A DNA stretch of 64,000 nucleotides from the NCBI GenBank assembly GCA_945861645.1, contig CAMAVZ010000001.1:77606-141605 (forward strand), given 5' to 3'. Below the pieces are notes generated by a model. The model worked only from the letters and a program-made list of their open reading frames with translations. It was not told the origin of the DNA and searched no databases. Shown piece after piece: positions 1-64,000 of this stretch; the first letter of the stretch is position 1, and the number at the start of each line of letters is the position of its first letter. The stretch is from Opitutus sp. GAS368. Lineage in GTDB: Bacteria; Verrucomicrobiota; Verrucomicrobiia; Opitutales; Opitutaceae. The translations under genes were made by a program, and so were the position numbers.

Positions 1-428
1 TTATTAGACGAATCGAGCACCTGCAATTCATAGAGCCCCATGAAAAATACTCCGCTGTTGCCGCGGCCTTGACTCGAACCGACGACTTGGGCCGGAGTGC
101 GAAATTCGAGATGCAGCTGGACGTCGCCGAAAGATTGTTTCGTCTGTTGATCATATGTGGGCGCAGGCGCGGGCTTAGTCGCCACCACCATTGCGCCAGC
201 TTCAATCTGCCAAAGGTGGCCGTTGGCCTTGACTGGCTTCCAGGCCGCGAGCGAGGTGCCGTCGAATAATACGAAGGCGTCGGAGGGAACAAGGCCCGCG
301 GTTGCCGTGACTACCGCTGGTACGGGCTGCCAATATTCCGTCACTTCAGGGGGCGGGAGATTTTCGGCATAGGTCAATCCAGTTAGGCCCGATAATAAAA
401 ATAGGGCAGCGGAGGTGGGGCGCGTCAT
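1..428 (-). CDS. DUF1080 / 3-keto-disaccharide hydrolase family secreted protein (5' part, runs off the window; absent from the ORF track)
   Basis: Manual translation from the ATG at 428: MTRPTSAALFLLSGLTGLTYA (signal-like), then PSDAFVLFDGTSLAAW, FGDVQLHLEF and QGRGNSGVFFMGLYELQVLDS, which are typical DUF1080 motifs. Confidence 0.85.
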   Translation of the reverse strand, partial: MTRPTSAALFLLSGLTGLTYAENLPPPEVTEYWQPVPAVVTATAGLVPSDAFVLFDGTSLAAWKPVKANGHLWQIEAGAMVVATKPAPAPTYDQQTKQSFGDVQLHLEFRTPAQVVGSSQGRGNSGVFFMGLYELQVLDSSN

Positions 429-512
429 GGGGAAAAATTTGTGCAAGCGCGGCTAGGAGGCAAGAGCAGGAATCGCCGCCACGGCGAGAGCGCGTGCATC
501 GATCAGGCTGAC

Positions 513-1631
513 TTAGGCAAACACGCCGCCGCCGAGTAGTTGCTCGCCACGGTAGAGCGCCATGATTTGGCCGGAGGCAAGGGCGCGTTGCGGTTGGGTA
601 AAAGTTATGCGGGCCGATCTGGTTGTTGGCGGCGCGGCGGAATCTCCTGATGCTAGGGTCGGATAAAAATTAATCCCGACGCGCGGGTCGCGGTAGCGCA
701 CCCGGCATTCGATGGCTTGCGGTGAGCTCGCGGCCGATGGGGTGATGGGTTCACCAATAAAGCTGAGACGGTGAATTTGGCATTCGTGGGTCCACAGGCC
801 AGGTGCAGTCGGGCTGTCGAAAGCGACAAGTAAGGCGTGATCGCTGACGCGTTTGCCGGTGACGACATAAGCTTGATCGTCCGTGTTCGAGGGAATGCGA
901 ATGCCGCGGCGTTGGCCAATCGTGTAATAGTGAAGCCCGCGATGTTCGCCGAGGATCTGCCCATCGGTGGCGCGTACAATGGGACCCGGGTGATCCGGCA
1001 CATATGCCGCGAGAAAATCAGCCATCTTGACGGCGCCGATGAAGCAGATCCCTTGGCTGTCTTTTTTGTCCGCCGTCGCGAGGTGGGCGGCGGTCGCGAT
1101 CCGTCGCAGTTCGGGCTTAGGCAGATGGCCAATCGGAAAGCGGGCGAAACGCAGTTGTGCCTGCGTCAGGAGCGCGAGAAAGTAGGATTGATCCTTATTT
1201 TTATCGAGCCCTTCTCTTAAAATATAATGATCCGGCGCGATCGCGATGCGTTGAGCATAGTGACCGGTCGCAAGAGCCGTGAAGCCTTCCGCTTCGGCGT
1301 AGGCGCGGAGGACGCCAAACTTAATGCGGCTATTGCACATCACATCAGGATTGGGGGTGAGCCCGTGCTGGTAGCCTTCGAGGAGATAATCCACGATCAG
1401 TCGACGGTAGTCGGCCATGAGATTGAGGACGCGAAATTCAAGGCCGAGTTGATCCGCTACCGCGCGGGCATCGGCGATATCCTGCATCCAGGGGCAGTGG
1501 CCGATCACGTTATCTTCATTGATCCAATTTTTCATGTACGCGCCGACCACCGTGAAGCCTTGCTGCTTCAGGAGGAGAGCGGCGACGCTGCTGTCGACGC
1601 CGCCGGACATGGCCACTAAGATACGTTCCAT
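513..1631 (-). CDS. mnmA: tRNA-specific 2-thiouridylase MnmA
   Basis: [12 protein letters not shown]-loop, [34 protein letters not shown]; likely start MERILV at 1631 (ORF extends to 1700). Confidence 0.95.
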
Positions 1632-1756
1632 CGGCTTAAGCAGTTCGCGGCGCAGGCTTTTTGTCAATCCACCTGCGCGCGACGATTCGAGACCCCGCAT
1701 ATTTTGCTGCGCGCAGTGATGCTTTACAGATGAGGGCGGGGGCTTAGCTTCAGAGG

Positions 1757-2719
1757 ATGCGATATTTTATCATCAGCCTGTGCCTTGCGGTGATCACGAT
1801 GCGGGCAGAAACCTTAACGCCTACGGCGGCTCCGCCTTTAGTTATTCCTGCGCGAACAGCGGCGCGGCCGGTCCGACCTTATCCCGACGTCGATCACGTA
1901 GTCATCATCAGTATCGATGGACTGCGGCCGGATCGACTTTTGTTGGCCAACACGCCGACCCTGCGCGGTCTCATCGCGCGCGGCGCCTATACTTTTTGGG
2001 CCAAAACCACCGCCTTGGGCACTACCTTGCCCTCGCATACCAGCATGCTGACGGCGGTGAAGCCGCGTAAGCACGGCATTTTATGGAATACAGATTTACC
2101 GCTGAAGGCAGCGATATACCCCAATTATCCGACGCTGTTTGAGCTGGCGCGTCGTGCGGGTTACACGACCGCAATGGCGGCGGGGAAAACTAAATTTAAT
2201 GGTATCAACAAGCCCGGCACGATCCAACATGTTGATGTATCCAGTAAAGACGAGGTCGAGGATGAATCCGTCACCGTCGCGGCGGAAAGCATGATCGCCG
2301 CGCATCAGCCGGAAGTTTTATTTATACATTTGCCCGCGGTGGACTACGCGGGCCACAAATATGGTTGGGCTTCGGTCGAGCAATTGGCCACCATCGAAAA
2401 GGTGGATGGCCAGGTGCAGCGGATCTTTACCGCGCTGGCGCGGGCGGGTTTGACGGAGCGCACGGTGGTGATGCTGACGTCCGACCATGGCGGGGCGGGT
2501 AAGACGCACGGGCAGGAGGATGATCCGCGGAGTCGGCATATTCCTTGGATTATGGTAGGGCCGCACATCCAGCCGGGTGACCTCACCCGTGAGGCTGATT
2601 TGGTGGTTAATACGGAAGACACCGGTGCGACGGCCTGTTATTTATTAGGTTTATCCCAGCTGCCGTATTTCGACGGTCGACCGGTGTTAGCGGCCTTGAT
2701 CAATCCCCCCGCGCCTTGA
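1757..2719 (+). CDS. Secreted alkaline phosphatase superfamily protein (nucleotide pyrophosphatase/phosphodiesterase type)
   Basis: Signal peptide; ISIDGLR, TTLPSH (Thr nucleophile), DYAGH and TSDHGG metal ligands. Confidence 0.85.
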
Positions 2720-5190
2720 TGAAGCTTGATTTGTCGTCGGTGGATTATCCGCATCGCATCGTCCGCGCTTGGTTGAATTCTACTTCCTCGGGCGTGATTG
2801 CGCTTGATGCCGATTGGCAAGGCGATGCGCTCCCGCTGTTGGCGCCGGGGGAGCCGGCTTTTGCGTTTGCGAATTTGGGGCCAGCGGCGGCGTCACTCTA
2901 TGCCGAAGAGGCGGCGTACTATGTGGATGAGGCGGGGCAATTAGTTTTCGTGCTCGATCCGGCTGATTACAGCTGGATCGATTTTAAAACGATGCCGGTT
3001 TATGTGGCGGGTAGTTTTAATGGCTGGGCCGCCGCGATTGGTCAGCCCGAGTGGCGTTTGCAACTGAGCGGGTTAAATGGTCGGCCCGTTTGGCTGGGGC
3101 GGACCCGCGCTGCGCCCTTGCTCACCGCGCCGCCGCAACAATTTAAATTTATTACCGCGGAAGGGCGTTGGTTAGAGTTGCCGCGTGAGGCGAGCAATGG
3201 AGTTAGTGCGGGTCAGGGATATTTAAATCGGGCAATTTTTCCTCACCGCACGGGGCGCAATTTATTTCAATTTACGACCATTGAGCCGCTGCTACTGACG
3301 CAGACTTATTCCGTTATTCAGGTGCGCGATGGCCGGCACGCGCCGAAGACTCGGCTGCGCTTGGGGAAGTTCTTCCATGAGCTGAGCAGTCCGCTACCGA
3401 TGGGCGCGCAGGTGCATCAAGCCGAGACGACGTTTCGGCTCTTTGCGCCCCGGGCTAAGTATGTGCGGCTTTTCCTTTGTGAAAAACTAACGGAGCAGGA
3501 GCACGCTTTTGGCTATGAATTAGACCGACGGGATGAGGCCGGCCGTTGGTCCGGAGTGTGGGAAGCGCATCTCGATCGAAATCTGCATGGCTGGTATTAC
3601 TGGTATTCGATCAATGGGCCCCATGATTTTTTTGGTCATTTTCAGCCCAGTCACAAAGTGCTCGATCCCTACGCGCAGGCGGCAGTGGGGCCCGCCGGTC
3701 CGGGGGTAGTGCTCGATCCCGCTTGGGTGGGGCGCGGGGACCGATCGTGGGCTACGCCGCCTTGGCAGGATTTGGTGATCGCCGAGGCGCACGTGCGTGA
3801 TCTCGTCGCGCACGCGCCACTCCCGCTGGCGGCGAACGCGCGCTTAGGCTTTGCCGGTCTGACGCAGTGGGTGAATCACCCTGATTTTTATTTAAAAAAA
3901 TTGGGCGTGAACGCGGTCGAGTTGCAGCCCATTCATGAGCATGATGCGCGGCACTCGGCCGACTATCATTGGGGTTACATGACTACGAATTTTTTTGCGC
4001 CGGCGAGCGGCTATGGTTTGGTGCCGGGAAGCATTCAGGTCGTCAAAGAATTCCAAGCCCTCGTGGCCGCTTTTCATCGCCAAGGGATCGCGGTGATTAT
4101 CGATGTGGTTTATAATCATGTGGGGGAGCCGCCCCACCTGCAGTTAATCGATAAGCTTTATTATTTTGAACTCGATGATCAGGGGCAACTCACCAACAGC
4201 AGTGGCTGTGGCAATGATGTCCGCTGTCGCTCGGCGATGGCCACCCGGCTGATCAGCGACAGCCTCATTCATTTAATCGAAGTGTACGGCGTCGATGGCT
4301 TCCGTTTTGATTTGGCGGAGTTAATCGGGGTGGATGTGTTGCGCACGGTCGAGGCCGCGGTTAAAAAAGTGAAAGCCGATGTTATTCTCATCGCCGAGCC
4401 CTGGAGTTTCCGCGGACACAGCGCGGCCGCTTTGCGTTCCACGGGCTATACCTCATGGAATGACGGCTATCGGGATTTCTTGCGGGCCTATGTGCACGGC
4501 CGGGGCACGGCGGAGAAAATGGAGTATTTTTTGAAGGGCTCGCCGTGGCATTTTGCTTACTGGCCAGCCCAGACCGTAAATTACACGGAGTCGCACGACG
4601 ATCGGACGTGGGTTGATATGATTACGGAGCGCGGCGATCATAATGGCTTCGATCCCACGCCCGCTGATCGGCAACGCACGCACTTGATGGCGGCGATTCT
4701 CTTGGCCTCGATCGGAATTCCCTTGCTGGCAGCCGGCCAGGATTTTTTGCGGTCAAAATATGGCGTAACTAATACCTATCAGCGCGGAGATCTGAATGCG
4801 CTCGATTACCAGCGGTGCACTCGTTTCGCCGCGACGCAGCAGTATTTCGCCGACTGGATTGCTTTTCGGCGTTCGCCCCGCGGACACCTGTTGCGCCAGT
4901 GGTCGCGGCCGAGCGAAGGATTTTTTCAATGCATCGCTCAGCTCGATGGCCCCGCGCTGATGGCCATTTATAATGCGGATGGGAGTCAGGGACCGGAGCG
5001 GATATTATTAGCGCTCAACCCGCATAGGGCGGCCGCTACGATTGCGTTGGGAAAATTTGCCGACTGGAACTGGCGGCCGATCGCTGACCAGGAGAGCTTT
5101 TATGTGGCAGGGCAGGGTCAATTGATGTCGATTTCGGTCGACCTCTGTATACCGGCGCTCGGTTGTAGTTTGTGGGTAACGGAGCGGTAA
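2719..5190 (+). CDS. GH13 pullulanase/glycogen-debranching enzyme with CBM48-like domains
   Basis: WGYMTTNFFAP, DVVYNH, DGFRFDLA (nucleophile), IAEPW (acid/base), ESHDD; the ATG overlaps the upstream TGA (TGATG). Confidence 0.85.
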   Translation: MKLDLSSVDYPHRIVRAWLNSTSSGVIALDADWQGDALPLLAPGEPAFAFANLGPAAASLYAEEAAYYVDEAGQLVFVLDPADYSWIDFKTMPVYVAGSFNGWAAAIGQPEWRLQLSGLNGRPVWLGRTRAAPLLTAPPQQFKFITAEGRWLELPREASNGVSAGQGYLNRAIFPHRTGRNLFQFTTIEPLLLTQTYSVIQVRDGRHAPKTRLRLGKFFHELSSPLPMGAQVHQAETTFRLFAPRAKYVRLFLCEKLTEQEHAFGYELDRRDEAGRWSGVWEAHLDRNLHGWYYWYSINGPHDFFGHFQPSHKVLDPYAQAAVGPAGPGVVLDPAWVGRGDRSWATPPWQDLVIAEAHVRDLVAHAPLPLAANARLGFAGLTQWVNHPDFYLKKLGVNAVELQPIHEHDARHSADYHWGYMTTNFFAPASGYGLVPGSIQVVKEFQALVAAFHRQGIAVIIDVVYNHVGEPPHLQLIDKLYYFELDDQGQLTNSSGCGNDVRCRSAMATRLISDSLIHLIEVYGVDGFRFDLAELIGVDVLRTVEAAVKKVKADVILIAEPWSFRGHSAAALRSTGYTSWNDGYRDFLRAYVHGRGTAEKMEYFLKGSPWHFAYWPAQTVNYTESHDDRTWVDMITERGDHNGFDPTPADRQRTHLMAAILLASIGIPLLAAGQDFLRSKYGVTNTYQRGDLNALDYQRCTRFAATQQYFADWIAFRRSPRGHLLRQWSRPSEGFFQCIAQLDGPALMAIYNADGSQGPERILLALNPHRAAATIALGKFADWNWRPIADQESFYVAGQGQLMSISVDLCIPALGCSLWVTER

Positions 5191-5315
5191 CCGGCACGGG
5201 GGGATGGCTGATTTTTAGGCGGGCCCAGTCGCCTCTCAATATGGCACGCATCTCGCTTGCCAAGCTAGTCGGCCTCCTTTTCATAGCGGCCTCTACCCAT
5301 ATTTCTGTCGGCTAG

Positions 5316-6389
<1,074 letters not shown>

Positions 6390-6421
6390 TCCCCCGCGCG
6401 GCTCTCCCCGCTATTATTTCG

Positions 6422-6461
6422 AGCGAGTAGCGAGTAATGCCTAGCTCCTACTCGCTTTTTT
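6422..6461 (+). terminator. Intrinsic terminator-like hairpin between gap and pgk
   Basis: AGCGAGTAG...CTACTCGCT stem followed by a T run. Confidence 0.65.
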
Positions 6462-6506
6462 ATCAAGGCGCCTATTTGGTATCTTCCGCCCGATTTTCCC
6501 GTCGCC

Positions 6507-7751
6507 ATGTCGAAATTCAAATCTATCCGTGATCTCACTTTGGCTGGTCAACGCGTGCTGCTACGCGTCGATTTTAATGTGCCGCAGGACAAGGTCACCG
6601 GCGTGATCACGCATAACCAGCGGATCGTCGCTGCCTTGCCTACGATCAAATATGCGCTCGCCCAAGGCGCGGCGGTGGTGTTGATGTCGCATCTGGGTCG
6701 GCCTGACGGGCAAAAAATTGCCAAGTTTTCCCTTCGGCCGATTGCGGTTGAGCTCGAGCGGTTGCTTGGTCAGCCGGTGAAATTTTTGGATGACTGTGTG
6801 GGGCCGGCGATTGAGGCGGCTTGCGCGCGCTTAGTGCCCGGCACGGTGGTGTTATTAGAAAATTTGCGTTTCCACCTCGAAGAAGAGGGTAAGGTGAAGC
6901 TGGCGGATGGGACCACGCAGAAAGCTGAGCCGATCGCGGTGGCGGCCTTCCGCGCCTCGCTGACGAAATTGGGCGACGTATTTGTGAACGATGCTTTTGG
7001 CACCGCGCACCGCGCGCACTCGTCGATGGTCGGGGTGGGTTTGCCTGTGAAAGCGGCCGGCTTCCTGATGGAAGCTGAGCTGAAGGCTTTCGCGGCCGTC
7101 CTTGATCAGCCGCAGCGGCCGCTGCTGGCGATTCTCGGCGGAGCTAAAATTGCCGATAAAATTCCGCTGATTCAAAATCTCATTAAAAAAGCCGATGAGA
7201 TCATCATTGGTGGAGGCATGGCTTACACTTTCAAGAAAGTGACGCAGGGGATGGAAATCGGCACGAGTTTGTTCGATGCCGATGGCGCCAAGTTGGTGCC
7301 CGAGCTCGTTGCGCAGGCCGAGGCGCGCGGCGTAAAATTAATTTTCCCCGTGGACTATATTTGCGCTGATAAATTTGATCCGCAAGCCGCCACCCAGCCG
7401 GCGAGCGATGCCACGGGTATTCCGGTGGGTTGGATGGGGCTCGATGGTGGACCCCAGTCGAGTGTGCTCTATCGCGAGGCGATTTTACGGGCTAAGACCG
7501 TGATCTGGAATGGTCCCTCTGGCGTCTTTGAATTTGAGCAATTTGCTGGCTCAACCAAAGCGATGGCGGCGGCCGTGGCCGAAGCGACCGTTCGCGGGAG
7601 CATCACCGTGATTGGCGGCGGTGATACGGCGACCGCGGCGAAGAAATTTAACATCGCCGATCGCGTGACGCACTGTTCCACCGGCGGCGGCGCGAGCCTC
7701 GAATTCCTCGAAGGCCAAGTATTGCCCGGGGTGGCTTTCTTGGAAAATTAA
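6507..7751 (+). CDS. pgk: Phosphoglycerate kinase
   Basis: [40 protein letters not shown]. Confidence 0.98.
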
Positions 7752-7811
7752 ATTGTAGGAATCAATTTATCCCTGACTGTTAAGGACCGATTAATTTAAA
7801 ACTATTTTTAC

Positions 7812-8576
7812 ATGCATCGCAAAAAACTGATCGCGGGAAATTGGAAGATGAACAAGGCAGCGACTGATGGGGTCGCGTTGACCCGTGAGTTGATCGCGGC
7901 GCTCGGCCGTGAAACCGCCGTCGAGGTCGTGCTGTGTCCACCCTTTACCGCCTTGGAAAGTGTGGGTCGGGCGCTTGAGGGGCATGCGCTTAAGCTCGGG
8001 GCGCAAAATATGCATGCGGAGAAGAGTGGCGCTTTTACCGGAGAAATTTCGGCGGAGATGCTGCGGGGTCTTTTTGTGACCTATGTGATTCTCGGCCATA
8101 GTGAGCGCCGCTCTTACAATGCGGAGACTGATGCCAGTATTAATCAGAAAGTTTTGGCGGCGTTGGCCCATCAATTGAAACCTATTTTGTGTGTCGGGGA
8201 GACGCTGGCTGAGCGCGAATCCGGGGCTACCCTGGCCGTCGTGCAACGGCACGTTGAGCGCGGGTTACAGGGCGTGGCGCCGGAGCAAATGGGTGCCTGC
8301 ATTATTGCCTACGAACCAGTCTGGGCGATCGGCACGGGCCAAGTGGCCACCACGGCCCAGGCGCAAGAAGTGCACGCTTTCATTCGCGAGCTGCTAACCA
8401 AGCTTTATGGCGCACCGCTGGCACAGAAGGTCCGCATTCTTTACGGTGGTTCGATGAAGCCCGCCAATGCGCCTGAATTATTGGCCGCGCCGGATATTGA
8501 TGGCGGCCTAATTGGCGGGGCCGCCTTGGAGGCTAAATTATTTATCGAGCTCGTGCGGGCGGCGGCGGCCCGTTGA
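7812..8576 (+). CDS. tpiA: Triosephosphate isomerase
   Basis: AGNWKMN, GHSERR, AYEPVWAIGTG, YGGS. Confidence 0.98.
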   Translation: MHRKKLIAGNWKMNKAATDGVALTRELIAALGRETAVEVVLCPPFTALESVGRALEGHALKLGAQNMHAEKSGAFTGEISAEMLRGLFVTYVILGHSERRSYNAETDASINQKVLAALAHQLKPILCVGETLAERESGATLAVVQRHVERGLQGVAPEQMGACIIAYEPVWAIGTGQVATTAQAQEVHAFIRELLTKLYGAPLAQKVRILYGGSMKPANAPELLAAPDIDGGLIGGAALEAKLFIELVRAAAAR

Positions 8577-8593
8577 GGCCCCGCTCCTCGGGC

Positions 8594-9475
8594 TCAATGC
8601 GAGCGTGTGCCCAAGTGGGTGGCGAGGGCGGCGAGAAAAGTGGTATCCCCTGCTAATTGACTGAGGGCGGCCAGCGCCGCCTTGGTTTGGCGAGCGGCGT
8701 GCTTGGCTGAGGCTTCTAACCCGTGGATTTTTACGTAGGTTGTTTTGTCCGCCTGCGCATCTTTGCCCGCAGTTTTACCGAGCGTTGCCGTGTCGGCGGT
8801 CGCGTCGAGCATGTCGTCGGTGATTTGAAAAGCCAAGCCGAGGTGTCGGCCGATGATCCGCAAGCGAGCGAGTTGCTGATCGTCCGCACCGCCGCACCGC
8901 CCGCCCACCACCAGCGCCGCGCTGAGCATCGCGCCGGTCTTGCGGTGATGAATGTATTCTAAGTCAGCGGCCGTCACCTTGGCTTTTTTTTCCGCTAGGA
9001 GATCTTCCATTTGGCCACCAATAAGTTGCTCGCTTCCGGCGGCATCGCCGATTTCGCGCGTCAGGGCGGCGCAGAGAGTTGGGGTGGTGGCGTAGTGGCG
9101 GGGGAGAAGTTGAAAGGCCAAGGTGAGCAGTGCATCGCCGGCGAGAAGGGCGGTGGCTTCGTCGAATTGCTTATGGGCGGTGGGGTGGCCGCGCCGGAGG
9201 TCATCATTATCCATGCACGGCAAGTCATCGTGGATCAGCGAATACGTATGGAGGCATTCGAGTGCGATGGCCGCGGGGAGGGCATCGACCGCCGCGCCGC
9301 ATGCGTCGGCGGCGGCCAAAACTAAAACGGGGCGGAGTCGTTTGCCGCCGGCCTGCAAGCTGTAGCGCATCGCCGTATGGAGGCGACTGGGCCGCGTGGT
9401 CGCCGTCGGGACTAAGCAATCGAGACCTTGCTCAATGCGTTCACGATAGTGCTTAAGTTGGCCGTGAAAATCCAT
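8594..9475 (-). CDS. ispA: Polyprenyl (farnesyl/geranylgeranyl) diphosphate synthase
   Basis: GGKRLRP, HDDLPCMDNDDLRRG, FQITDDMLD, GKTAGKD. Confidence 0.9.
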   Translation of the reverse strand: MDFHGQLKHYRERIEQGLDCLVPTATTRPSRLHTAMRYSLQAGGKRLRPVLVLAAADACGAAVDALPAAIALECLHTYSLIHDDLPCMDNDDLRRGHPTAHKQFDEATALLAGDALLTLAFQLLPRHYATTPTLCAALTREIGDAAGSEQLIGGQMEDLLAEKKAKVTAADLEYIHHRKTGAMLSAALVVGGRCGGADDQQLARLRIIGRHLGLAFQITDDMLDATADTATLGKTAGKDAQADKTTYVKIHGLEASAKHAARQTKAALAALSQLAGDTTFLAALATHLGTRSH

Positions 9476-9609
9476 CGGGCGGTCAGAATTTATCCCTGCA
9501 GGGAAGTTGGCAAACGGATTCCACCGCGCTCACCAATGCCGCTGCCCTAGGCCCAAGAAAGGCTCGCCAAGCGCGCGGCGCCTAATCATACCCATGGTCA
9601 ATTTTTCGG

Positions 9610-9873
9610 ATGCCCACCTACGAATACATTTGTTCTAAATGCGGCCATGAAATGGAGGCGTTTCAGTCGATGAACGACCAACCGCTCAAGCTTTGTCCAG
9701 CGTGCAAGCGCCGCGTCCTCAAGCGCCAGATCGGCGGCGGTGCGGGCCTGATTTTTAAAGGCACGGGCTTTTACACTACTGATTATAAGAAAAAATCTGG
9801 CGATAAAAGCGAGAGTACCTCAGCCGCGCCAGCTACCACCAGTCAACCGGCGGCTTCGGTCGCGAAAAAATAA
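9610..9873 (+). CDS. FmdB-family zinc-ribbon protein
   Basis: MPTYEYICSKC...CPAC...FKGTGFYTTDY. Confidence 0.9.
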   Translation: MPTYEYICSKCGHEMEAFQSMNDQPLKLCPACKRRVLKRQIGGGAGLIFKGTGFYTTDYKKKSGDKSESTSAAPATTSQPAASVAKK

Positions 9874-9887
9874 CCTCCCTACTACCT

Positions 9888-10706
9888 ATGAGCTTTAATA
9901 AAATTGATGGAGCACTGTATGGTCCGAGCACCCTCGAGGTCGCTCTCGGTGCGGCCTTAGGTCTTGCACTGGGTGCGGTGGTGGCGGCGACTTATTTAGT
10001 GCTCAAGCCGGTGATCGTAGTAACCCAAATGCCCAAGGAGATGTCTCTGACTTCCGTTTATTATCAACCGGGTTCGGCGAACAAAGCCAAGAGCACGGAT
10101 TGGCCGGCGAAGCAAAATCAATTTATTGCTGGAACGACGGTGCAAGTGACGGAAGATGAATTAAACGCTTGGTCCTTGGCTGGGGGTACGCCGCCGCGGA
10201 ACGCGATGGCGAGGTCGATTATCGCACCATCGATAAAATTAGCTGAGAAATCAAAATTTGCTGAGGTACCCGATAAAACTAAGCCTAGCGCGAAGGCTAA
10301 ACCAGTGGAGGCGGGCCAAGCTTCAGGGGGACCCCAGCCGGCTACGGCGACCAAGATGGAGTTGCCGGTTACTGATACCTTCCTGACCACAAAGGTTTCA
10401 AATTTTCGTATCGTGGGTGATGCGCTCCAGATTGGCTGGCATTGTACTTTGAATGTATTTGGCCTCACGCGCGAGGTTGCCCTGGTGGCGACGGGGCATT
10501 TTGAGACCTCGGGGGCTCAAGTGAGCTTCGTTCCGGACAAAGTCTTTTTAGGTTCCTGCCCGCTGCATTGGCTGCCCATGGCCTCCAGCCAATTGCTGGC
10601 TTACGTTTTCAAAAATCAAAAGACGCCCGATAATATTCGCCTTGCCTGGGCTAAGTGCACCGCGGTGCAGGTTGTCGATGGTGGATTAAGGTTGATCTTG
10701 CCTTAA
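9888..10706 (+). CDS. Hypothetical membrane-anchored protein
   Basis: 272-aa ORF in operon context; one N-terminal hydrophobic segment and a K/P/A-rich linker. Confidence 0.7.
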   Translation: MSFNKIDGALYGPSTLEVALGAALGLALGAVVAATYLVLKPVIVVTQMPKEMSLTSVYYQPGSANKAKSTDWPAKQNQFIAGTTVQVTEDELNAWSLAGGTPPRNAMARSIIAPSIKLAEKSKFAEVPDKTKPSAKAKPVEAGQASGGPQPATATKMELPVTDTFLTTKVSNFRIVGDALQIGWHCTLNVFGLTREVALVATGHFETSGAQVSFVPDKVFLGSCPLHWLPMASSQLLAYVFKNQKTPDNIRLAWAKCTAVQVVDGGLRLILP

Positions 10707-10733
10707 GGCTTCGCGCGTTTTTTTGCCCGCGCT

Positions 10734-12317
10734 GTGTCGAAGCACTTAAAAAACATCAGCGTTATCGCGACAGCTACGGTGGTGTCGCGGGTGTTGGGCT
10801 TAGGGCGAGAAATGATGATTGCGGCGGTGTTCGGTACGAGCGCGCTGAGCTCTGCATTTGTTTCGGCTTTTACCTTACCCAATCTTTTTCGTCGCTTACT
10901 CGGGGAAGGGGCGCTCACGGCGGCGTTTGTGCCGACCTTAAGCCAAGAATTGGAACACTCTCAGCGAGCTGGGGCTTTCACTCTCGTCAGTAAGGTGACG
11001 AGTTGGCTGTTAGTGGTGACGGCGGGCGTGGTGGCCTTGGCGATGCTGGGATTAGCCAATGCCGGTTTATTTTTGCGGCTGCTGGGTCCGCTTGGGTTGT
11101 CCTCGGCGACGGCGCAGCGTTTATTGTTAGGCGCTGATCTCGCGGTTTTTTTATTCCCCTACTTGGTGCTGGTTTGTCTCGCGGCGGCCTTCAGCGCCGC
11201 TTGCCAGGTGCTGGGGCGATTTACTGAGCCCGCGCTCTCCTCCATTTGGTTGAATCTGGCGATCATGGGGGCGCTGGGTTTGGGGGGCTGGTGGGCTTGG
11301 GGCGATGCGGCGCGAATTAATTTACTCTGCGGTGGGGTGCTTGTCGGGGGATTTTTTCAAATGGCGGTGCCCGCTTTAGTTCTTTGGCAAGAGGGCTGGC
11401 GCCCCCGTTTTGATTTGCGGCCGGATGATCGCGTGCGGGCAATTGTGCGGTTGATGGGGCCGACGGTAATTGGCTCCGCCATTTATCTGATCAATATTTC
11501 AGTTTCCCGCTTCATCGGGCTGTCCCTCAATGATCAGGCGGCCGCCGTGCTTAATTGGGCAACGCGGGTGATGGAGTTGCCCCTTGGGGTCTTTACGGCG
11601 GCGATTACGACCGTGATTTTTCCCCTGATTGCCCGCCATGCGGCGCGAGCTGACTGGGATAAATTAGGGGAAGATTATCACAAAGGCCTGCGATTGGTAT
11701 TGGTCCTGAACGTGCCGGCGGCAATTGGGCTCGCCTTGTTGAGCCAGCCGATCGTGCGATTATTATTTCAGCGGGGAGCTTTTCAGTCGAGCGATACGGC
11801 TTTGATGGCCCCCCTATTGGCGGTGTATGCGCTCGGTTTGCCGTTTTTAGCTTTCACCACCGTGGCGCTGCGGGGCTTTTATGCCTTGCAGGATATGGCC
11901 ACGCCCGTGCGCGCGGCCTTATTAAGTTTTGTGGTTAATTTTATTTTGAGCATCGCGCTCATGGCGTGGCTTTCAACGGTGGGACTGGCATTGGCCAGCA
12001 CCTTGGCGGTCGTGGCGCAGGCGTGGTTTTTGCAATCTCGGCTCACGCGCCAGCTGGCCGGGCTGGGGTTTGCGCCCTTGCTGCCTAATTTATTTAAAAT
12101 CGCGATTGCCAGTGGCTTGATGGGCGTCGTCGTGTGGGGCGGTCTGCGCGCGCTGGCGGCACTCGCGCTTTCGAGCCAGCGTCACGATTGGCTGGTGGTG
12201 GGCGGTTTAATTCCTGTCGCCGGGCTCGTTTACGGCGCGCTCCTTTGGCTGTTCAAAATCGAAGGTCGGGCTGAGCTCGCGGCGCTGCTGGCCAAGGTCA
12301 GAGCTAAATTTGCGTGA
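10734..12317 (+). CDS. murJ: Lipid II flippase MurJ (MviN)
   Basis: SRVLGLGRE, AFTLPNLFRRLLGEGAL, many TM helices, LFQRGAF. Confidence 0.95.
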   Translation: MSKHLKNISVIATATVVSRVLGLGREMMIAAVFGTSALSSAFVSAFTLPNLFRRLLGEGALTAAFVPTLSQELEHSQRAGAFTLVSKVTSWLLVVTAGVVALAMLGLANAGLFLRLLGPLGLSSATAQRLLLGADLAVFLFPYLVLVCLAAAFSAACQVLGRFTEPALSSIWLNLAIMGALGLGGWWAWGDAARINLLCGGVLVGGFFQMAVPALVLWQEGWRPRFDLRPDDRVRAIVRLMGPTVIGSAIYLINISVSRFIGLSLNDQAAAVLNWATRVMELPLGVFTAAITTVIFPLIARHAARADWDKLGEDYHKGLRLVLVLNVPAAIGLALLSQPIVRLLFQRGAFQSSDTALMAPLLAVYALGLPFLAFTTVALRGFYALQDMATPVRAALLSFVVNFILSIALMAWLSTVGLALASTLAVVAQAWFLQSRLTRQLAGLGFAPLLPNLFKIAIASGLMGVVVWGGLRALAALALSSQRHDWLVVGGLIPVAGLVYGALLWLFKIEGRAELAALLAKVRAKFA

Positions 12318-12377
12318 GGGGCCGTGCTGGTTAAGCTTGGCCAGAAAATTAAACCTGCCGTCGGTCTATTTTAAATT

Positions 12378-12659
12378 ATGCCTATGCCTGAAATTCTGCA
12401 CCATGTCGCGGCGCACCGCTACGCAGTAACCGTTGATGGTCACTGGGCGGTTTGTGACTACCTGCTTACGGACGGGCGGATGATCTTCACGCATACGCTG
12501 GTTCCACCTGAATTGCGGGGGCAGGGTCGGGCGGAGCAACTCGTGCGTCGGGGATTGGCTGATGCCCGTGCGGCTGGTCGCCAAGTCGTGCCCGCTTGCT
12601 CTTACGTGGCAAAATTTATCAAAAGGAATGCGGAATTTCAGGATCTCCTAGCCGGCTAG
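12378..12659 (+). CDS. Small GNAT-family protein (YjdJ-like)
   Basis: FTHTLVPPELRGQGRA...VVPACSYVA. Confidence 0.88.
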   Translation: MPMPEILHHVAAHRYAVTVDGHWAVCDYLLTDGRMIFTHTLVPPELRGQGRAEQLVRRGLADARAAGRQVVPACSYVAKFIKRNAEFQDLLAG

Positions 12660-12726
12660 GATGGAACATATTGTCTCCCGGCAGTTGGTTGTGCGGTCAA
12701 GCGGTGCACGGTTTTGAGTGGGCACA

Positions 12727-12756
12727 AAAAAACCCGCAGCCATGAGCCGCGGGTTG
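12727..12756 (-). terminator. Intrinsic terminator of rpmB
   Basis: Minus strand AACCCGCGGC-TCATG-GCTGCGGG followed by T7. Confidence 0.8.
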
Positions 12757-12771
12757 AAGAGGTGAAGGAGC

Positions 12772-13002
12772 TTAGGCCTTCTGCACGAGTCCGGCCTTGA
12801 TGGCCTTGACTGAGACCCACATGCGTTTGGTGCCACCGTTGGGCAGCTTGATCTTGATCCACTGCAGATTGGGGCGAAACAGCCGCGTCGTCAGGCTGGT
12901 GACGTGCGTGCCGATGCCTCCGCTCTTCTTGGATTGGCCTTTACGGTTAATAATTCTGCCCTTGGTGGGGCGTCTGCCGGTGATTGCGCAAATTCGTGCC
13001 AT
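12772..13002 (-). CDS. rpmB: 50S ribosomal protein L28
   Basis: MARICAITGRR...KSGGIGTHVT...RLFRPNLQ. Confidence 0.95.
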   Translation of the reverse strand: MARICAITGRRPTKGRIINRKGQSKKSGGIGTHVTSLTTRLFRPNLQWIKIKLPNGGTKRMWVSVKAIKAGLVQKA

Positions 13003-13088
13003 GGTGTTGCTTGAGTTAAAGGGTCGGAAGTAAAGGATCGTCCGACCGCTTAGCAAGGGCAATTTTGGTTTTCGGCCCTGGCGCAGCT

Positions 13089-14075
13089 TTATTTACGTAA
13101 AGCATAGAGGGCCTGAAACTTCTGGCCCATGTTGGCGGGGTGCATCAGCTGCATCAGCATGCGCTTTCTCGGACTGAAACTGCTCGTCTCGGTGGTGGTT
13201 ATGTGAGCGAGCACCTTGGCGGCATGGGCCATGAAAAAACTTTCTTGGGAGTCGACGCGAGTTTCCCCGAAACCGGCGCGGACTAGGCCATCTTCGAGCC
13301 AATCCCAGCAAATATGACAGGTGAGATCTTGTTTGCCAGGCCGCGCGAGGAGGTCGTTGCCCATTTTTTGGCGGTGGTAGGTGCGGCCGGTGCCGCTGGG
13401 GAGGTGTTCCGCGAGCTCAGGCCAGAATTTCCCGTAATCGAAGGCGATGAATAGCCCCTTCCAGTTGGGTCCAATGATGCGCTCTAAGATCGGAATAGTG
13501 CGCAGGGGCATATCGATGTGATAATTTTCCTCCGACTGTTTGGGGAGACGGTCGGTGTGGGCCGCGAGTTCAGGGGTTAATTCCGGTAACTCCACTTCCC
13601 GCAAGGTGCGGCCCGCTAAGGCGACGCCTAGCTCGCGCCAGCGCCCTTGGCGCCAGACAACCCGGTGAAAGGGTTGGGCATCGAAGAGTTCATTGGAAAA
13701 AACCACCGCGTTGGGCGGGAGGACAAAGGGCTGGCCGAGGGCAATGATCTGATAACTGCCAAAGGGGTGGGCGAGGTTCCGTAAAATGCCGCCGCCGGGT
13801 TCGGCGCCGATCTCAACAAACACAAAATCTGCCGGCTGGGCGGGGGCCAGCAGCTTAACGACCGCGGCGATCACGAGCTCGCCAAAGATCGGACTAAAGG
13901 TTGTAGAGGTGAAGAAATCCGCTTTGTCATCGCGGCCGACGCGCTTGAAGTTACGGGTGTAATAGCCCGCGGTCGGGTGATACATGGCCAGCTCCATGAA
14001 GCGGGCAAAAGACACGCCAGTGGCCGCCGTTGGCTCAGTAGCAAAGATTTCAAAAAAGTCGGAGGAGGAACCCAT
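13089..14075 (-). CDS. MidA/NDUFAF7-family SAM-dependent methyltransferase
   Basis: FARFMELAMYHP.GYY, DFFTS, VEIGA, SNELFDA, FDYG, PGKQDLTCH; start uncertain (ORF extends to 14117). Confidence 0.88.
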   Translation of the reverse strand: MGSSSDFFEIFATEPTAATGVSFARFMELAMYHPTAGYYTRNFKRVGRDDKADFFTSTTFSPIFGELVIAAVVKLLAPAQPADFVFVEIGAEPGGGILRNLAHPFGSYQIIALGQPFVLPPNAVVFSNELFDAQPFHRVVWRQGRWRELGVALAGRTLREVELPELTPELAAHTDRLPKQSEENYHIDMPLRTIPILERIIGPNWKGLFIAFDYGKFWPELAEHLPSGTGRTYHRQKMGNDLLARPGKQDLTCHICWDWLEDGLVRAGFGETRVDSQESFFMAHAAKVLAHITTTETSSFSPRKRMLMQLMHPANMGQKFQALYALRK

Positions 14076-14173
14076 TTGCCAATAGAGGCAAATGTGCCCA
14101 CTGAAAGCCATGACCAAACTATTTTTCGCGCAATTGCGGTCTGGGGCTAATCCCTGACCCGCCGTCCCCTGTT

Positions 14174-15433
14174 ATGTTTAAACGTATATTCTTCCTCGGG
14201 GCAGCAGTTTTGGCCAGTTATGGCCTCGGCCAATACGTGGCACACTCCGGGGCGCCCAGTTGGTGGCCGGACCGCACGCGGGACCAAAGCGTGCGCTATT
14301 ATCGGGAGGTGATACAATTAGTGCAGGCAGGTTACGTGGGGCAGGCGCCTGCCGACTACGAGGAGCTCACCCGGGCAGCCCTTGAGGGCATGGTCAAGAC
14401 TCTCGACCCGCATTCGCAATTTCTGCGGGCTGATGCTTTTCAGGAAACCGAGGATGAGTTAACGAATGCATTTGGTGGGGTGGGCATTCAGGTGGAACAG
14501 CGGGATGGGCAAATCGTCATTGTCACGCCAATCGCGGGCACGCCGGCTGAACGCGCGGGGATGTGGCGCGGGGATCGCCTGCTGCAAATTAATGGGGCCG
14601 TCTTAAAAAATCCGACGGTGGATAAAATTATCAAGCTGGTGCGCGGTGCACCCGAGACCGAGGTGGCCTTGACCGTTTTTCGCCCCAGTCAAAATCGCAG
14701 TCTGGAATTTAAGCTCAAGCGGGAGCGCATTCAGCTCAATAGCGTCCGCAACGCCGCTCATCACGCCGGCGGGATTGGCTATCTAGCGATTACCCAATTT
14801 AGCGAACGCACGGGCGATGAATTCAAGGCGGCGTTGACGGGCCTCGAGGCTGTGGGCTTACGGGCTTTGGTGATCGACCTACGCAATAATCCCGGCGGCT
14901 TGCTCGATGCGGCCATCGCCGTCTGCAACGAGTTTTTTGAACGCGATGAGCTCATCGTTTATACGCAAGGGCGCACGCCGGAGTCGCGGGAGAATTTTAA
15001 AGCGGATGGTCGGCACGTGCGCCGGACTTATCCCATGGCGATTCTCGTCAACGGCGACACGGCCAGCGCTGCCGAGATTGTTGCGGGGGCCATGAAAGAT
15101 ACGCGGCGAGCGTTCATTGTGGGCGAGAAAACCTTTGGTAAGGGTTCAGTCCAAAGTGTGATACCGTTGCGCCAGGGCGAAGGGTTGCGGCTGACGACAG
15201 CGCGTTATTATACGCCGAGTGGCATTACGATTCATGAGCGCGGCATTACCCCGCAGGTCGAACTGGAAATTTCCGCGGAAGATGAAGCCAAGTTGCGCGT
15301 GCAACACACGCGACTTGATCTGACGGCGGCCGCGGAATTTCATGAGCGGTTGGGCTTTGCGCGCATCGAGGATTGGCAACTCAACGCGGCGGAGGAAGTG
15401 CTGGCGGGGGTGCTCGTGGCGCAGAAAAAATGA
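14174..15433 (+). CDS. Carboxyl-terminal processing protease (S41A, PDZ domain)
   Basis: FGGVGIQ PDZ, DLRNNPGG, ASAAEIV, TFGKGSVQ, TTARYYTPSG. Confidence 0.93.
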   Translation: MFKRIFFLGAAVLASYGLGQYVAHSGAPSWWPDRTRDQSVRYYREVIQLVQAGYVGQAPADYEELTRAALEGMVKTLDPHSQFLRADAFQETEDELTNAFGGVGIQVEQRDGQIVIVTPIAGTPAERAGMWRGDRLLQINGAVLKNPTVDKIIKLVRGAPETEVALTVFRPSQNRSLEFKLKRERIQLNSVRNAAHHAGGIGYLAITQFSERTGDEFKAALTGLEAVGLRALVIDLRNNPGGLLDAAIAVCNEFFERDELIVYTQGRTPESRENFKADGRHVRRTYPMAILVNGDTASAAEIVAGAMKDTRRAFIVGEKTFGKGSVQSVIPLRQGEGLRLTTARYYTPSGITIHERGITPQVELEISAEDEAKLRVQHTRLDLTAAAEFHERLGFARIEDWQLNAAEEVLAGVLVAQKK

Positions 15434-15507
15434 TCAGCTTGTACTCATTCTGCCGCGGAGTGGGCTTGCGCGCCTCGCCTCGTCTCCACCAAATTAACGA
15501 CTAATCG

Positions 15508-16548
15508 ATGATTCTGGCGTTTGAAAGTTCCTGCGATGAGACCGCCGTTGCCTTGTTTGATCCGGGCTACGGCTTGGTGGGCGAGTGGGTGCATAGTCAA
15601 ATCACATTGCATGAAATTTATGGTGGCGTGGTCCCCGAGCTCGCCAGTCGTGAACATTTGCAGAATTTTGGTCCGCTGTTGCAGTTGGCGCTTGCGCAGC
15701 AGCCGGCCTCGGCCGTTACCAAAATTGCCGTAACCGCCGGTCCTGGGTTAGCCGCGTGCCTTGCGATGGGTTTAGCCACCGCTAAAAGTCTTGGCCTGGC
15801 TTGGCAGATTCCCGTGGTGGGGGTGAATCACCTCCGGGCTCATGCCTTTTCGCCCTTCTTGGCTTTGCACGCCGCGCACCCCACCACGTTTGACTCCGAG
15901 TTGGCTCGCTTGCTCCCGCAGCTGGGTTTGCTGGTGTCTGGGGGTAATACAATTTTACTTTCCATCGATGAATCGCGGCGGATTAAATTATTAGCGACCA
16001 CGCTGGATGATGCCGCGGGTGAAGCGCTGGATAAAGGCGCTAAACTCATGGGGCTCGGCTATCCGGGTGGACCCCAAGTAGAAAAATTGGCGGCGACTGG
16101 GCAGGCAACGGCCTTTGAATTTCCCAAGGCGGTGGCGCAAAATGCTTCGCTGGAATTTAGTTTTTCCGGACTCAAGACGAGCCTGCGTTATCAATTAGAA
16201 AAAATGCCCCCGGCCACCATTGAGCAACGGCGGCCTGATCTTTGTGCGAGTTATCAGCGGGCGGTTTTTGAGTCGCTGGTACGCAAGTCTCGGCTGGCGC
16301 TAGCGCGGGGTGCCTATCGCAGCTTTGGTTTGTCCGGGGGCGTGGCGAACAATCAGACGCTGCAGGCAGAATTGGGCAAGTTAGCGCGACAGCAGGGCGT
16401 CACTTTTTGCCGTGCCCAACCACCGCACACGGGCGATAATGCCGGCATGATCGCCTTCGCCGCTTGGGTGGAGCGGGAGGTCGGGGGGCTTAATGTATCC
16501 GGCCATGCGCTGGGCATTAACCCAAGCCAATCGCTCGTCGTGAAATAA
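15508..16548 (+). CDS. tsaD: tRNA N6-threonylcarbamoyladenosine transferase TsaD
   Basis: ESSCDET, GGVVPELASREH, VNHLRAH, VSGGNT, DDAAGEALDK, DNAGMIA. Confidence 0.95.
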   Translation: MILAFESSCDETAVALFDPGYGLVGEWVHSQITLHEIYGGVVPELASREHLQNFGPLLQLALAQQPASAVTKIAVTAGPGLAACLAMGLATAKSLGLAWQIPVVGVNHLRAHAFSPFLALHAAHPTTFDSELARLLPQLGLLVSGGNTILLSIDESRRIKLLATTLDDAAGEALDKGAKLMGLGYPGGPQVEKLAATGQATAFEFPKAVAQNASLEFSFSGLKTSLRYQLEKMPPATIEQRRPDLCASYQRAVFESLVRKSRLALARGAYRSFGLSGGVANNQTLQAELGKLARQQGVTFCRAQPPHTGDNAGMIAFAAWVEREVGGLNVSGHALGINPSQSLVVK

Positions 16549-16563
16549 AAAGCGCGCCGCGTT

Positions 16564-19500
16564 TCAGCGCCGCTTAACGCTCGGGCGGGCTAATTTTGCC
16601 CGGAGATACGGAGCGGTGGGGCTGCGCTTAACGTCTAATAAGTTGGCGAGTGGTCCTTGATAAATAATCTCGCCGCCGCGCGGTCCACCGCCGGGTCCGA
16701 GTTCGATGACGTAATCGGCTTCGGCCAGCAGATCGAGGTGATGTTCGATCACAATGACGCTATGGCCTTGCTCGACGAGATTGTGCAGCACGCGAATGAG
16801 CTTTTCGCAGTCACTCAGATGCAGCCCGATGGTGGGTTCCTCGAGCAGGTAGAGATTGCGCACCGTGAGATCATGCGAGCGTTCGCGAAAGCTCGGCAGG
16901 CCTTTCGCTAATTCTGTGACGAGTTTTAGCCGCTGCGCTTCCCCGCCGGAGAGTGAGGGGCTGCTTTGGCCCAAGGTCAGGTAACCCAATCCGCAATCGA
17001 TCATCAGTCGGCACACTTGCGAGAGCTGCGAGTGGAAATCAAAAAAGAGGGCGGCCTCATCGAAGGATAGGCGGAGCACTTGGCCGATGGTTTTATTTTT
17101 CCACGTAATGTCGGCTAGCTCTGGGCTATAGCGGGAGCCGTTGCAGTCATCGCAGGGCAGATAAGAATCTGGCATGAAGGCCATTTCCAATTTGATCCGG
17201 CCGGCTCCAGAGCAAGTCGCGCAACGGCCGCCCGCGGTATTGAAGGAAAAACGGCTGGCCGTGTAACCGCGCAGTTTGGACTCGGGGAGCGTCGCAAAAA
17301 ATTGTCGAATGAGATCAAAAATTCCGAGATAAGTTGCCGGCGTGGAACGCGGGGTCTTGCCGATGGGGTTTTGGTCAACCTCGATGACCGCCTTGAATTT
17401 ACTGACTCCCGTGAGTTGGGCAAAAGGCGGCGCCGGGTTGGCGGGCGTATTTTTGGCCTCCGCCGCAAATTTCGCCCAACGTACAAAATCTTTGCCGGTA
17501 AGCTTAGCTTTACGGTTTTGAATCGCGCAGTTCACCGCGGGGTCGAGAATATCGCGAAAGAGGGTCGATTTTCCCGCGCCGCTGGGACCGCAGACCATGA
17601 CGAGTCGACCGAGGGGCAGGCGCAGCGATTGGTTGCGCAGATTGCGATAGGTTATCCCCTTTAATTCCAGCCAGGCGACTGGGGCCGTGGGGGGCGCTGG
17701 CTGGCTCGCGGGACGTCGGCCCGCCAGTTTGATTAATTCTAGAGGGCGATATGCGCCGCGCAGCGGGTGGGTGATGCCTTGCTTGAGGTAACGCCCAGTG
17801 AGTGAGGCGGCATTTTTTTTAAGTTGAGCGGGCGAATCGTTAGCCAGGACGGCGCCGCCGTGAATCCCCGCCCCGGGCCCGAGGTCGATAATCCGATCAG
17901 CTCGTTTCATGAGGCCATCGTCATGTTCAACTACCAGGAGGGTATTCCCTTTGGCCCGCAGGGCTTCCAGCGTAGCGATGAGTTGATCATTATCGCGGGC
18001 GTGCAGTCCGATCGAAGGTTCATCGAGCACATAGAGCACCCCGGAGAGATTGGAGCCGAGCTGGGCCGCGAGACGAATGCGCTGGGCTTCTCCGCCCGAG
18101 AGGGTTTCGGTGGGTCGATCGAGTTCGAGATAATCAAGACCCACCGATCCAAGAAAACGGAGACGTTCGGCAATTTGCGGAATGATGTCTTGCGTGATGA
18201 GGCGGCCGCGGGCTTCGAGTTGCAGATTGCGCAGGGTGGCGAGCAACTGATCGGGCGTGAGCCGGCTTAAGGCGGGCAGCGTGATGGGGTCACCTTTTTT
18301 TAGCGGTAACTTGACGGCCCGCGCGATGCGGCTGAGGCGTTCGCCCTGACAAGTGGGGCAGAGTTGACCGTCGGCGGACGGATCATCGGGGTCGAAGGAG
18401 CGGAGGGCATCGACCACTTCCACTGGGCGCTCCTCTTCTTCATCGGGCTGCAACATCCAAGTGTAAATGTGGCCGTGGCCGCGGCAGGTGGGGCACCAGC
18501 CTTTGGGCGAATTAAAGGAAAAGTTTTTCGGATCGAGCGAGGGGAAGGACTCGCCCGAGGTGATGTCCGTGCGCGTGGTGGAAAACCAAGAAAGAATTTG
18601 GCCGTTGGGGGTGAGTAAGAAACAAGCGCCTTGGCCTAATTTTAGCGCGGTCGTGAGCGCGGTCGCCCGGCTGAGTGGTGGGGATGCTTTCAGATCGGCG
18701 ACGACCACTTCGATGTCATGTTCTTTGTAGCGATCGAGCTTCTGGAAGTTTTCGACGCGGCTGAGTCGGCCATCATTACGCATCAGTGAGTAGCCCTGTT
18801 TTTCGATCCACTGCGCAATGGGTTCGTGGTGACCTTTGCGGGCGCGAATGAGGGGGGCGCAGAGGTAGAGATGCTTCGCTTTACGTGCAGCCGGCTGGGC
18901 GATCACTTTTTCGAGGAGTCGCTGCAGCTGAATGGGGGTCAACGGCGTGACGGCGCGGCCGGTTTCCGGATGATGCTGCACGCCGAGACGGGCGTAGAGG
19001 AGGCGAAGATATTGAGCGACCTCGGTAATCGTCGCGACCGTAGATTTACGCGAGCCGCGGGTGCTGCGCTGTTCGATGGCGACGGTGGGAGGAATGCCCG
19101 TGAGTCGATCGATATCCGGCCGCGGCAGTTGCTCCACGAATTGGCGAGCATAGGGCGACATCGATTCCATGAAGCGCCGTTGGCCCTCGGCAAAAATAAT
19201 ATCAAACGCTAAGGTGGATTTGCCGGAGCCCGACACGCCGGTGACGACGGTGAGTTGGCGATGGGGAATGGTGAGCGAAATATTTTTTAGATTATTTTCC
19301 CGCGCCCCTATCACGGTCAACTCGGGCACCGCGCGTCGCGGGGTGGCGGCATAATGCGCGGCCGGCTCAGCTACGCGCCGCGCCGCGTCCGCTTGGTTGA
19401 ACTCACGATTGCTGAGCGCCACGCGGAGGAAAGGCGAAGTGGCGGTGGTTGCGTGGGCGAGATCCTCCGGGGTGCCGGCGAGCACAATCTGGCCGCCCTG

Positions 19501-22446
19501 GGCACCGGCTTCGGGTCCGATTTCGAGAATCCAGTCGGCGGATTTAAGGACGTCGAGATTATGCTCGATTACGATAATGCTGTGGCCGCGGTCGACGATG
19601 CGCTGCAGCACCGCCAGCAGGCGTTTTACATCATGTCGGTGAAGGCCCGTGGTCGGCTCGTCGAGGAGGAGCAGCGCGCCGGGCGGGGGTGGCCGCGGCT
19701 GGTTTTCGATTTTTGATTGGCGCGCCGGCGCAGCAGGATTTTTTTTAGGGCGGGATTTTTCCTTGATGAGGTGGTCAGCGGATTCATCGGTGAAACCAGA
19801 GAGGTAGCGGATAAGTTTCAGGCGCTGGGCCTCGCCGCCCGAGAGAGTATTCAGCGGTTGGCCGAGGGGTAAATAGCCGAGGCCCACTTCCGCCAAAGCG
19901 GCGAGGCGTTGGTGAATTTTAGGATGCTCAGCGAAGAGCGGCAAGGCGTCGGCAATCGTTGTGGCCAGCAGCGCGGCCACCGACTGACCGTGCCAGGTGA
20001 TGGCGAGTACCTCCAGCTTAAAGCGACGACCTTCACAAACCGCGCAGGGGACGAATACATCAGAAAGAAACTGCATCTCGACCCGCTCACTCCCTAACCC
20101 TTGGCAGTGATCGCAGCGACCCTCGCCGGAGTTGAAGGAAAAACTGGAGGCGTTGAAGCCCGCGGCTTGGGCGGCCGGGACCGCCGCATAAAGTTCACGA
20201 ATTAATTCCCAAGCCTCACAATACAGCGCGGGATTCGATCGCGGCGTTCGGCTGAGCGGCGATTGGTCGACCAGCACGACTTCGCTGAACGCTAAATCAG
20301 AATGGATGGATTCGATCGCGGCGGGATCATCGGTTAGCAGTTGGCGCTGGGCCAAAAGCCCTTGATGGATGACGTGATTAAGTAAGGTGGATTTACCGGA
20401 GCCAGATACCCCCGAGAGACAGACGAAGCGCTGCAGTGGCAGGCGGAAGGAAAGTGCGTGGAGGTTGTGCTTGGACGCGTTCTGAAAATTTAACCAAGGG
20501 GCCGTCGCGGTGGATCGGCGGGCGGGGGGGAGCTCGATGTGTTGCCGACCCGACAGATAAGCGCCGGTGAGGCTGCGCGGAGATTTAAGCAGCGCCGCGA
20601 GGTTGCCTTGAAACACGAGGTGTCCGCCCCGCGCACCCGGTTCAGGCCCGATTTCGATCAAATGATCGGCCGCGCGAATCATCGCTTCATCGTGCTCGAC
20701 CACGACCACCGTATTGCCGGCGGCGGTGAGAGTGCGAATGATGCTGATGAGACGATCGATGTCGCGTGGGTGTAAACCGACGGAAGGTTCATCGAGCACG
20801 AATAGCGTATCAACGAGCGCGGTGCCGAGGCAGGCGGTCAGATTGACGCGTTGTACTTCACCGCCGGAAAGGGTGCGGGAGGTGCGGTCGAGCGTGAGAT
20901 AGCCGAGACCAACCTGTTCCAGATAGCGAAGTCGAGTGACGATCGAGTCATGGGCCAAGTCCCGTTGGTGCGCGGCTGATGGACTGGTTGGCGCGCCATT
21001 CGAATCAGCCGGCTTGAGCAGGGCGAGTAGGGTGCTGACTGGCAGTTGATAAAGCTGGGGCAGGGTATAGCCGCGCCATTGCCAGCAGAGGGCTTCGGGT
21101 TGCAACCGAGCGCCGTGGCAATCAGGGCATTGGTTGTAGGTGCGATAGCGCGAAAGAAAAACGCGCACATGCATTTTGTAGGCGCTTTTTTCCAGCCAGC
21201 GAAAAAATCCCTTCAGGCCGTACCAATAATCCGGCCAATGTTTTTCTCCCTCACTGTTATAGCCGGGCTCGCCCTCGATGACGTAAGCTTGTTGCGCGGG
21301 GCTAAGCGTGGCAAAGGGGACGTGAGTGGGGATGCCTTTTTTTTTGGCGAAAGATAAAAAATCTTGTTTGGACTCACCGTAGACTTCGCTTTCCCACGGT
21401 TTAATCGCGCCCTCATCGATGGACCGCGATTGATCGGGGAGGGCGAGCCGGTAGTCGATTTCGATTACCCGGCCAAACCCGCGACATTTCGGGCAGGCGC
21501 CCAGCGGGGAATTAAAAGAAAACATACCCGGTGAAGCGGCGCGAAAAGTGCGACCGGTCTGGGGCGAGTGGAGGCCTTGGGAGTAATGCCCGGCGGGCGC
21601 GAGGTTATCGGCGGTGAAGAGATAAATCTGGCCTTGGCCGAAATGCAGACAGGTTTCGGTGGCTTCCTGGAAACGCGTTTGGTGTTCAGTGGTGAGCAGC
21701 AAGCGATCTTGGATGACATAAACGCAGGGCCAATTATGTGCGTCTAAGCTGTCGCGATCGGCGGGCGAAGCCGCCAAGGTCGCTAGCAGATCATCGATTT
21801 TATGCAGGGTCAGAGTTGCCGCGGGAGCGGGCGCGGCGGGCGACTGCTGGGCTGAGGCGCGGGTGGGCACCAACCCGCGCGTGTAACCTTGGCCTTTAAT
21901 GCTGGTGAGCATTTCTGGCCACGCGAGGTTGGTCGGGCGCGTGATCCGAAAGCATAACAGTAAGGTGGCGGGCTGGGCGGACGGTCGAAAATGAGCGGCG
22001 TACGTTTTTTTCCAGATGGTGGCTGGGGTATCATCTTCGACCGGTTCCCCCGTGGCGGGATCGTAGCAGGTGGCCACATGACTGAACCAAATTTTGGCGA
22101 AATCGGTTAGCTCTGTCATGGTTCCCACGGTGGAGCGGGAGGTTTTGACCGTGTTGGTCTGCTCGATGGCGATCGACGGCCGGATATTTTCAATCGCATC
22201 AACCTTAGGCTTATCGAGAAGATCGAGAAATTGGCGGGTGTAGGCCGAGAATGTTTCGACGTAGCGCCGCTGACCCTCGGCGTGCAGCGTATCAAAAACA
22301 AGCGATGATTTTCCCGCCCCGCTCAACCCGGTGACGACGATGTAGCGACCGAGGGGGAGATCTAGGTCGAAGCCTTTGAGGTTGTGCTGGTGAACACCGC
22401 GGAGGCGAATGGATTCAGGCGCGGAGGAGGGAGGCACGGAGGGCAA
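16564..22446 (-). CDS. uvrA: Excinuclease ABC subunit A, double-length (two UvrA units fused)
   Basis: 1960 aa; four Walker A motifs (GLSGAGKS, GVSGSGKS x2, GPSGAGKS), four LSGGE signatures, two copies each of FSFNSP.G.C and GQRR.(V/M)E. Confidence 0.93.
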   Translation of the reverse strand: MPSVPPSSAPESIRLRGVHQHNLKGFDLDLPLGRYIVVTGLSGAGKSSLVFDTLHAEGQRRYVETFSAYTRQFLDLLDKPKVDAIENIRPSIAIEQTNTVKTSRSTVGTMTELTDFAKIWFSHVATCYDPATGEPVEDDTPATIWKKTYAAHFRPSAQPATLLLCFRITRPTNLAWPEMLTSIKGQGYTRGLVPTRASAQQSPAAPAPAATLTLHKIDDLLATLAASPADRDSLDAHNWPCVYVIQDRLLLTTEHQTRFQEATETCLHFGQGQIYLFTADNLAPAGHYSQGLHSPQTGRTFRAASPGMFSFNSPLGACPKCRGFGRVIEIDYRLALPDQSRSIDEGAIKPWESEVYGESKQDFLSFAKKKGIPTHVPFATLSPAQQAYVIEGEPGYNSEGEKHWPDYWYGLKGFFRWLEKSAYKMHVRVFLSRYRTYNQCPDCHGARLQPEALCWQWRGYTLPQLYQLPVSTLLALLKPADSNGAPTSPSAAHQRDLAHDSIVTRLRYLEQVGLGYLTLDRTSRTLSGGEVQRVNLTACLGTALVDTLFVLDEPSVGLHPRDIDRLISIIRTLTAAGNTVVVVEHDEAMIRAADHLIEIGPEPGARGGHLVFQGNLAALLKSPRSLTGAYLSGRQHIELPPARRSTATAPWLNFQNASKHNLHALSFRLPLQRFVCLSGVSGSGKSTLLNHVIHQGLLAQRQLLTDDPAAIESIHSDLAFSEVVLVDQSPLSRTPRSNPALYCEAWELIRELYAAVPAAQAAGFNASSFSFNSGEGRCDHCQGLGSERVEMQFLSDVFVPCAVCEGRRFKLEVLAITWHGQSVAALLATTIADALPLFAEHPKIHQRLAALAEVGLGYLPLGQPLNTLSGGEAQRLKLIRYLSGFTDESADHLIKEKSRPKKNPAAPARQSKIENQPRPPPPGALLLLDEPTTGLHRHDVKRLLAVLQRIVDRGHSIIVIEHNLDVLKSADWILEIGPEAGAQGGQIVLAGTPEDLAHATTATSPFLRVALSNREFNQADAARRVAEPAAHYAATPRRAVPELTVIGARENNLKNISLTIPHRQLTVVTGVSGSGKSTLAFDIIFAEGQRRFMESMSPYARQFVEQLPRPDIDRLTGIPPTVAIEQRSTRGSRKSTVATITEVAQYLRLLYARLGVQHHPETGRAVTPLTPIQLQRLLEKVIAQPAARKAKHLYLCAPLIRARKGHHEPIAQWIEKQGYSLMRNDGRLSRVENFQKLDRYKEHDIEVVVADLKASPPLSRATALTTALKLGQGACFLLTPNGQILSWFSTTRTDITSGESFPSLDPKNFSFNSPKGWCPTCRGHGHIYTWMLQPDEEEERPVEVVDALRSFDPDDPSADGQLCPTCQGERLSRIARAVKLPLKKGDPITLPALSRLTPDQLLATLRNLQLEARGRLITQDIIPQIAERLRFLGSVGLDYLELDRPTETLSGGEAQRIRLAAQLGSNLSGVLYVLDEPSIGLHARDNDQLIATLEALRAKGNTLLVVEHDDGLMKRADRIIDLGPGAGIHGGAVLANDSPAQLKKNAASLTGRYLKQGITHPLRGAYRPLELIKLAGRRPASQPAPPTAPVAWLELKGITYRNLRNQSLRLPLGRLVMVCGPSGAGKSTLFRDILDPAVNCAIQNRKAKLTGKDFVRWAKFAAEAKNTPANPAPPFAQLTGVSKFKAVIEVDQNPIGKTPRSTPATYLGIFDLIRQFFATLPESKLRGYTASRFSFNTAGGRCATCSGAGRIKLEMAFMPDSYLPCDDCNGSRYSPELADITWKNKTIGQVLRLSFDEAALFFDFHSQLSQVCRLMIDCGLGYLTLGQSSPSLSGGEAQRLKLVTELAKGLPSFRERSHDLTVRNLYLLEEPTIGLHLSDCEKLIRVLHNLVEQGHSVIVIEHHLDLLAEADYVIELGPGGGPRGGEIIYQGPLANLLDVKRSPTAPYLRAKLARPSVKRR

Positions 22447-22540
22447 GAAAGAGACGAATTGCGGGAAAGCAACTCGAGCATGCTGACGGCCGTGGCTGTG
22501 TTCGCCCGTGCGCCGCCGGCTCGGTTCAGCGGGCCGTCAG

Positions 22541-23626
22541 CTAAGTCTGGGTCAGCTCGCGGAAGAGATTTAAATGGGCTTGAACTTGATGGGTCGGGGC
22601 AAAATTGGCATGGGCGTGGCGGCGGCCTTGCTCGGCAAAGCGGTGGCGCAGGGCGGGCTCGCGAATTAACCTTTCGAGGGCTGCGCCGAAGCCGGTCTGA
22701 TGGTGGTTGGCAATCAGGTAACCGGAGCGGTCGGGTACAAAGCATTCACCGACGCCGACGATATCATAAGCTACGGTGGGTAAGCCATGGAGCTGAGCTT
22801 CGATTAAAAAATTGGGCAGCGACTCACTCTGAGAAGCTAATACGGCGAGATCCGCCGCGAGATACAGTGGCGCGGGATTTGATTGGTAGCCGAGAAATTT
22901 AACGCGCGAGCCGAGGCCAAGGTCATGCGCGAGCCGCGCGCACTTCTTGCGCGCGGAACCTTCGCCGGCGAGCCAGAGCTGCCAGTCGAGGTAGCCGGGA
23001 AGTTTCGCGCAAATCTCAATTAATTCGCGTTGATTTTTTTCTGGGCGAAACATGGCCACATTGAGTAGCACCATCGTAGTGGGCGTGGCCTGATGGAGGC
23101 GCCGCAAGGCTTGATTGCGGGCGGCGTTTGCTTCGTTTGAGCAAAGCACAGAATTATGGATAACGGTAATTTGATGAGCGGGGAGGTTGTGCTGATCAGT
23201 CAGGACGCGTTTAGCCACATGACTGTTCGCCACAATATGGCGGCACCGTTGGAGGGAGCGCACAAATAAGTAGGGCAAGGGTTTGCCGGTGCGCATGGTG
23301 CAAATAACTGCGGCCTGAGGAAGGCGTTGCTGGATGAAGCCAGCGTAGCAGTTGGCCATTCGGCCCATGCAGAGCACGAGTTGGGGGGCGGCTTCCTCAG
23401 CTGCCTTGAGCAGGCCAGGCGCAAACCAATCGAAGTGGGTGTCGAATGATTGGAGCGAGCGACAGGCGAACGGTTGTTGCTCGCCATCCCGTTCGAGGAT
23501 GCCCCGTGGGCGGAAGGTGAGCAGCGTCACTTCATGCCCAGCTTGAGCAAACGTGGTGGCCATGAACACCGATTGGCGTTCAGTGCCGCCACTGCGGAGG
23601 TAATCTTGGACGATTAGAATTTTCAT
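22541..23626 (-). CDS. GT4-family glycosyltransferase
   Basis: SGGTERQ, FRPEKN, ESLPNFLIEA (E-x7-E). Confidence 0.9.
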   Translation of the reverse strand: MKILIVQDYLRSGGTERQSVFMATTFAQAGHEVTLLTFRPRGILERDGEQQPFACRSLQSFDTHFDWFAPGLLKAAEEAAPQLVLCMGRMANCYAGFIQQRLPQAAVICTMRTGKPLPYLFVRSLQRCRHIVANSHVAKRVLTDQHNLPAHQITVIHNSVLCSNEANAARNQALRRLHQATPTTMVLLNVAMFRPEKNQRELIEICAKLPGYLDWQLWLAGEGSARKKCARLAHDLGLGSRVKFLGYQSNPAPLYLAADLAVLASQSESLPNFLIEAQLHGLPTVAYDIVGVGECFVPDRSGYLIANHHQTGFGAALERLIREPALRHRFAEQGRRHAHANFAPTHQVQAHLNLFRELTQT

Positions 23627-23666
23627 TGCTCTGCGGAAAGGAGCGTCAAAGTTTCTTTATCAATCA

Positions 23667-24080
23667 ATGAACAACGCATTCGTCAATCTGCTGCTGCGTG
23701 GCTTGATCTTGGCCTTGGGGGTCACGCTGAGTACCCAGTTGGTGGCGGGGATCACTTATGATTCTGGGGCCACTCTCTTGGCGGTCGTGCTCGTATTGAC
23801 TTTTTTTAACGCAGTGCTGAAGCCGATTTTACTGCTTTTTGCGCTGCCTTTTATTGTCCTAACGCTTGGAATCGGCACCTGGGTCATTAATGCCTGCTTG
23901 TTTTATTTTGCCGGTCGAGTGGTGGAGGGTTTTCACGTGGCCAGCTTTAGCTCGGCCTTGTGGGGTGCGCTCATTGTGAGCCTGACGAGCCTGATTTTGA
24001 ATCGGTTTATGGCGCCAGGCAAGCCACCGCGTCCGCCGCCGAGCAATCCTGCTAAACAGGATGATGTGATCGATATCTAG
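23667..24080 (+). CDS. YvlD/DUF360 'phage holin family' membrane protein
   Basis: NAVLKPIL...LTLG...VINA...GF.V.SF..ALWGALI; about 4 TM segments. Confidence 0.85.
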   Translation: MNNAFVNLLLRGLILALGVTLSTQLVAGITYDSGATLLAVVLVLTFFNAVLKPILLLFALPFIVLTLGIGTWVINACLFYFAGRVVEGFHVASFSSALWGALIVSLTSLILNRFMAPGKPPRPPPSNPAKQDDVIDI

Positions 24081-24167
24081 GTTAGAGGGGGTGGCGCTAA
24101 ACTTTCCTCGTTTCCGTTTGACGAAAATGGCCGTCATGGCGACGTTGCCCGCTTAAATCTCTCTATT

Positions 24168-25562
24168 ATGGCAGACGCAATATACGACTTGGTGATCATC
24201 GGGGGCGGTCCAGCTGGCTACGTCGGCGCGATTCGCGCTGGGCAGCTGGGCAAGAAGGTCGCGGTGATTGAGCAGGAACGCGCGGGCGGCACGTGCCTCA
24301 ACTGGGGCTGCATTCCCACCAAGGCTTTGCTAAAAAGTGCCGAACTTTATCGCACGATTCAAAAAGCGGACGCTTATGGCCTGAGTGTCACCGGCGCCTC
24401 TTTCGATTTCGCCAAAGTGATTGAACGCTCGCGGGGCGTCGCCACCCAAATGGCCAAAGGCGTCGAGTTTCTCCTGAAGAAAAACAAGGTCGATTATTTT
24501 GTGGGCCAAGGCTCGGTCACTATTCCGGGCATGGTGGAGATTACCTCTGGTGAACATCGGGGTAAATTTTTCCGCACCCAAAATATCCTGCTCTGCACGG
24601 GGCAAAAGCCCAAAGCCTTGCCGGGCTTGCCCGTGGATGGGGTGCGGGTGATGACCTCGCGTGAGGCGCTCGCCGCTAAGACTGCCCCCAAGACGCTGGC
24701 CATTATCGGGGCGGGGGCCATCGGCGTGGAATTTGCTTATTTCTTCAACGCCTTTGGTACGAAGGTTACTCTCATCGAGATGTTGCCACAGGTGCTGCCG
24801 GTGGAAGATGAGGAAGTGGCCAAGCTGTTAGAGCGGAGTTTTACCAAACAGGGCATCGCCGTTCACACCGGGACCAAGAGCGAAAATATCCGCGTCGGCG
24901 CGACCACTGTGAAACTCGATCTCGTCAAAGATGGGGCCAAGACTGAACTCGAAGTCGAGACCGTCTTGGTCGCGATTGGGATTACCTCCGCCCTCGACGG
25001 ACTCACTTCCACCAAGGTGAAGCTTGAACTCGATCGCGGCTTTGTGCAGGTCGGCCCCGATTATCAAACGAGTACCCCTGGTATTTATGCGGCCGGTGAT
25101 ATTCAGGGTCCGCCGTGGCTGGCGCACGTGGCGTCCTTTCGGGCCGTGCAGGCCGTGGAGGGGATGTTTGGTCACAGCCAGCCCAAGCCAGTCGGTATTT
25201 TTCCGGGCTGTACGTACTGCCAGCCGCAAGTCGCGAGCACGGGCCTCACCGAAAAAGCCGCCAAGGAGAAGGGGTTGAATTACAAAATCGGGAAATTTCC
25301 CTTCAGCGCCGTCGGCAAGGCCGTCGCGGCCGGCGATACGGAGGGTTTCGTTAAGGTCATCGCGGACGCGCAGACCGGCGAGATTTATGGGGTGCATATT
25401 ATTGGCCATGAGGCCACGGAGCTCATCGCAGAATACGGTTTGGCGATGAACCTCGAGGCGACGATCAACGATGTGCATCATTCCATTCACGCTCATCCGA
25501 CGCTATCCGAAGCGCTCGGCGAGGCGGCCCTCGCCGCTTTGGGTCGGGCCATTCATATCTGA
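24168..25562 (+). CDS. lpdA: Dihydrolipoamide dehydrogenase
   Basis: GGGPAGY, GGTCLNWGCIPTK, GAGAIG.E, HAHPTLSE. Confidence 0.96.
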   Translation: MADAIYDLVIIGGGPAGYVGAIRAGQLGKKVAVIEQERAGGTCLNWGCIPTKALLKSAELYRTIQKADAYGLSVTGASFDFAKVIERSRGVATQMAKGVEFLLKKNKVDYFVGQGSVTIPGMVEITSGEHRGKFFRTQNILLCTGQKPKALPGLPVDGVRVMTSREALAAKTAPKTLAIIGAGAIGVEFAYFFNAFGTKVTLIEMLPQVLPVEDEEVAKLLERSFTKQGIAVHTGTKSENIRVGATTVKLDLVKDGAKTELEVETVLVAIGITSALDGLTSTKVKLELDRGFVQVGPDYQTSTPGIYAAGDIQGPPWLAHVASFRAVQAVEGMFGHSQPKPVGIFPGCTYCQPQVASTGLTEKAAKEKGLNYKIGKFPFSAVGKAVAAGDTEGFVKVIADAQTGEIYGVHIIGHEATELIAEYGLAMNLEATINDVHHSIHAHPTLSEALGEAALAALGRAIHI

Positions 25563-25748
25563 GTCGAGTCAGGGTTAGTCGGCGTGCCTTGGATCGACGG
25601 GGGATGACTCTTGGTTGGGAGAGACCTTCCTCCCTTTTCGTCCTTATCCCAGTCCAAATAAAACACGCGCCCACATCTGCTGGCCTCGTTTGTAATATAA
25701 TGTGTTACAAACCGAGCCCCCGTAGGGTGGTGGTGAGGTGAGGGGGCT

Positions 25749-25982
25749 TTGGCTGGGCGGATAGTTGTTTTCATCCAATGCCTTTTGGCTACTGCCACAG
25801 CTCAAGATATCTATCCGACCGCCCTCAGTGCCGTCACTGGCAGCAGCACGAATACTCTGTGGGCTCCCAGCGGCAGCGGCTCCGGCGGATCGGCGGCCTA
25901 CCGCGTGACTAATTCCCTCGAAATGCAAAATGCCACCGATCGAGCCACGGTCGCGAGCCTAACCGGCAATTTCCTGCGCTGA
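25749..25982 (+). pseudogene. Possible truncated remnant of a secreted protein
   Basis: 77-aa ORF with a signal-peptide-like segment (IVVFIQCLLATATA-Q) and an S/G/T-rich tail that ends 33 bp from the tRNA 3' end. Confidence 0.3.
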
Positions 25983-26015
25983 GCCGATGGCGCGCAGACC
26001 GCTCAAGTATCAAAC

Positions 26016-26090
26016 TGGTGCGAGTGCCGGGAGTCGAACCCGGATCATCAGCTTCGGAGGCGGATACACTATCCATTGTGCTACACTCGC
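26016..26090 (-). tRNA. tRNA-Arg(CCG)
   Basis: GCGAGTG acceptor stem pairs with CACTCGC-ACCA; D arm GCAC/GTGT; anticodon loop CT-CCG-AA; T arm CCGGG-TTCGACT-CCCGG; CCA is encoded. Confidence 0.95.
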
Positions 26091-26189
26091 AGAGAACCGA
26101 ACGCACAGCTTTCTCGGGTAGCCCGGCTTTTCAAGCTGTTTTAATCGTTCGGTGGCAACCAAGTCTCGGGCTGGTTTCGCCCGCGGCGC

Positions 26190-27422
26190 TTAATGCGCGA
26201 CGGTGATCGGGGCCGTCAAGGGCTGACCAATTTCTTCGAGCAATTTTTTGAACCACGGTTGCGTCGTAGCAAAAGCTTTGCCGCCTTTGATGCGGGGGAA
26301 TTCGATGGCGCGCAGGACGTCACCGCGTTCTTCATCATGGCCGATGAGGCCACTGACTCCGGTCCGAGCGCACTCGATGGCTTTTAGTACGCAGGTATCG
26401 ATGAGCTGGAGATCTTCGGCATTGGCGGGCGCTGAGCGGGCGAAATAGCCGCTCTTCTGCACCAACACCTTCTCGGCGCCGAGCATGGTAGCAAAACGTT
26501 CGGCAAACCATTTGCCGGGATTGATGGTATCGAGGCGGACGTGACCAAAGGCGTCCCGATCGATGGGGGCGCCGCGGGCAGTCATTTCCGCAATGATGCT
26601 GTCGAGACCGGCCCCTTCGCTCACGAATAAATTAATATTTCCCTGCCGATCCATGAGGGCCCGTAGGCGTTTAGCCTCAGCTTCAATATTCAAGGCGAGC
26701 TCTGGTAAATAGATCGCATGCACCGCGTAGCGCTCCCGTGCCAAGCCGATAGCTGGCACCCACGTTTTAGTGGCGAGGCTCTGTTGATAAACGCGGGCGG
26801 TGGCTGCGGTGAGCCAACCGCAACTGCGGCCCATCACTTCATGGACGATGAGCGTGCGGGCGCTGGCGCCGAGCTCAGTTACGACGTTGGCAAAAAAATG
26901 CGCGCCTTGTTCCGCCGCGGTGACGGCACCGAGGCTCTGCTTAATTGGGATAATATCGTTATCAATCGTCTTGGGTAGACCGATGACGTTGAGCTGATAA
27001 TTATGTTTCTGCAGATAGGCCGCGAGGTCGGCCGCGGTGGTGTTCGTATCGTCGCCACCGACAGTGTGGAGAATATCAACTCCGTCCCGCTGCAGCTGTT
27101 CCGCCGCGACGGCAAGAGGGAGCTGGCCCTCTTTGACGAGACCACGCTTAACCGCATCTTTAACATTAGTGAGTTTGACGCGGCTGTTGCCAATGACGCT
27201 GCCGCCAAATTGGCGCAGGACGCTGGCCTGGGCGCGAATTTCTGGGGTGACGACAATATGATCACCGAGGAGTAGGCCCTTGTAGCCCGAGCGGTAGCAG
27301 ATGATCTCCCAATCAGGGCATTGCCGCGTGTAGTGGAGAATGAGCTGACCGACGGCGGCGCTCAGGCAGGGGGCGTGACCACCGGCTGTGAGGATGGCGA
27401 CTTTCTTCTTTGGTGAGCTCAT
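26190..27422 (-). CDS. pfp: Pyrophosphate-dependent phosphofructokinase
   Basis: TAGG.APC, GGDDT (Asp typical of PPi-PFK), PKTIDND, EVMGR, QKSGYFARS. Confidence 0.9.
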   Translation of the reverse strand: MSSPKKKVAILTAGGHAPCLSAAVGQLILHYTRQCPDWEIICYRSGYKGLLLGDHIVVTPEIRAQASVLRQFGGSVIGNSRVKLTNVKDAVKRGLVKEGQLPLAVAAEQLQRDGVDILHTVGGDDTNTTAADLAAYLQKHNYQLNVIGLPKTIDNDIIPIKQSLGAVTAAEQGAHFFANVVTELGASARTLIVHEVMGRSCGWLTAATARVYQQSLATKTWVPAIGLARERYAVHAIYLPELALNIEAEAKRLRALMDRQGNINLFVSEGAGLDSIIAEMTARGAPIDRDAFGHVRLDTINPGKWFAERFATMLGAEKVLVQKSGYFARSAPANAEDLQLIDTCVLKAIECARTGVSGLIGHDEERGDVLRAIEFPRIKGGKAFATTQPWFKKLLEEIGQPLTAPITVAH

Positions 27423-27564
27423 AGATCGAGGGCGCAAGCCAAGCAGCCTAACGATCCCAAATCAACCTTCAGCCGCGATTGGGGGCGGCTTATTTTTCCC
27501 CCGCCTGCATCTGGCGATGGACCAACTCGATGAGCGGCTTAAAGAGGTCGTGAATCATAGGAAT

Positions 27565-27589
27565 AAAAAAGGCAGGCGATGAGCCTGCC
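27565..27589 (-). terminator. Intrinsic terminator downstream of the small basic protein gene
   Basis: Minus strand GGCAGGC-TCATC-GCCTGCC-TTTTTT. Confidence 0.75.
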
Positions 27590-27670
27590 AGATTATGCAA
27601 GGTGGAGGAAAGCGAGGGGCGAGGTGACCGTGGACCGCGTGGTTACCTAGACCGTTTGCTGCAACCAAGC

Positions 27671-27826
27671 TTAGACGTCAGCTTTGGTCTTGCGCAGACC
27701 TAAGACGCGATCGCCTTCCTTCCATTGGCCACGCTTCTTGAGGAGGCCGACGCGCTCGAAGCGCTTGAGGACATTGCGTTTGATGACGAGGCCGCCACCG
27801 GACTTGAGGCTGTTGTGCTGGGACAT
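27671..27826 (-). CDS. PVC-superphylum small basic signature protein (TIGR04137-type), 51 aa
   Basis: MSQHNSLK...KRNVLKRFERVGLLKKRGQWKEGDRVLGLRKTK; real start is the ATG at 27826, inside the longer ORF in the track. Confidence 0.88.
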   Translation of the reverse strand: MSQHNSLKSGGGLVIKRNVLKRFERVGLLKKRGQWKEGDRVLGLRKTKADV

Positions 27827-27870
27827 AAAGAGGGTTGGATAAGGATTAATTCTGCCTGTGCGAGGGTGGG

Positions 27871-27899
27871 GATGTAGAGTTCGTCTTAGACCATGACAA
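27871..27899 (-). promoter_or_regulatory. Sigma70-like promoter for the small basic protein gene
   Basis: Minus strand TTGTCA-N17-TACATC. Confidence 0.5.
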
Positions 27900-28058
27900 G
27901 TACTTTTCAGCTCAATTTTTTCGCCTATTATTACGAGGAAACAGGAGTGGCCGTAGGCTGCGTGCAATCGGTCGATGCTCACGGCCTAGCCACGCCAGCG
28001 GTTAGTCGTATGATCCGAGGTCCTCGGATCGTGCCAGCGTCAACGACTAAGCCTGACC

Positions 28059-29006
28059 CTATTGCTCTTTACCCACCATCCGCTCGGCCAGTTCCAACCC
28101 CGAAAGCGCCGCGCCTTCTACCCGCGGGCCACCCAGCGCATCCCCCGCTAAACCGAGGCCCAACTCGGGCAGCCACACACATCGCTCAGCATATGCAGTG
28201 ACTGGCTCGCTAAACTTCCAGCGCTGCAACGCCACGTTGACCACGGGCGCACCCAACCGGTCCGCCATCCCCGGCACGATCAATGCCGCTAGCTCGGCTT
28301 CTGTCTTCGCGTAGTGCTCCGCCGTAAATGATGGACTTAAATGGACCGTCACCGCCCCAGCTTTGCCCGATGAAATTCCTTTCTTGGTGTTGTCGGCGAG
28401 CCACCGCACCGGTCCCTCTGCCAGCGCTACGCCCTCGGCTGGCACCGCGCTGGCTCCGCCCAGCGTCAGCAACAGCGCCAAGCAGGGATGATAGCTCAGC
28501 CGCGCCAACGGCTCCGCCAACTCGATCGGCAAGTCCACGCCTCCCGCCTTCAACAATGCCAACGACTGTGGTAACGGTGCCGTCAGCACCACGTGGCCAG
28601 CTTGCTGCGCCAACTGATTTTCTATCGTCAGCTCCCACCCGCCAAGTTTGTGCTGCACTTTTACCACCTTCGCCTCCCGCCGCACATCGAGCCCGTCCGC
28701 CAAAAATTTTCCCAACGCATTCATGCTCGGCTGTGCGATCCAGCGATGCGCCGATGCGCCCGGCCAGGGCGCGACTACGCCGGCCGCCGCCCACTCGTTC
28801 ACCATGGATGCGAAACGCTCCGACTTCGCCGTGAAATACTGTGCGCCCGTGTCAAATACGGCTGCCTCGACCCGCTTAGTGGCCAACCGCCCGCCAAATC
28901 CACGGCTTTTTTCCAATACCACCACGTCCTTACCTCGGGCCTTTAGCGCCCGCGCCAGCAAAAGCCCAGATATGCCTGCGCCCACGACTGCGATGGTTTC
29001 ATTCAT
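28059..29006 (-). CDS. Renalase-like NAD(P)/FAD-dependent oxidoreductase
   Basis: VVGAGISG, EKSRGFGGRLATKR, FDTGAQYFT, RWKFS, AGD...VEGAALSG. Confidence 0.88.
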   Translation of the reverse strand: MNETIAVVGAGISGLLLARALKARGKDVVVLEKSRGFGGRLATKRVEAAVFDTGAQYFTAKSERFASMVNEWAAAGVVAPWPGASAHRWIAQPSMNALGKFLADGLDVRREAKVVKVQHKLGGWELTIENQLAQQAGHVVLTAPLPQSLALLKAGGVDLPIELAEPLARLSYHPCLALLLTLGGASAVPAEGVALAEGPVRWLADNTKKGISSGKAGAVTVHLSPSFTAEHYAKTEAELAALIVPGMADRLGAPVVNVALQRWKFSEPVTAYAERCVWLPELGLGLAGDALGGPRVEGAALSGLELAERMVGKEQ

Positions 29007-29126
29007 CGCGCGGTAGCCTTCCCGACCTCGCGTGGGGTGCAACGCTGATTCCGAGTCCGTGGTTTCCATGTCCGAACATTGCACTGCTCAGTCGCCGTTC
29101 GCTCGCCCCAAGCTATCGCATTCAGT

Positions 29127-29276
29127 CTAGCCGCCGTGCTTCCGCATCCGGCACGCATCCGAACAAAACTTTACCTCGTCCCACACCTTCGCCCATTTTT
29201 TCCTCCACGTAAATGGCCGACCGCAAACGACGCAGGGCTTCGTCGGTAGATCAGATTTTTTTCGCATCTTTGGCAT
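29127..29276 (-). CDS. DUF2256-family small Cys-rich protein (49 aa; absent from the ORF track)
   Basis: Manual translation MPKMRKKSDLPTKPCVVCGRPFTWRKKWAKVWDEVKFCSDACRMRKHGG*. Confidence 0.9.
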   Translation of the reverse strand: MPKMRKKSDLPTKPCVVCGRPFTWRKKWAKVWDEVKFCSDACRMRKHGG

Positions 29277-29302
29277 GGGGGCAATCCTCCGGTCTAAAGT
29301 GC

Positions 29303-30883
29303 TCAGAGCTCGCCCCGCGCCGCGGGTGCGCCGCCGTTCGTCTTGATTCTCTTGGCCTGCTCTTGAATCGCCGCCCGATTCGCTGGATTAAGGCGTGCAA
29401 TATTTTTAACCTGCAAAGCCATCCGCTGATTCCTGGCGAGCAACGGCTCGTGCCGCAGCAGGAAATCCCAATAGAGCGTTGTAAACGGGCAGGCGTCCTC
29501 GCCCACCGACTTCGCCGGATCAAATCGACACCCCGCGCAATAATTACTCATCCGGTCGATATATTTCCCGGTCGCGGCGTATGGCTTTGAGGCCATGATC
29601 CCGCCGTCGCCATACTGCGACATTCCGAGGGTGTTCGGCAGCTCGACCCACTCAACGGCATCCACATAGACGGCCAGATACCACGCGTGAACTTTTTGCG
29701 GTTCCACCCCGAGCAGCAACGCATAGAGCCCCGTGACCATTAATCGTTGGATATGATGCGCGTAGCCATGCGTCAACGTCTGGCCAATACTTTGCCGCAG
29801 GCAGTTCATCTCGCATTGCCCCGTCCAATAAAATTCCGGTAATTTTTCCTTCGCCCCCAGCGCGTTCAGCTCTTCGTAGCGCGGCATGAATTTCCAATAA
29901 ATGCCCCGCACATATTCCCGCCACCCGAGGATCTGCCGAATAAAGCCCTCTGCGCTGGCGAGGTGCACTTTCCCCTCGCGATAAGCCTGCTCCGCCGCCG
30001 CCACGACTTCGCGTGGGTTGAGCAATTTCATGTTCAGCGCCGCCGAAATCCGCGAATGAAATAGCCACGGTTCCTCTGTCCACATCGCATCCTGGAATTG
30101 CCCAAAGTTCGGCAACCGGTGCTCGATAAAATCCCGTAAGGTAGCCCGGGCATCTTCTGGCGTTACCGGCCAGGCGAACTCCGCGAGTTTGCCCGGATGG
30201 CTCGCAAACCGCTTGGCTACGAGCGCTAGTACCGCCCGCGTGGTCGCATCAGGTTTAGTTAAAAGCGGCGCCCGCAATTTTGCTGCCGCGGGTCCGCCCT
30301 GCTTGAAACTGCCCCGATTGTCGTGGTCGTAATTCCACTCGCCGCCTTCCGGCTCACCTTTTTTATCCAGGAGTACGCGATGCTGGCGCCGCACCTCGCG
30401 GTAGAAAAATTCCATCCGCAACATTTTCCGGCCTTCGGCATGCTTAGCAAAATCCGCCCGCGTCTGAAAGAAATGCCGATCGTCCCTCACCTCGAGCGGC
30501 AACACTGCCGCCTGCGCTGCCGCCGTCATGGCCGCCTGCACGCGCCACTCCCCCGCCTCCGTCATCACCAGCCGTTCGGGTCGCACCTTGGCGAGCGCTC
30601 GCGCCAACTCCCCGGCGAGCGTCTGCGTGTTCCCCGCTGCATCGAGCTCCGTATAATTGACCTTTCGCCCGAGCTTTTTTTGGGCATCGCGAAAGTGGCG
30701 CATGGCCGCCAAGAAAACTGCGATTCGTGGTTGGCTTGTCCAGACGTGTTCCGATTCCTCGGCGACCTCCGCCATCCAGATCACGTCGCGCTTCGGATCA
30801 AAGCCGTCGAGCGCTGACGAATCAGCGTCGAGCTGATCCCCGAGCACGAGCACGAGCGAACGCACCGCTGGCGCCGCGCTCAA
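29303..30883 (-). CDS. FeS-cluster bacterial cryptochrome/photolyase (PhrB/CryB-like, putative (6-4) photolyase)
   Basis: LVLGDQL, AMRHF, MEFFYR, GGEWNYDHDNR, FGQFQDAM, QILGWREY, HHIQRLM, YVDAVEWVE, and four Cys (NCL; NYCAGC; ACPF). Confidence 0.93.
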   Translation of the reverse strand: MSAAPAVRSLVLVLGDQLDADSSALDGFDPKRDVIWMAEVAEESEHVWTSQPRIAVFLAAMRHFRDAQKKLGRKVNYTELDAAGNTQTLAGELARALAKVRPERLVMTEAGEWRVQAAMTAAAQAAVLPLEVRDDRHFFQTRADFAKHAEGRKMLRMEFFYREVRRQHRVLLDKKGEPEGGEWNYDHDNRGSFKQGGPAAAKLRAPLLTKPDATTRAVLALVAKRFASHPGKLAEFAWPVTPEDARATLRDFIEHRLPNFGQFQDAMWTEEPWLFHSRISAALNMKLLNPREVVAAAEQAYREGKVHLASAEGFIRQILGWREYVRGIYWKFMPRYEELNALGAKEKLPEFYWTGQCEMNCLRQSIGQTLTHGYAHHIQRLMVTGLYALLLGVEPQKVHAWYLAVYVDAVEWVELPNTLGMSQYGDGGIMASKPYAATGKYIDRMSNYCAGCRFDPAKSVGEDACPFTTLYWDFLLRHEPLLARNQRMALQVKNIARLNPANRAAIQEQAKRIKTNGGAPAARGEL

Positions 30884-31002
30884 CGCACCACCTCCGCCAC
30901 GCCGTTCGTGGTGATAGCCATCGCCTTGCCGGCGAGCGGGCGCTCGAGCCCAGTTGAGTGCTCGGTGATGAGCCAGACAGGAGTGATGCTAGGAGTGTTC
31001 AT
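30880..31002 (-). pseudogene. Possible decayed N-terminus of an SDR oxidoreductase
   Basis: MNTPSITPVWLITEHSTGLERPLAGKA resembles the SDR pattern VWxITGxSxGxGRALA with the glycines lost; 40 aa; stop overlaps the photolyase start. Confidence 0.4.
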
Positions 31003-31674
31003 GGTGCGAAGCAAGTGGTGGGAACGGGAGGAAGATGGTAACGTTAACCGGTAGTGCCGCCAACCCCGACTCCGGCTCACCCGCCAAGTGCGCCGTGGGC
31101 GGGATGCGAGCGGTTCTTATTCGTCACCGGCAGAATCTGATTTTGGGGTGGGGGCGGATAGAAACCTGAGTTTGCATGGGCTAAGAGCATACTTAGTTTT
31201 TAGGCTACATCAAGTCCGGCTGGCCGCGCGCCAGGCCGGCGGGGCGTTAACCGAGGCCGCGCAAACAAAATCCACCGAACCGATCTGGTTTTAAGGAGGA
31301 GCTCACTTGGTCAGACCGATGAGAGCGGCAATAGCCGTTGGCTCGGACCGAACGCCTGCGTTTTGCAGCTGGGCGGCGGTTTTTTTAGATAACTGCAATG
31401 GGTCAGCTTGGATCAATCTTCTGCTAACTGCGTTGGCGCCAGATCGGCTCGGCCGATCATAACGGCAGGCCACGGGCGGCAGTTAGTAAAAGGCTGGTCC
31501 AATCTTAGGGGAACAGGCTGCGCCAGTTAATGCTGAAGTTAAGATTACGGCCTGCGATTGGTTAAACCTTGAGCGGGAGGACTTAGGGCGCGGGAGGGAA
31601 ATAGTGAAATTGGCCCTTGACGCTCTTGCCGGTCGCCGTAGGCCTATCCGTTCACAATCTTCCCGACTGCCACT

Positions 31675-31875
31675 ATGAGAGACGAATACATCCGCGAAGC
31701 CCAGAAGGTCATTCCTGACCCTAATATTTTGATCAACGTGATTTCCCGTCGCGTCAAGCAGCTCCGCCGCGGCAGCCGCCCGCTGGTCGAGTCGCTGGAA
31801 AAGCTCAGTCCTGAGGACGTCGCCCTGCGCGAGGTGATTGAAGGCAAGATTAGCTACGAGCTCCACACGGCCTAA
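31675..31875 (+). CDS. rpoZ: RNA polymerase omega subunit
   Basis: LINVISRRVKQL...VALREVIEGKI. Confidence 0.85.
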   Translation: MRDEYIREAQKVIPDPNILINVISRRVKQLRRGSRPLVESLEKLSPEDVALREVIEGKISYELHTA

Positions 31876-31907
31876 AGTAACCCTCGGGGGTTGATGTCGG
31901 ATTCTAC

Positions 31908-31939
31908 GAAGCGAGGCCTTGGCCTCGCTTCTTTTGTTT
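31908..31939 (+). terminator. Intrinsic terminator between rpoZ and smpB
   Basis: GAAGCGAGGC-CTTG-GCCTCGCTTC-TTTTGTTT. Confidence 0.8.
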
Positions 31940-31978
31940 GTCACTGCCCGTTGTCTGCCGCATCACTGTTCTTCGCCC

Positions 31979-32452
31979 ATGGCCGCCCAGTCGCATGATT
32001 CCGCCCGTTACACCGAGCTTCGCAATTCGAAGGCGCTGCGCGATTATTTCATTCACGATAAATTTGAAGCGGGGATTAAATTAGTTGGTACGGAGGTGAA
32101 GTCGATCCGGGCAGGAAAGGCGCAGATCACCGATGCCTTCGCGCGCGTGGAGAAAGGCGGCGTCTGGCTCTATGGAGCTTACATTCAGGAATACACGCAC
32201 GGCGGGCCCTCGCAGCATACCCCGCGGCGCGTGCGGCAGTTGCTCTTGCATGAAAGCGAAATTCGTAAGCTGCAGATCGCGGTGGAGACGGGTGGGAAGA
32301 CGCTGGTCGCCCTGCGGATGTATTTCAAAACGGCGCTGGTCAAGGTCGAGATCGCCACTGCTACCGGTAAAAAGCAGTTCGACAAGCGCGCGGATGTCAA
32401 AAAGCGTGAGTTGCAAATGGAAGCCCGTAAGGCCCTTAAATTTCGTCGATGA
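31979..32452 (+). CDS. smpB: SsrA-binding protein SmpB
   Basis: N.KA..DY, EAGIKLVGTEVKSIR, LLLH..EI, GKKQFDKR. Confidence 0.95.
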   Translation: MAAQSHDSARYTELRNSKALRDYFIHDKFEAGIKLVGTEVKSIRAGKAQITDAFARVEKGGVWLYGAYIQEYTHGGPSQHTPRRVRQLLLHESEIRKLQIAVETGGKTLVALRMYFKTALVKVEIATATGKKQFDKRADVKKRELQMEARKALKFRR

Positions 32453-33372
32453 AAAGAAAAACATTTCAAAGCGTTCAGGTCCGGGTGCCTGGCAGTACCT
32501 CAAATTGCGGCGCGGGCTTCGATACCCTCGGCTTGGCTCTGACGATTTATAACACGATCACGCTGACGCGCGGCGCTTGGCGGGGGGCGCGGGCGGCGAC
32601 GAAGCGCGACGCGGCTGGGCTGACGATGGCGGACGAGGCGGCGCAGTTATTCTTTGTCCGCGCGGGGGTGGAAGAGTTTGGTTATACGCTTAAAATTGTG
32701 GGCGCTGTGCCCATTTCACGCGGCTTGGGTTCCAGCGTAACTCTCCGGGCCGGCGTGGTCGCGGCGCTCAATGAATTAAGCGGGGTGCGCCTGACCAAGG
32801 ATGATCTGGGCAGTTTGGTCACGCAACTCGAGGGGCACCCCGATAATGCCACTCCCGCCGTCATTGGTGGCTTTTGCGTGGCGCGTTGCGATGCCCATAC
32901 GGGGGCATTGCTCGGCGTGCTCCGGAAGGCGATTGGGCGTGATCTTTGTTTTGTGGTGGGCTCGCCTGATCAAGAACTCGAAACCAAGAAGGCCCGAGGG
33001 ATTTTACCGAAGGAGCTGCCGTATTTTGATGCCATTAAAAGCGTGAATAGTGCAGCCTATGTGGTCGCGGCGATGGTGTCCGGGCAATATGATCGGTTGC
33101 GCGATGCCGTGTGCGATTTTCTGCATGAGCCTTACCGGTTGCCGCTGATCCCTGGCGGCAAAGCCGCGATCGACGCTGGCGTCAAAGCGGGCGCGCTGAC
33201 GGGGTGGTTGAGCGGTAGCGGCTCCAGCGTGCTCTGTGTAGCGCGACCGCGCGAGGCGGCTAAAGTTGCGCGGGCAATGGCGGCGGCTTTTGCCGCGCAT
33301 AAAGTGCCGGCGACCGTGCGGCGCTTGTTCGCTGATAATCAGGGTCTCGTGGTCGTGCAGCGGCGCGCTTGA
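32449..33372 (+). CDS. thrB: Homoserine kinase
   Basis: PGSTSNCGAGFDTLGLAL, PISRGLGSS, EGHPDN, LSGSGSS. Confidence 0.92.
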   Translation: MKRKTFQSVQVRVPGSTSNCGAGFDTLGLALTIYNTITLTRGAWRGARAATKRDAAGLTMADEAAQLFFVRAGVEEFGYTLKIVGAVPISRGLGSSVTLRAGVVAALNELSGVRLTKDDLGSLVTQLEGHPDNATPAVIGGFCVARCDAHTGALLGVLRKAIGRDLCFVVGSPDQELETKKARGILPKELPYFDAIKSVNSAAYVVAAMVSGQYDRLRDAVCDFLHEPYRLPLIPGGKAAIDAGVKAGALTGWLSGSGSSVLCVARPREAAKVARAMAAAFAAHKVPATVRRLFADNQGLVVVQRRA

Positions 33373-33382
33373 GCGAGCGCGC

Positions 33383-34312
33383 TCAATGCATCGCGATTGC
33401 GCAGGTCCCTAGTCCGCCCCGATAGAAATTGAATTGCACGTTGGGGTGATCGGCGAGGAGCGACATGGGTACGACGCTGTTCGCGATGCCGCGACTGATC
33501 ATCAAGGTCGTCAGTCGTTGCCCAAAGGGACTATCATGTGCACCGGCCTGCCAAATAGAAACCTTCTCGGCTTGCCACGTTTCCTGGGGTCCCACGGTGA
33601 TCGCTTGGGTAGGCACGAGTGAAATGTTGCCACCTCCGGAAGTACGCCCGTTTTGGGCCAGCGTGACGGGATGGAGCTCGACGACTCGCGTGCCTAATTG
33701 GCGAAATTCAGCCGGCGTCGGGGGAGCATCGCGATAGGCCCCCATCCGTTTCACGGGATCATTAAAGGCCCAGTGTTTAGTGTCGCCTTGTCCGCCTTGC
33801 ATGATGGCACAGCGGACCTGCGACCAGCTTTGAACATAGGCGGTAAAGTCGCCTTTCGGAAAGTGGAGGTTGGCCTCGGGCATGGCGAGTTCCGAACGGA
33901 TGCGGTTAAAACATAATTCGCGGTCGGCTCGTTCAAAGGAGAGGGGGTGTGTGAGTGGCACGGCCGCGCCGTTGGCGTACCATTCGTCCATCCCCCAGAA
34001 GTGAGCGTGGCGAAGTGAGAGATTGAGTTCGTTGACGAGGCGCGCCACGAGCGGCAGTTGCTCAGTCGGGCCGATGGGACCGCAGATGCCGACGGGTTGG
34101 TCGGCGGTCGCCTGACGCCAGGCCGTGATATATTCAAGCGCCTCGGCGAGGTAAAATTCTTCAAGGGTGTCGTAGAAAACAATTTTAAAGCCATCCCGCG
34201 CGAGGTTCGCCATGTCGGCGGGAGTCAATCGGGCGGCTTCCTCAATCAAGGTCTGGTCCAGCGTGGTGTAGTCCCACCAATCAGGAGCAATGGTGCTATA
34301 TTTTATAGGCAT
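33383..34312 (-). CDS. Divergent NagB/glucosamine-6-phosphate deaminase-isomerase family protein
   Basis: FWGMDEW (NagB xxDEY equivalent), GxGxxxHxAFNDP, [32 protein letters not shown]. Confidence 0.72.
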
Positions 34313-34344
34313 AGGAAAATGGATCAGTCGTGATACCGAGCGCG

Positions 34345-35145
34345 CTATCCGATGGCCAAGCCGCGTTCGTAAGTGCGATTGACGAGATATTTTTTCCCGA
34401 GAGCGGTGCGCAGCGGATCAGCCTCGGCAGTACAAAATCCGAGGCGCGAGTGGCGCCGCCAGCCTTCCGCCCAGCGAAACTTTCCAAACTGTTTGCCTAC
34501 CGCCCGAGCCGTAGCAGTCATATTGCGCAAATAAGAATTCATGCCTTGGGCGGCTTGCAGCCAGCTTTGTTGGCTTTCGTGGTAGGCTAGTGCTGCGAGT
34601 TTCTTGGCCTGGACCGATGTTGTATTAACGTACGCTCCAGCGACAACACGACGACGCAAGCCGTCGCAGAGTCCGTGGGGCAAAGCGTGATAAACGGTGG
34701 TTTCTCCCAACCAAGCAGCGGTGCGGGGTTGGGCTGAGAAATTAGGGATCCCGCGGGCAAACGCCGCCGTGACCGCGAGTCGCGAAGTGGTGGCGTGATC
34801 CTCCATGTAGTCCTGCGGGGAATGGGTTAAAACGATTGAAGGTTTAACCGTGCGCATCACTGCCGTCAGGGCGCGTAATAAGCGCACTGAGTACACGATC
34901 TCTAAGTCATCAGTGTAGCTTTCATGATATTCTGCACCAAGCAGAGCGGCGGCTTTTTTGGCCTCACGCCGCCGAGTTCGGCGAACGGTGGCGGCGGAGT
35001 GAATGCGGCTGCCGCCATGCCCAGAAGATAAATTAAGATAGTGAATCTGATACCCAGCCGCGCGCAGGAGGAGCAGCGTACCGGCCATCATAAACTCGAT
35101 GTCATCGGGGTGCGCGGCAATCGCGATGGCAGTGGGCGGCGACAT
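34345..35145 (-). CDS. PIG-L/LmbE-family N-deacetylase
   Basis: [28 protein letters not shown]. Confidence 0.88.
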
Positions 35146-35203
35146 AACTGAAAGGCGATGGGGCGGAGCCTGTTTCAGTTTTTACTCTCGTTGCACGGGT
35201 TGG

Positions 35204-35452
35204 CTAAGTAATTCCATTAGCCTTGAGCAGCGCCGCAAGTTCGATCGCATCCACTTCGCCTTTGATGGTATTTAAGTGGCTGAGTACGACCATGCGATCA
35301 TCGGCGCCGCAGCTAGATATTTCGATCATCCAGTCTTCGGGCTGGGCCGCACGCACAATTACTTCGTCGCTCCAAGCGATGACTTCCGTGGCTTCAACAA
35401 AACCCTGCGTGATGCCGCGAATAAAATATTCTGCTTTGGTCCGATAGTTCAT
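35204..35452 (-). CDS. Hypothetical 82-aa acidic protein
   Basis: Protein-like composition; co-oriented between DUF1501 and PIG-L with short gaps. Confidence 0.65.
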   Translation of the reverse strand: MNYRTKAEYFIRGITQGFVEATEVIAWSDEVIVRAAQPEDWMIEISSCGADDRMVVLSHLNTIKGEVDAIELAALLKANGIT

Positions 35453-35497
35453 GCACAGATTCTTCCGTGCTAGCCTGATGCTGCCAAGTGCGAAAGT

Positions 35498-36946
35498 TTA
35501 GGCGAGCAAGCCGGGGAGAACATGGCCGTGCACGTCGGTGAGGCGGAATTGACGGCCTTGATACCGGTAAGTGAGTCGCTCGTGATTAATACCGAGCAGG
35601 TGCAGGATCGTTGCTTGCCAATCGTGAACGTGGACGGGGTCTTTAATGACATTATAGCTGAAATCATCCGTCTCACCGTAGGCGACGCCGGGTTTCACGC
35701 CGCCGCCAATCATCCAGGTGCTGTAGGCCGAACCGAGATGATCACGGCCGTGCCCATCTTTTTTGGTGACGTCGCCTTGGACAAAAACGGTGCGGCCGAA
35801 TTCACCGGCGAAAATAACTAAGGTGTCTTCGAGCAGGCCGCGTTGCTTTAAATCTTGAATGAGCGCCGATGTGGGTTGGTCGGTATCGCGGCATTGAATC
35901 TCCAGTTGCGTGGAGAGGTTGCGGTGTTGATCCCAACCGCCATGCATCAGTTGAATAAAATGCACGCCGCGTTCGGCGAGGCGACAAGCCAGCAGACAGT
36001 TGCGCGCGTAGCTGCCCGCGCGATTTACGTCGGGACCATAACTTGCGAGGGTCGCCGGCGACTCGGTCGTGAGATCCAGCAGGCCAGGCACGCTCGCTTG
36101 CATCTTGAAAGCCATTTCATACTGGGCGATGCGGGTATCCGTTTCCGGATCGCCATGTAAATCGAGCTGATGGTGATTCAGCCCAGCGATGTCATCAAGC
36201 AGCGCTCGCTTCTGGGCGCGATCAAGTCCGGGGGCATCATTTAAGTAGAGGACCGGTTCCCCTTCGCTGCGCAGACGGACGCCTTGAAATTTAGAAGGAA
36301 TAAATCCGCTGCCCCAGTAATGTTCATAGAAAAGTTGGCCGCAGGTTTTCTCGCGGTCGGAGGAGGTCATGACCACAAACGACGGCAAATCTTCGGCCAG
36401 TGAGCCTAGGCCGTAGGTGAGCCAAGAGCCCATACTCGGGCGGCCGGGAATTTGGGAACCCGTGAGACAGAAGGTGACGCCTGGGGCGTGATTGACGGCT
36501 TCAGTCCGCATGGAGCGGATCAGGCAGAGCTCGTCGGCGTGGTTGCCAATATGCGGAATGAGCGAGCTCAGCCAGCGGCCGGATTGGCCGTACTGTTTGA
36601 AAGGTTTGAGCGCCGGGAGAATCGGGAATTTTTTTTGCGTCGACGTCATCGTCGAAAGGCGCGCCCCGCTGCGTACTGATTCTGGTAATTCCTGCAGGCG
36701 GAGGGCCTCTAATCCGGGTTTATAGTCAAAGAGGTCGACTTGGGAAGGACCGCCGCCTTGCCAGAGAAGAATCACGCGCTTCGCTTTCGCTGGAAAATGC
36801 GGCAAGCCGTTACCCGAAGCAGTTAAGGCGGCTAGGGTATTGGGGGTGAGCAGTGAGCTTAGGGCGGCTGCGCCAATGCCAGTGGCGGCGCGGCCAAAAA
36901 ATTGCCGGCGCGTGAGTTGCAGGTGGGCTTCGCTAAGCGGGTTCAT
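35498..36946 (-). CDS. DUF1501-family protein with Tat signal
   Basis: TRRQFF; KAKRVI.L...GGPSQVDLFDYKP; GWDQH; GEFGRT; GRDH; GVAYGETD; RLTDVHG. Confidence 0.92.
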   Translation of the reverse strand: MNPLSEAHLQLTRRQFFGRAATGIGAAALSSLLTPNTLAALTASGNGLPHFPAKAKRVILLWQGGGPSQVDLFDYKPGLEALRLQELPESVRSGARLSTMTSTQKKFPILPALKPFKQYGQSGRWLSSLIPHIGNHADELCLIRSMRTEAVNHAPGVTFCLTGSQIPGRPSMGSWLTYGLGSLAEDLPSFVVMTSSDREKTCGQLFYEHYWGSGFIPSKFQGVRLRSEGEPVLYLNDAPGLDRAQKRALLDDIAGLNHHQLDLHGDPETDTRIAQYEMAFKMQASVPGLLDLTTESPATLASYGPDVNRAGSYARNCLLACRLAERGVHFIQLMHGGWDQHRNLSTQLEIQCRDTDQPTSALIQDLKQRGLLEDTLVIFAGEFGRTVFVQGDVTKKDGHGRDHLGSAYSTWMIGGGVKPGVAYGETDDFSYNVIKDPVHVHDWQATILHLLGINHERLTYRYQGRQFRLTDVHGHVLPGLLA

Positions 36947-39423
36947 GACTTCGTGAGGGTTTCGTCAAGATTGAGGAGTGCGAGGCAGACCGCCGTGTAG
37001 GCGGCGTGTTCGGCCAGCGCGAGAGTCGGGTCGCGGGGAATAGCACCGACGGTCAGAAATTTTTGAGCGGCGGAGGGATCTGCGGTGAAGCGGGACAGTT
37101 GTTTAGCGAGGCTGGCGCGGAGGATTTTCCTTTCGGTCGTATCAGGGTTGCGAGCGAGCACGAGGCGAAAGGCGTGTTCGAGCCGACGATCGCGCGAGGG
37201 AGTTGCCTGCAAGGTCCGGGCCGCCAGCGCGCGCGCCGCTTCAATGAAGGTCGGGTCGTTGAGGGTGGTTAAAGCATGCAATGGGGTGCTCGTGATCGCC
37301 GTGCGCACATTGCACGTATTGCGTGCGGAAGTATCAAACATGTTGGCCGGAGCGACGGTCCGGCGCCAGAAAGTGTAGAGACTGCGCCGATAAAGATCAT
37401 CGCCGGTGGACTGAGGATAAGTGAAGTCGCGCTCCTTCGTGATCGCGAGGGAGTCCCAAATATCGGCGGGCTGATACGGGTAGACGGGCTTGCCGCCCAA
37501 TTTATCAACGAGGAGCCCGCTAGCAGCGAGCGCCTGATCGCGAATCATCATCGCGGGAAGGCGGAGTCGGGCCCCGCGGGCGTAAAGTCGGTTTTCTGGA
37601 TCGCGTTCCAGCAAAGCCGGCGTGACGCGCGATGACTGCCGGTAAGTTGCGCTCGTCACGATGAGGCGGTGGAGATTTTTTGTATTCCAACCGCCTTCGC
37701 GAAATTCTGCAGCTAGCCAGTCGAGCAGAGCCCGATGGACGGGTGCGTCGCTCTGCACGCCAAAATCTTCGCTCGTTTTAACGAGGCCAAGGCCAAAGAA
37801 AGTTTGCCAGTAACGGTTGACGATGACGCGAGCGGTGAGCGGTTGTTCAGAACTGACGAGCCAGCGGGCGAGGCCGAGGCGATTGCGCGGAGCCTCGGCG
37901 GGGAGTGGCGGCAAGAAAGTAGGCGTGGCAAAAGAAACTTTTTCCAAGTGCGCTTCGTAGTTGCCGCGATCGAGGATGAAGGTGTCGCGGACTTGGTTGT
38001 CATCCATCACCATGACGCGCGGATACTCATCAGTTTTTAGGCGATTGAGTTCACTGAGGAGGTGATCGATCTCGGGGTTGAGGACGGGGAGAACTTGCTT
38101 AAAAAAGTAGCGGCGCAGATCGCCGGCCGGAAGTTCGAGCCGCTCCTTGGCGGGTAGGGCGGCGGTTGCGCGCAGCACGGGATCCGGAAATTTTTCATCG
38201 CCGGCGATTTTGGCTTCCCAGTCCGAACGAATTTTTGCGATGAGCTCACTCGATTTCATTGCGGCGAGCTTCGCTTCGAGCGCGGCGAGTTGGGCCTTGT
38301 GCTCGGGGGTCGCGAGATCGAGCACGGGGGCCGCGGTGCGGACTTTGGCCGTGGATCCATTGACGATGCCATTTTCCGAGACGTGATTAAAACCGGCGAG
38401 CAAGGAGTAATAATCGCGTTGAGTGACAGGGTCAAATTTGTGGTCGTGGCATTGAGCGCAAGCGACGGTGAGGCCCAGCCAATTGGTGGCGGTGGTATCG
38501 ACGCGGTCGAAGAGAGTGACGTAACGCTGCTCCTCGGGGATGGCGCCGCCTTCGCCGTTGAGGAGATGGTTGCGATTAAACGCGGTCGCGATGCGTTGCT
38601 CGGTGGTAGGCGTGGGGAGGAGGTCGCCGGCGAGTTGTTCGATCGTAAATTGATCGAAGGGTTGATTCGTGTTGAGGGCCTGGACTACCCAGTCGCGCCA
38701 AATCCATTGGAAGGTATCGCCGTCTTGTTGATAGCCGTTGGAATCAGCATAGCGGGCGGCATCCAGCCAAGGCAGCGCCATGCGTTCGCCATAATGCGGG
38801 GAGGCCAGCAGGCGATCGACTAGTCGCTCGTAGGCGTTGGGCGATTTATCGCCGAGAAAATCTTCGAGTTCGGTGGGCGTCGGCGGGAGACCCGTCAGAT
38901 CGAGGAACACGCGCCGAATGAGGGTGGCGCGCGGTGCTTCGGGACTGGGGGTGATTTGTTCAATTTCGAGTCGAGCCAGCACGAAGCGATCGATCGGATT
39001 ATGCACCCATTTTTCTCGGCGAACGGGTGGCGGGGTGGGGCGGGTAATGGCGGTAAAGGCCCAATGGGGAGTGTAGGGAGCGCCCTCGGCGACCCAGCGT
39101 TTCAGCAGGGCTTTCTGCGCGAGCGTGAGGGCGCGGTGGGAATTAGCGGGCGGCATCTGCTCGTCATCCAGCGTGGAAAAGATGCGCGTGATGAGGTCGC
39201 TGTCATCAGGTTGATGCGGAATAATTACCTCATGGCTCAGTTGGCCCTCGCGGGTGTCGAGGCGCAGTTTGGCTTTACGCTTGGTGGCATCCTGACCGTG
39301 ACAGTAAAAACAATTTTCGGCCAAAATAGGCCGAACATCTTGGGCATAGTCCACGGGTGGCGGGGTCGGGATCGCGAAAGCGGTTCCGAGGGTAGCCAAG
39401 TAGGGGAGGATTTTTTTCAACAT
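36943..39423 (-). CDS. Planctomycete cytochrome c / DUF1549 / DUF1553 (PSCyt1-PSCyt2-PSD1) protein
   Basis: VRPILAENCFYCHG, HWAF, NPIDRF, YGERMA..WLD.ARYADS, CAQCHDHKFDP, NRLGLARWL, RRSLY; start uncertain (ORF extends to 39453). Confidence 0.92.
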   Translation of the reverse strand: MLKKILPYLATLGTAFAIPTPPPVDYAQDVRPILAENCFYCHGQDATKRKAKLRLDTREGQLSHEVIIPHQPDDSDLITRIFSTLDDEQMPPANSHRALTLAQKALLKRWVAEGAPYTPHWAFTAITRPTPPPVRREKWVHNPIDRFVLARLEIEQITPSPEAPRATLIRRVFLDLTGLPPTPTELEDFLGDKSPNAYERLVDRLLASPHYGERMALPWLDAARYADSNGYQQDGDTFQWIWRDWVVQALNTNQPFDQFTIEQLAGDLLPTPTTEQRIATAFNRNHLLNGEGGAIPEEQRYVTLFDRVDTTATNWLGLTVACAQCHDHKFDPVTQRDYYSLLAGFNHVSENGIVNGSTAKVRTAAPVLDLATPEHKAQLAALEAKLAAMKSSELIAKIRSDWEAKIAGDEKFPDPVLRATAALPAKERLELPAGDLRRYFFKQVLPVLNPEIDHLLSELNRLKTDEYPRVMVMDDNQVRDTFILDRGNYEAHLEKVSFATPTFLPPLPAEAPRNRLGLARWLVSSEQPLTARVIVNRYWQTFFGLGLVKTSEDFGVQSDAPVHRALLDWLAAEFREGGWNTKNLHRLIVTSATYRQSSRVTPALLERDPENRLYARGARLRLPAMMIRDQALAASGLLVDKLGGKPVYPYQPADIWDSLAITKERDFTYPQSTGDDLYRRSLYTFWRRTVAPANMFDTSARNTCNVRTAITSTPLHALTTLNDPTFIEAARALAARTLQATPSRDRRLEHAFRLVLARNPDTTERKILRASLAKQLSRFTADPSAAQKFLTVGAIPRDPTLALAEHAAYTAVCLALLNLDETLTKS

Positions 39424-39800
39424 GCTTAGCATGACGCCGCGCATCGGGCGCAAAAGTATTAGCGGTGGGCGAAAGGAGTACGAATCAGATTCAACGACGG
39501 ATGATCAACGAAAACAATTATCAAAAAATAAGCAGGGCGTTGAATCAGCAGGCAAGGGGTAAAGCGGTGATGTCGCTCCTCGCTGGCGGTTTATTTATGA
39601 ATGAAAAATCATTTGGCCAGTTAATCGCGGCTCGACTGCATTAGACCTCAACCCCCAATAGAAACTCGGAGGAGGCGGAGCACTAAGCGCGGGAATCAGG
39701 TGGGCTCGCGCCAGCATACCATCGCCGGCTAATTTAAACTGCGTTCATTTATTGACGTAGGTTTTAGTTAGATATCACAGTGCTACGGTTAGTTTACCCC

Positions 39801-40514
39801 ATGACCCCGATCGTCCAAATATCGTTAGATCTCACTAACCTCGAAGAAGCCCTCGCTACCGCGACTACGGCACGGCGGGCGGGAGTTGATTGGTTAGAGG
39901 CAGGAACGCCGCTCATTTTAGCCGAGGGATTGCATGGCGTTCGGGCCTTGCGCGAGCGCTTCCCTGGGGTGCCGATTATTGCTGATCTAAAAACCATGGA
40001 CGGCGGCTACCTTGAAGCTGAAATGATGGCCAAGGCCGGCGCGACTCATGTGGTCGTGATGGCGCAAGCGCATCCTGAAACCATAAAAATTGTGGTAAAG
40101 GCTGGTCGTGATTACGGCATCAAAGTCATGGGGGACAATTTGGGTTGTCCCGATATGGTGGCGGGAGCGCGAGAGCTAGAAGATCTCGGCTGTGATTACG
40201 TCATTCATCACATTGGCTATGATGAACGCCGTGGCATCGTCGCGGCTGGCGGGAAAATGCCGAGTCCGCTCGATCAGTTGCGGGCAGTGGTCGCCGCCGT
40301 GAGTGTGCCCGTGCAGGCGGTTGGGGGGCTGACGTTGGAGCAAGCCGTGCGCACTCCTTCATATGGTGCACCGCTCGTGGTCATCGGGGCGCCGCTGGCG
40401 GTTGATGCCGATGCTTTTCGCACCGCCGATGGTAATTTAGAGGGCACCCTAAAAATTATTTGCGACCGCGTGCATGCGTATGGCGATATACCGATCATTA
40501 ATAAAAAGAAATGA
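39801..40514 (+). CDS. 3-hexulose-6-phosphate synthase-like protein (OMPDC/HUMPS superfamily)
   Basis: QISLD, EAGTPL, ADLKTMDGG, MGDNL, HIGYD (HPS-type rather than the KGPDC HRSRD). Confidence 0.82.
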   Translation: MTPIVQISLDLTNLEEALATATTARRAGVDWLEAGTPLILAEGLHGVRALRERFPGVPIIADLKTMDGGYLEAEMMAKAGATHVVVMAQAHPETIKIVVKAGRDYGIKVMGDNLGCPDMVAGARELEDLGCDYVIHHIGYDERRGIVAAGGKMPSPLDQLRAVVAAVSVPVQAVGGLTLEQAVRTPSYGAPLVVIGAPLAVDADAFRTADGNLEGTLKIICDRVHAYGDIPIINKKK

Positions 40515-40516
40515 AC

Positions 40517-41548
40517 ATGAAAAGCCTGGCCGTAGTTAATTATTCATCGACGCCGCACAGCGTTGAGCTGCGCGAATTTTCAAAACCAGAACCGGGTCCA
40601 GAGGATATTATCATGGCCGTTGAGGCCGTGGGGGTTTGTGGCAGTGATCTGCACCAATGGACCGGTTCGCATAGCTGGAAGGTTAATTATCCGGTGGTGC
40701 TCGGGCATGAGTTCGGGGGGCAAATTGCTGCCGTCGGCTCCGCCTTGAAAGGATGGCAAGAGGGCGACCGCGTGGTCAGCGAAACGGCGGCGGTCATTGA
40801 CGCTAACAATCCGCTGAGTCGCGCCGGTAAGTATAATTTAGATCCCACCAGAAAAGGATTTGGCTACGGCGTAGATGGGGCGATGACCCGTTACGTGCGC
40901 GTGCCGGCTCGTTGCTTGCACCGGGTGCCGGCGGGGTTGGCCATCGAGCACGCGGCGCTCACAGAGCCGTGTTGTGTCGCTTATAATGCGGTGCTGCATA
41001 ATGCACGCATCCTGCCCGGTGATCGGGTCATTGTTTTGGGGCCCGGTCCGATTGGGATTTTATGTGCGGCGATGGCGCGGCTCGCTGGAGCGGAAGTAGC
41101 CTTGGTGGGGTTGGAGCGCGATCGTCACCGGCTCGATATTGCGAAGGCCTATGGTTGCACCACTTTGATGGGCAACGAAGAGGCCGTGGCTTGGGCCTTG
41201 GCGCGCGATGGTCTCGGGGTGGACGGCGTGGTTGATGCCGCCGGCGCCTCGGCCGCTTTAAAATTAGCGCTCGATCTCGTGCGGCCGGCGGGGTGGATCA
41301 GTAAAGTGGGTTGGGGCCCGCAGCCTTTGGGCTTTTCGCTCGATCCCCTCGTGCAAAAAAATATCACCCTCCAAGGTAGCTTCAGTCATAATTGGCCGAT
41401 GTGGGAGCGGGTACTCGCTTTGCTGGCTTCCGGCCAACTCGATGTGCGCCCAATTTTAGGTGGCATCTGGCCGTTGACTGGTTGGCACGAGGCTTTTGAA
41501 AAAATGCATACGGGCGCGATTGTGAAAGCGGTGCTCAAACCGAGCTAA
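40517..41548 (+). CDS. Zinc-dependent (MDR) sugar/polyol dehydrogenase
   Basis: GVCGSDLH, LGHEFGG, LTEP, GPGPIG; lacks the four-Cys structural zinc loop. Confidence 0.88.
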   Translation: MKSLAVVNYSSTPHSVELREFSKPEPGPEDIIMAVEAVGVCGSDLHQWTGSHSWKVNYPVVLGHEFGGQIAAVGSALKGWQEGDRVVSETAAVIDANNPLSRAGKYNLDPTRKGFGYGVDGAMTRYVRVPARCLHRVPAGLAIEHAALTEPCCVAYNAVLHNARILPGDRVIVLGPGPIGILCAAMARLAGAEVALVGLERDRHRLDIAKAYGCTTLMGNEEAVAWALARDGLGVDGVVDAAGASAALKLALDLVRPAGWISKVGWGPQPLGFSLDPLVQKNITLQGSFSHNWPMWERVLALLASGQLDVRPILGGIWPLTGWHEAFEKMHTGAIVKAVLKPS

Positions 41549-41560
41549 CCCTAGGCTATC

Positions 41561-42331
41561 GTGCGCTTAAAAGATAAAGTCATTATTGTTACGGGGAGCA
41601 CATCGGGCATCGGCCAAGCGATTGTCGAGCGAGCGGTGGCCGAAGGGGCGCGGGTGCTCATTCATGGGATCGATCAAGCTGCGGGAGAAAAACTCGCCCT
41701 CACTTTAGGAAGTGCCGCAAAATTTCACTGGGCTGATCTGCTGGATCCGGCGAGTCCGGCCCGAATTATTGCGGCGGCCGTGCAAGCCTTTGGTCGGATT
41801 GATGCGTTGGTTAATAATGCAGCTATCGTGGTACGGAGCACGCTGGCGACCGCGACCCTGCCCGCTTTTGAACGGACGATCGCGATCAATTTAAGGGCGC
41901 CCTATTTTCTCATTCAGGCGGCTTTCCCGTACCTCAAGGCGACTGAGGGGTGCGTGTTGAATATCGGCTCGATTAACGCGCATAGCGGAGAGTCGACGCT
42001 ATTGGATTACAGTGTTTCCAAGGGTGGGTTGCAGACTTTATCCCGCAATCTGGCCAACGCTCACGGCGTCGATCGGGTGCGGGTGAATCATCTAAACGTG
42101 GGCTGGGTTTTAACCGCGCGAGAATATGCGGATCAGCAGCGTTATGGCTTACCGGCCGATTGGCCCGAGACGCTACCGGCAGTTTTTGCGCCGTCGGGTC
42201 GTTTGCTGTTGCCGGCAGATATTGCGGCGGCCGCGATTTACTGGCTGGGGGACGAATCACGCCCTGTGACGGGTTCTGTGGTCGAGCTGGAGCAATTTTC
42301 CGTAATCGGTCGCAACGCCGTTAAGGTATAA
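41561..42331 (+). CDS. Short-chain dehydrogenase/reductase
   Basis: TGSTSGIG, NNAA, YSVSK. Confidence 0.92.
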   Translation: MRLKDKVIIVTGSTSGIGQAIVERAVAEGARVLIHGIDQAAGEKLALTLGSAAKFHWADLLDPASPARIIAAAVQAFGRIDALVNNAAIVVRSTLATATLPAFERTIAINLRAPYFLIQAAFPYLKATEGCVLNIGSINAHSGESTLLDYSVSKGGLQTLSRNLANAHGVDRVRVNHLNVGWVLTAREYADQQRYGLPADWPETLPAVFAPSGRLLLPADIAAAAIYWLGDESRPVTGSVVELEQFSVIGRNAVKV

Positions 42332-42335
42332 ATTT

Positions 42336-43235
42336 ATGCCCAAACTCGCCGCCTTCCCCAAGGCGTTCATGCAGCCTTTATGCCGCGAAGGCACCATGAC
42401 GCTCCAAGCTTGGATCGATTTAGCCGCCCCGCTGGGGTTGGATGGACTCGAATACTACAGTGGCTTTCTGGAATTAGCCGATCCCGCGCAGTGGCCGGCC
42501 GCCCGACGCGCCGTCGAGGCGAGTGGACTCGTGATTCCGATGCTGTGTTGTTCGCCTGATTTTTCCCATCCCGACCTCGCTTTCCGCCAAGCGGAAATTG
42601 CCAAAGAAAAAAATTGGATCCGCATGGCGGCTACGCTGGGAGCCAAATTTTGCCGAGTGCTTTCGGGGCAGCGGCGGCCGGAATTAACTCGGGAGCGCGG
42701 CTTGGAACTGGTGGCGCAGAGCATTGAAGCCTGCTTGCCGGAGGCCGAGGCCTGTGGGGTAACCTTGGTGATCGAAAATCATTATAAGGATGATTTTTGG
42801 ACTTACCCCGAGTTTGCGCAAAAAATGGATGTCTTCTGTGAGCTCGTAGATAAAATTCACCATCCGTGCTTTGGGGTTAATTATGATCCGAGCAATGCCT
42901 TCTTGGCGGGTGATGATCCCCTCGAGTTGCTGCGTCGCGTTAAGCACCGCGTGCTTACGATGCACGCGAGTGATCGATTCTTAATCGAAGGGACGCTGGC
43001 TGATTTGCAGAAAGAGGAAGCGGGGGTGGCGGGCTATGCGCGCCGCTTGCGCCACGGCACGATTGGTAAAGGTCTCAATGATTATGATACTATTTTTCGT
43101 GAATTAAAGCGCGTTGGTTTTGATAGCTGGATTAGCATCGAAGATGGCGTCGATGGCATGGACCAACTCGTTGAGAGTATAAAATTTATCCGACAAAAAA
43201 TGGCCCAAACCTGGCCCGAGCCGCGCGAGGGTTAA
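42336..43235 (+). CDS. Sugar phosphate isomerase/epimerase (xylose isomerase-like TIM barrel)
   Basis: GLDGLE, IENH, YDPSN, MHASD, G.G..DY, SIED. Confidence 0.85.
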   Translation: MPKLAAFPKAFMQPLCREGTMTLQAWIDLAAPLGLDGLEYYSGFLELADPAQWPAARRAVEASGLVIPMLCCSPDFSHPDLAFRQAEIAKEKNWIRMAATLGAKFCRVLSGQRRPELTRERGLELVAQSIEACLPEAEACGVTLVIENHYKDDFWTYPEFAQKMDVFCELVDKIHHPCFGVNYDPSNAFLAGDDPLELLRRVKHRVLTMHASDRFLIEGTLADLQKEEAGVAGYARRLRHGTIGKGLNDYDTIFRELKRVGFDSWISIEDGVDGMDQLVESIKFIRQKMAQTWPEPREG

Positions 43236-43284
43236 TTAACTTCGCCGGCGGTGCTCTGGTTTGAGTCCAAACGGTGCGCCCTGC

Positions 43285-44625
43285 TCAGCGCACCAAGCAC
43301 GGCCGTTTGGGATCAAATTTCCACCCCGGCAACAGGTATTGCATGGCGATCGTGTCGTCGCGCGCTCCGCCGCCGATCCGGCGATAAAGCTCATGGGCTT
43401 GCGCTAATTGCGCGAAATCAATTTCGAGCCCTAGTCCGGGGCGAGTAGGGACGGTGATTTTGCCCTGGTGAATGACGAGGGGCTCACGCGTGAGTCGTTG
43501 GCCATCTTGCCAAATCCAGTGGGTGTCGATGGCGGTGACACGTCCTGGGGCCGCGGCGGCGACGTGCGTGAACATCGCGAGGGAGATATCAAAATGATTA
43601 TTGGAATGAGAGCCCCAGGTGAGCCCGCGTTCCTGACAAAGCTGCGCGACGCGAACGGAGCCTTGCATGGTCCAAAAATGCGGATCGGCGAGCGGAATAT
43701 CGATCGCCTGCAAGGCCAGCGCTTCAGCCAACTCTCGCCAGTCGGTCGCGATCATATTGGTCGCGGTTGGCAGACCGGTCGCCCGCCGAAACTCGGCCAT
43801 ACTTTCGCAGCCGGTTAATCCCGGTTCTGCCCCGCAGGGATCCTCCGCATAGGCGAGGATCCGCTGTTGACCGGTGCAAAGACGCACCGCCTCCTCGAGC
43901 GACCAAGCGCCATTGGGATCGAGCGTAATCCGCGCTTGCGGGAAGCGCTCGGCTAAAGCGGTGACCGCTTCGATTTCCTCCGCGCCGTGGCGGACCCCGC
44001 CTTTTAGTTTAAAATCGTTAAACCCATAGCGGGCTTGGGCCGCTTCAGCTAAGCGCACAATGTCGGCCGAACTAAGGGCGGCTTCATGCCGTCGCCGGCC
44101 CCAGTCATCGGGCGCGCTGGGCTCACTCGGATAAGCGAGGTCAGTTTTTCCGCGATCACCAATGTAGAAAAGATACCCGAGTACCTCAATCGACTGGCGC
44201 TGCTGGCCGGCGCCAAGCAAGGCGGCCACGGGCAACTGACAAAATTGTCCGTAGAGATCCAGCATCGCCGCTTCGATCGCCGTCATCGCATGAATTGTCG
44301 TACGCTGATCAAAAGTTTGCAGACCCCGCCCGCCCGCATCGCGATCACCAAAACGCCGGCGCACGGTCTCAATGACTGCCGCACTTGCACTGATCGGCTG
44401 GCCGATGACCAGTTCGCTGGCCTCCTCGAGGGTTTGGCGAATTTTTTCTCCGCCGGGCACTTCGCCGGCCCCAGTGCCGCCGGCGCTATCAGTCAGGATT
44501 AAAATGTTGCGGGTAAAATAAGGCCCGTGCGCGCCACTTAAATTGAGCAACATGCTGTCATGTCCCGCGACTGGCACCACCCGCATCGTGGTTATTTTTG
44601 GGGCAGTGCGGTCGTCCGAAATCAT
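43285..44625 (-). CDS. gudD: Glucarate dehydratase (enolase superfamily)
   Basis: [56 protein letters not shown]. Confidence 0.93.
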
Positions 44626-44657
44626 GATGCAAGCAAGCGGCTGGAGTGCGCGCTGAC

Positions 44658-45995
44658 TTAGAGCGACTTAAGCTCGAGGCGCTTGATCTCTCCCACAATA
44701 AAGAGGTAGCTCACGACTGCGAGGGCGGCGTGGGCGCTAACGTAGACCAGCGCCCAATTGAAGGAGCCCGTGGCTTTCAAGATATAACCAATCGCAATTG
44801 GGGTGATAATTCCCGCGGTATTCCCGAAGGTATTAAATAAACCGCCGCACAAGCCCGTGACCGACTTCGGCGAGGTGTCGGCAATTACCGCCCAGCCGAG
44901 TGAGCCCAAGCCCTTGCCGAAAAAGGCCAAGCTCATGAGTGCGATGACGGCCCACGAGGTGCTCACATAATTACAGGCCACCATGCTGACGGACAGCAAT
45001 AGTCCCGCCACAATGGGGAGCTTTCGAGCCAGCGTGAGTGGATGGCCGCGGCGAATTAGCCAATCCGAGAACCAGCCCCCGAGAATGCCGCCACCAAAGC
45101 CGCACAGGGCAGGCAGCGTGGCGACAAAACCTGCTTGTAGAATGGATAAGCCCCGCTCCTTCACGAGATAGATGGGGAACCAAGTGAGGAAAAACCAGGT
45201 GATGGTGGTGATGCAATATTGGCTGAGATAAATGCCCAACAGCATGCGATTGCGCAGTAATTCACCCAGCACCGCCCAGCGAATGCCACTCTGTTTGGTT
45301 GGTTTAGCCGCCGATTCGAGGTCGATGAGTCCGCCGCCGCGTTCGATGTAGGTGAGCTCTGCTTGATTCACGCGGGGATGTTCGCGCGGTGGGTAAACCA
45401 ATTTGGGCCAAGCCAGCGCGAATATTATGCCGATGCTACCCATGAACCAAAAAACATATTCCCAACCCCAGCGATGGGCGATCCAGCCCATGATGGGAGT
45501 AAATAGCACGGTCGCAAAATATTGAGCTGAATTAAAAATAGCCGAAGCTTGGCCGCGCTCCGCCGTGGGAAACCAGCTGGCCACGATTCGCGCATTCGCC
45601 GGAAAGGAGGGGGCTTCGGCGGCGCCCAGTAAAAAACGCAGACCAAACAAAACCATCACCGCCACTTTGCCATCAAGCCCACCGACGCAGCCCTGCAGCA
45701 AAGTGAACAAGGACCACAGCCCAATGCTCCAACCATAGACTTTCCTTGAACCGACTCGATCGAGGAGCCAACCGCCCGGAATTTGCGCGATGACATAGGA
45801 CCAGGCAAAAGCTGAAAAAAGATAGCCCATCGCGACCGCATCGAGTCCGAGTTGCTTCGATACCGCCGTTCCCACGATCGAGAGCGTCGCGCGATCAGCG
45901 TAGTTGATTGAGGTCAGTAAAAACAGAATCAACACGATCTCATACCGCACTCGGGTGCGTGGGGCGGCGGCGGCGGAATCAAGTGGCAGGCTCAT
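44658..45995 (-). CDS. gudP: Glucarate/galactarate MFS (ACS) transporter
   Basis: [49 protein letters not shown]. Confidence 0.88.
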
Positions 45996-46907
45996 TTATT
46001 GTGAACCTAAACCTTGTATTAAAGCGGCGAGCTGGGCGGATTCGGCGGCGGTTAAATCAACTAAAGGCGGTCGCACTGGTCCGGCGTCGTGGCCGACAAT
46101 CCGCGCGCCCGCTTTAATGATGCTCACCGCATAGCCGGGCATCCGATTGCGGATAGCTAAAAATGGGAGGAAAAATTGGTCCAGCAGTCGTCCCATCGTG
46201 ACGTGATCATCCGTCGAGACGGCCCGATAAAAATCCATCGCAGTTTTGGGAATGAAATTAAATACTGCCGAGGAATACACTGGCACGCCGAGCGCTTTGT
46301 AGGCCGCTGCATAAACTTCGGCCGTGGGCAAACCGCCGAGATAAGCGAAACGATCACCGAGTTTACGTCGAATCGTTACCATGAGCTCAATCTCGCCCAA
46401 GCCATCCTTGAAGCCGATTAAATTGGGGCAGCGCTCCGCCAAGCGGACCAAGGTGTCCGCCTGCAGTCGGCACGCCCCGCGGTTGTAAATAATGACACCT
46501 AATTTAACGGAGCGACACACGGCTTCGACATGAGCCGCCAAGCCCTCTTGCCCCGCTTCGGTCAAATAGTGGGGCAGTAACAGGATTCCCTGCGCACCTA
46601 GCTGTTCGGCTTCTTGCGCAAAAGCCATGGCCTGACGCGTCGGTCCTCCCGCTCCGGCAATAATCGGCACCCGCGGGTGGCACGTTTTGACGGCAGTACC
46701 GACCACGGCGCGATAATCAGCCGTAGTTAAGGAAAAAAATTCCCCCGTACCGCCGGCCGCAAAAAGCACGGTCGCGCCATACGGCATGAGCCACTCTAAC
46801 CGTCGGGTATAAGTCTCCGCGCAAAAATCGCCCGCGGCATCAAAGTCCGTGATGGGAAAAGACAGCAATCCGGCGGCCATCGTTTTTTTCAATTCAGCAG
46901 GATTCAT
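45996..46907 (-). CDS. kdgD: 5-dehydro-4-deoxyglucarate dehydratase
   Basis: [47 protein letters not shown]. Confidence 0.93.
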
Positions 46908-46969
46908 CTGGGGGAATGATAAGGGTTAGCCATTAAGCCCGGGCCGCTCTCAGGATAGCGCGGTCGCCA

Positions 46970-47854
46970 TTATTTTTTCTTGGGACTTGGCTTGGGGTCA
47001 AGATTCGCGGCCAGTTGGGCCGCGGTGACGCTAGACACCACGCCCGTCTGGGGCACTTCGACTTGCGCGATCCAGAGTAATGCATTCAGCACAACTTTGC
47101 GCTGATTGTCGTTCCCCCAATTGAGATGCGTATGGCCGCCCGTGAAGCCAAAGCCGCGGCCCCCATGGGGTCGGTCATAGACCCACATCATGGTTTCCGC
47201 CCGCCCCTCGGCTTGGATGATATGGGCATAAGGTCCCTTGGGTGAAACGTAGGGGCCGCCCCGCACAGTCGTCGAGGGCTGGGCGGTCAGGATCGGCGTG
47301 AGGCCTTGCGAATTTTCGGGCCAGCGCAGGTTGAAATACCATTCATCGCGGTTGCTGAAAGGTTGGACCCCGCGGGCGACGGGATGGTCGGGGAAATGCT
47401 GATAATCAGGCGACCACATGGGATTACAGGAATAGTTCGTTTCGTAGTAGCCGCCGATCCATTGCAGAAATTCTGGCCCGCCATTTTTTGCCGGGATCTC
47501 GACGCCGTAGTGCATGAAGCCGAGGCCGACGCCTTTTTGTGCGAGGGCACGGAGAATCTCGCGGCGATCAGCTTGAATGGCGGGATGCTTATCGCCGCCG
47601 TCGCAGTAAAGCACCACCGCATCCGCGCCGTCGAAGGCGTCGGGCGCCTCCGGCCAGCCATTGCGATGCACCGTTGTTTTTACGCCCGGAGTATTGGCCA
47701 AGCATTGTTGCAAGAGCAGCAGACCGGCATGAAATTCATGCATGCCAGGCGGATGGCTAGGCTTACCGGCAATGAGCACGATGTGTTTATCCGCGGCGGG
47801 GAGCAGCCCAGTCGGCAGGAGGATGGCCGCGAGGAGAAACAGTAGATTCTTCAT
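46970..47854 (-). CDS. Secreted ThuA-like (class I glutamine amidotransferase-like fold) protein
   Basis: Signal peptide; AGKPSH...HE, HPVARGV.PF...DEWY, GGRGFGFTGGH. Confidence 0.82.
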   Translation of the reverse strand: MKNLLFLLAAILLPTGLLPAADKHIVLIAGKPSHPPGMHEFHAGLLLLQQCLANTPGVKTTVHRNGWPEAPDAFDGADAVVLYCDGGDKHPAIQADRREILRALAQKGVGLGFMHYGVEIPAKNGGPEFLQWIGGYYETNYSCNPMWSPDYQHFPDHPVARGVQPFSNRDEWYFNLRWPENSQGLTPILTAQPSTTVRGGPYVSPKGPYAHIIQAEGRAETMMWVYDRPHGGRGFGFTGGHTHLNWGNDNQRKVVLNALLWIAQVEVPQTGVVSSVTAAQLAANLDPKPSPKKK

Positions 47855-47901
47855 GGGGTTAGTCGTAAAATTACCGTAGGCTCGCCGGTCGCCTTCGAGA
47901 T

Positions 47902-48837
47902 CTACCTGGAAGCAGCGGCAGGCATAGGACTCGCCGGTTTGGGGCTTGGGGTGAACGGTTGATTGATCATCGCGCGAGGGGCGACCTGCCGTAAATTCGG
48001 ACTCATGTTAGTGGCGGGGGCATCACCGAGGGCCCACTTGAGGCCGCCGGTCAAAATTTGCTGAAAGATAGTATTAGTCCAGATGTCCTCGCGGTGGCCC
48101 ATCGCGGTGTACCAGACGCGCCCTTGGCCTTCATAGCGGGCCCAAGTATTGGGAAAAGGGGGCCGTTGGTAATCATCGCCCTCGAGGGCGGGATCATTGA
48201 AGACGGTGAGCACATGCAGATCAGCGGCGAAATCTTTCAGTGAATACCACTCCTCCATTAAACTATATTCAGTCCCCACATTTTCAAAGCCGGGGAAGCT
48301 GGGATCGATGACTTGATTGCGGCCGACTTGCTGTTTGCCGTGGCGAATGAATTCCGCCCCGATAAAATGGACATAAGCATCCGCCTGCGCCCCATGATTA
48401 GCAAAACGATCGGGCCCTTTGCCGGCCTCATTGCCCGTGTGAAAGGTGTCGGTCGCGGAGTGCGTACCGACAAAGCCTTTGCCGCTGCGCACAAAATCAA
48501 AAAGCGCTTGCTTGCCGGCGAGGGACATCGGCGGGTTTTTATCAGTGCCTTCCGCGCAAAGATCGCCCGTGGTGTAAAACATCACGGCGTCAAATTGCGC
48601 CAAGTAAGTGGGGGAAAATTTGGAACCATTTTTAGAGAAAACAAATTCCCAATTGTTCGCTGCGCCCAGGGCGAGCAGTTGCTTTTCCGCAAAACTGGGC
48701 GAGCCGTCTTTGTAAGAGATTACGGCATGCTCGTAGCCGGATGATTTAGTGAAAAAAAGAATTTTGCGCGCCGGATGATTCGCGGCGAAACAAGCAGCGG
48801 CGTAGGTGGCGACGAGCAGGCAGAGCAGTGAGCGCAT
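47902..48837 (-). CDS. Secreted ThuA-domain protein
   Basis: Signal peptide; LFFTKSSGYEH, GKGFVGTHSATDT, EEWY, GRVWYTAMGH. Confidence 0.87.
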   Translation of the reverse strand: MRSLLCLLVATYAAACFAANHPARKILFFTKSSGYEHAVISYKDGSPSFAEKQLLALGAANNWEFVFSKNGSKFSPTYLAQFDAVMFYTTGDLCAEGTDKNPPMSLAGKQALFDFVRSGKGFVGTHSATDTFHTGNEAGKGPDRFANHGAQADAYVHFIGAEFIRHGKQQVGRNQVIDPSFPGFENVGTEYSLMEEWYSLKDFAADLHVLTVFNDPALEGDDYQRPPFPNTWARYEGQGRVWYTAMGHREDIWTNTIFQQILTGGLKWALGDAPATNMSPNLRQVAPRAMINQPFTPSPKPASPMPAAASR

Positions 48838-48889
48838 GGGTAGGGGGGATTAATAAAAAAGAGGCTAATTTCTCAGCGTCGTGATCGCG

Positions 48890-49930
48890 TTAATTTTTGG
48901 CCCCGCCGGCATGAGGGGTGGAGGGTGCATGATCGTGCGCATAATGCTCGGCTAACATATCGCGGGCGAAATCGCCGGTAAAATTGCGCCACACGGTATG
49001 AATATGATTGGCGTTGTTTTGCGTGTTGTCGAATTCGATGACGAAGGTCTTGCCCTGGATGCGATAGTAGTGTCCGGCCCGGCGGTCGAGTACTCCGGCC
49101 CAAGCGAAATGGATGCCATCAAGATCGGCGGTGGCGAGTGCGGGGGCGGCGATTGCTGTTCGGTAACGATCAAAATAAAGCTGGAGTAAGGCGCGGAGTT
49201 GTTGGCGTTGAGTGGGGGTCAGGGCCGTGGCTGCCAGACCGAGGGGAGCCAGGGGCTCGACGCGCACTCGGTTGCCAGTCGCGATGTCATGCGGGGCGGT
49301 GGCGGCGATCACGGCGCTCGCTCGCTGGGTCGCATCAAGCGAATTGACGAATTCTAGGGCCAGATCCTCTTCGGCTGCTAGCACACGCGTACCGAGTTGT
49401 GGGCCCGTGCGGACTTCAGCCGGATTGGTGCCAAAAAATGAGGGGGTGACGACGATATGCTCAGCATCAGGGATCGTGAAATTGAGCGACAGATGATGGC
49501 CTTCAAAGCGCCAACCCCAGGGCGGGTGCCCGGGGTCGCTAAAAAGTGTCACATAGTAAAGAGTCGGATCGCGGCGAAGGGGATCATGCTCCATCTCGCG
49601 GAGTACATTTTCGAGGGTGATAATCGTCTCCGCCTGCAGCGATCCGCGCTGACTTAGACCGGAACGCAAGAGGGTGTGCGCGAGTTCTTGCTGGGCAAGG
49701 GTCATGTCTTTGAGCGGTAAACCGAGCCGTTTGGCAGGCACAAAAGACCAGTGCGTGCGCTCAGGGGCCGTGAGGGGAAAGATGGTGCGCGTTCGTTGCG
49801 CTGGGTCGAGGGCGGTCAGAAAATTCTGGGCAGCCGTGGCCATCGCGCTGCTCGCGTCGTGTCCACGCAGAGCAATGACCGTTGATAGCATCGCGCCAAT
49901 AGCGAGGCCGCGGTGGAGGGTAAGGCGCAT
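48890..49930 (-). CDS. DUF3500-family secreted protein
   Basis: Signal peptide; AA..FL..L, ER..W.FVP, WGWRFEGHHLSLNF, IEFDNTQ..ANHIHTVWR. Confidence 0.85.
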   Translation of the reverse strand: MRLTLHRGLAIGAMLSTVIALRGHDASSAMATAAQNFLTALDPAQRTRTIFPLTAPERTHWSFVPAKRLGLPLKDMTLAQQELAHTLLRSGLSQRGSLQAETIITLENVLREMEHDPLRRDPTLYYVTLFSDPGHPPWGWRFEGHHLSLNFTIPDAEHIVVTPSFFGTNPAEVRTGPQLGTRVLAAEEDLALEFVNSLDATQRASAVIAATAPHDIATGNRVRVEPLAPLGLAATALTPTQRQQLRALLQLYFDRYRTAIAAPALATADLDGIHFAWAGVLDRRAGHYYRIQGKTFVIEFDNTQNNANHIHTVWRNFTGDFARDMLAEHYAHDHAPSTPHAGGAKN

Positions 49931-50098
49931 GGAGCGAGATTCCTGAAAGCTGACTCGGCGGCAAGGGAGGAAATACCGCCAGGCCAGGCCTCCTTTAGCA
50001 TTTATTACATGGGGCGGGCGCACGGCTTGGGGCGTTTAGCTGAGGCGCGCCTTGCTATTGCGCATCAAGAAAAACCAACTCTGAGATCGGTGCCCCGC

Positions 50099-52849
50099 TC
50101 AGGTGGTCAGGCCAAGCAGGCCGCGGGTAAGTTGGAAATCGACGAAGCCCTGAGCGTTTGAAGCGGTGAGGCGATCGCTCTGCGCGGTGGCAATGATTAT
50201 GCGCATCAGATCAGCTACATCCGCCGCCGAGTTACCGCTGAGAAAGAGATCGATGTCATCAGCGGGGATGATGCCGCGTTGCGAGGGTTCAGCCCCTTGG
50301 ATGACGGGCAACAAGGGATGGCCCTGCTGGGCGTGGGCGTGGGCGATACTGAGGCCGAGATGGGCGCCATTACCACCGAAGCCGGTGAGATTTTCGACCC
50401 AGTGATCGGTCTCGCTCGCGGCGATGTGAAAGCCTGCCAGTGTGATCGGCTCCCCGTAGGCGATGGTGGCACGCGGGGCAATTGCGCCGAGGGTTGCTGA
50501 TAAAAAAATGGCATTGGTCAGCAAGGGGTCGCTTTCAGCCATGACAATAGACCCACCTGCGCCGACAACCGTTTGGACGATAGCCGCGAGGCTCGCGGCG
50601 GTAGCTGAGGTTACCTCAGCTGCTGTGAGCAGGCTGAGAGTGAGGGCGCCGAAGTTTACGACGCTGGCTTCTGCGGGCGGCAGCGTCGCTATTTTTTCGT
50701 CGAACCAGCGATCGATCTGCCCAATAGCTTTTTCCATGCCTCCGTCGAGTTGCACGCTAGCCCAACCGAATTGAGTCAGCGGAATACCGGCGAGATTGAG
50801 TTGATGGCGCATCACATCGTTGGGGATTTTTTCACAACCGTGTTCTAGGAGGAGAGCGGCGGCGACGTTGGGATGCAGCAGATATCCGCGGTAGGTGCGT
50901 TGCAAAAGCTGATACATAGTATCGCCCCCAAAGCCGCAGCCTTCCGTGTGCGCGAGCGCGATAAAACGTGAAATGCCCTGCGCGCGGCCGGCGTGGCGCG
51001 CGTTGAGCCGCTCGGCCGCAATTCGTGCGATCTGTCCCGCGCATAGGCTCGTGGGTAGAACCAGGCCCACGCGTTCAGTGGCAAAGCGTGAGCCCACGCG
51101 AAAGGCTTTGAGCGTTGCGTCCGGCGATCGGATGGCTGCACCCGATTGACCGACTGGCGCCGCGAGCGTATCGGGTCGTAAGAGCGGCTCACCGGTAGGG
51201 ATCGGTCGAGCGTTTAAGTCGGCGAGTTGGGCGGTGTCGGTCTGGCGCCAATTTCGCCACAGCGACACCTGGGCGTGTCCCGCGTGCTCCCCTTTGGTTT
51301 TCTGCCCCGAGGCGGTAGCGATGAGTTGTTCGAACGCCTCAGCCGCTAGGGCGGACATGGATTCACCGTCAAGGTAGCGACCAGCGTTGATATCCATTTC
51401 ATGCAGCAGCAAATGATGGCGGCGAGTCGTTGTCGTTATTTTTAAGGTTGGGGTAAATGGAAAATTAGTGACGGACCCATTGCCGGTAACAAAAACAATT
51501 AAATTACAGCCAGCGCCAACCTGGCCGGCGATACCCTCAAGGTCGTTCCCCGGACCGTTCATAAAGGTGAACCCAGGTTCAGGAATTTCCCTGAGCGGCT
51601 GAGCATAATCGATCACCGTGTCGAGGCGGGTGCGCGGATCTTTTTTCTGTACCGCGCCCAGCGATTTTATGGCAATATTGTACAGCCCGCGGAAGCGATT
51701 GCCGGCGGAAGGATTGCTCTCGGGGGTGAGCCCATGCCAGTTAAGTTTATCTCGAAAACCGTCGAGTTGGGCGATAAATGAACGCGCGGTGGCGAGGTCA
51801 CGGACGTTCGCGAGCAGGTAGCCCTCTGCACCCATTGCCTCGTCAGATTCAGTCATGACCGCAGTGCCGCCGTGACGAATAAGTTCATGGACCATCGCCC
51901 CCGCTAGAGGATTTCCCGATATGCCTGAAAATGCGTCCGATCCGCCGCACTGCAGCGCGACTCGCAGGCCGCTGAGCGGCTCAGCCGTGCGCCGCAGCGC
52001 CGCGACTGGCGGTAGCCAGCGGCGGACAATATTTTCCCCCGCCGCTAGACCCGCCGCTAGACCTTGGTTGAGGGTGAGAAATTCATGGAGGACATGATCA
52101 AGCGGATAGCGATGGGCGCGCATGAAGTCGCGGAGGCGTGCGTTAGTGATGGGCTCGACGCCGTAGTCGATCGCGAGGACCGCACTAACATTCGGGTGAA
52201 CCATAAAGCCCGCCAGCGCCCGCAGAATTTCGGTCGTGTTATTGGGCTCATGTTGGCCACCGCCCTCCGTGTGGGCAATGGCGACAATTCCGTCGATTGT
52301 CGGGTGAACTCGCGCCAGTGGCTGCAGGCGAGCGACGAGTTGTCGGGCGAAGCTGGCCGTGCGTGAAGTGGTGCCAATGACTACGATGAAATTACGGGTT
52401 CCGACGCCCCGTGGCCCTGGACGGCGGTACCCAGCAAAAGTGCGCGGTTGCGCGACTCGCTCAACTGGTGGGGCCGCTCTCAGGGTGCTTTCGTCGAGTC
52501 GGTAATGCTCCAAGGAATCTCGAAAATTTGCCACCGTTGGTAATTGGGCGCCTGCAAGTTGACGGACCGCGAGGCTCGTAAGCATCGTTTCATTAGAGAC
52601 GTAGTCGCCTGGGGCGATCGCCCTGACAGCATGTGCGAATGCTAGACCCCACGATAATAGCGGTTCGCCCGATTCAATTGCGCGCACCGCGAAGCGATGG
52701 CCTTCCAGTACCGTGTAAGGCAGCGACTGCGAACCGTGGGGCAGCGCGATTACTTCACCTGCTTCAAGGCGGCGGGTCGCGATTGCTACGTTGTCCGCTG
52801 GGTTAGGTAGCCGAGCGATGGCCTCAAGGGTTAGAGGAAGGTTAGGCAT
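50099..52849 (-). CDS. UxaA/GarD-family sugar-acid dehydratase with an internal duplication (SAF domain plus two catalytic-region copies)
   Basis: DNVAIA/GHRFA SAF domain, GVGTRN, LQCGGSD, NPSAGN, KSLG; second copy LPTSLC/HTEGCG/HPNV/HGCEK; 916 aa. Confidence 0.88.
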   Translation of the reverse strand: MPNLPLTLEAIARLPNPADNVAIATRRLEAGEVIALPHGSQSLPYTVLEGHRFAVRAIESGEPLLSWGLAFAHAVRAIAPGDYVSNETMLTSLAVRQLAGAQLPTVANFRDSLEHYRLDESTLRAAPPVERVAQPRTFAGYRRPGPRGVGTRNFIVVIGTTSRTASFARQLVARLQPLARVHPTIDGIVAIAHTEGGGQHEPNNTTEILRALAGFMVHPNVSAVLAIDYGVEPITNARLRDFMRAHRYPLDHVLHEFLTLNQGLAAGLAAGENIVRRWLPPVAALRRTAEPLSGLRVALQCGGSDAFSGISGNPLAGAMVHELIRHGGTAVMTESDEAMGAEGYLLANVRDLATARSFIAQLDGFRDKLNWHGLTPESNPSAGNRFRGLYNIAIKSLGAVQKKDPRTRLDTVIDYAQPLREIPEPGFTFMNGPGNDLEGIAGQVGAGCNLIVFVTGNGSVTNFPFTPTLKITTTTRRHHLLLHEMDINAGRYLDGESMSALAAEAFEQLIATASGQKTKGEHAGHAQVSLWRNWRQTDTAQLADLNARPIPTGEPLLRPDTLAAPVGQSGAAIRSPDATLKAFRVGSRFATERVGLVLPTSLCAGQIARIAAERLNARHAGRAQGISRFIALAHTEGCGFGGDTMYQLLQRTYRGYLLHPNVAAALLLEHGCEKIPNDVMRHQLNLAGIPLTQFGWASVQLDGGMEKAIGQIDRWFDEKIATLPPAEASVVNFGALTLSLLTAAEVTSATAASLAAIVQTVVGAGGSIVMAESDPLLTNAIFLSATLGAIAPRATIAYGEPITLAGFHIAASETDHWVENLTGFGGNGAHLGLSIAHAHAQQGHPLLPVIQGAEPSQRGIIPADDIDLFLSGNSAADVADLMRIIIATAQSDRLTASNAQGFVDFQLTRGLLGLTT

Positions 52850-52966
52850 AAAAAATATAAAACAGACAATATTTTCAGGAACGTAAAATAACTTTACAGT
52901 GCGAAGTAGAAGGCACGAGCCTCGGTTGCAGGGCTAGCTAGCTTATAATCCGCAAGCACTGAGCCG

Positions 52967-54262
52967 TTAATGGGCGGTGCGCTCGCCGCGGCGCTGCTCC
53001 GGCCAAGTTAAGGCGAATAATGCCGCGAGGAGTGGCAGTATGCCGGCGACTAAAATCATCGGCGCGAATTTGCCCATCGCGTGGGCATGCGTGTCGGCAT
53101 AACGGCCGACCAAGGGATGCAGCTGCGAATTGAGCAACCAAGCGGTGGCGCCGATCAACCCAAGGCACTTCGAAGTGTGGCCAGGAGGGATATCCTGCAC
53201 GAATGCATAGAACATCGCAAAAACTCCCATCAGGCCCGCCCCCACTAAGCAGTAGAGTGGAACTAGCAGGGCGCGACTTGGTATAAAAGCCACTGGGGTG
53301 GCTAGTAGGCAGAGGCCGGCCGCGGCTAGCACAACCAGTTTGCGTGTTCGCTCAATTGAGCGCTCGGGGGTGACGAGTCGCCGCGCAATATAACCGATCG
53401 CAATGCTACCCACATCGGCCGTGAGATAGAACGCAATCAGCAGATACTGCAGCTGCTGATCCGTGAAATGCAAATCAACCACCAGATGGCGGGGCAGCCA
53501 GACCCGATAAAAATGCCAGCTAATGTTCACGGCGAGTCCCACCGCCATCGTAATCCAGAAAATGCGGAGGAGGAAAATTTCGCGAAACGGGATGACTACG
53601 GCTTCGTTCTCCGCTTGCGGCGCAGGTAGGGCAATCTCCGCGCCTCGTGCGCCCCGCGTGCCCCAAAGCCACAGCACCACCCAAATCGCCCCAGCGGCCC
53701 CCGTGAGCATAAATAACTGCCGCCAGCCTTCGCCGTGCGGTCCGACCAGCCCCAAGACCATTAACGGCGTCAATACCGCGCCTAACGTCATGCCGCTATT
53801 AAAAATTCCATTGGCCAATCCTTGTGCTTCCCGTGGGATTATCCGCCGAATAATATTGACCGCCACCGGCCAGTTAAAGGCTTCGCCTGCGCCGAGGATC
53901 GCGCGGCAAATTTGCAACTGGAGGAGAGTTTGCGCGAACCCTGTGGCGAAACCTGCCACGGACCAGACCAATAAAGCGATCGCATAGAGCCAGCGCAGAT
54001 TCCAGCGGTCAGCCATAAAGCCCGCCACAATTACGAAGGCGGCATACGAATAGCCAAACACGGCTTCTAATTTACCGTAACCTTCCTCGTTTAAGTGAAA
54101 GTCTGCCTTGATGTAGGTGGCCAGCGACCCGAGAGTCTGCCGGTCCATATAATTTACCACGGTGGCGAGGAGCAGCATCATCACGATCCCCCATTTCCAA
54201 GTAGCAATAGCGGCTTTGCTCGGAGGGGTCGAATGATTGCTGCCGGGGGATGCTATGTTCAC
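52967..54262 (-). CDS. ExuT-like hexuronate/sugar-acid MFS transporter
   Basis: ATVVNYMDRQTL, RAILGAGEAFNWP, ANGIFNSG, WLP. Confidence 0.82.
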   Translation of the reverse strand: MNIASPGSNHSTPPSKAAIATWKWGIVMMLLLATVVNYMDRQTLGSLATYIKADFHLNEEGYGKLEAVFGYSYAAFVIVAGFMADRWNLRWLYAIALLVWSVAGFATGFAQTLLQLQICRAILGAGEAFNWPVAVNIIRRIIPREAQGLANGIFNSGMTLGAVLTPLMVLGLVGPHGEGWRQLFMLTGAAGAIWVVLWLWGTRGARGAEIALPAPQAENEAVVIPFREIFLLRIFWITMAVGLAVNISWHFYRVWLPRHLVVDLHFTDQQLQYLLIAFYLTADVGSIAIGYIARRLVTPERSIERTRKLVVLAAAGLCLLATPVAFIPSRALLVPLYCLVGAGLMGVFAMFYAFVQDIPPGHTSKCLGLIGATAWLLNSQLHPLVGRYADTHAHAMGKFAPMILVAGILPLLAALFALTWPEQRRGERTAH

Positions 54263-54564
54263 GGGGTCGGTTTTTTGGAGCGAGTTAAGGTCACCTCATC
54301 GCAGTCATTCTTAGTGGCCATGCGGCAAAATAGAAAGTGGCGGCAGGCAATTTTTGCCTAGGGCTTGCCCGAGGCCATCATGCTAGAATATTCAGTTGCC
54401 TAGTGAATGCTTAATGCTGATCGCGTGGGGTGCCGAGAAGATACAAATTGGTAGCGGGTTGGCGCTCAAATAGCGAGGGTGAGAATAAATTAATTTTCAG
54501 CTGTAGGGTAATAAAATGATCAAGGGAATTTTTTCTTGCGCACCCATGCTGGCGCGACCTGCCG

Positions 54565-54594
54565 TTGACAGGCTTAGTCGGTTGGCGGCACGTT
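54565..54594 (+). promoter_or_regulatory. Sigma70-like promoter for trmL
   Basis: Perfect TTGACA, 18-nt spacer, then CACGTT ending 10 nt before the ATG. Confidence 0.4.
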
Positions 54595-54604
54595 AAGCCC
54601 TATC

Positions 54605-55072
54605 ATGATTCACGTGGTGCTTTTTAATCCGCAGATTCCCCCGAACACGGGGAACATTGGGCGCATGTGCGCGGTGAGTGGGTGCCGCTTGCACCTGATT
54701 CATCCTTTGGGTTTTGCGATCACCGATAAAAATCTCAAGCGAGCGGGCATGGATTATTGGCATTCGCTCGATGTGCATGAGCACGCGGATTGGGCGGCTT
54801 TTAAGGCTAGTCCGGCAGCTCCGCAGCGCTTGTGGCTTTTCACGACCCACGCCCAACAGTCTTTTTGGGCGGTTAATTATACGGCGGGGGATGGCTTGGT
54901 GTTTGGCAATGAGGAAGCGGGCGCCCCTGATTGGCTGCATACAGAATTTGGCGCAACGCAACGCGTGAAGATCCCCCACGGCAATGCCGCGTTGCGTTCA
55001 CTGAATCTTTCGACGGCCGCCGGGATCGCCACCTACGAGGCCTTGCGGCAAACCGGCGGTCCGCTGGGCTAA
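54605..55072 (+). CDS. trmL: tRNA (cytidine/uridine-34 2'-O)-methyltransferase TrmL
   Basis: PQIPPNTGNIGR, LKRAGMDYW, FGNE..G, RSLNLS. Confidence 0.93.
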   Translation: MIHVVLFNPQIPPNTGNIGRMCAVSGCRLHLIHPLGFAITDKNLKRAGMDYWHSLDVHEHADWAAFKASPAAPQRLWLFTTHAQQSFWAVNYTAGDGLVFGNEEAGAPDWLHTEFGATQRVKIPHGNAALRSLNLSTAAGIATYEALRQTGGPLG

Positions 55073-55084
55073 GCCCACGGACGT

Positions 55085-56299
55085 TTAGCCGCGGCGAATT
55101 TCTGAACCCTTAAAGCGAATAATTGTCCGGTAAACTTTCTTTACCCGGCAAGTGATCTTGCCGGTTTTAAGATCAAAAGATTCAGGAATTTCAATGCGGT
55201 GTACATCGACCACTGCATGATAACCCCGCTCCGAGAATATATCGATCAGCATGGCCAACGCGTCCGGCTCACTGAGCGCCGGATCCTCACTGTTAATATT
55301 AGAGTGACCCGACAGGGCGTGCCGCGTGACGATCGGCATCATTTTTTTCTCAATCAAGGTAATCACGCGCTGAAAAAGCCCCGGGTTACTGAGCTCATAC
55401 CCATCTAGCCGCTTGACCAATTCCTGTCGCGCATGGACCACAATCTCACTCGCTAGCGGCAGCATACGTAAGCGATCAAACGTGTGCGCATCCAGTTCCA
55501 GCGAGCTTTGGTAATCGAGCTCCCCGACGATATTTTGCTCAACTTCTGCGAACGTGCCTTGCGCGTTGATGAGGTGATAGTGGAAAAGATCTTTTAAGGA
55601 GAGGAGGGCATCCCACGTTTGCTCCTTGAATACCCGGTAACGGCGCCGAGCCAGGGTTTGGTCAAAATCGGTGATCCGCTCTTCTTCCAGCTGACCTTGT
55701 CCACTACGGCGTACCTCAAGATTGTGCGCTTTGACTTTGCGGCCGCGCGTAATTTGCCGCGCCACGCTTTCCTTTTCGTCAACGAATAATACGACGATCT
55801 GCATGACCGGTTGGCGGAAATGAATGGCCAGCGGGGTGCCATAGAATTCGCGCCACAGCTGCGTCATTTTCTCATATAACATCTTCAAGCACTCGACCTG
55901 CACTTTCGTACGCGGAAATCCATCGAGGATAACGCCGTCGCGATATTCAGCTTTGAGCAAGCGGCGCAGCAGGACTGCCAGCACCTCGCGATCGCCAATC
56001 ATGCTGCCCGCGTCCTTGATTTTTTTCATCTCCGGCTTGTCGAGCAGCGAGCTCATCACGATCGGCCCACACGTCAGCCCACGGATCTTGGCAATAAACG
56101 CCGTATTGGTGCCCTTACCTGCACCAGGCGCGCCGCCGAGCAGAATGATTTCCTTGGGGAAGCGCAGGTGGGAGCGCCCAAAATGGGCTTCGAGGTCAGC
56201 CCAAATTGGCCCAAAAATAATCCGCGCGTCCTTGATTTCCAAGTCAGGCGAAGGCGTTGGGCTGCTGGCGGGAGGGGAATTTTTCTGAATTTCGCTCAT
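55085..56299 (-). CDS. Adenylate/nucleoside monophosphate kinase family protein, long form
   Basis: GGAPGAGKGT P-loop and LDGFPRT; N- and C-terminal extensions; 404 aa. Confidence 0.82.
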   Translation of the reverse strand: MSEIQKNSPPASSPTPSPDLEIKDARIIFGPIWADLEAHFGRSHLRFPKEIILLGGAPGAGKGTNTAFIAKIRGLTCGPIVMSSLLDKPEMKKIKDAGSMIGDREVLAVLLRRLLKAEYRDGVILDGFPRTKVQVECLKMLYEKMTQLWREFYGTPLAIHFRQPVMQIVVLFVDEKESVARQITRGRKVKAHNLEVRRSGQGQLEEERITDFDQTLARRRYRVFKEQTWDALLSLKDLFHYHLINAQGTFAEVEQNIVGELDYQSSLELDAHTFDRLRMLPLASEIVVHARQELVKRLDGYELSNPGLFQRVITLIEKKMMPIVTRHALSGHSNINSEDPALSEPDALAMLIDIFSERGYHAVVDVHRIEIPESFDLKTGKITCRVKKVYRTIIRFKGSEIRRG

Positions 56300-56400
56300 G
56301 CTAAAGCGAGTAGACTAGAGGCAGGGCCGCGGCGGAGGCGACAATATTTACGATTGGCTGCCTGCTCGCCCTGGGCTGCGGCGCTGATTAACCCCTTGGT

Positions 56401-58965
56401 CTAAGCACCTTTGCGCGGTAAAACTCGAGCCGGCGATTCCATTTGCCCGCGGGTAACGCCAAGCTGGTTAAGCAACTTGAGCTCGCGCCAAAGTTCCCCG
56501 CCACTGGTCTCGCCCCGCAGCAACTGCTGATAGCGCTGCACCGTTTGGCTAACTTCCTCCGGGGTTTCCGTCATAAATTCCACGCGAAAAGATTGCGCCC
56601 CCAGCGCCATGAGTCGCGCGACATATTCGGCACCGGTTTGCGCGCGACTGTTATAAACTGTATTGCGGCAACCGGCATCAGCTTTGAGCGGATGCTCGGC
56701 CCCGACGCGATCGCGCAAAGCCACGCGCTGGGTGTCGCAGGGTCGGCCACAATCGCGGTAATCTTTGCCGCTCGAAAGAAAGGCGCAGAAAACGCAGTGC
56801 TCCATGTGAAACATCGGCATGTGCTGATGGATCGTGAGATCAAACCAAGCGCCGGGCGCCGCGTGCAGCAAGGCTTCGAGTTGGGTGATATTGAGATCAT
56901 AGGAAGCCGTGACGCGCTCCAATCCAAAGTGATTAATAAAATAATCGGCGGTTAGGGGATTAGCGACATTGAGGGAAAAATCTCCCCGGAGGCGCTGGCC
57001 GGCGAATAGCGTGAGATGATCGTAATTGCGGACGAGGTAGCCGTCCGCTGCGCATGCGAGCACTTGCTGGATAATCCATTCTTCGCCGGGTTTAAAAATG
57101 CGCGGCGCCGCGACCCAAATGGCAGCCGCGTGGGCTGGCAGGTTACTCGCCGCTTGCAGCGCGCGAAAATCGCTGACGGCGGTGCGGTAGTGCTTGGGGT
57201 TTTCAAATTCGCAATAAATGGTCCGCGCACCGGCGTTCCACGCGGCAGCCAACTGAGGGAGTTCGCGAATGACCACAACGAGTTCGGCCGCGGGGACTGC
57301 GGCCGGCAGCGATTTAAAATTTTTTGGCTTAAAATTTTCTGTGAGCGTCCAACGTTGCGGGACCGCGCGTTGCGCTTCGAGGTCGGTGGCGACGCGGCGC
57401 CGGAGATCATTGAGGGCGCTGACGGGTAAGATAACATCGCCTTCCAGATTATTTTCAAGGGTGCCCAATTTGAAGGGCGTGCCGCCGAGCCGGCCGAGTT
57501 GGTCGGTCAGCCGTGCGCTGGTGAGCGGCTGATTTTCAGCGCGAGCGAGGGGAGTAGCGGAATCTGCTTGGGTGATATGCCCTGCTTGATCGCGAGCGAT
57601 GAGCGTGAGCGGCGTGCCCGCGTGCCCGTGTACTTCGAGGGTGATTTCGCGACGAAAGCGGATTTGGTCGCCTTCAAAAGTTTGCCGAACACGGCGATCG
57701 AGGGCGGGGTCATTAGTTTTCCAGACCCGATCGCCGAGGTGGACGCGGGCAAAATTGATGTCGCCTTCCCCGAAGCGCAGCACCGTCTCGCCGTGGTAAG
57801 TATCAAGGTAATAAATGCGCCCACCTTCTTCTTTCTCATCGGGCCGGCCGGCATCGAAGACGATGCCATCGCCGGGTTTGGCCGGACCCTCGAGCCGGAG
57901 GGTGACGCGATCGCTGCCGACTTGGGTGACGCGTCCCAAGTAGACGCCGCGCTTGGTGCCGAAGCGAGCGTGGGCAAGTTCTTGATTTTGCACGCCGCGA
58001 AACCAACCGGTGTAGAGGCCGCGCGAAAACCCCATTTCTAGGTCGTAGAGTGATGCACCGCGCACGGCATCCATGACTGTCGCTTCGGCCTGGGGGTTGG
58101 GGCCAAAAATTTCCGCCATCACTTTATCAAGGGCCTGACGATACACGCGGGTGATGCTGGCGACGTATTCGGCGCTTTTTAAGCGGCCTTCTATTTTTAA
58201 CGAGGCGACCCCGACACGCACGAGATCGGGTAAGACATTGAGTCCAGAAAGATCCTGCGGGCTGAGGAGATAACGGCGGTCACCGAGATCGACCGTCTGG
58301 CCGTTCGAGACGAGCTCATAAGGCATACGACAGGCTTGCGCGCACTCGCCACGATTGGCGGAGCGCCCGCCGAGGGATTCGCTGGTTAAGCACTGCCCAG
58401 AATAGGCGACGCAGAGGGCGCCGTGAACGAAGACTTCGAGCGGAATCGTGGCTTCTGTCGAGAGCTGGGCGCTGCGGATGGCGGCGATTTCTTGCAGCGA
58501 ATTTTCGCGCGCCAGCACGACGAGATTCGCACCAAGCCCGCGGGCGAAATTAACCCCGGCCGAACTCGTGACCGTCATCTGGGTAGACGTGTGGATCGGA
58601 AAATCAGGCGACAGCTGGCGAATCAATCGACAGATCCCGATATCTTGGACGATCGCGGCATCGACGCCGGCGGCGATGATGGCTTTGAGATAATCGGTGG
58701 CCGCGGCGAGTTCATCCGTAAAAACTAAGGTATTGAACGTCACGTAGCCGCGGACGCCACGCCGATGTAGAAACCTCATGAGCTGGGGCAGGTCGGCGAG
58801 GGTAAAATTCTTAGCGCGCATCCGAGCGTTGAATTTTTCTAGCCCAAAATAAATAGCATCGGCTCCATTCTCTACGGCCGCGCGGGCGCAGTCCCAGTCT
58901 CCCGCGGGAGCGAGCAGTTCAGGGCGCGTCAGCGCCGGCGTGGTTAGAGCGGTCGGGGATGGCAT
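56401..58965 (-). CDS. U32-family Fe-S protein with DUF3656 region (RlhA-like RNA hydroxylation factor)
   Basis: PELLAPAG, HTSTQ, EVFVHGALCVAYSGQC, SANRGECAQACR, KIEGRLK, second Cys-rich C-terminal unit. Confidence 0.85.
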   Translation of the reverse strand: MPSPTALTTPALTRPELLAPAGDWDCARAAVENGADAIYFGLEKFNARMRAKNFTLADLPQLMRFLHRRGVRGYVTFNTLVFTDELAAATDYLKAIIAAGVDAAIVQDIGICRLIRQLSPDFPIHTSTQMTVTSSAGVNFARGLGANLVVLARENSLQEIAAIRSAQLSTEATIPLEVFVHGALCVAYSGQCLTSESLGGRSANRGECAQACRMPYELVSNGQTVDLGDRRYLLSPQDLSGLNVLPDLVRVGVASLKIEGRLKSAEYVASITRVYRQALDKVMAEIFGPNPQAEATVMDAVRGASLYDLEMGFSRGLYTGWFRGVQNQELAHARFGTKRGVYLGRVTQVGSDRVTLRLEGPAKPGDGIVFDAGRPDEKEEGGRIYYLDTYHGETVLRFGEGDINFARVHLGDRVWKTNDPALDRRVRQTFEGDQIRFRREITLEVHGHAGTPLTLIARDQAGHITQADSATPLARAENQPLTSARLTDQLGRLGGTPFKLGTLENNLEGDVILPVSALNDLRRRVATDLEAQRAVPQRWTLTENFKPKNFKSLPAAVPAAELVVVIRELPQLAAAWNAGARTIYCEFENPKHYRTAVSDFRALQAASNLPAHAAAIWVAAPRIFKPGEEWIIQQVLACAADGYLVRNYDHLTLFAGQRLRGDFSLNVANPLTADYFINHFGLERVTASYDLNITQLEALLHAAPGAWFDLTIHQHMPMFHMEHCVFCAFLSSGKDYRDCGRPCDTQRVALRDRVGAEHPLKADAGCRNTVYNSRAQTGAEYVARLMALGAQSFRVEFMTETPEEVSQTVQRYQQLLRGETSGGELWRELKLLNQLGVTRGQMESPARVLPRKGA

Positions 58966-58971
58966 AGCAAA

Positions 58972-60252
58972 TTAGACCGCCGCAATCTCTGGGGGTGGCG
59001 GAGGCGGCGCGATATCTTTTTTAGCGTGCCAGGCGACATGGGGCGCTGCGTCGCGCAGTCGCAGCGCGGAAAAAACCATGAGTGCTAAAAATGCAGTAGC
59101 GAGGTAACTGAGCAGCGGTAGCCCCAAGAGGTGGCCGTGCGCATCACGGGTGACAAACCAACCCGCCAGCATGCTCGCCGCAGCGTTGGCGGCGAGTTGG
59201 AGCGCCGAATTAATGCTCATGAAACCACCGCGGTAGCGAGCCTCCACCGCGTTGGTGATCATGGTCATAGCCGGAGCGTAGCGGCCGGACATCGATACCA
59301 TAAATAGGGCCATCATGAGGCTGGCCAAGGTGACGGAAGATGGTCCGAGTCGCATGATTATAATGGTAATAACCGCGGCCCCAGCGGAAACGTAAATCAA
59401 AAGACGCAGGCGATCCATGTGGTCACTGAGCCAGCCGATAATGGGCGTACTAATCGCGGTGGCTAGGCCTCCCACGATATAAACGATCGGCAGTTCTGTT
59501 TGTTCGTTAAGCCCGAGATTAGCGACAAAGGAAGGCGCGAGAAAAGGAACCAAGATGCCGCCGGATAGACCGACCATGGCCCCGAGGACAAACGCCCGCA
59601 GATGCACCCCGTGCGACATAATTTCTTTCATCTGCTGCCAAGGCTCATGATTTTGCAGCGCGGTGCGCAAGTGGGGGAGAGCAATTGAGGCGATCACCAA
59701 GTTAGCCACGGCGCAGGCCGTGAGGAAGAAAAAGGCGGTATGCCAGCCGAACCTTCCCGCTAACACGAGTCCGAGCGGCACGCCCAGAATCGACGCAACG
59801 GGAAACGAGGCTGCGACAAAAGCCATCGCGCGCCCGCGCCGCTCGGGTGGAATAAAATCGCCTAACATCGCCGTTACCAGGGAACTCGATAACCCCCCGC
59901 AGGCCCCTGCGGCGAGGCGAGCGAGTAGGAGCAGGTGGTAAGTGGGAGCAAGCGCACAGGCTAAGGTGGCCAACCCAAAACCGGCGTAGAGCACGAGCAG
60001 CGCTCGTTTACGATCAAACCGGTCGAGCAGGAATCCACCGGCTAATCCACTGATCGCTGCCGCAATCCCATATGCTGCTACGAGCTGAGAGAATTTCGCG
60101 GGGGTAATCGCGAAGGCCTGCATGAGCTGCGCCCCGAGCGGCATCATGATCATGAAATCAAGAATGTGCGTGAATTGAACCGCCCCTAGCACGAAGAGCA
60201 AGGTGCGCTCCTGGCTTTTAGGTAATTCGTGAGGCTGGGAAAATCGCGACAT
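58972..60252 (-). CDS. MFS efflux-type (DHA1-like) transporter
   Basis: QFTHILDFMIMMPLG, DRFDRKR, ERRGRA; about 12 TM segments. Confidence 0.87.
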   Translation of the reverse strand: MSRFSQPHELPKSQERTLLFVLGAVQFTHILDFMIMMPLGAQLMQAFAITPAKFSQLVAAYGIAAAISGLAGGFLLDRFDRKRALLVLYAGFGLATLACALAPTYHLLLLARLAAGACGGLSSSLVTAMLGDFIPPERRGRAMAFVAASFPVASILGVPLGLVLAGRFGWHTAFFFLTACAVANLVIASIALPHLRTALQNHEPWQQMKEIMSHGVHLRAFVLGAMVGLSGGILVPFLAPSFVANLGLNEQTELPIVYIVGGLATAISTPIIGWLSDHMDRLRLLIYVSAGAAVITIIIMRLGPSSVTLASLMMALFMVSMSGRYAPAMTMITNAVEARYRGGFMSINSALQLAANAAASMLAGWFVTRDAHGHLLGLPLLSYLATAFLALMVFSALRLRDAAPHVAWHAKKDIAPPPPPPEIAAV

Positions 60253-60288
60253 GCGCAGAGGTTGAGTGAGAAGAACCGCGATCCGAAC

Positions 60289-61227
60289 TCAGCTGGATGC
60301 GGGGAGGGTGGTAGCGCGGTCGATTATTTTTACGTGAGCGAGTGGGATCGGTCCGACAACGGCCCGCGCTGCTTCCGCAAAAAGCTGCGCCCCCTCACTG
60401 GGTTGGCGTCGACGGTGGCGGACGAGGGCGATATCACGCGTGGGGGATAATCCCGTGAATTTACGAAACACGAGTCCGGCCGGATCAGTCGCACTCCGGG
60501 CGCTTTGCGGTAAGACGCTTACGCCCAAGCCCAGCGCCGTAAACGATTTGACCGTTGATAGCTGCCCGCAGCGGTGACCAATGCGGGGCTCGAAATCGTT
60601 GTCGCCGCAATAAAGGTGGGTTTGCGACGCTAGCGTGGAAGCATCACCCAGCATAATAAAAATTTCGTCCCGCAGGTCAGCAAAACTAATGTCAACGGCA
60701 GTCGCTAGGCGATGATCAGCTCCTACCGCGAGTAACAGTGGTTCGGAGTAAAGTTTTTCGATCAAGAGGTGAGGCTCAGTCAGCGGGAGCGACAAGAGAG
60801 CCCAATCTAATTTTCCCTCCAAAAGTAATTCAACCAAAGGCCGCGTGAAATTTTCCTGCGTCTGTAGATCGAAATTGATATCGTTTGAGCGACAATGCGC
60901 CAAAATTGCAGGGAGGAAGAATGGTGCTACCGTGGGAATAGCTCCAACCACCACCTTGGGACCCAGGCTCGGGCTATTTTTTAATTCACCGACCGTTTGT
61001 TCGGCTTCTGCTAGAATACGTCGAGCTCCCGCCAACAGTGTTTTACCCGCTTCAGTGAGTACGGCCTTTCGGCCTAAGCGGTGGAAAAGCTTCTGCCCAA
61101 ACTCCTCTTCGAGGTTCAATATCTGCTGGCTCAACGATGGTTGGGCGACAAATGAGCGCTGAGCGGCCTTCGTAAAGTTACCTGACTCAGCGACTGCCAA
61201 GAAGTAACGCAATTGGTATAATTCCAT
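60289..61227 (-). CDS. LysR-family transcriptional regulator (OxyR/CynR-like)
   Basis: MELYQLRYF.AVAE..NFTKAA....QPSLSQQI..LEEE; GAIPTVAPF. Confidence 0.93.
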   Translation of the reverse strand: MELYQLRYFLAVAESGNFTKAAQRSFVAQPSLSQQILNLEEEFGQKLFHRLGRKAVLTEAGKTLLAGARRILAEAEQTVGELKNSPSLGPKVVVGAIPTVAPFFLPAILAHCRSNDINFDLQTQENFTRPLVELLLEGKLDWALLSLPLTEPHLLIEKLYSEPLLLAVGADHRLATAVDISFADLRDEIFIMLGDASTLASQTHLYCGDNDFEPRIGHRCGQLSTVKSFTALGLGVSVLPQSARSATDPAGLVFRKFTGLSPTRDIALVRHRRRQPSEGAQLFAEAARAVVGPIPLAHVKIIDRATTLPASS

Positions 61228-61262
61228 AGTTAAATCAGATGGAATATATAGAATCTAAGTAT
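61226..61262. promoter_or_regulatory. LysR operator with OxyR-type spacing
   Basis: ATAG-N7-AGAT-N7-ATAG-N7-GTAT overlapping the LysR start codon; TATACT -10 box at 61286 for the divergent gene. Confidence 0.65.
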
Positions 61263-61343
61263 TTCTCCTATTGCAAGCAATGCCGTATACTCCGGCCATG
61301 CACCTCACTTGGTGCTCTGAAAAAATATCAACTCATCCACTTT

Positions 61344-61538
61344 ATGAAAAACACTACATTTAACATTATCATCGTCCTTACCGCCACCGGCATCGTCGGT
61401 CTGACTATCGCCAGCAAGATTGCCGCTAGCAATTTTGAACTGCTCCCCATCGCAGTCAGTTACATCGCCGTCGCCGTTTTGGCTGCGCTGACGATGTTGG
61501 ATTACCGCACGCATACGAAAGGCTACTCGGTGCGCTAA
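61344..61538 (+). CDS. Small two-TM membrane protein (64 aa), divergent from the LysR gene
   Basis: MKNTTFNIIIVLTATGIVGLTIA...LPIAVSYIAVAVLAALTMLDY; has its own -10 box and terminator. Confidence 0.7.
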   Translation: MKNTTFNIIIVLTATGIVGLTIASKIAASNFELLPIAVSYIAVAVLAALTMLDYRTHTKGYSVR

Positions 61539-61566
61539 GCAACTTTCCTTAGATAGTTTATAATTC

Positions 61567-61599
61567 AACAGAGGTCGGGCTAACGCCCGGCCTCTGTTT
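61567..61599 (+). terminator. Intrinsic terminator after the small membrane protein gene
   Basis: AACAGAGGTCGGGC-TAAC-GCCCGGCCTCTGTTT. Confidence 0.7.
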
Positions 61600-61752
61600 A
61601 TGTCGGGCGTCAAGCGCTCACCTTGAGGCCTCGTTAACCGGCTGGAAGGTCTGGAACAACTTTAGTGCCAGCCCGTCTATCTAGTCGGGTGCAGCGTTTA
61701 CTTTCACGCGCAGCTTGGCTCGCCTGGTCAAGCCCAAGGCCGGCGATATCCT

Positions 61753-62265
61753 TTAAGTTTCCTCTGGTGGATTCCGCTTCAGGATAGCCGCAATGATCAA
61801 GGCGATCATCAAGCCAATGGCTAAGGTGGCCATGAACCCGAAGGTCGCTTGCAGGGCGGGTTGCGTGAACATGCGCATGCCTTTTTCTGCTCCTTCCATT
61901 CGGGCCTCACTCAAATTGGCCGCGGTCCATTTAACGCGCGAGGCTTCGATTAAATAGTCTGTGAAATCTGGGTTCACCCAGGTAAAGTGAATATAAGTGT
62001 AAAGGGAGCCAAGGAGCCCTGAGTAGAGCGCGACGAGCATGCCAGTGCCGACCCCCTGCCCGTAGGTCAGGTATTGGCCGGTATTTTCTTCGCGCTTTGC
62101 CCTGAGGCTGAACCAGTAGACCGCGATGCCATAAAGCAGCGGGATCAAATTAAACCAAGTACCCTGATTAATTTGCTCGGTCTGGAAGCCGAGAAAGAAA
62201 CTAACCAAGGTCAGCGCAATCTGGCCGATGGCCATAATGAGTGCGTAGAGCAGTGGCGTATTCAT
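61753..62265 (-). CDS. DUF4199-like membrane protein
   Basis: About 4 TM segments; LTYGQG..TG, YIHF..VNPDF. Confidence 0.72.
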   Translation of the reverse strand: MNTPLLYALIMAIGQIALTLVSFFLGFQTEQINQGTWFNLIPLLYGIAVYWFSLRAKREENTGQYLTYGQGVGTGMLVALYSGLLGSLYTYIHFTWVNPDFTDYLIEASRVKWTAANLSEARMEGAEKGMRMFTQPALQATFGFMATLAIGLMIALIIAAILKRNPPEET

Positions 62266-62308
62266 GGGAGGAGCGATGGAGACAGTGCTGGAAGTCGCCT
62301 TGGATCGG

Positions 62309-62617
62309 TTAGTCTGCCGTCGGCGGCGGCGGAATAGGCTTCTCCACCTCACCGGGGGTCAACGTCATCGTCGGCGCCGGCGGCGGCGGGGCATACGGCG
62401 GGAATTTTTTTGGCGGGGGCTCTTCCGTTTCCTGCATAGCCCGGCGCACTTCCTCTTCCACGCCACTCGCTGCTTTTTTGAAGGTCCGTACTGATTTACC
62501 GATTCCTTTGGCGAGTTCAGGCAATTTGTTGGCGCCGAAAAGCAGTAAGACGACAAACATAATCATCATCAGCTCTGGGCCGCCAATACCTTCGATAAAG
62601 GCGAGGGAAGAATTCAT
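62309..62617 (-). CDS. tatA: Twin-arginine translocase subunit TatA
   Basis: GIGGPEL...LLLFGANKLPELAKGIGKSVRTFKKA. Confidence 0.9.
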   Translation of the reverse strand: MNSSLAFIEGIGGPELMMIMFVVLLLFGANKLPELAKGIGKSVRTFKKAASGVEEEVRRAMQETEEPPPKKFPPYAPPPPAPTMTLTPGEVEKPIPPPPTAD

Positions 62618-62762
62618 GTGATTATTAAAGATAAATGGAGTCGGAAAGAAATGGAAAAATGCAAGATGCACCCAATCTTGGCTTTTCAGCTGGGGTGAGC
62701 GTAGCGGGCCGCGCTCTTGGTCGCTCGACCACCCTTGGCTAGTGGAAGCGGCGCAATCTGCT

Positions 62763-63683
62763 TTAAGTGATTTTGATCTCGACGTAAAATTTCTGGGTCT
62801 GACCCGGTGCCACCCGATGAACCCCGACTTTATTTTCCAGCGCGTTCGGTGGTCCCATCCAAGGCTCGATACAGTAGTAGGGGGAATTTTCATCCTGGGT
62901 CCAAGTGACCACAGCTAGTTCGCGCGCTGGCTCGTTGGTCATGCCACTCCGAAAAAGTAATTGGCTCCCCGAAGGACGTTCGGTGACCGTAAATGTGTCA
63001 TGGCGAAGGTCCGTGTGAATGAGATCAATCAAGTTTTTATTCGCCAGATTTTCTTGAGCGCTTACCCGCGGGGCTGGGTACAACCCACCGCGCTCGTCAC
63101 GCTGCAGGTATTTAGTCGCGCTCGTCTCGAGGCTATAGTCTTGCCGCGTGCGACCAACGCTCCAGGGGAGCGTGAAATAAAAATGATGACCAGCCGACCA
63201 CGGCATCGGCGTGCGGCCGAGATTCGTTAATTGCAATTCAACAAAAATGCTCAGGGCCTCGAATCGATAGCTGACCACGAATTCGTAATCGTAAGGGTAG
63301 GCGGCTTGGGCGGCCGCATCAGGTAAGAACAGCGCCGAGAAGCCGCGATCATCGAGTCGGATGGGGCGAAATTTACCTTGGCGAGCTAAACCGTGCATGG
63401 GCATCGGCCGGCGTACCCCGTCGTCCGCGCGCCAGTGATAAATTTCTCCCTGATCGTAAGTGCGCCCACTGAAGGGGAAAAGAATGGGGTTTCCGCCACG
63501 AATGCTGGCGATATTTTCCAGCGTATCGGTCTCGGGCCAATAGAGAATATCACGCACGGTGCTGTCACCCAGCGTGACGTTCCAATTCATCAATCTGGCC
63601 CCCAGTTCCGGTAGCGCCAGATAGGTCGAGGCTCCAACTTGCCACTTAAAGAGGGTGTGCCCAAGATACGGAATGCGTTCCAT
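62763..63683 (-). CDS. Aldose 1-epimerase family protein
   Basis: RGGNPILFPF, HGLAR, YPYDY, GHHFYF, CIEPW. Confidence 0.88.
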   Translation of the reverse strand: MERIPYLGHTLFKWQVGASTYLALPELGARLMNWNVTLGDSTVRDILYWPETDTLENIASIRGGNPILFPFSGRTYDQGEIYHWRADDGVRRPMPMHGLARQGKFRPIRLDDRGFSALFLPDAAAQAAYPYDYEFVVSYRFEALSIFVELQLTNLGRTPMPWSAGHHFYFTLPWSVGRTRQDYSLETSATKYLQRDERGGLYPAPRVSAQENLANKNLIDLIHTDLRHDTFTVTERPSGSQLLFRSGMTNEPARELAVVTWTQDENSPYYCIEPWMGPPNALENKVGVHRVAPGQTQKFYVEIKIT

Positions 63684-63954
63684 GACTCTGTTGATAGAAC
63701 AGAAACCTGTGACGTTCCAATCCAAAGTCGCTTAAATTTTCCGCCCCGCGGCTGCAGACAGTAAATAATTAGATTTTATCAAGGGTGGAGGCATCAATAG
63801 GGGCGCCGCCACCGCTTGGGTCATTCCTCGGCTCGATTACCTCGTAAATTGATCCGGCGGTGGTCTAGCTAGGGTCCGCATCATGAAAAGAGACTCTTCT
63901 TTATAAGCGCACTACGCTTGCGTGCGGTTCAGAGAGCACTACATTAGCGGTCGT

Positions 63955-64000
63955 ATGCTCAAACTGGTTTATCTTCTGCTGACCTTTTCCCTGACTGCTC
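63955..64000 (+). CDS. Probable start of a secreted protein (runs off the window)
   Basis: MLKLVYLLLTFSLTA, signal-peptide-like. Confidence 0.4.
   Translation, partial: MLKLVYLLLTFSLTA

Follow-up and report, generated by a model that had tools for sequence, protein, structure and literature searches.

Among the enzymes of the OMPDC suprafamily, HxlA works with HxlB as the formaldehyde-fixing pair of the RuMP pathway, and UlaD and SgbH (KGPDC) of E. coli are paired with the PF01261 epimerases UlaE and SgbU, the two folds acting in turn on a 3-keto sugar acid and then on a pentulose. Loss of CO2 from a 3-keto-aldonate is common to KGPDC and 6-phosphogluconate dehydrogenase, the latter acting by oxidative decarboxylation via 3-keto-6-phosphogluconate. 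In the animal glucuronate-xylulose pathway (CRYL1, C11orf54/BKGD, DCXR, SORD, XYLB), a free 3-keto-aldonate is decarboxylated to a pentulose, followed by an SDR and a Zn-MDR, and the human decarboxylase C11orf54 belongs to a different fold family, according to passages of PMC12337341. The 3-keto-glycoside pathways comprise a Gfo/Idh/MocA 3-dehydrogenase together with DUF1080 and TIM-barrel lyases/hydratases. DUF1080 proteins are described as 3-keto-glucoside 1,2-lyases/hydratases yielding 3-keto-glucose, which in the gut system is presumed to return to glucose by reduction (excerpts of bioRxiv 10.1101/2024.03.25.586180); the fate of 3-ketogalactose is stated as unknown in part of PMC9007349. 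E. coli YcjQ of the YcjQRS set is annotated in RefSeq as a Zn-MDR acting as a sugar 3-dehydrogenase.

The locus presented here is a module that combines an HPS/KGPDC homologue with two dehydrogenases and a PF01261 barrel. It is a widespread but uncharacterised, putative bacterial sugar-breakdown set and is not the RuMP formaldehyde-fixation pair, and its HPS-like gene is usually mislabelled as a formaldehyde-fixing enzyme.

Gene content, conservation and distribution of the module

The ORF listing of the window, i.e., the whole stretch of 64,000 nucleotides analysed, contained four co-oriented ORFs at positions 39801-43235 (+):

39801..40514, + strand, HPS/KGPDC-like barrel (OMPDC suprafamily), 237 aa, PF00215
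40511..41548, + strand, Zn-dependent MDR of the threonine/sorbitol-dehydrogenase type, 345 aa, PF08240 and PF00107
41561..42331, + strand, classical SDR, 256 aa, PF00106 and PF13561
42336..43235, + strand, xylose-isomerase-like TIM barrel, 299 aa, PF01261

The HPS-like ORF as listed (39780..40514) has a GTG start, and an in-frame ATG at 39801 gives a protein beginning with MTPIVQISLDL. Its stop overlaps the start of the MDR gene by 4 bp, and the following gaps are 12 bp (MDR-SDR) and 4 bp (SDR-TIM barrel); the four tightly packed co-oriented genes of the first-pass annotation were thus borne out by ORF coordinates and Pfam matches. None of the four proteins reached a curated NCBIfam cut-off in the profile search. 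The neighbours of the module in the window were glucarate genes on the opposite strand, and no DUF1080, TAT-type Gfo/Idh/MocA, SMP-30 or MFS gene adjoined it there, the nearest DUF1080 match being located at the left edge of the window, approximately 40 kb away. The genome assembly to which the window belongs has a size of 2.30 Mb in 116 contigs and is 84% complete.

The first-pass annotation had regarded the operon as an orphan, which it is not, since at least 474 relatives were found among 598 pattern-matching stretches examined. Joint conservation of the four genes, set beforehand as a test, was found: of the 66 genome loci in which 4.5 kb or more followed the HPS-like start, 52 had all four genes in the same order and 62 had the MDR gene adjoining the HPS-like gene. 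The gene set was kept across Verrucomicrobiota, Bacteroidota and Planctomycetota, with a patchy occurrence (4 of 300 other Verrucomicrobiota, 15 of 401 Bacteroidota and 11 of 301 Planctomycetota genomes sampled). Other orders were found in metagenome contigs, namely TIM-SDR-HPSl-MDR (L096; HPSl, HPS-like), SDR-MDR-HPSl-TIM (L103) and HPSl-MDR-TIM-SDR, the last in 5 of 30 metagenome loci. Besides, at least 10 protein clusters contained fusions of about 500 aa with the TIM barrel N-terminal to the HPS-like domain, and the MDR and HPS-like proteins were fused in P0137 and, in the reverse order, in P0123.

The HPS-like protein and the search for its canonical partners

The HPS-like protein was shown to be a member of the OMPDC suprafamily (PF00215, 85.6 bits compared to a gathering score of 27). 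On the HxlA model TIGR03128 it scored 142.1 bits, under the cut-off of 200 that canonical Bacteroidota HxlA proteins used as positive controls exceeded (248.2 and 259), and it was rejected on this score as a curated HxlA equivalog. It was likewise rejected as a curated KGPDC (UlaD/SgbH), because scores on NF009831 (64.8, cut-off 294) and NF009832 (79.6, cut-off 250) were far under the cut-offs and Glu112, Arg139 and Thr169, which we take to be the KGPDC signature, were absent. Alignment with the E. coli and V. cholerae KGPDC chains showed these residues to be replaced by Asp112, Tyr140 and Val174, substitutions which presumably push KGPDC towards aldolase activity. The positions of the signature are supported by the PDB titles of E112D/R139V/T169A KGPDC mutants.

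The closest solved chain was the HPS domain of the HPS/PHI fusion 9lj9 (155.9 bits), and the top Foldseek matches of the predicted structure (pLDDT 88) were HPS, KGPDC and OMPDC chains. The motifs D-x-K-x-x-D, E-GTP and H-x-G-x-D were common to the HPS-like protein and solved HPS chains. When aligned with 9lj9, 3f4w, 3ajx and two canonical HxlA proteins, the HPS-type catalytic residues (Mg ligands, D-x-K-x-x-D, Asp112 and the His of H-x-G-x-D) were all present, and they were invariant in 28 subfamily members. The HPS-type rather than UlaD/KGPDC residues noticed in the first pass were therefore confirmed at Asp112, Tyr140 and Val174 and in the shared HPS motifs. Unlike HxlA, the subfamily has an insertion of its own following GYDER, approximately 25 extra aa at the C-terminus and an invariant GAP, together with an invariant GG. 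The GG and GAP loops bind phosphate in relatives, and their invariance points to a substrate with an anionic tail, although no kinase was linked to the module. HPS-like proteins were 76-89% identical across the three phyla among the matches listed.

HxlB was not found over the cut-off of TIGR03127 (160 bits) in any of 11 carrier genomes, the best score being 46.6, and 22.7 bits in the 84% complete genome of the window. In two further Bacteroidota genomes, where hxlB adjoins canonical hxlA, the same model gave this hxlB 226 bits. Thus, the module does not represent the canonical RuMP pair, and a canonical hxlB encoded elsewhere, named in the first pass as a refuting case, was not found in these 11 genomes. 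AraD was not matched in the window's genome, nor was an FGGY/XylB-type kinase at E ≤ 1e-10, so that of the partners named in the first pass HxlB, the kinase and the 4-epimerase were not found in this 84% complete assembly. Among five carrier genomes, AraD was over the cut-off in none and XylB in three, and two complete Opitutaceae genomes showed weak class II aldolase matches or none. Ordinary 6PGD was present in all five and zwf in four of the five carrier genomes, which indicates that the module supplements these enzymes and does not replace them.

These results bear on an RuMP variant independent of PHI, in which the HPS-like enzyme would join formaldehyde and ribulose 5-phosphate, the TIM barrel would replace 6-phospho-3-hexuloisomerase and the dehydrogenases would either supply the aldehyde or carry out a further oxidation of the product. 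Aerobes that degrade methylated polysaccharides would use such a variant to detoxify formaldehyde. The catalytic signature, the nearest solved relative and the invariant anion-binding loops argue for such a variant, as do the TIM-HPSl fusions, which parallel known HPS-PHI fusions, and a core module without conserved transporter, regulator or kinase, as expected for formaldehyde plus a central metabolite. Formaldehyde stress in polysaccharide degraders is also documented, in part of PMC9400963 and for the canonical hxlAB pair. However, the TIGR03128 score lies well below that of true HxlA proteins, the RuMP pathway has no place for two dehydrogenases, and the recurrent neighbours (see below) were carbohydrate enzymes, i.e., DUF1080, a cytoplasmic lactonase, MFS and TAT-signal oxidoreductases, with no C1 enzymes, and we consider this variant unlikely.

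A phosphorylated route resembling Ula/Sgb appears distinctly unlikely. Here the HPS-like enzyme would decarboxylate a 3-keto-aldonate 6-phosphate made by the dehydrogenases, the TIM barrel would epimerise the pentulose 5-phosphate, and a kinase and a 4-epimerase would be encoded elsewhere. E. coli pairs the same folds, UlaE and KGPDC chains are structurally near the TIM barrel and HPS-like models, respectively, and the phosphate-type loops are invariant, but the KGPDC scores and signature residues, the AraD and class II aldolase results and the lack of any kinase or PTS family among the 25 commonest families of 148 immediate neighbours speak against it. The module also differs from the E. coli systems by its two extra dehydrogenases.

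The two dehydrogenases and the TIM barrel

The MDR was shown to be of the Zn-dependent polyol/threonine dehydrogenase type, with ADH_N and ADH_zinc_N domains and catalytic Zn ligands (C43, H66, E67 and E152) that were invariant in 28 sequences. Its best NCBIfam match was TDH (184.5, cut-off 380), on which score it was rejected as an L-threonine 3-dehydrogenase equivalog, and it was also under the cut-off for IolM (170.1, cut-off 450). The PDB matches included TDH (156.9 bits) and human sorbitol dehydrogenase (139.7 bits). In the alignment, the structural-Zn lobe contained no Cys compared to four in threonine dehydrogenase, in agreement with the structural Zn loop having been reported missing in the first pass. 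The MDR showed only 27% identity to YcjQ, over the C-terminal half. The SDR was the least conserved of the four proteins (44-72% identity to relatives); it scored 237.3 on PRK06198, just under the cut-off of 240, 174.6 on the glucose 1-dehydrogenase subfamily (cut-off 215), and 126 and 120 bits on the D-xylose and L-fucose 1-dehydrogenase models, respectively.

An SDR next to a sorbitol-dehydrogenase-type Zn-MDR is also a feature of the animal glucuronate-xylulose pathway. A bacterial counterpart would have the HPS-like enzyme convert free 3-dehydro-L-gulonate to L-xylulose, the SDR reduce L-xylulose to xylitol and the MDR oxidise xylitol to D-xylulose, with input from the breakdown of glucuronate, myo-inositol, gulonolactone or ascorbate. 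Three human steps, as given in passages of PMC12337341, are matched by enzyme type (decarboxylase, DCXR as SDR, SORD as Zn-MDR), and the MDR has a close PDB match in human sorbitol dehydrogenase. The glucarate genes adjoining the module in the window, SMP-30 lactonases near the module in 17 loci, XylB in three of the five carriers and a myo-inositol oxygenase (MIOX) adjoining the module in 3 of 171 loci are consistent with this. Nevertheless, MIOX was convergent, not co-directional, and limited to these three loci, no L-gulonate 3-dehydrogenase-type (CRYL1-type) gene was seen, and a XylB match was absent from the window's genome (84% complete); the added TIM barrel would have no role, and DUF1080 and the TAT-signal oxidoreductases would be unaccounted for. 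We regard such a counterpart as quite improbable.

The TIM barrel matched PF01261 (137.7 bits) and was under every specific NCBIfam cut-off checked, i.e., IolO (35.3, cut-off 300), IolE, hydroxypyruvate isomerase and UlaE-type (18.6, cut-off 200). E147, D184, H210 and E269, which by analogy we take to be metal ligands, were invariant in 23 sequences. The predicted structure (pLDDT 90) showed Z scores of 22-32 to PF01261 family structures, with the Art22 isomerase (Z 31.9), ketose 3-epimerases and IolE/IolI as neighbours, followed by AtHYD (Z 26.0), YcjR (Z 25.0) and UlaE (Z 22.6). The structural resemblance to AtHYD, YcjR and AL1 is one likeness to the 3-keto-glycoside pathways, although YcjR showed no significant sequence similarity to the module. 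We propose that the TIM barrel acts on a keto-sugar as a metal-dependent epimerase, isomerase or hydratase; the roles proposed for this protein and for the MDR would follow from analogy.

Recurrent neighbours and the proposed route

The commonest Pfam families among the 148 immediate neighbours were DUF1080 (12), SMP-30 lactonase (7), MFS (5) and Gfo/Idh/MocA (5), and the genome-neighbourhood check suggested in the first pass thus gave recurrent carbohydrate neighbours. Of 171 loci, 20 had DUF1080 near the module, 17 had SMP-30 (13 of them co-directional and directly following it) and 15 had TAT-type Gfo/Idh/MocA, each a minority in a set that includes related, and hence non-independent, loci; as a background, genomes of 5.4-7 Mb contain 20-27 DUF1080 matches. 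DUF1080 and periplasmic-type Gfo/Idh/MocA genes were operonic with the module in two loci (L124 and L169). The first of these contained a co-directional row of two TAT-signal Gfo/Idh/MocA genes, a Sec-signal DUF1080, HPSl, MDR, a Sec-signal metallophosphoesterase, TIM and SDR. Another locus (L149) showed the row HPSl-MDR-TIM-SDR-MFS-SMP-30, with a lactonase lacking a signal peptide. In these loci, such shared operons are a further likeness to the 3-keto-glycoside pathways, which differ from the module by having no HPS/KGPDC homologue.

Our preferred reading, which we advance tentatively, is that the module encodes a self-contained cytoplasmic route in which a hexose-level sugar or sugar acid is converted to a 3-keto compound from which a C1 unit is then removed. 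The SDR would oxidise the sugar at C1 to a lactone, which would be opened to the aldonate by the SMP-30 lactonase where encoded, or otherwise spontaneously. The Zn-MDR would make or handle the 3-keto group, and the TIM barrel would epimerise or isomerise the keto-sugar. The HPS/KGPDC homologue would hold the enediolate on Mg2+, and we propose it to be an Mg2+-dependent enzyme cutting the C1-C2 bond beside the 3-keto group. Most likely, C1 would leave as CO2 from a 3-keto-aldonate, whose decarboxylation, the likeliest form of this last step, would give a 2-pentulose. The mechanism of the first-pass annotation, a 3-ulose formed and then deprived of a C1 unit through decarboxylation or retro-aldol release, as opposed to ordinary formaldehyde fixation, would, we infer, agree with the recurrent neighbours.

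Against decarboxylation stands the HPS-type active-site signature (Asp112, without Arg at 139 and without Thr at 169). Combined with the presumed effect of such substitutions on KGPDC, this signature indicates that the HPS-like enzyme may, judged from its residues, perform a retro-aldol reaction or an aldol reaction with an aldehyde. The invariant anion-binding loops without a linked kinase also count against the preferred reading, as does the fact that DUF1080, lactonase and Gfo/Idh/MocA genes accompany the module in a minority of loci and adjoin glucarate genes, not these, in the window. A biosynthetic version, in which it would condense a ketose (phosphate) with an aldehyde that is not formaldehyde and the other three enzymes would tailor a specialised sugar or polyol, could be favoured by the aldolase-type signature, by the strong conservation of the HPS-like protein over three phyla among the matches listed and by a self-contained module in variable surroundings. 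Yet no glycosyltransferase, nucleotidyltransferase or phosphatase was consistently linked, and the linked genes were catabolic (periplasmic oxidoreductases, lyase, lactonase and transporter), which makes this version very improbable.

A possible input to the preferred cytoplasmic route is free 3-keto-hexose from periplasmic glycoside 3-oxidation and DUF1080 lyases. That the module supplies the missing route by which the cytoplasm handles free 3-keto-hexoses, with an HPS homologue recruited to a non-phosphorylated substrate, seems to us rather doubtful. In aerobic Bacteroidota/PVC bacteria, the 3-keto-hexoses would then arise when glycosides are split by DUF1080 lyases and periplasmic glycoside 3-dehydrogenases linked to respiration, and C1 would leave as CO2 from a 3-keto-aldonate or as formate from a hydrated 3-keto-aldose.

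As in 6-phosphogluconate dehydrogenase, an aldonate would be oxidised at C3 and C1 lost as CO2 to give a 2-pentulose, whereas the two half-reactions would here be split between the MDR and an OMPDC-fold protein. The proposed net chemistry would thus correspond to the oxidative pentose-phosphate steps, performed by unrelated enzymes, and, if the supply of free 3-keto-hexoses is true, the module would constitute an ATP-free "oxidative pentose shunt" delivering pentulose.

The four genes and their surroundings in the window

The module consists of four closely spaced plus-strand genes, which were assigned to Pfam families as follows.

Genes of the module (positions in the window)
39801-40514, plus strand: HPS-like protein (HPSl), OMP decarboxylase/HUMPS family (PF00215)
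40511-41548, plus strand: zinc medium-chain dehydrogenase (MDR; PF08240 and PF00107), overlapping the HPS-like gene by 4 bp
41561-42331, plus strand: short-chain dehydrogenase (SDR; PF00106/PF13561)
42336-43235, plus strand: xylose-isomerase-like TIM barrel (TIM; PF01261)

The host genome, Opitutaceae-like and assembled from a metagenome, is of lake-water or freshwater origin (2.30 Mb, 116 contigs, 84% complete). None of the four proteins reached any curated NCBIfam cut-off, and no curated model names them. The HPS-like protein scored 142.1 bits against HxlA (cut-off 200), the hexulose-6-phosphate synthase (HPS) of the canonical RuMP pair, and 64.8 (cut-off 294) and 79.6 bits (cut-off 250) against the two models of the UlaD/SgbH-type 3-keto-gulonate-6-phosphate decarboxylase (KGPDC). 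The MDR scored 184.5 bits against threonine dehydrogenase (cut-off 380) and 170.1 bits against IolM (cut-off 450), the SDR 237.3 bits against PRK06198 (cut-off 240), and the TIM barrel did not exceed 35 bits with the model of any named enzyme.

The first-pass annotation had described HPS-type residues in the first protein and an MDR lacking the structural-zinc cysteines, and both descriptions were confirmed. In the alignment to KGPDC chains, Glu112, Arg139 and Thr169 of KGPDC are replaced in the first protein by Asp112, Tyr140 and Val174, and this protein contains the motifs of HPS. The structural-zinc lobe of the MDR contains no Cys, while the catalytic zinc ligands C43, H66, E67 and E152 are kept and were invariant in 28 sequences. 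Set against canonical HxlA, members of the module subfamily have extra residues inserted after GYDER and approximately 25 more at the C-terminus, and the canonical G(G/A)AI is GAPL in them. Invariant in 28 subfamily members were the loops GG and GAP, which bind phosphate in relatives.

The predicted model of the HPS-like protein (pLDDT 88) matched a bifunctional HPS/PHI protein best, in its HPS domain, and next KGPDC and HPS chains. For the TIM barrel (pLDDT 90) the nearest structure was the Art22 isomerase (Z 31.9), and the model was also broadly similar to ketose 3-epimerases and IolE/IolI, to the 2-hydroxy-3-keto-glucal hydratase AtHYD (Z 26.0), to the 3-keto-glucoside 4-epimerase YcjR (Z 25.0) and to UlaE (Z 22.6); having the fold in common does not settle the reaction of the TIM barrel. 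Searches found no relevant literature on Art22 or on the bifunctional HPS/PHI structure PDB 9LJ9.

An Rfam scan of 39300-43400 gave no match at E<=1, and a promoter and terminator scan gave no signal exceeding shuffled controls. Four RNA libraries from lake or fresh water yielded contigs covering parts of all four genes; one begins at 39798, one bridges the HPSl/MDR junction, and one of 1,233 nt, from a relative with approximately 97% identity, contains the 3′ end of the MDR gene, the whole SDR gene and the start of the TIM gene. This fits expression of the module in situ, although contigs of this kind cannot show that the genes share one transcript, and DNA carry-over is possible; flanks uncovered by RNA contigs carry no evidential weight.

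Genes flanking the module in the window
35498-39453, minus strand: genes for an 836-aa PSCyt1/PSCyt2/PSD1 protein and then a 482-aa DUF1501 protein, upstream of and divergent from the module
43285-46907, minus strand: D-glucarate utilisation set, downstream of and convergent to the module, comprising glucarate dehydratase (794 bits, NCBIfam cut-off 828.7), a D-galactonate/acid-sugar MFS transporter (457.8 bits, over cut-off) and 5-dehydro-4-deoxyglucarate dehydratase (459.6 bits, over cut-off)
46970-50023, minus strand: two ThuA-like genes and a DUF3500 gene in a row (Pfam), beyond the glucarate set

The ThuA-like proteins have hydrophobic N-termini that are putative signal peptides, that of the DUF3500 protein lying further in, and none of the three matched an NCBIfam family. 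Two relative loci (L051 and L126) also have a DUF1501 gene immediately upstream of HPSl.

Conservation, gene order and distribution

Relatives were scanned with one genome per species. At least 474 of the 598 pattern-matching stretches examined encode an HPS-like relative, and the best 80 of these loci were from Verrucomicrobiota, Bacteroidota and Planctomycetota, with HPS-like proteins 76-89% identical to that in the window. With these relatives, and with the same gene order HPSl-MDR-SDR-TIM in 52 of 66 genome loci, the operon is not the orphan it had been called. The 66 are those in which 4.5 kb or more of sequence follows the start of the HPS-like gene, out of 86 made up of the 80 best loci and six more diverged ones from the Bacteroidota-phylum sample. 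The remaining genome loci contained HPSl-MDR-SDR (five, including L040 with a diverged TIM below threshold), HPSl-MDR (three), HPSl-MDR-TIM (two), HPSl-SDR (one) or the HPS-like gene alone (three). Among 80 metagenome contigs, 30 had enough flanking sequence on both sides; these showed the canonical order (13), HPSl-MDR-TIM-SDR (five), HPSl-MDR-TIM (two), HPSl-MDR (two), TIM-HPSl (one), MDR-HPSl-TIM (one) or the HPS-like gene alone (six). Other permutations were TIM-SDR-HPSl-MDR (L096) and SDR-MDR-HPSl-TIM (L103).

Natural fusions were also found: an N-terminal TIM barrel with a C-terminal HPS-like domain (approximately 500 aa, at least 10 clusters at 90% identity, from several sources), an MDR-HPSl protein of 563 aa in Bacillus sp. 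N9, and an HPSl-MDR protein of 571 aa. In Firmicutes, operons frequently include the genes for transporter and regulator. The permuted orders and the fusions speak for direct cooperation of the HPS-like protein with the MDR as well as with the TIM barrel. Complex prediction for the MDR and the HPS-like protein (ipSAE 0.00) speaks neither for nor against binding.

In one Verrucomicrobiales locus (L041:10222-14001), approximately 4 kb separates the MDR from the SDR gene, and the HPSl-MDR half is evidently separable from the SDR-TIM half there; the ORFs inside look like phosphate ABC-transporter genes by eye and were excluded from the Pfam tally. Several Opitutaceae loci carry a small ORF of approximately 150 aa between MDR and SDR (L008:9894-10358 and L012:2812-3228, with similar gaps in L005, L007 and L017) that by eye resembles the OsmC/Ohr family.

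The distribution across the sampled phyla was patchy. The module was present in 4 of 300 other Verrucomicrobiota genomes (with 3 carriers among the 26 genomes from the family of the window and none among the 4 from its genus), in 15 of 401 genomes of the Bacteroidota-phylum sample as intact copies no less than 63% identical (centre genome counted) besides one fragmentary copy, and in 11 of 301 of the Planctomycetota sample at 73% or more (centre genome counted), with six more at 61-66%. A maximum-likelihood tree of HPSl and MDR (73 rows) contained one Bacteroidota group, adjoined by four other Verrucomicrobiota and one Planctomycetaceae row, and a separate Opitutaceae group, with short branches between phyla. 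This topology fits, without proving transfer, a few interphylum transfers followed by spread and loss. Cultured carriers include Cyclobacterium (such as C. xiamenense), Larkinella (such as L. arboricola), Spirosoma and Algoriphagus.

A more distant HPS-like lineage (59-60% identity) from Planctomycetota (L094:9238-10149 and L097:8731-9618) is without the three partner genes and adjoins an AraC-family regulator. Approximately 110 of the 301 Planctomycetota genomes contain an HPS domain 38-49% identical to that of the window, opening frames of approximately 430-500 aa (e.g., G820:C19:22877-23479 and G994:C77:13784-14407) that, judged from the N-terminal HPS domain and frame length, resemble the bifunctional HPS/PHI protein of PDB 9lj9.

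Relation to known pathways

The first-pass annotation saw no canonical isomerase partner in the window. The model of HxlB, the 6-phospho-3-hexuloisomerase (PHI), exceeded its cut-off of 160 bits in none of 11 carrier genomes; it reached 46.6 bits at best, its matches being SIS-domain proteins that differ in size. As a positive control, hxlB lay directly adjacent (226.4 and 226.9 bits) to hxlA (248.2 and 259 bits) in two genomes of Bacteroidota whose HPS match was 35-37% identical. By these sequence comparisons, the module is not the RuMP pair.

Three other relationships were rejected or found no support. Substitution for a missing oxidative pentose-phosphate pathway was rejected, 6PGD being present in five of five and zwf in four of five carrier genomes, that of the window included. 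AraD exceeded its cut-off in none of five genomes, which gives no support to a route through L-ribulose-5-phosphate 4-epimerase. YcjQ/YcjR of E. coli are not close relatives, with 27% identity across half of the MDR and no significant match for the TIM barrel. No published description of this gene set was found in the full main text of open-access papers.

Neighbouring genes and a candidate route

Among relative loci, no universally linked transporter, regulator or kinase was found, and all-against-all clustering of neighbouring ORFs at 30% identity or more gave no neighbour common to more than 8 of 80 loci. This clustering missed divergent DUF1080 genes, which were recovered with tblastn and Pfam; in high-GC loci, where longest-ORF calls were unreliable, a GC3 filter was applied instead. 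Among 148 immediate neighbours (25 commonest of 139 Pfam families considered), the commonest families were DUF1080/'3-keto-disaccharide hydrolase' (12) and SMP-30 lactonase (7), followed by MFS transporters (5) and Gfo/Idh/MocA oxidoreductases (5); AIR-synthase-like neighbours (5) represent Opitutaceae synteny, and myo-inositol oxygenase was counted three times. The background of DUF1080 in these genomes is 20-27 matches per 5.4-7 Mb, and therefore less than one would be expected by chance among 148 neighbours; related loci are non-independent in this count, yet several distinct arrangements occur. DUF1080 lies directly upstream and co-directional in L021, L023, L062 and eight metagenome loci, between MDR and SDR in L086, L087 and L089, and elsewhere downstream or divergent.

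By tblastn across all 171 loci, DUF1080 was near 20, SMP-30 near 17 (13 co-directional and directly following the module), Gfo/Idh/MocA of the TAT type near 15 and myo-inositol oxygenase near three. In L124 the extended operon opens with genes for two Gfo/Idh/MocA proteins carrying twin-arginine signals and for a Sec-signal DUF1080 protein; HPSl and MDR come next, then a Sec-signal metallophosphoesterase, and lastly TIM and SDR. L169 has a similar operon. In L149 the order is HPSl-MDR-TIM-SDR-MFS-SMP-30, the lactonase having no signal peptide. The surroundings of the module in the window differ from these recurrent neighbours. In three Chitinophagales-type loci, myo-inositol oxygenase is directly downstream and convergent (L039:5437-6318, L052:11868-12746 and L055:11469-12356).

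HPS and KGPDC both act beside a 3-keto group via a Mg-bound enediolate. A cytoplasmic lactonase implies oxidation of sugar C1 to a lactone in the cytoplasm, for which the SDR is a plausible agent. DUF1080 proteins are described in a preprint as 3-keto-glucoside lyases/hydratases releasing 3-keto-glucose (bioRxiv 10.1101/2024.03.25.586180). Because of this chemistry, the DUF1080 product and the cytoplasmic lactonase, we tentatively favour a five-step cytoplasmic route from a sugar through a 3-keto compound to loss of C1. The SDR would oxidise sugar C1 to a lactone, which would open to an aldonate; the MDR would supply or handle the 3-keto group, for which E. coli YcjQ, an MDR acting as sugar 3-dehydrogenase, is a precedent although only a remote relative; the TIM barrel would epimerise or isomerise the keto-sugar; and the HPS-like enzyme would take off C1, CO2 being its most likely form, so that a pentulose remains. 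Aerobes with respiration-linked periplasmic 3-dehydrogenases would need a sink of this kind for free 3-keto-hexose; one paper states the fate of 3-ketogalactose as unknown (PMC9007349).

Several points stand against this route. A signature of HPS type speaks for aldol chemistry rather than decarboxylation. It would also suit two rival readings, a formaldehyde-fixing variant independent of PHI, which we regard as unlikely, and a biosynthetic aldolase module, which seems very improbable. The conserved anion-binding loops sit oddly without a kinase. A phosphorylated Ula/Sgb-like route would accommodate these loops, but no kinase or PTS family was among the 25 commonest of the 139 neighbour families, and we consider this route slightly more doubtful than the formaldehyde-fixing variant. 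The neighbours that point to a function are found in only a minority of loci, and none is beside the module in the window. A further rival reading, a counterpart of the animal glucuronate-xylulose pathway as outlined in PMC12337341, appears a little less probable again.

The module combines familiar folds in a conserved, uncharacterised combination that is probably mis-annotated, and counting it as RuMP formaldehyde assimilation would overstate the C1 potential of Verrucomicrobiota, Bacteroidota and Planctomycetota. The hypothesis of C1 loss from a 3-keto sugar is directly testable, cultured carriers are available, and the natural TIM-HPSl and MDR-HPSl fusions would guide biochemistry. It offers a specific candidate for what becomes of 3-keto-monosaccharides, a fate that PMC9007349 calls unknown, and, if true, it would add a reaction and a partner set to the well-studied OMPDC suprafamily.
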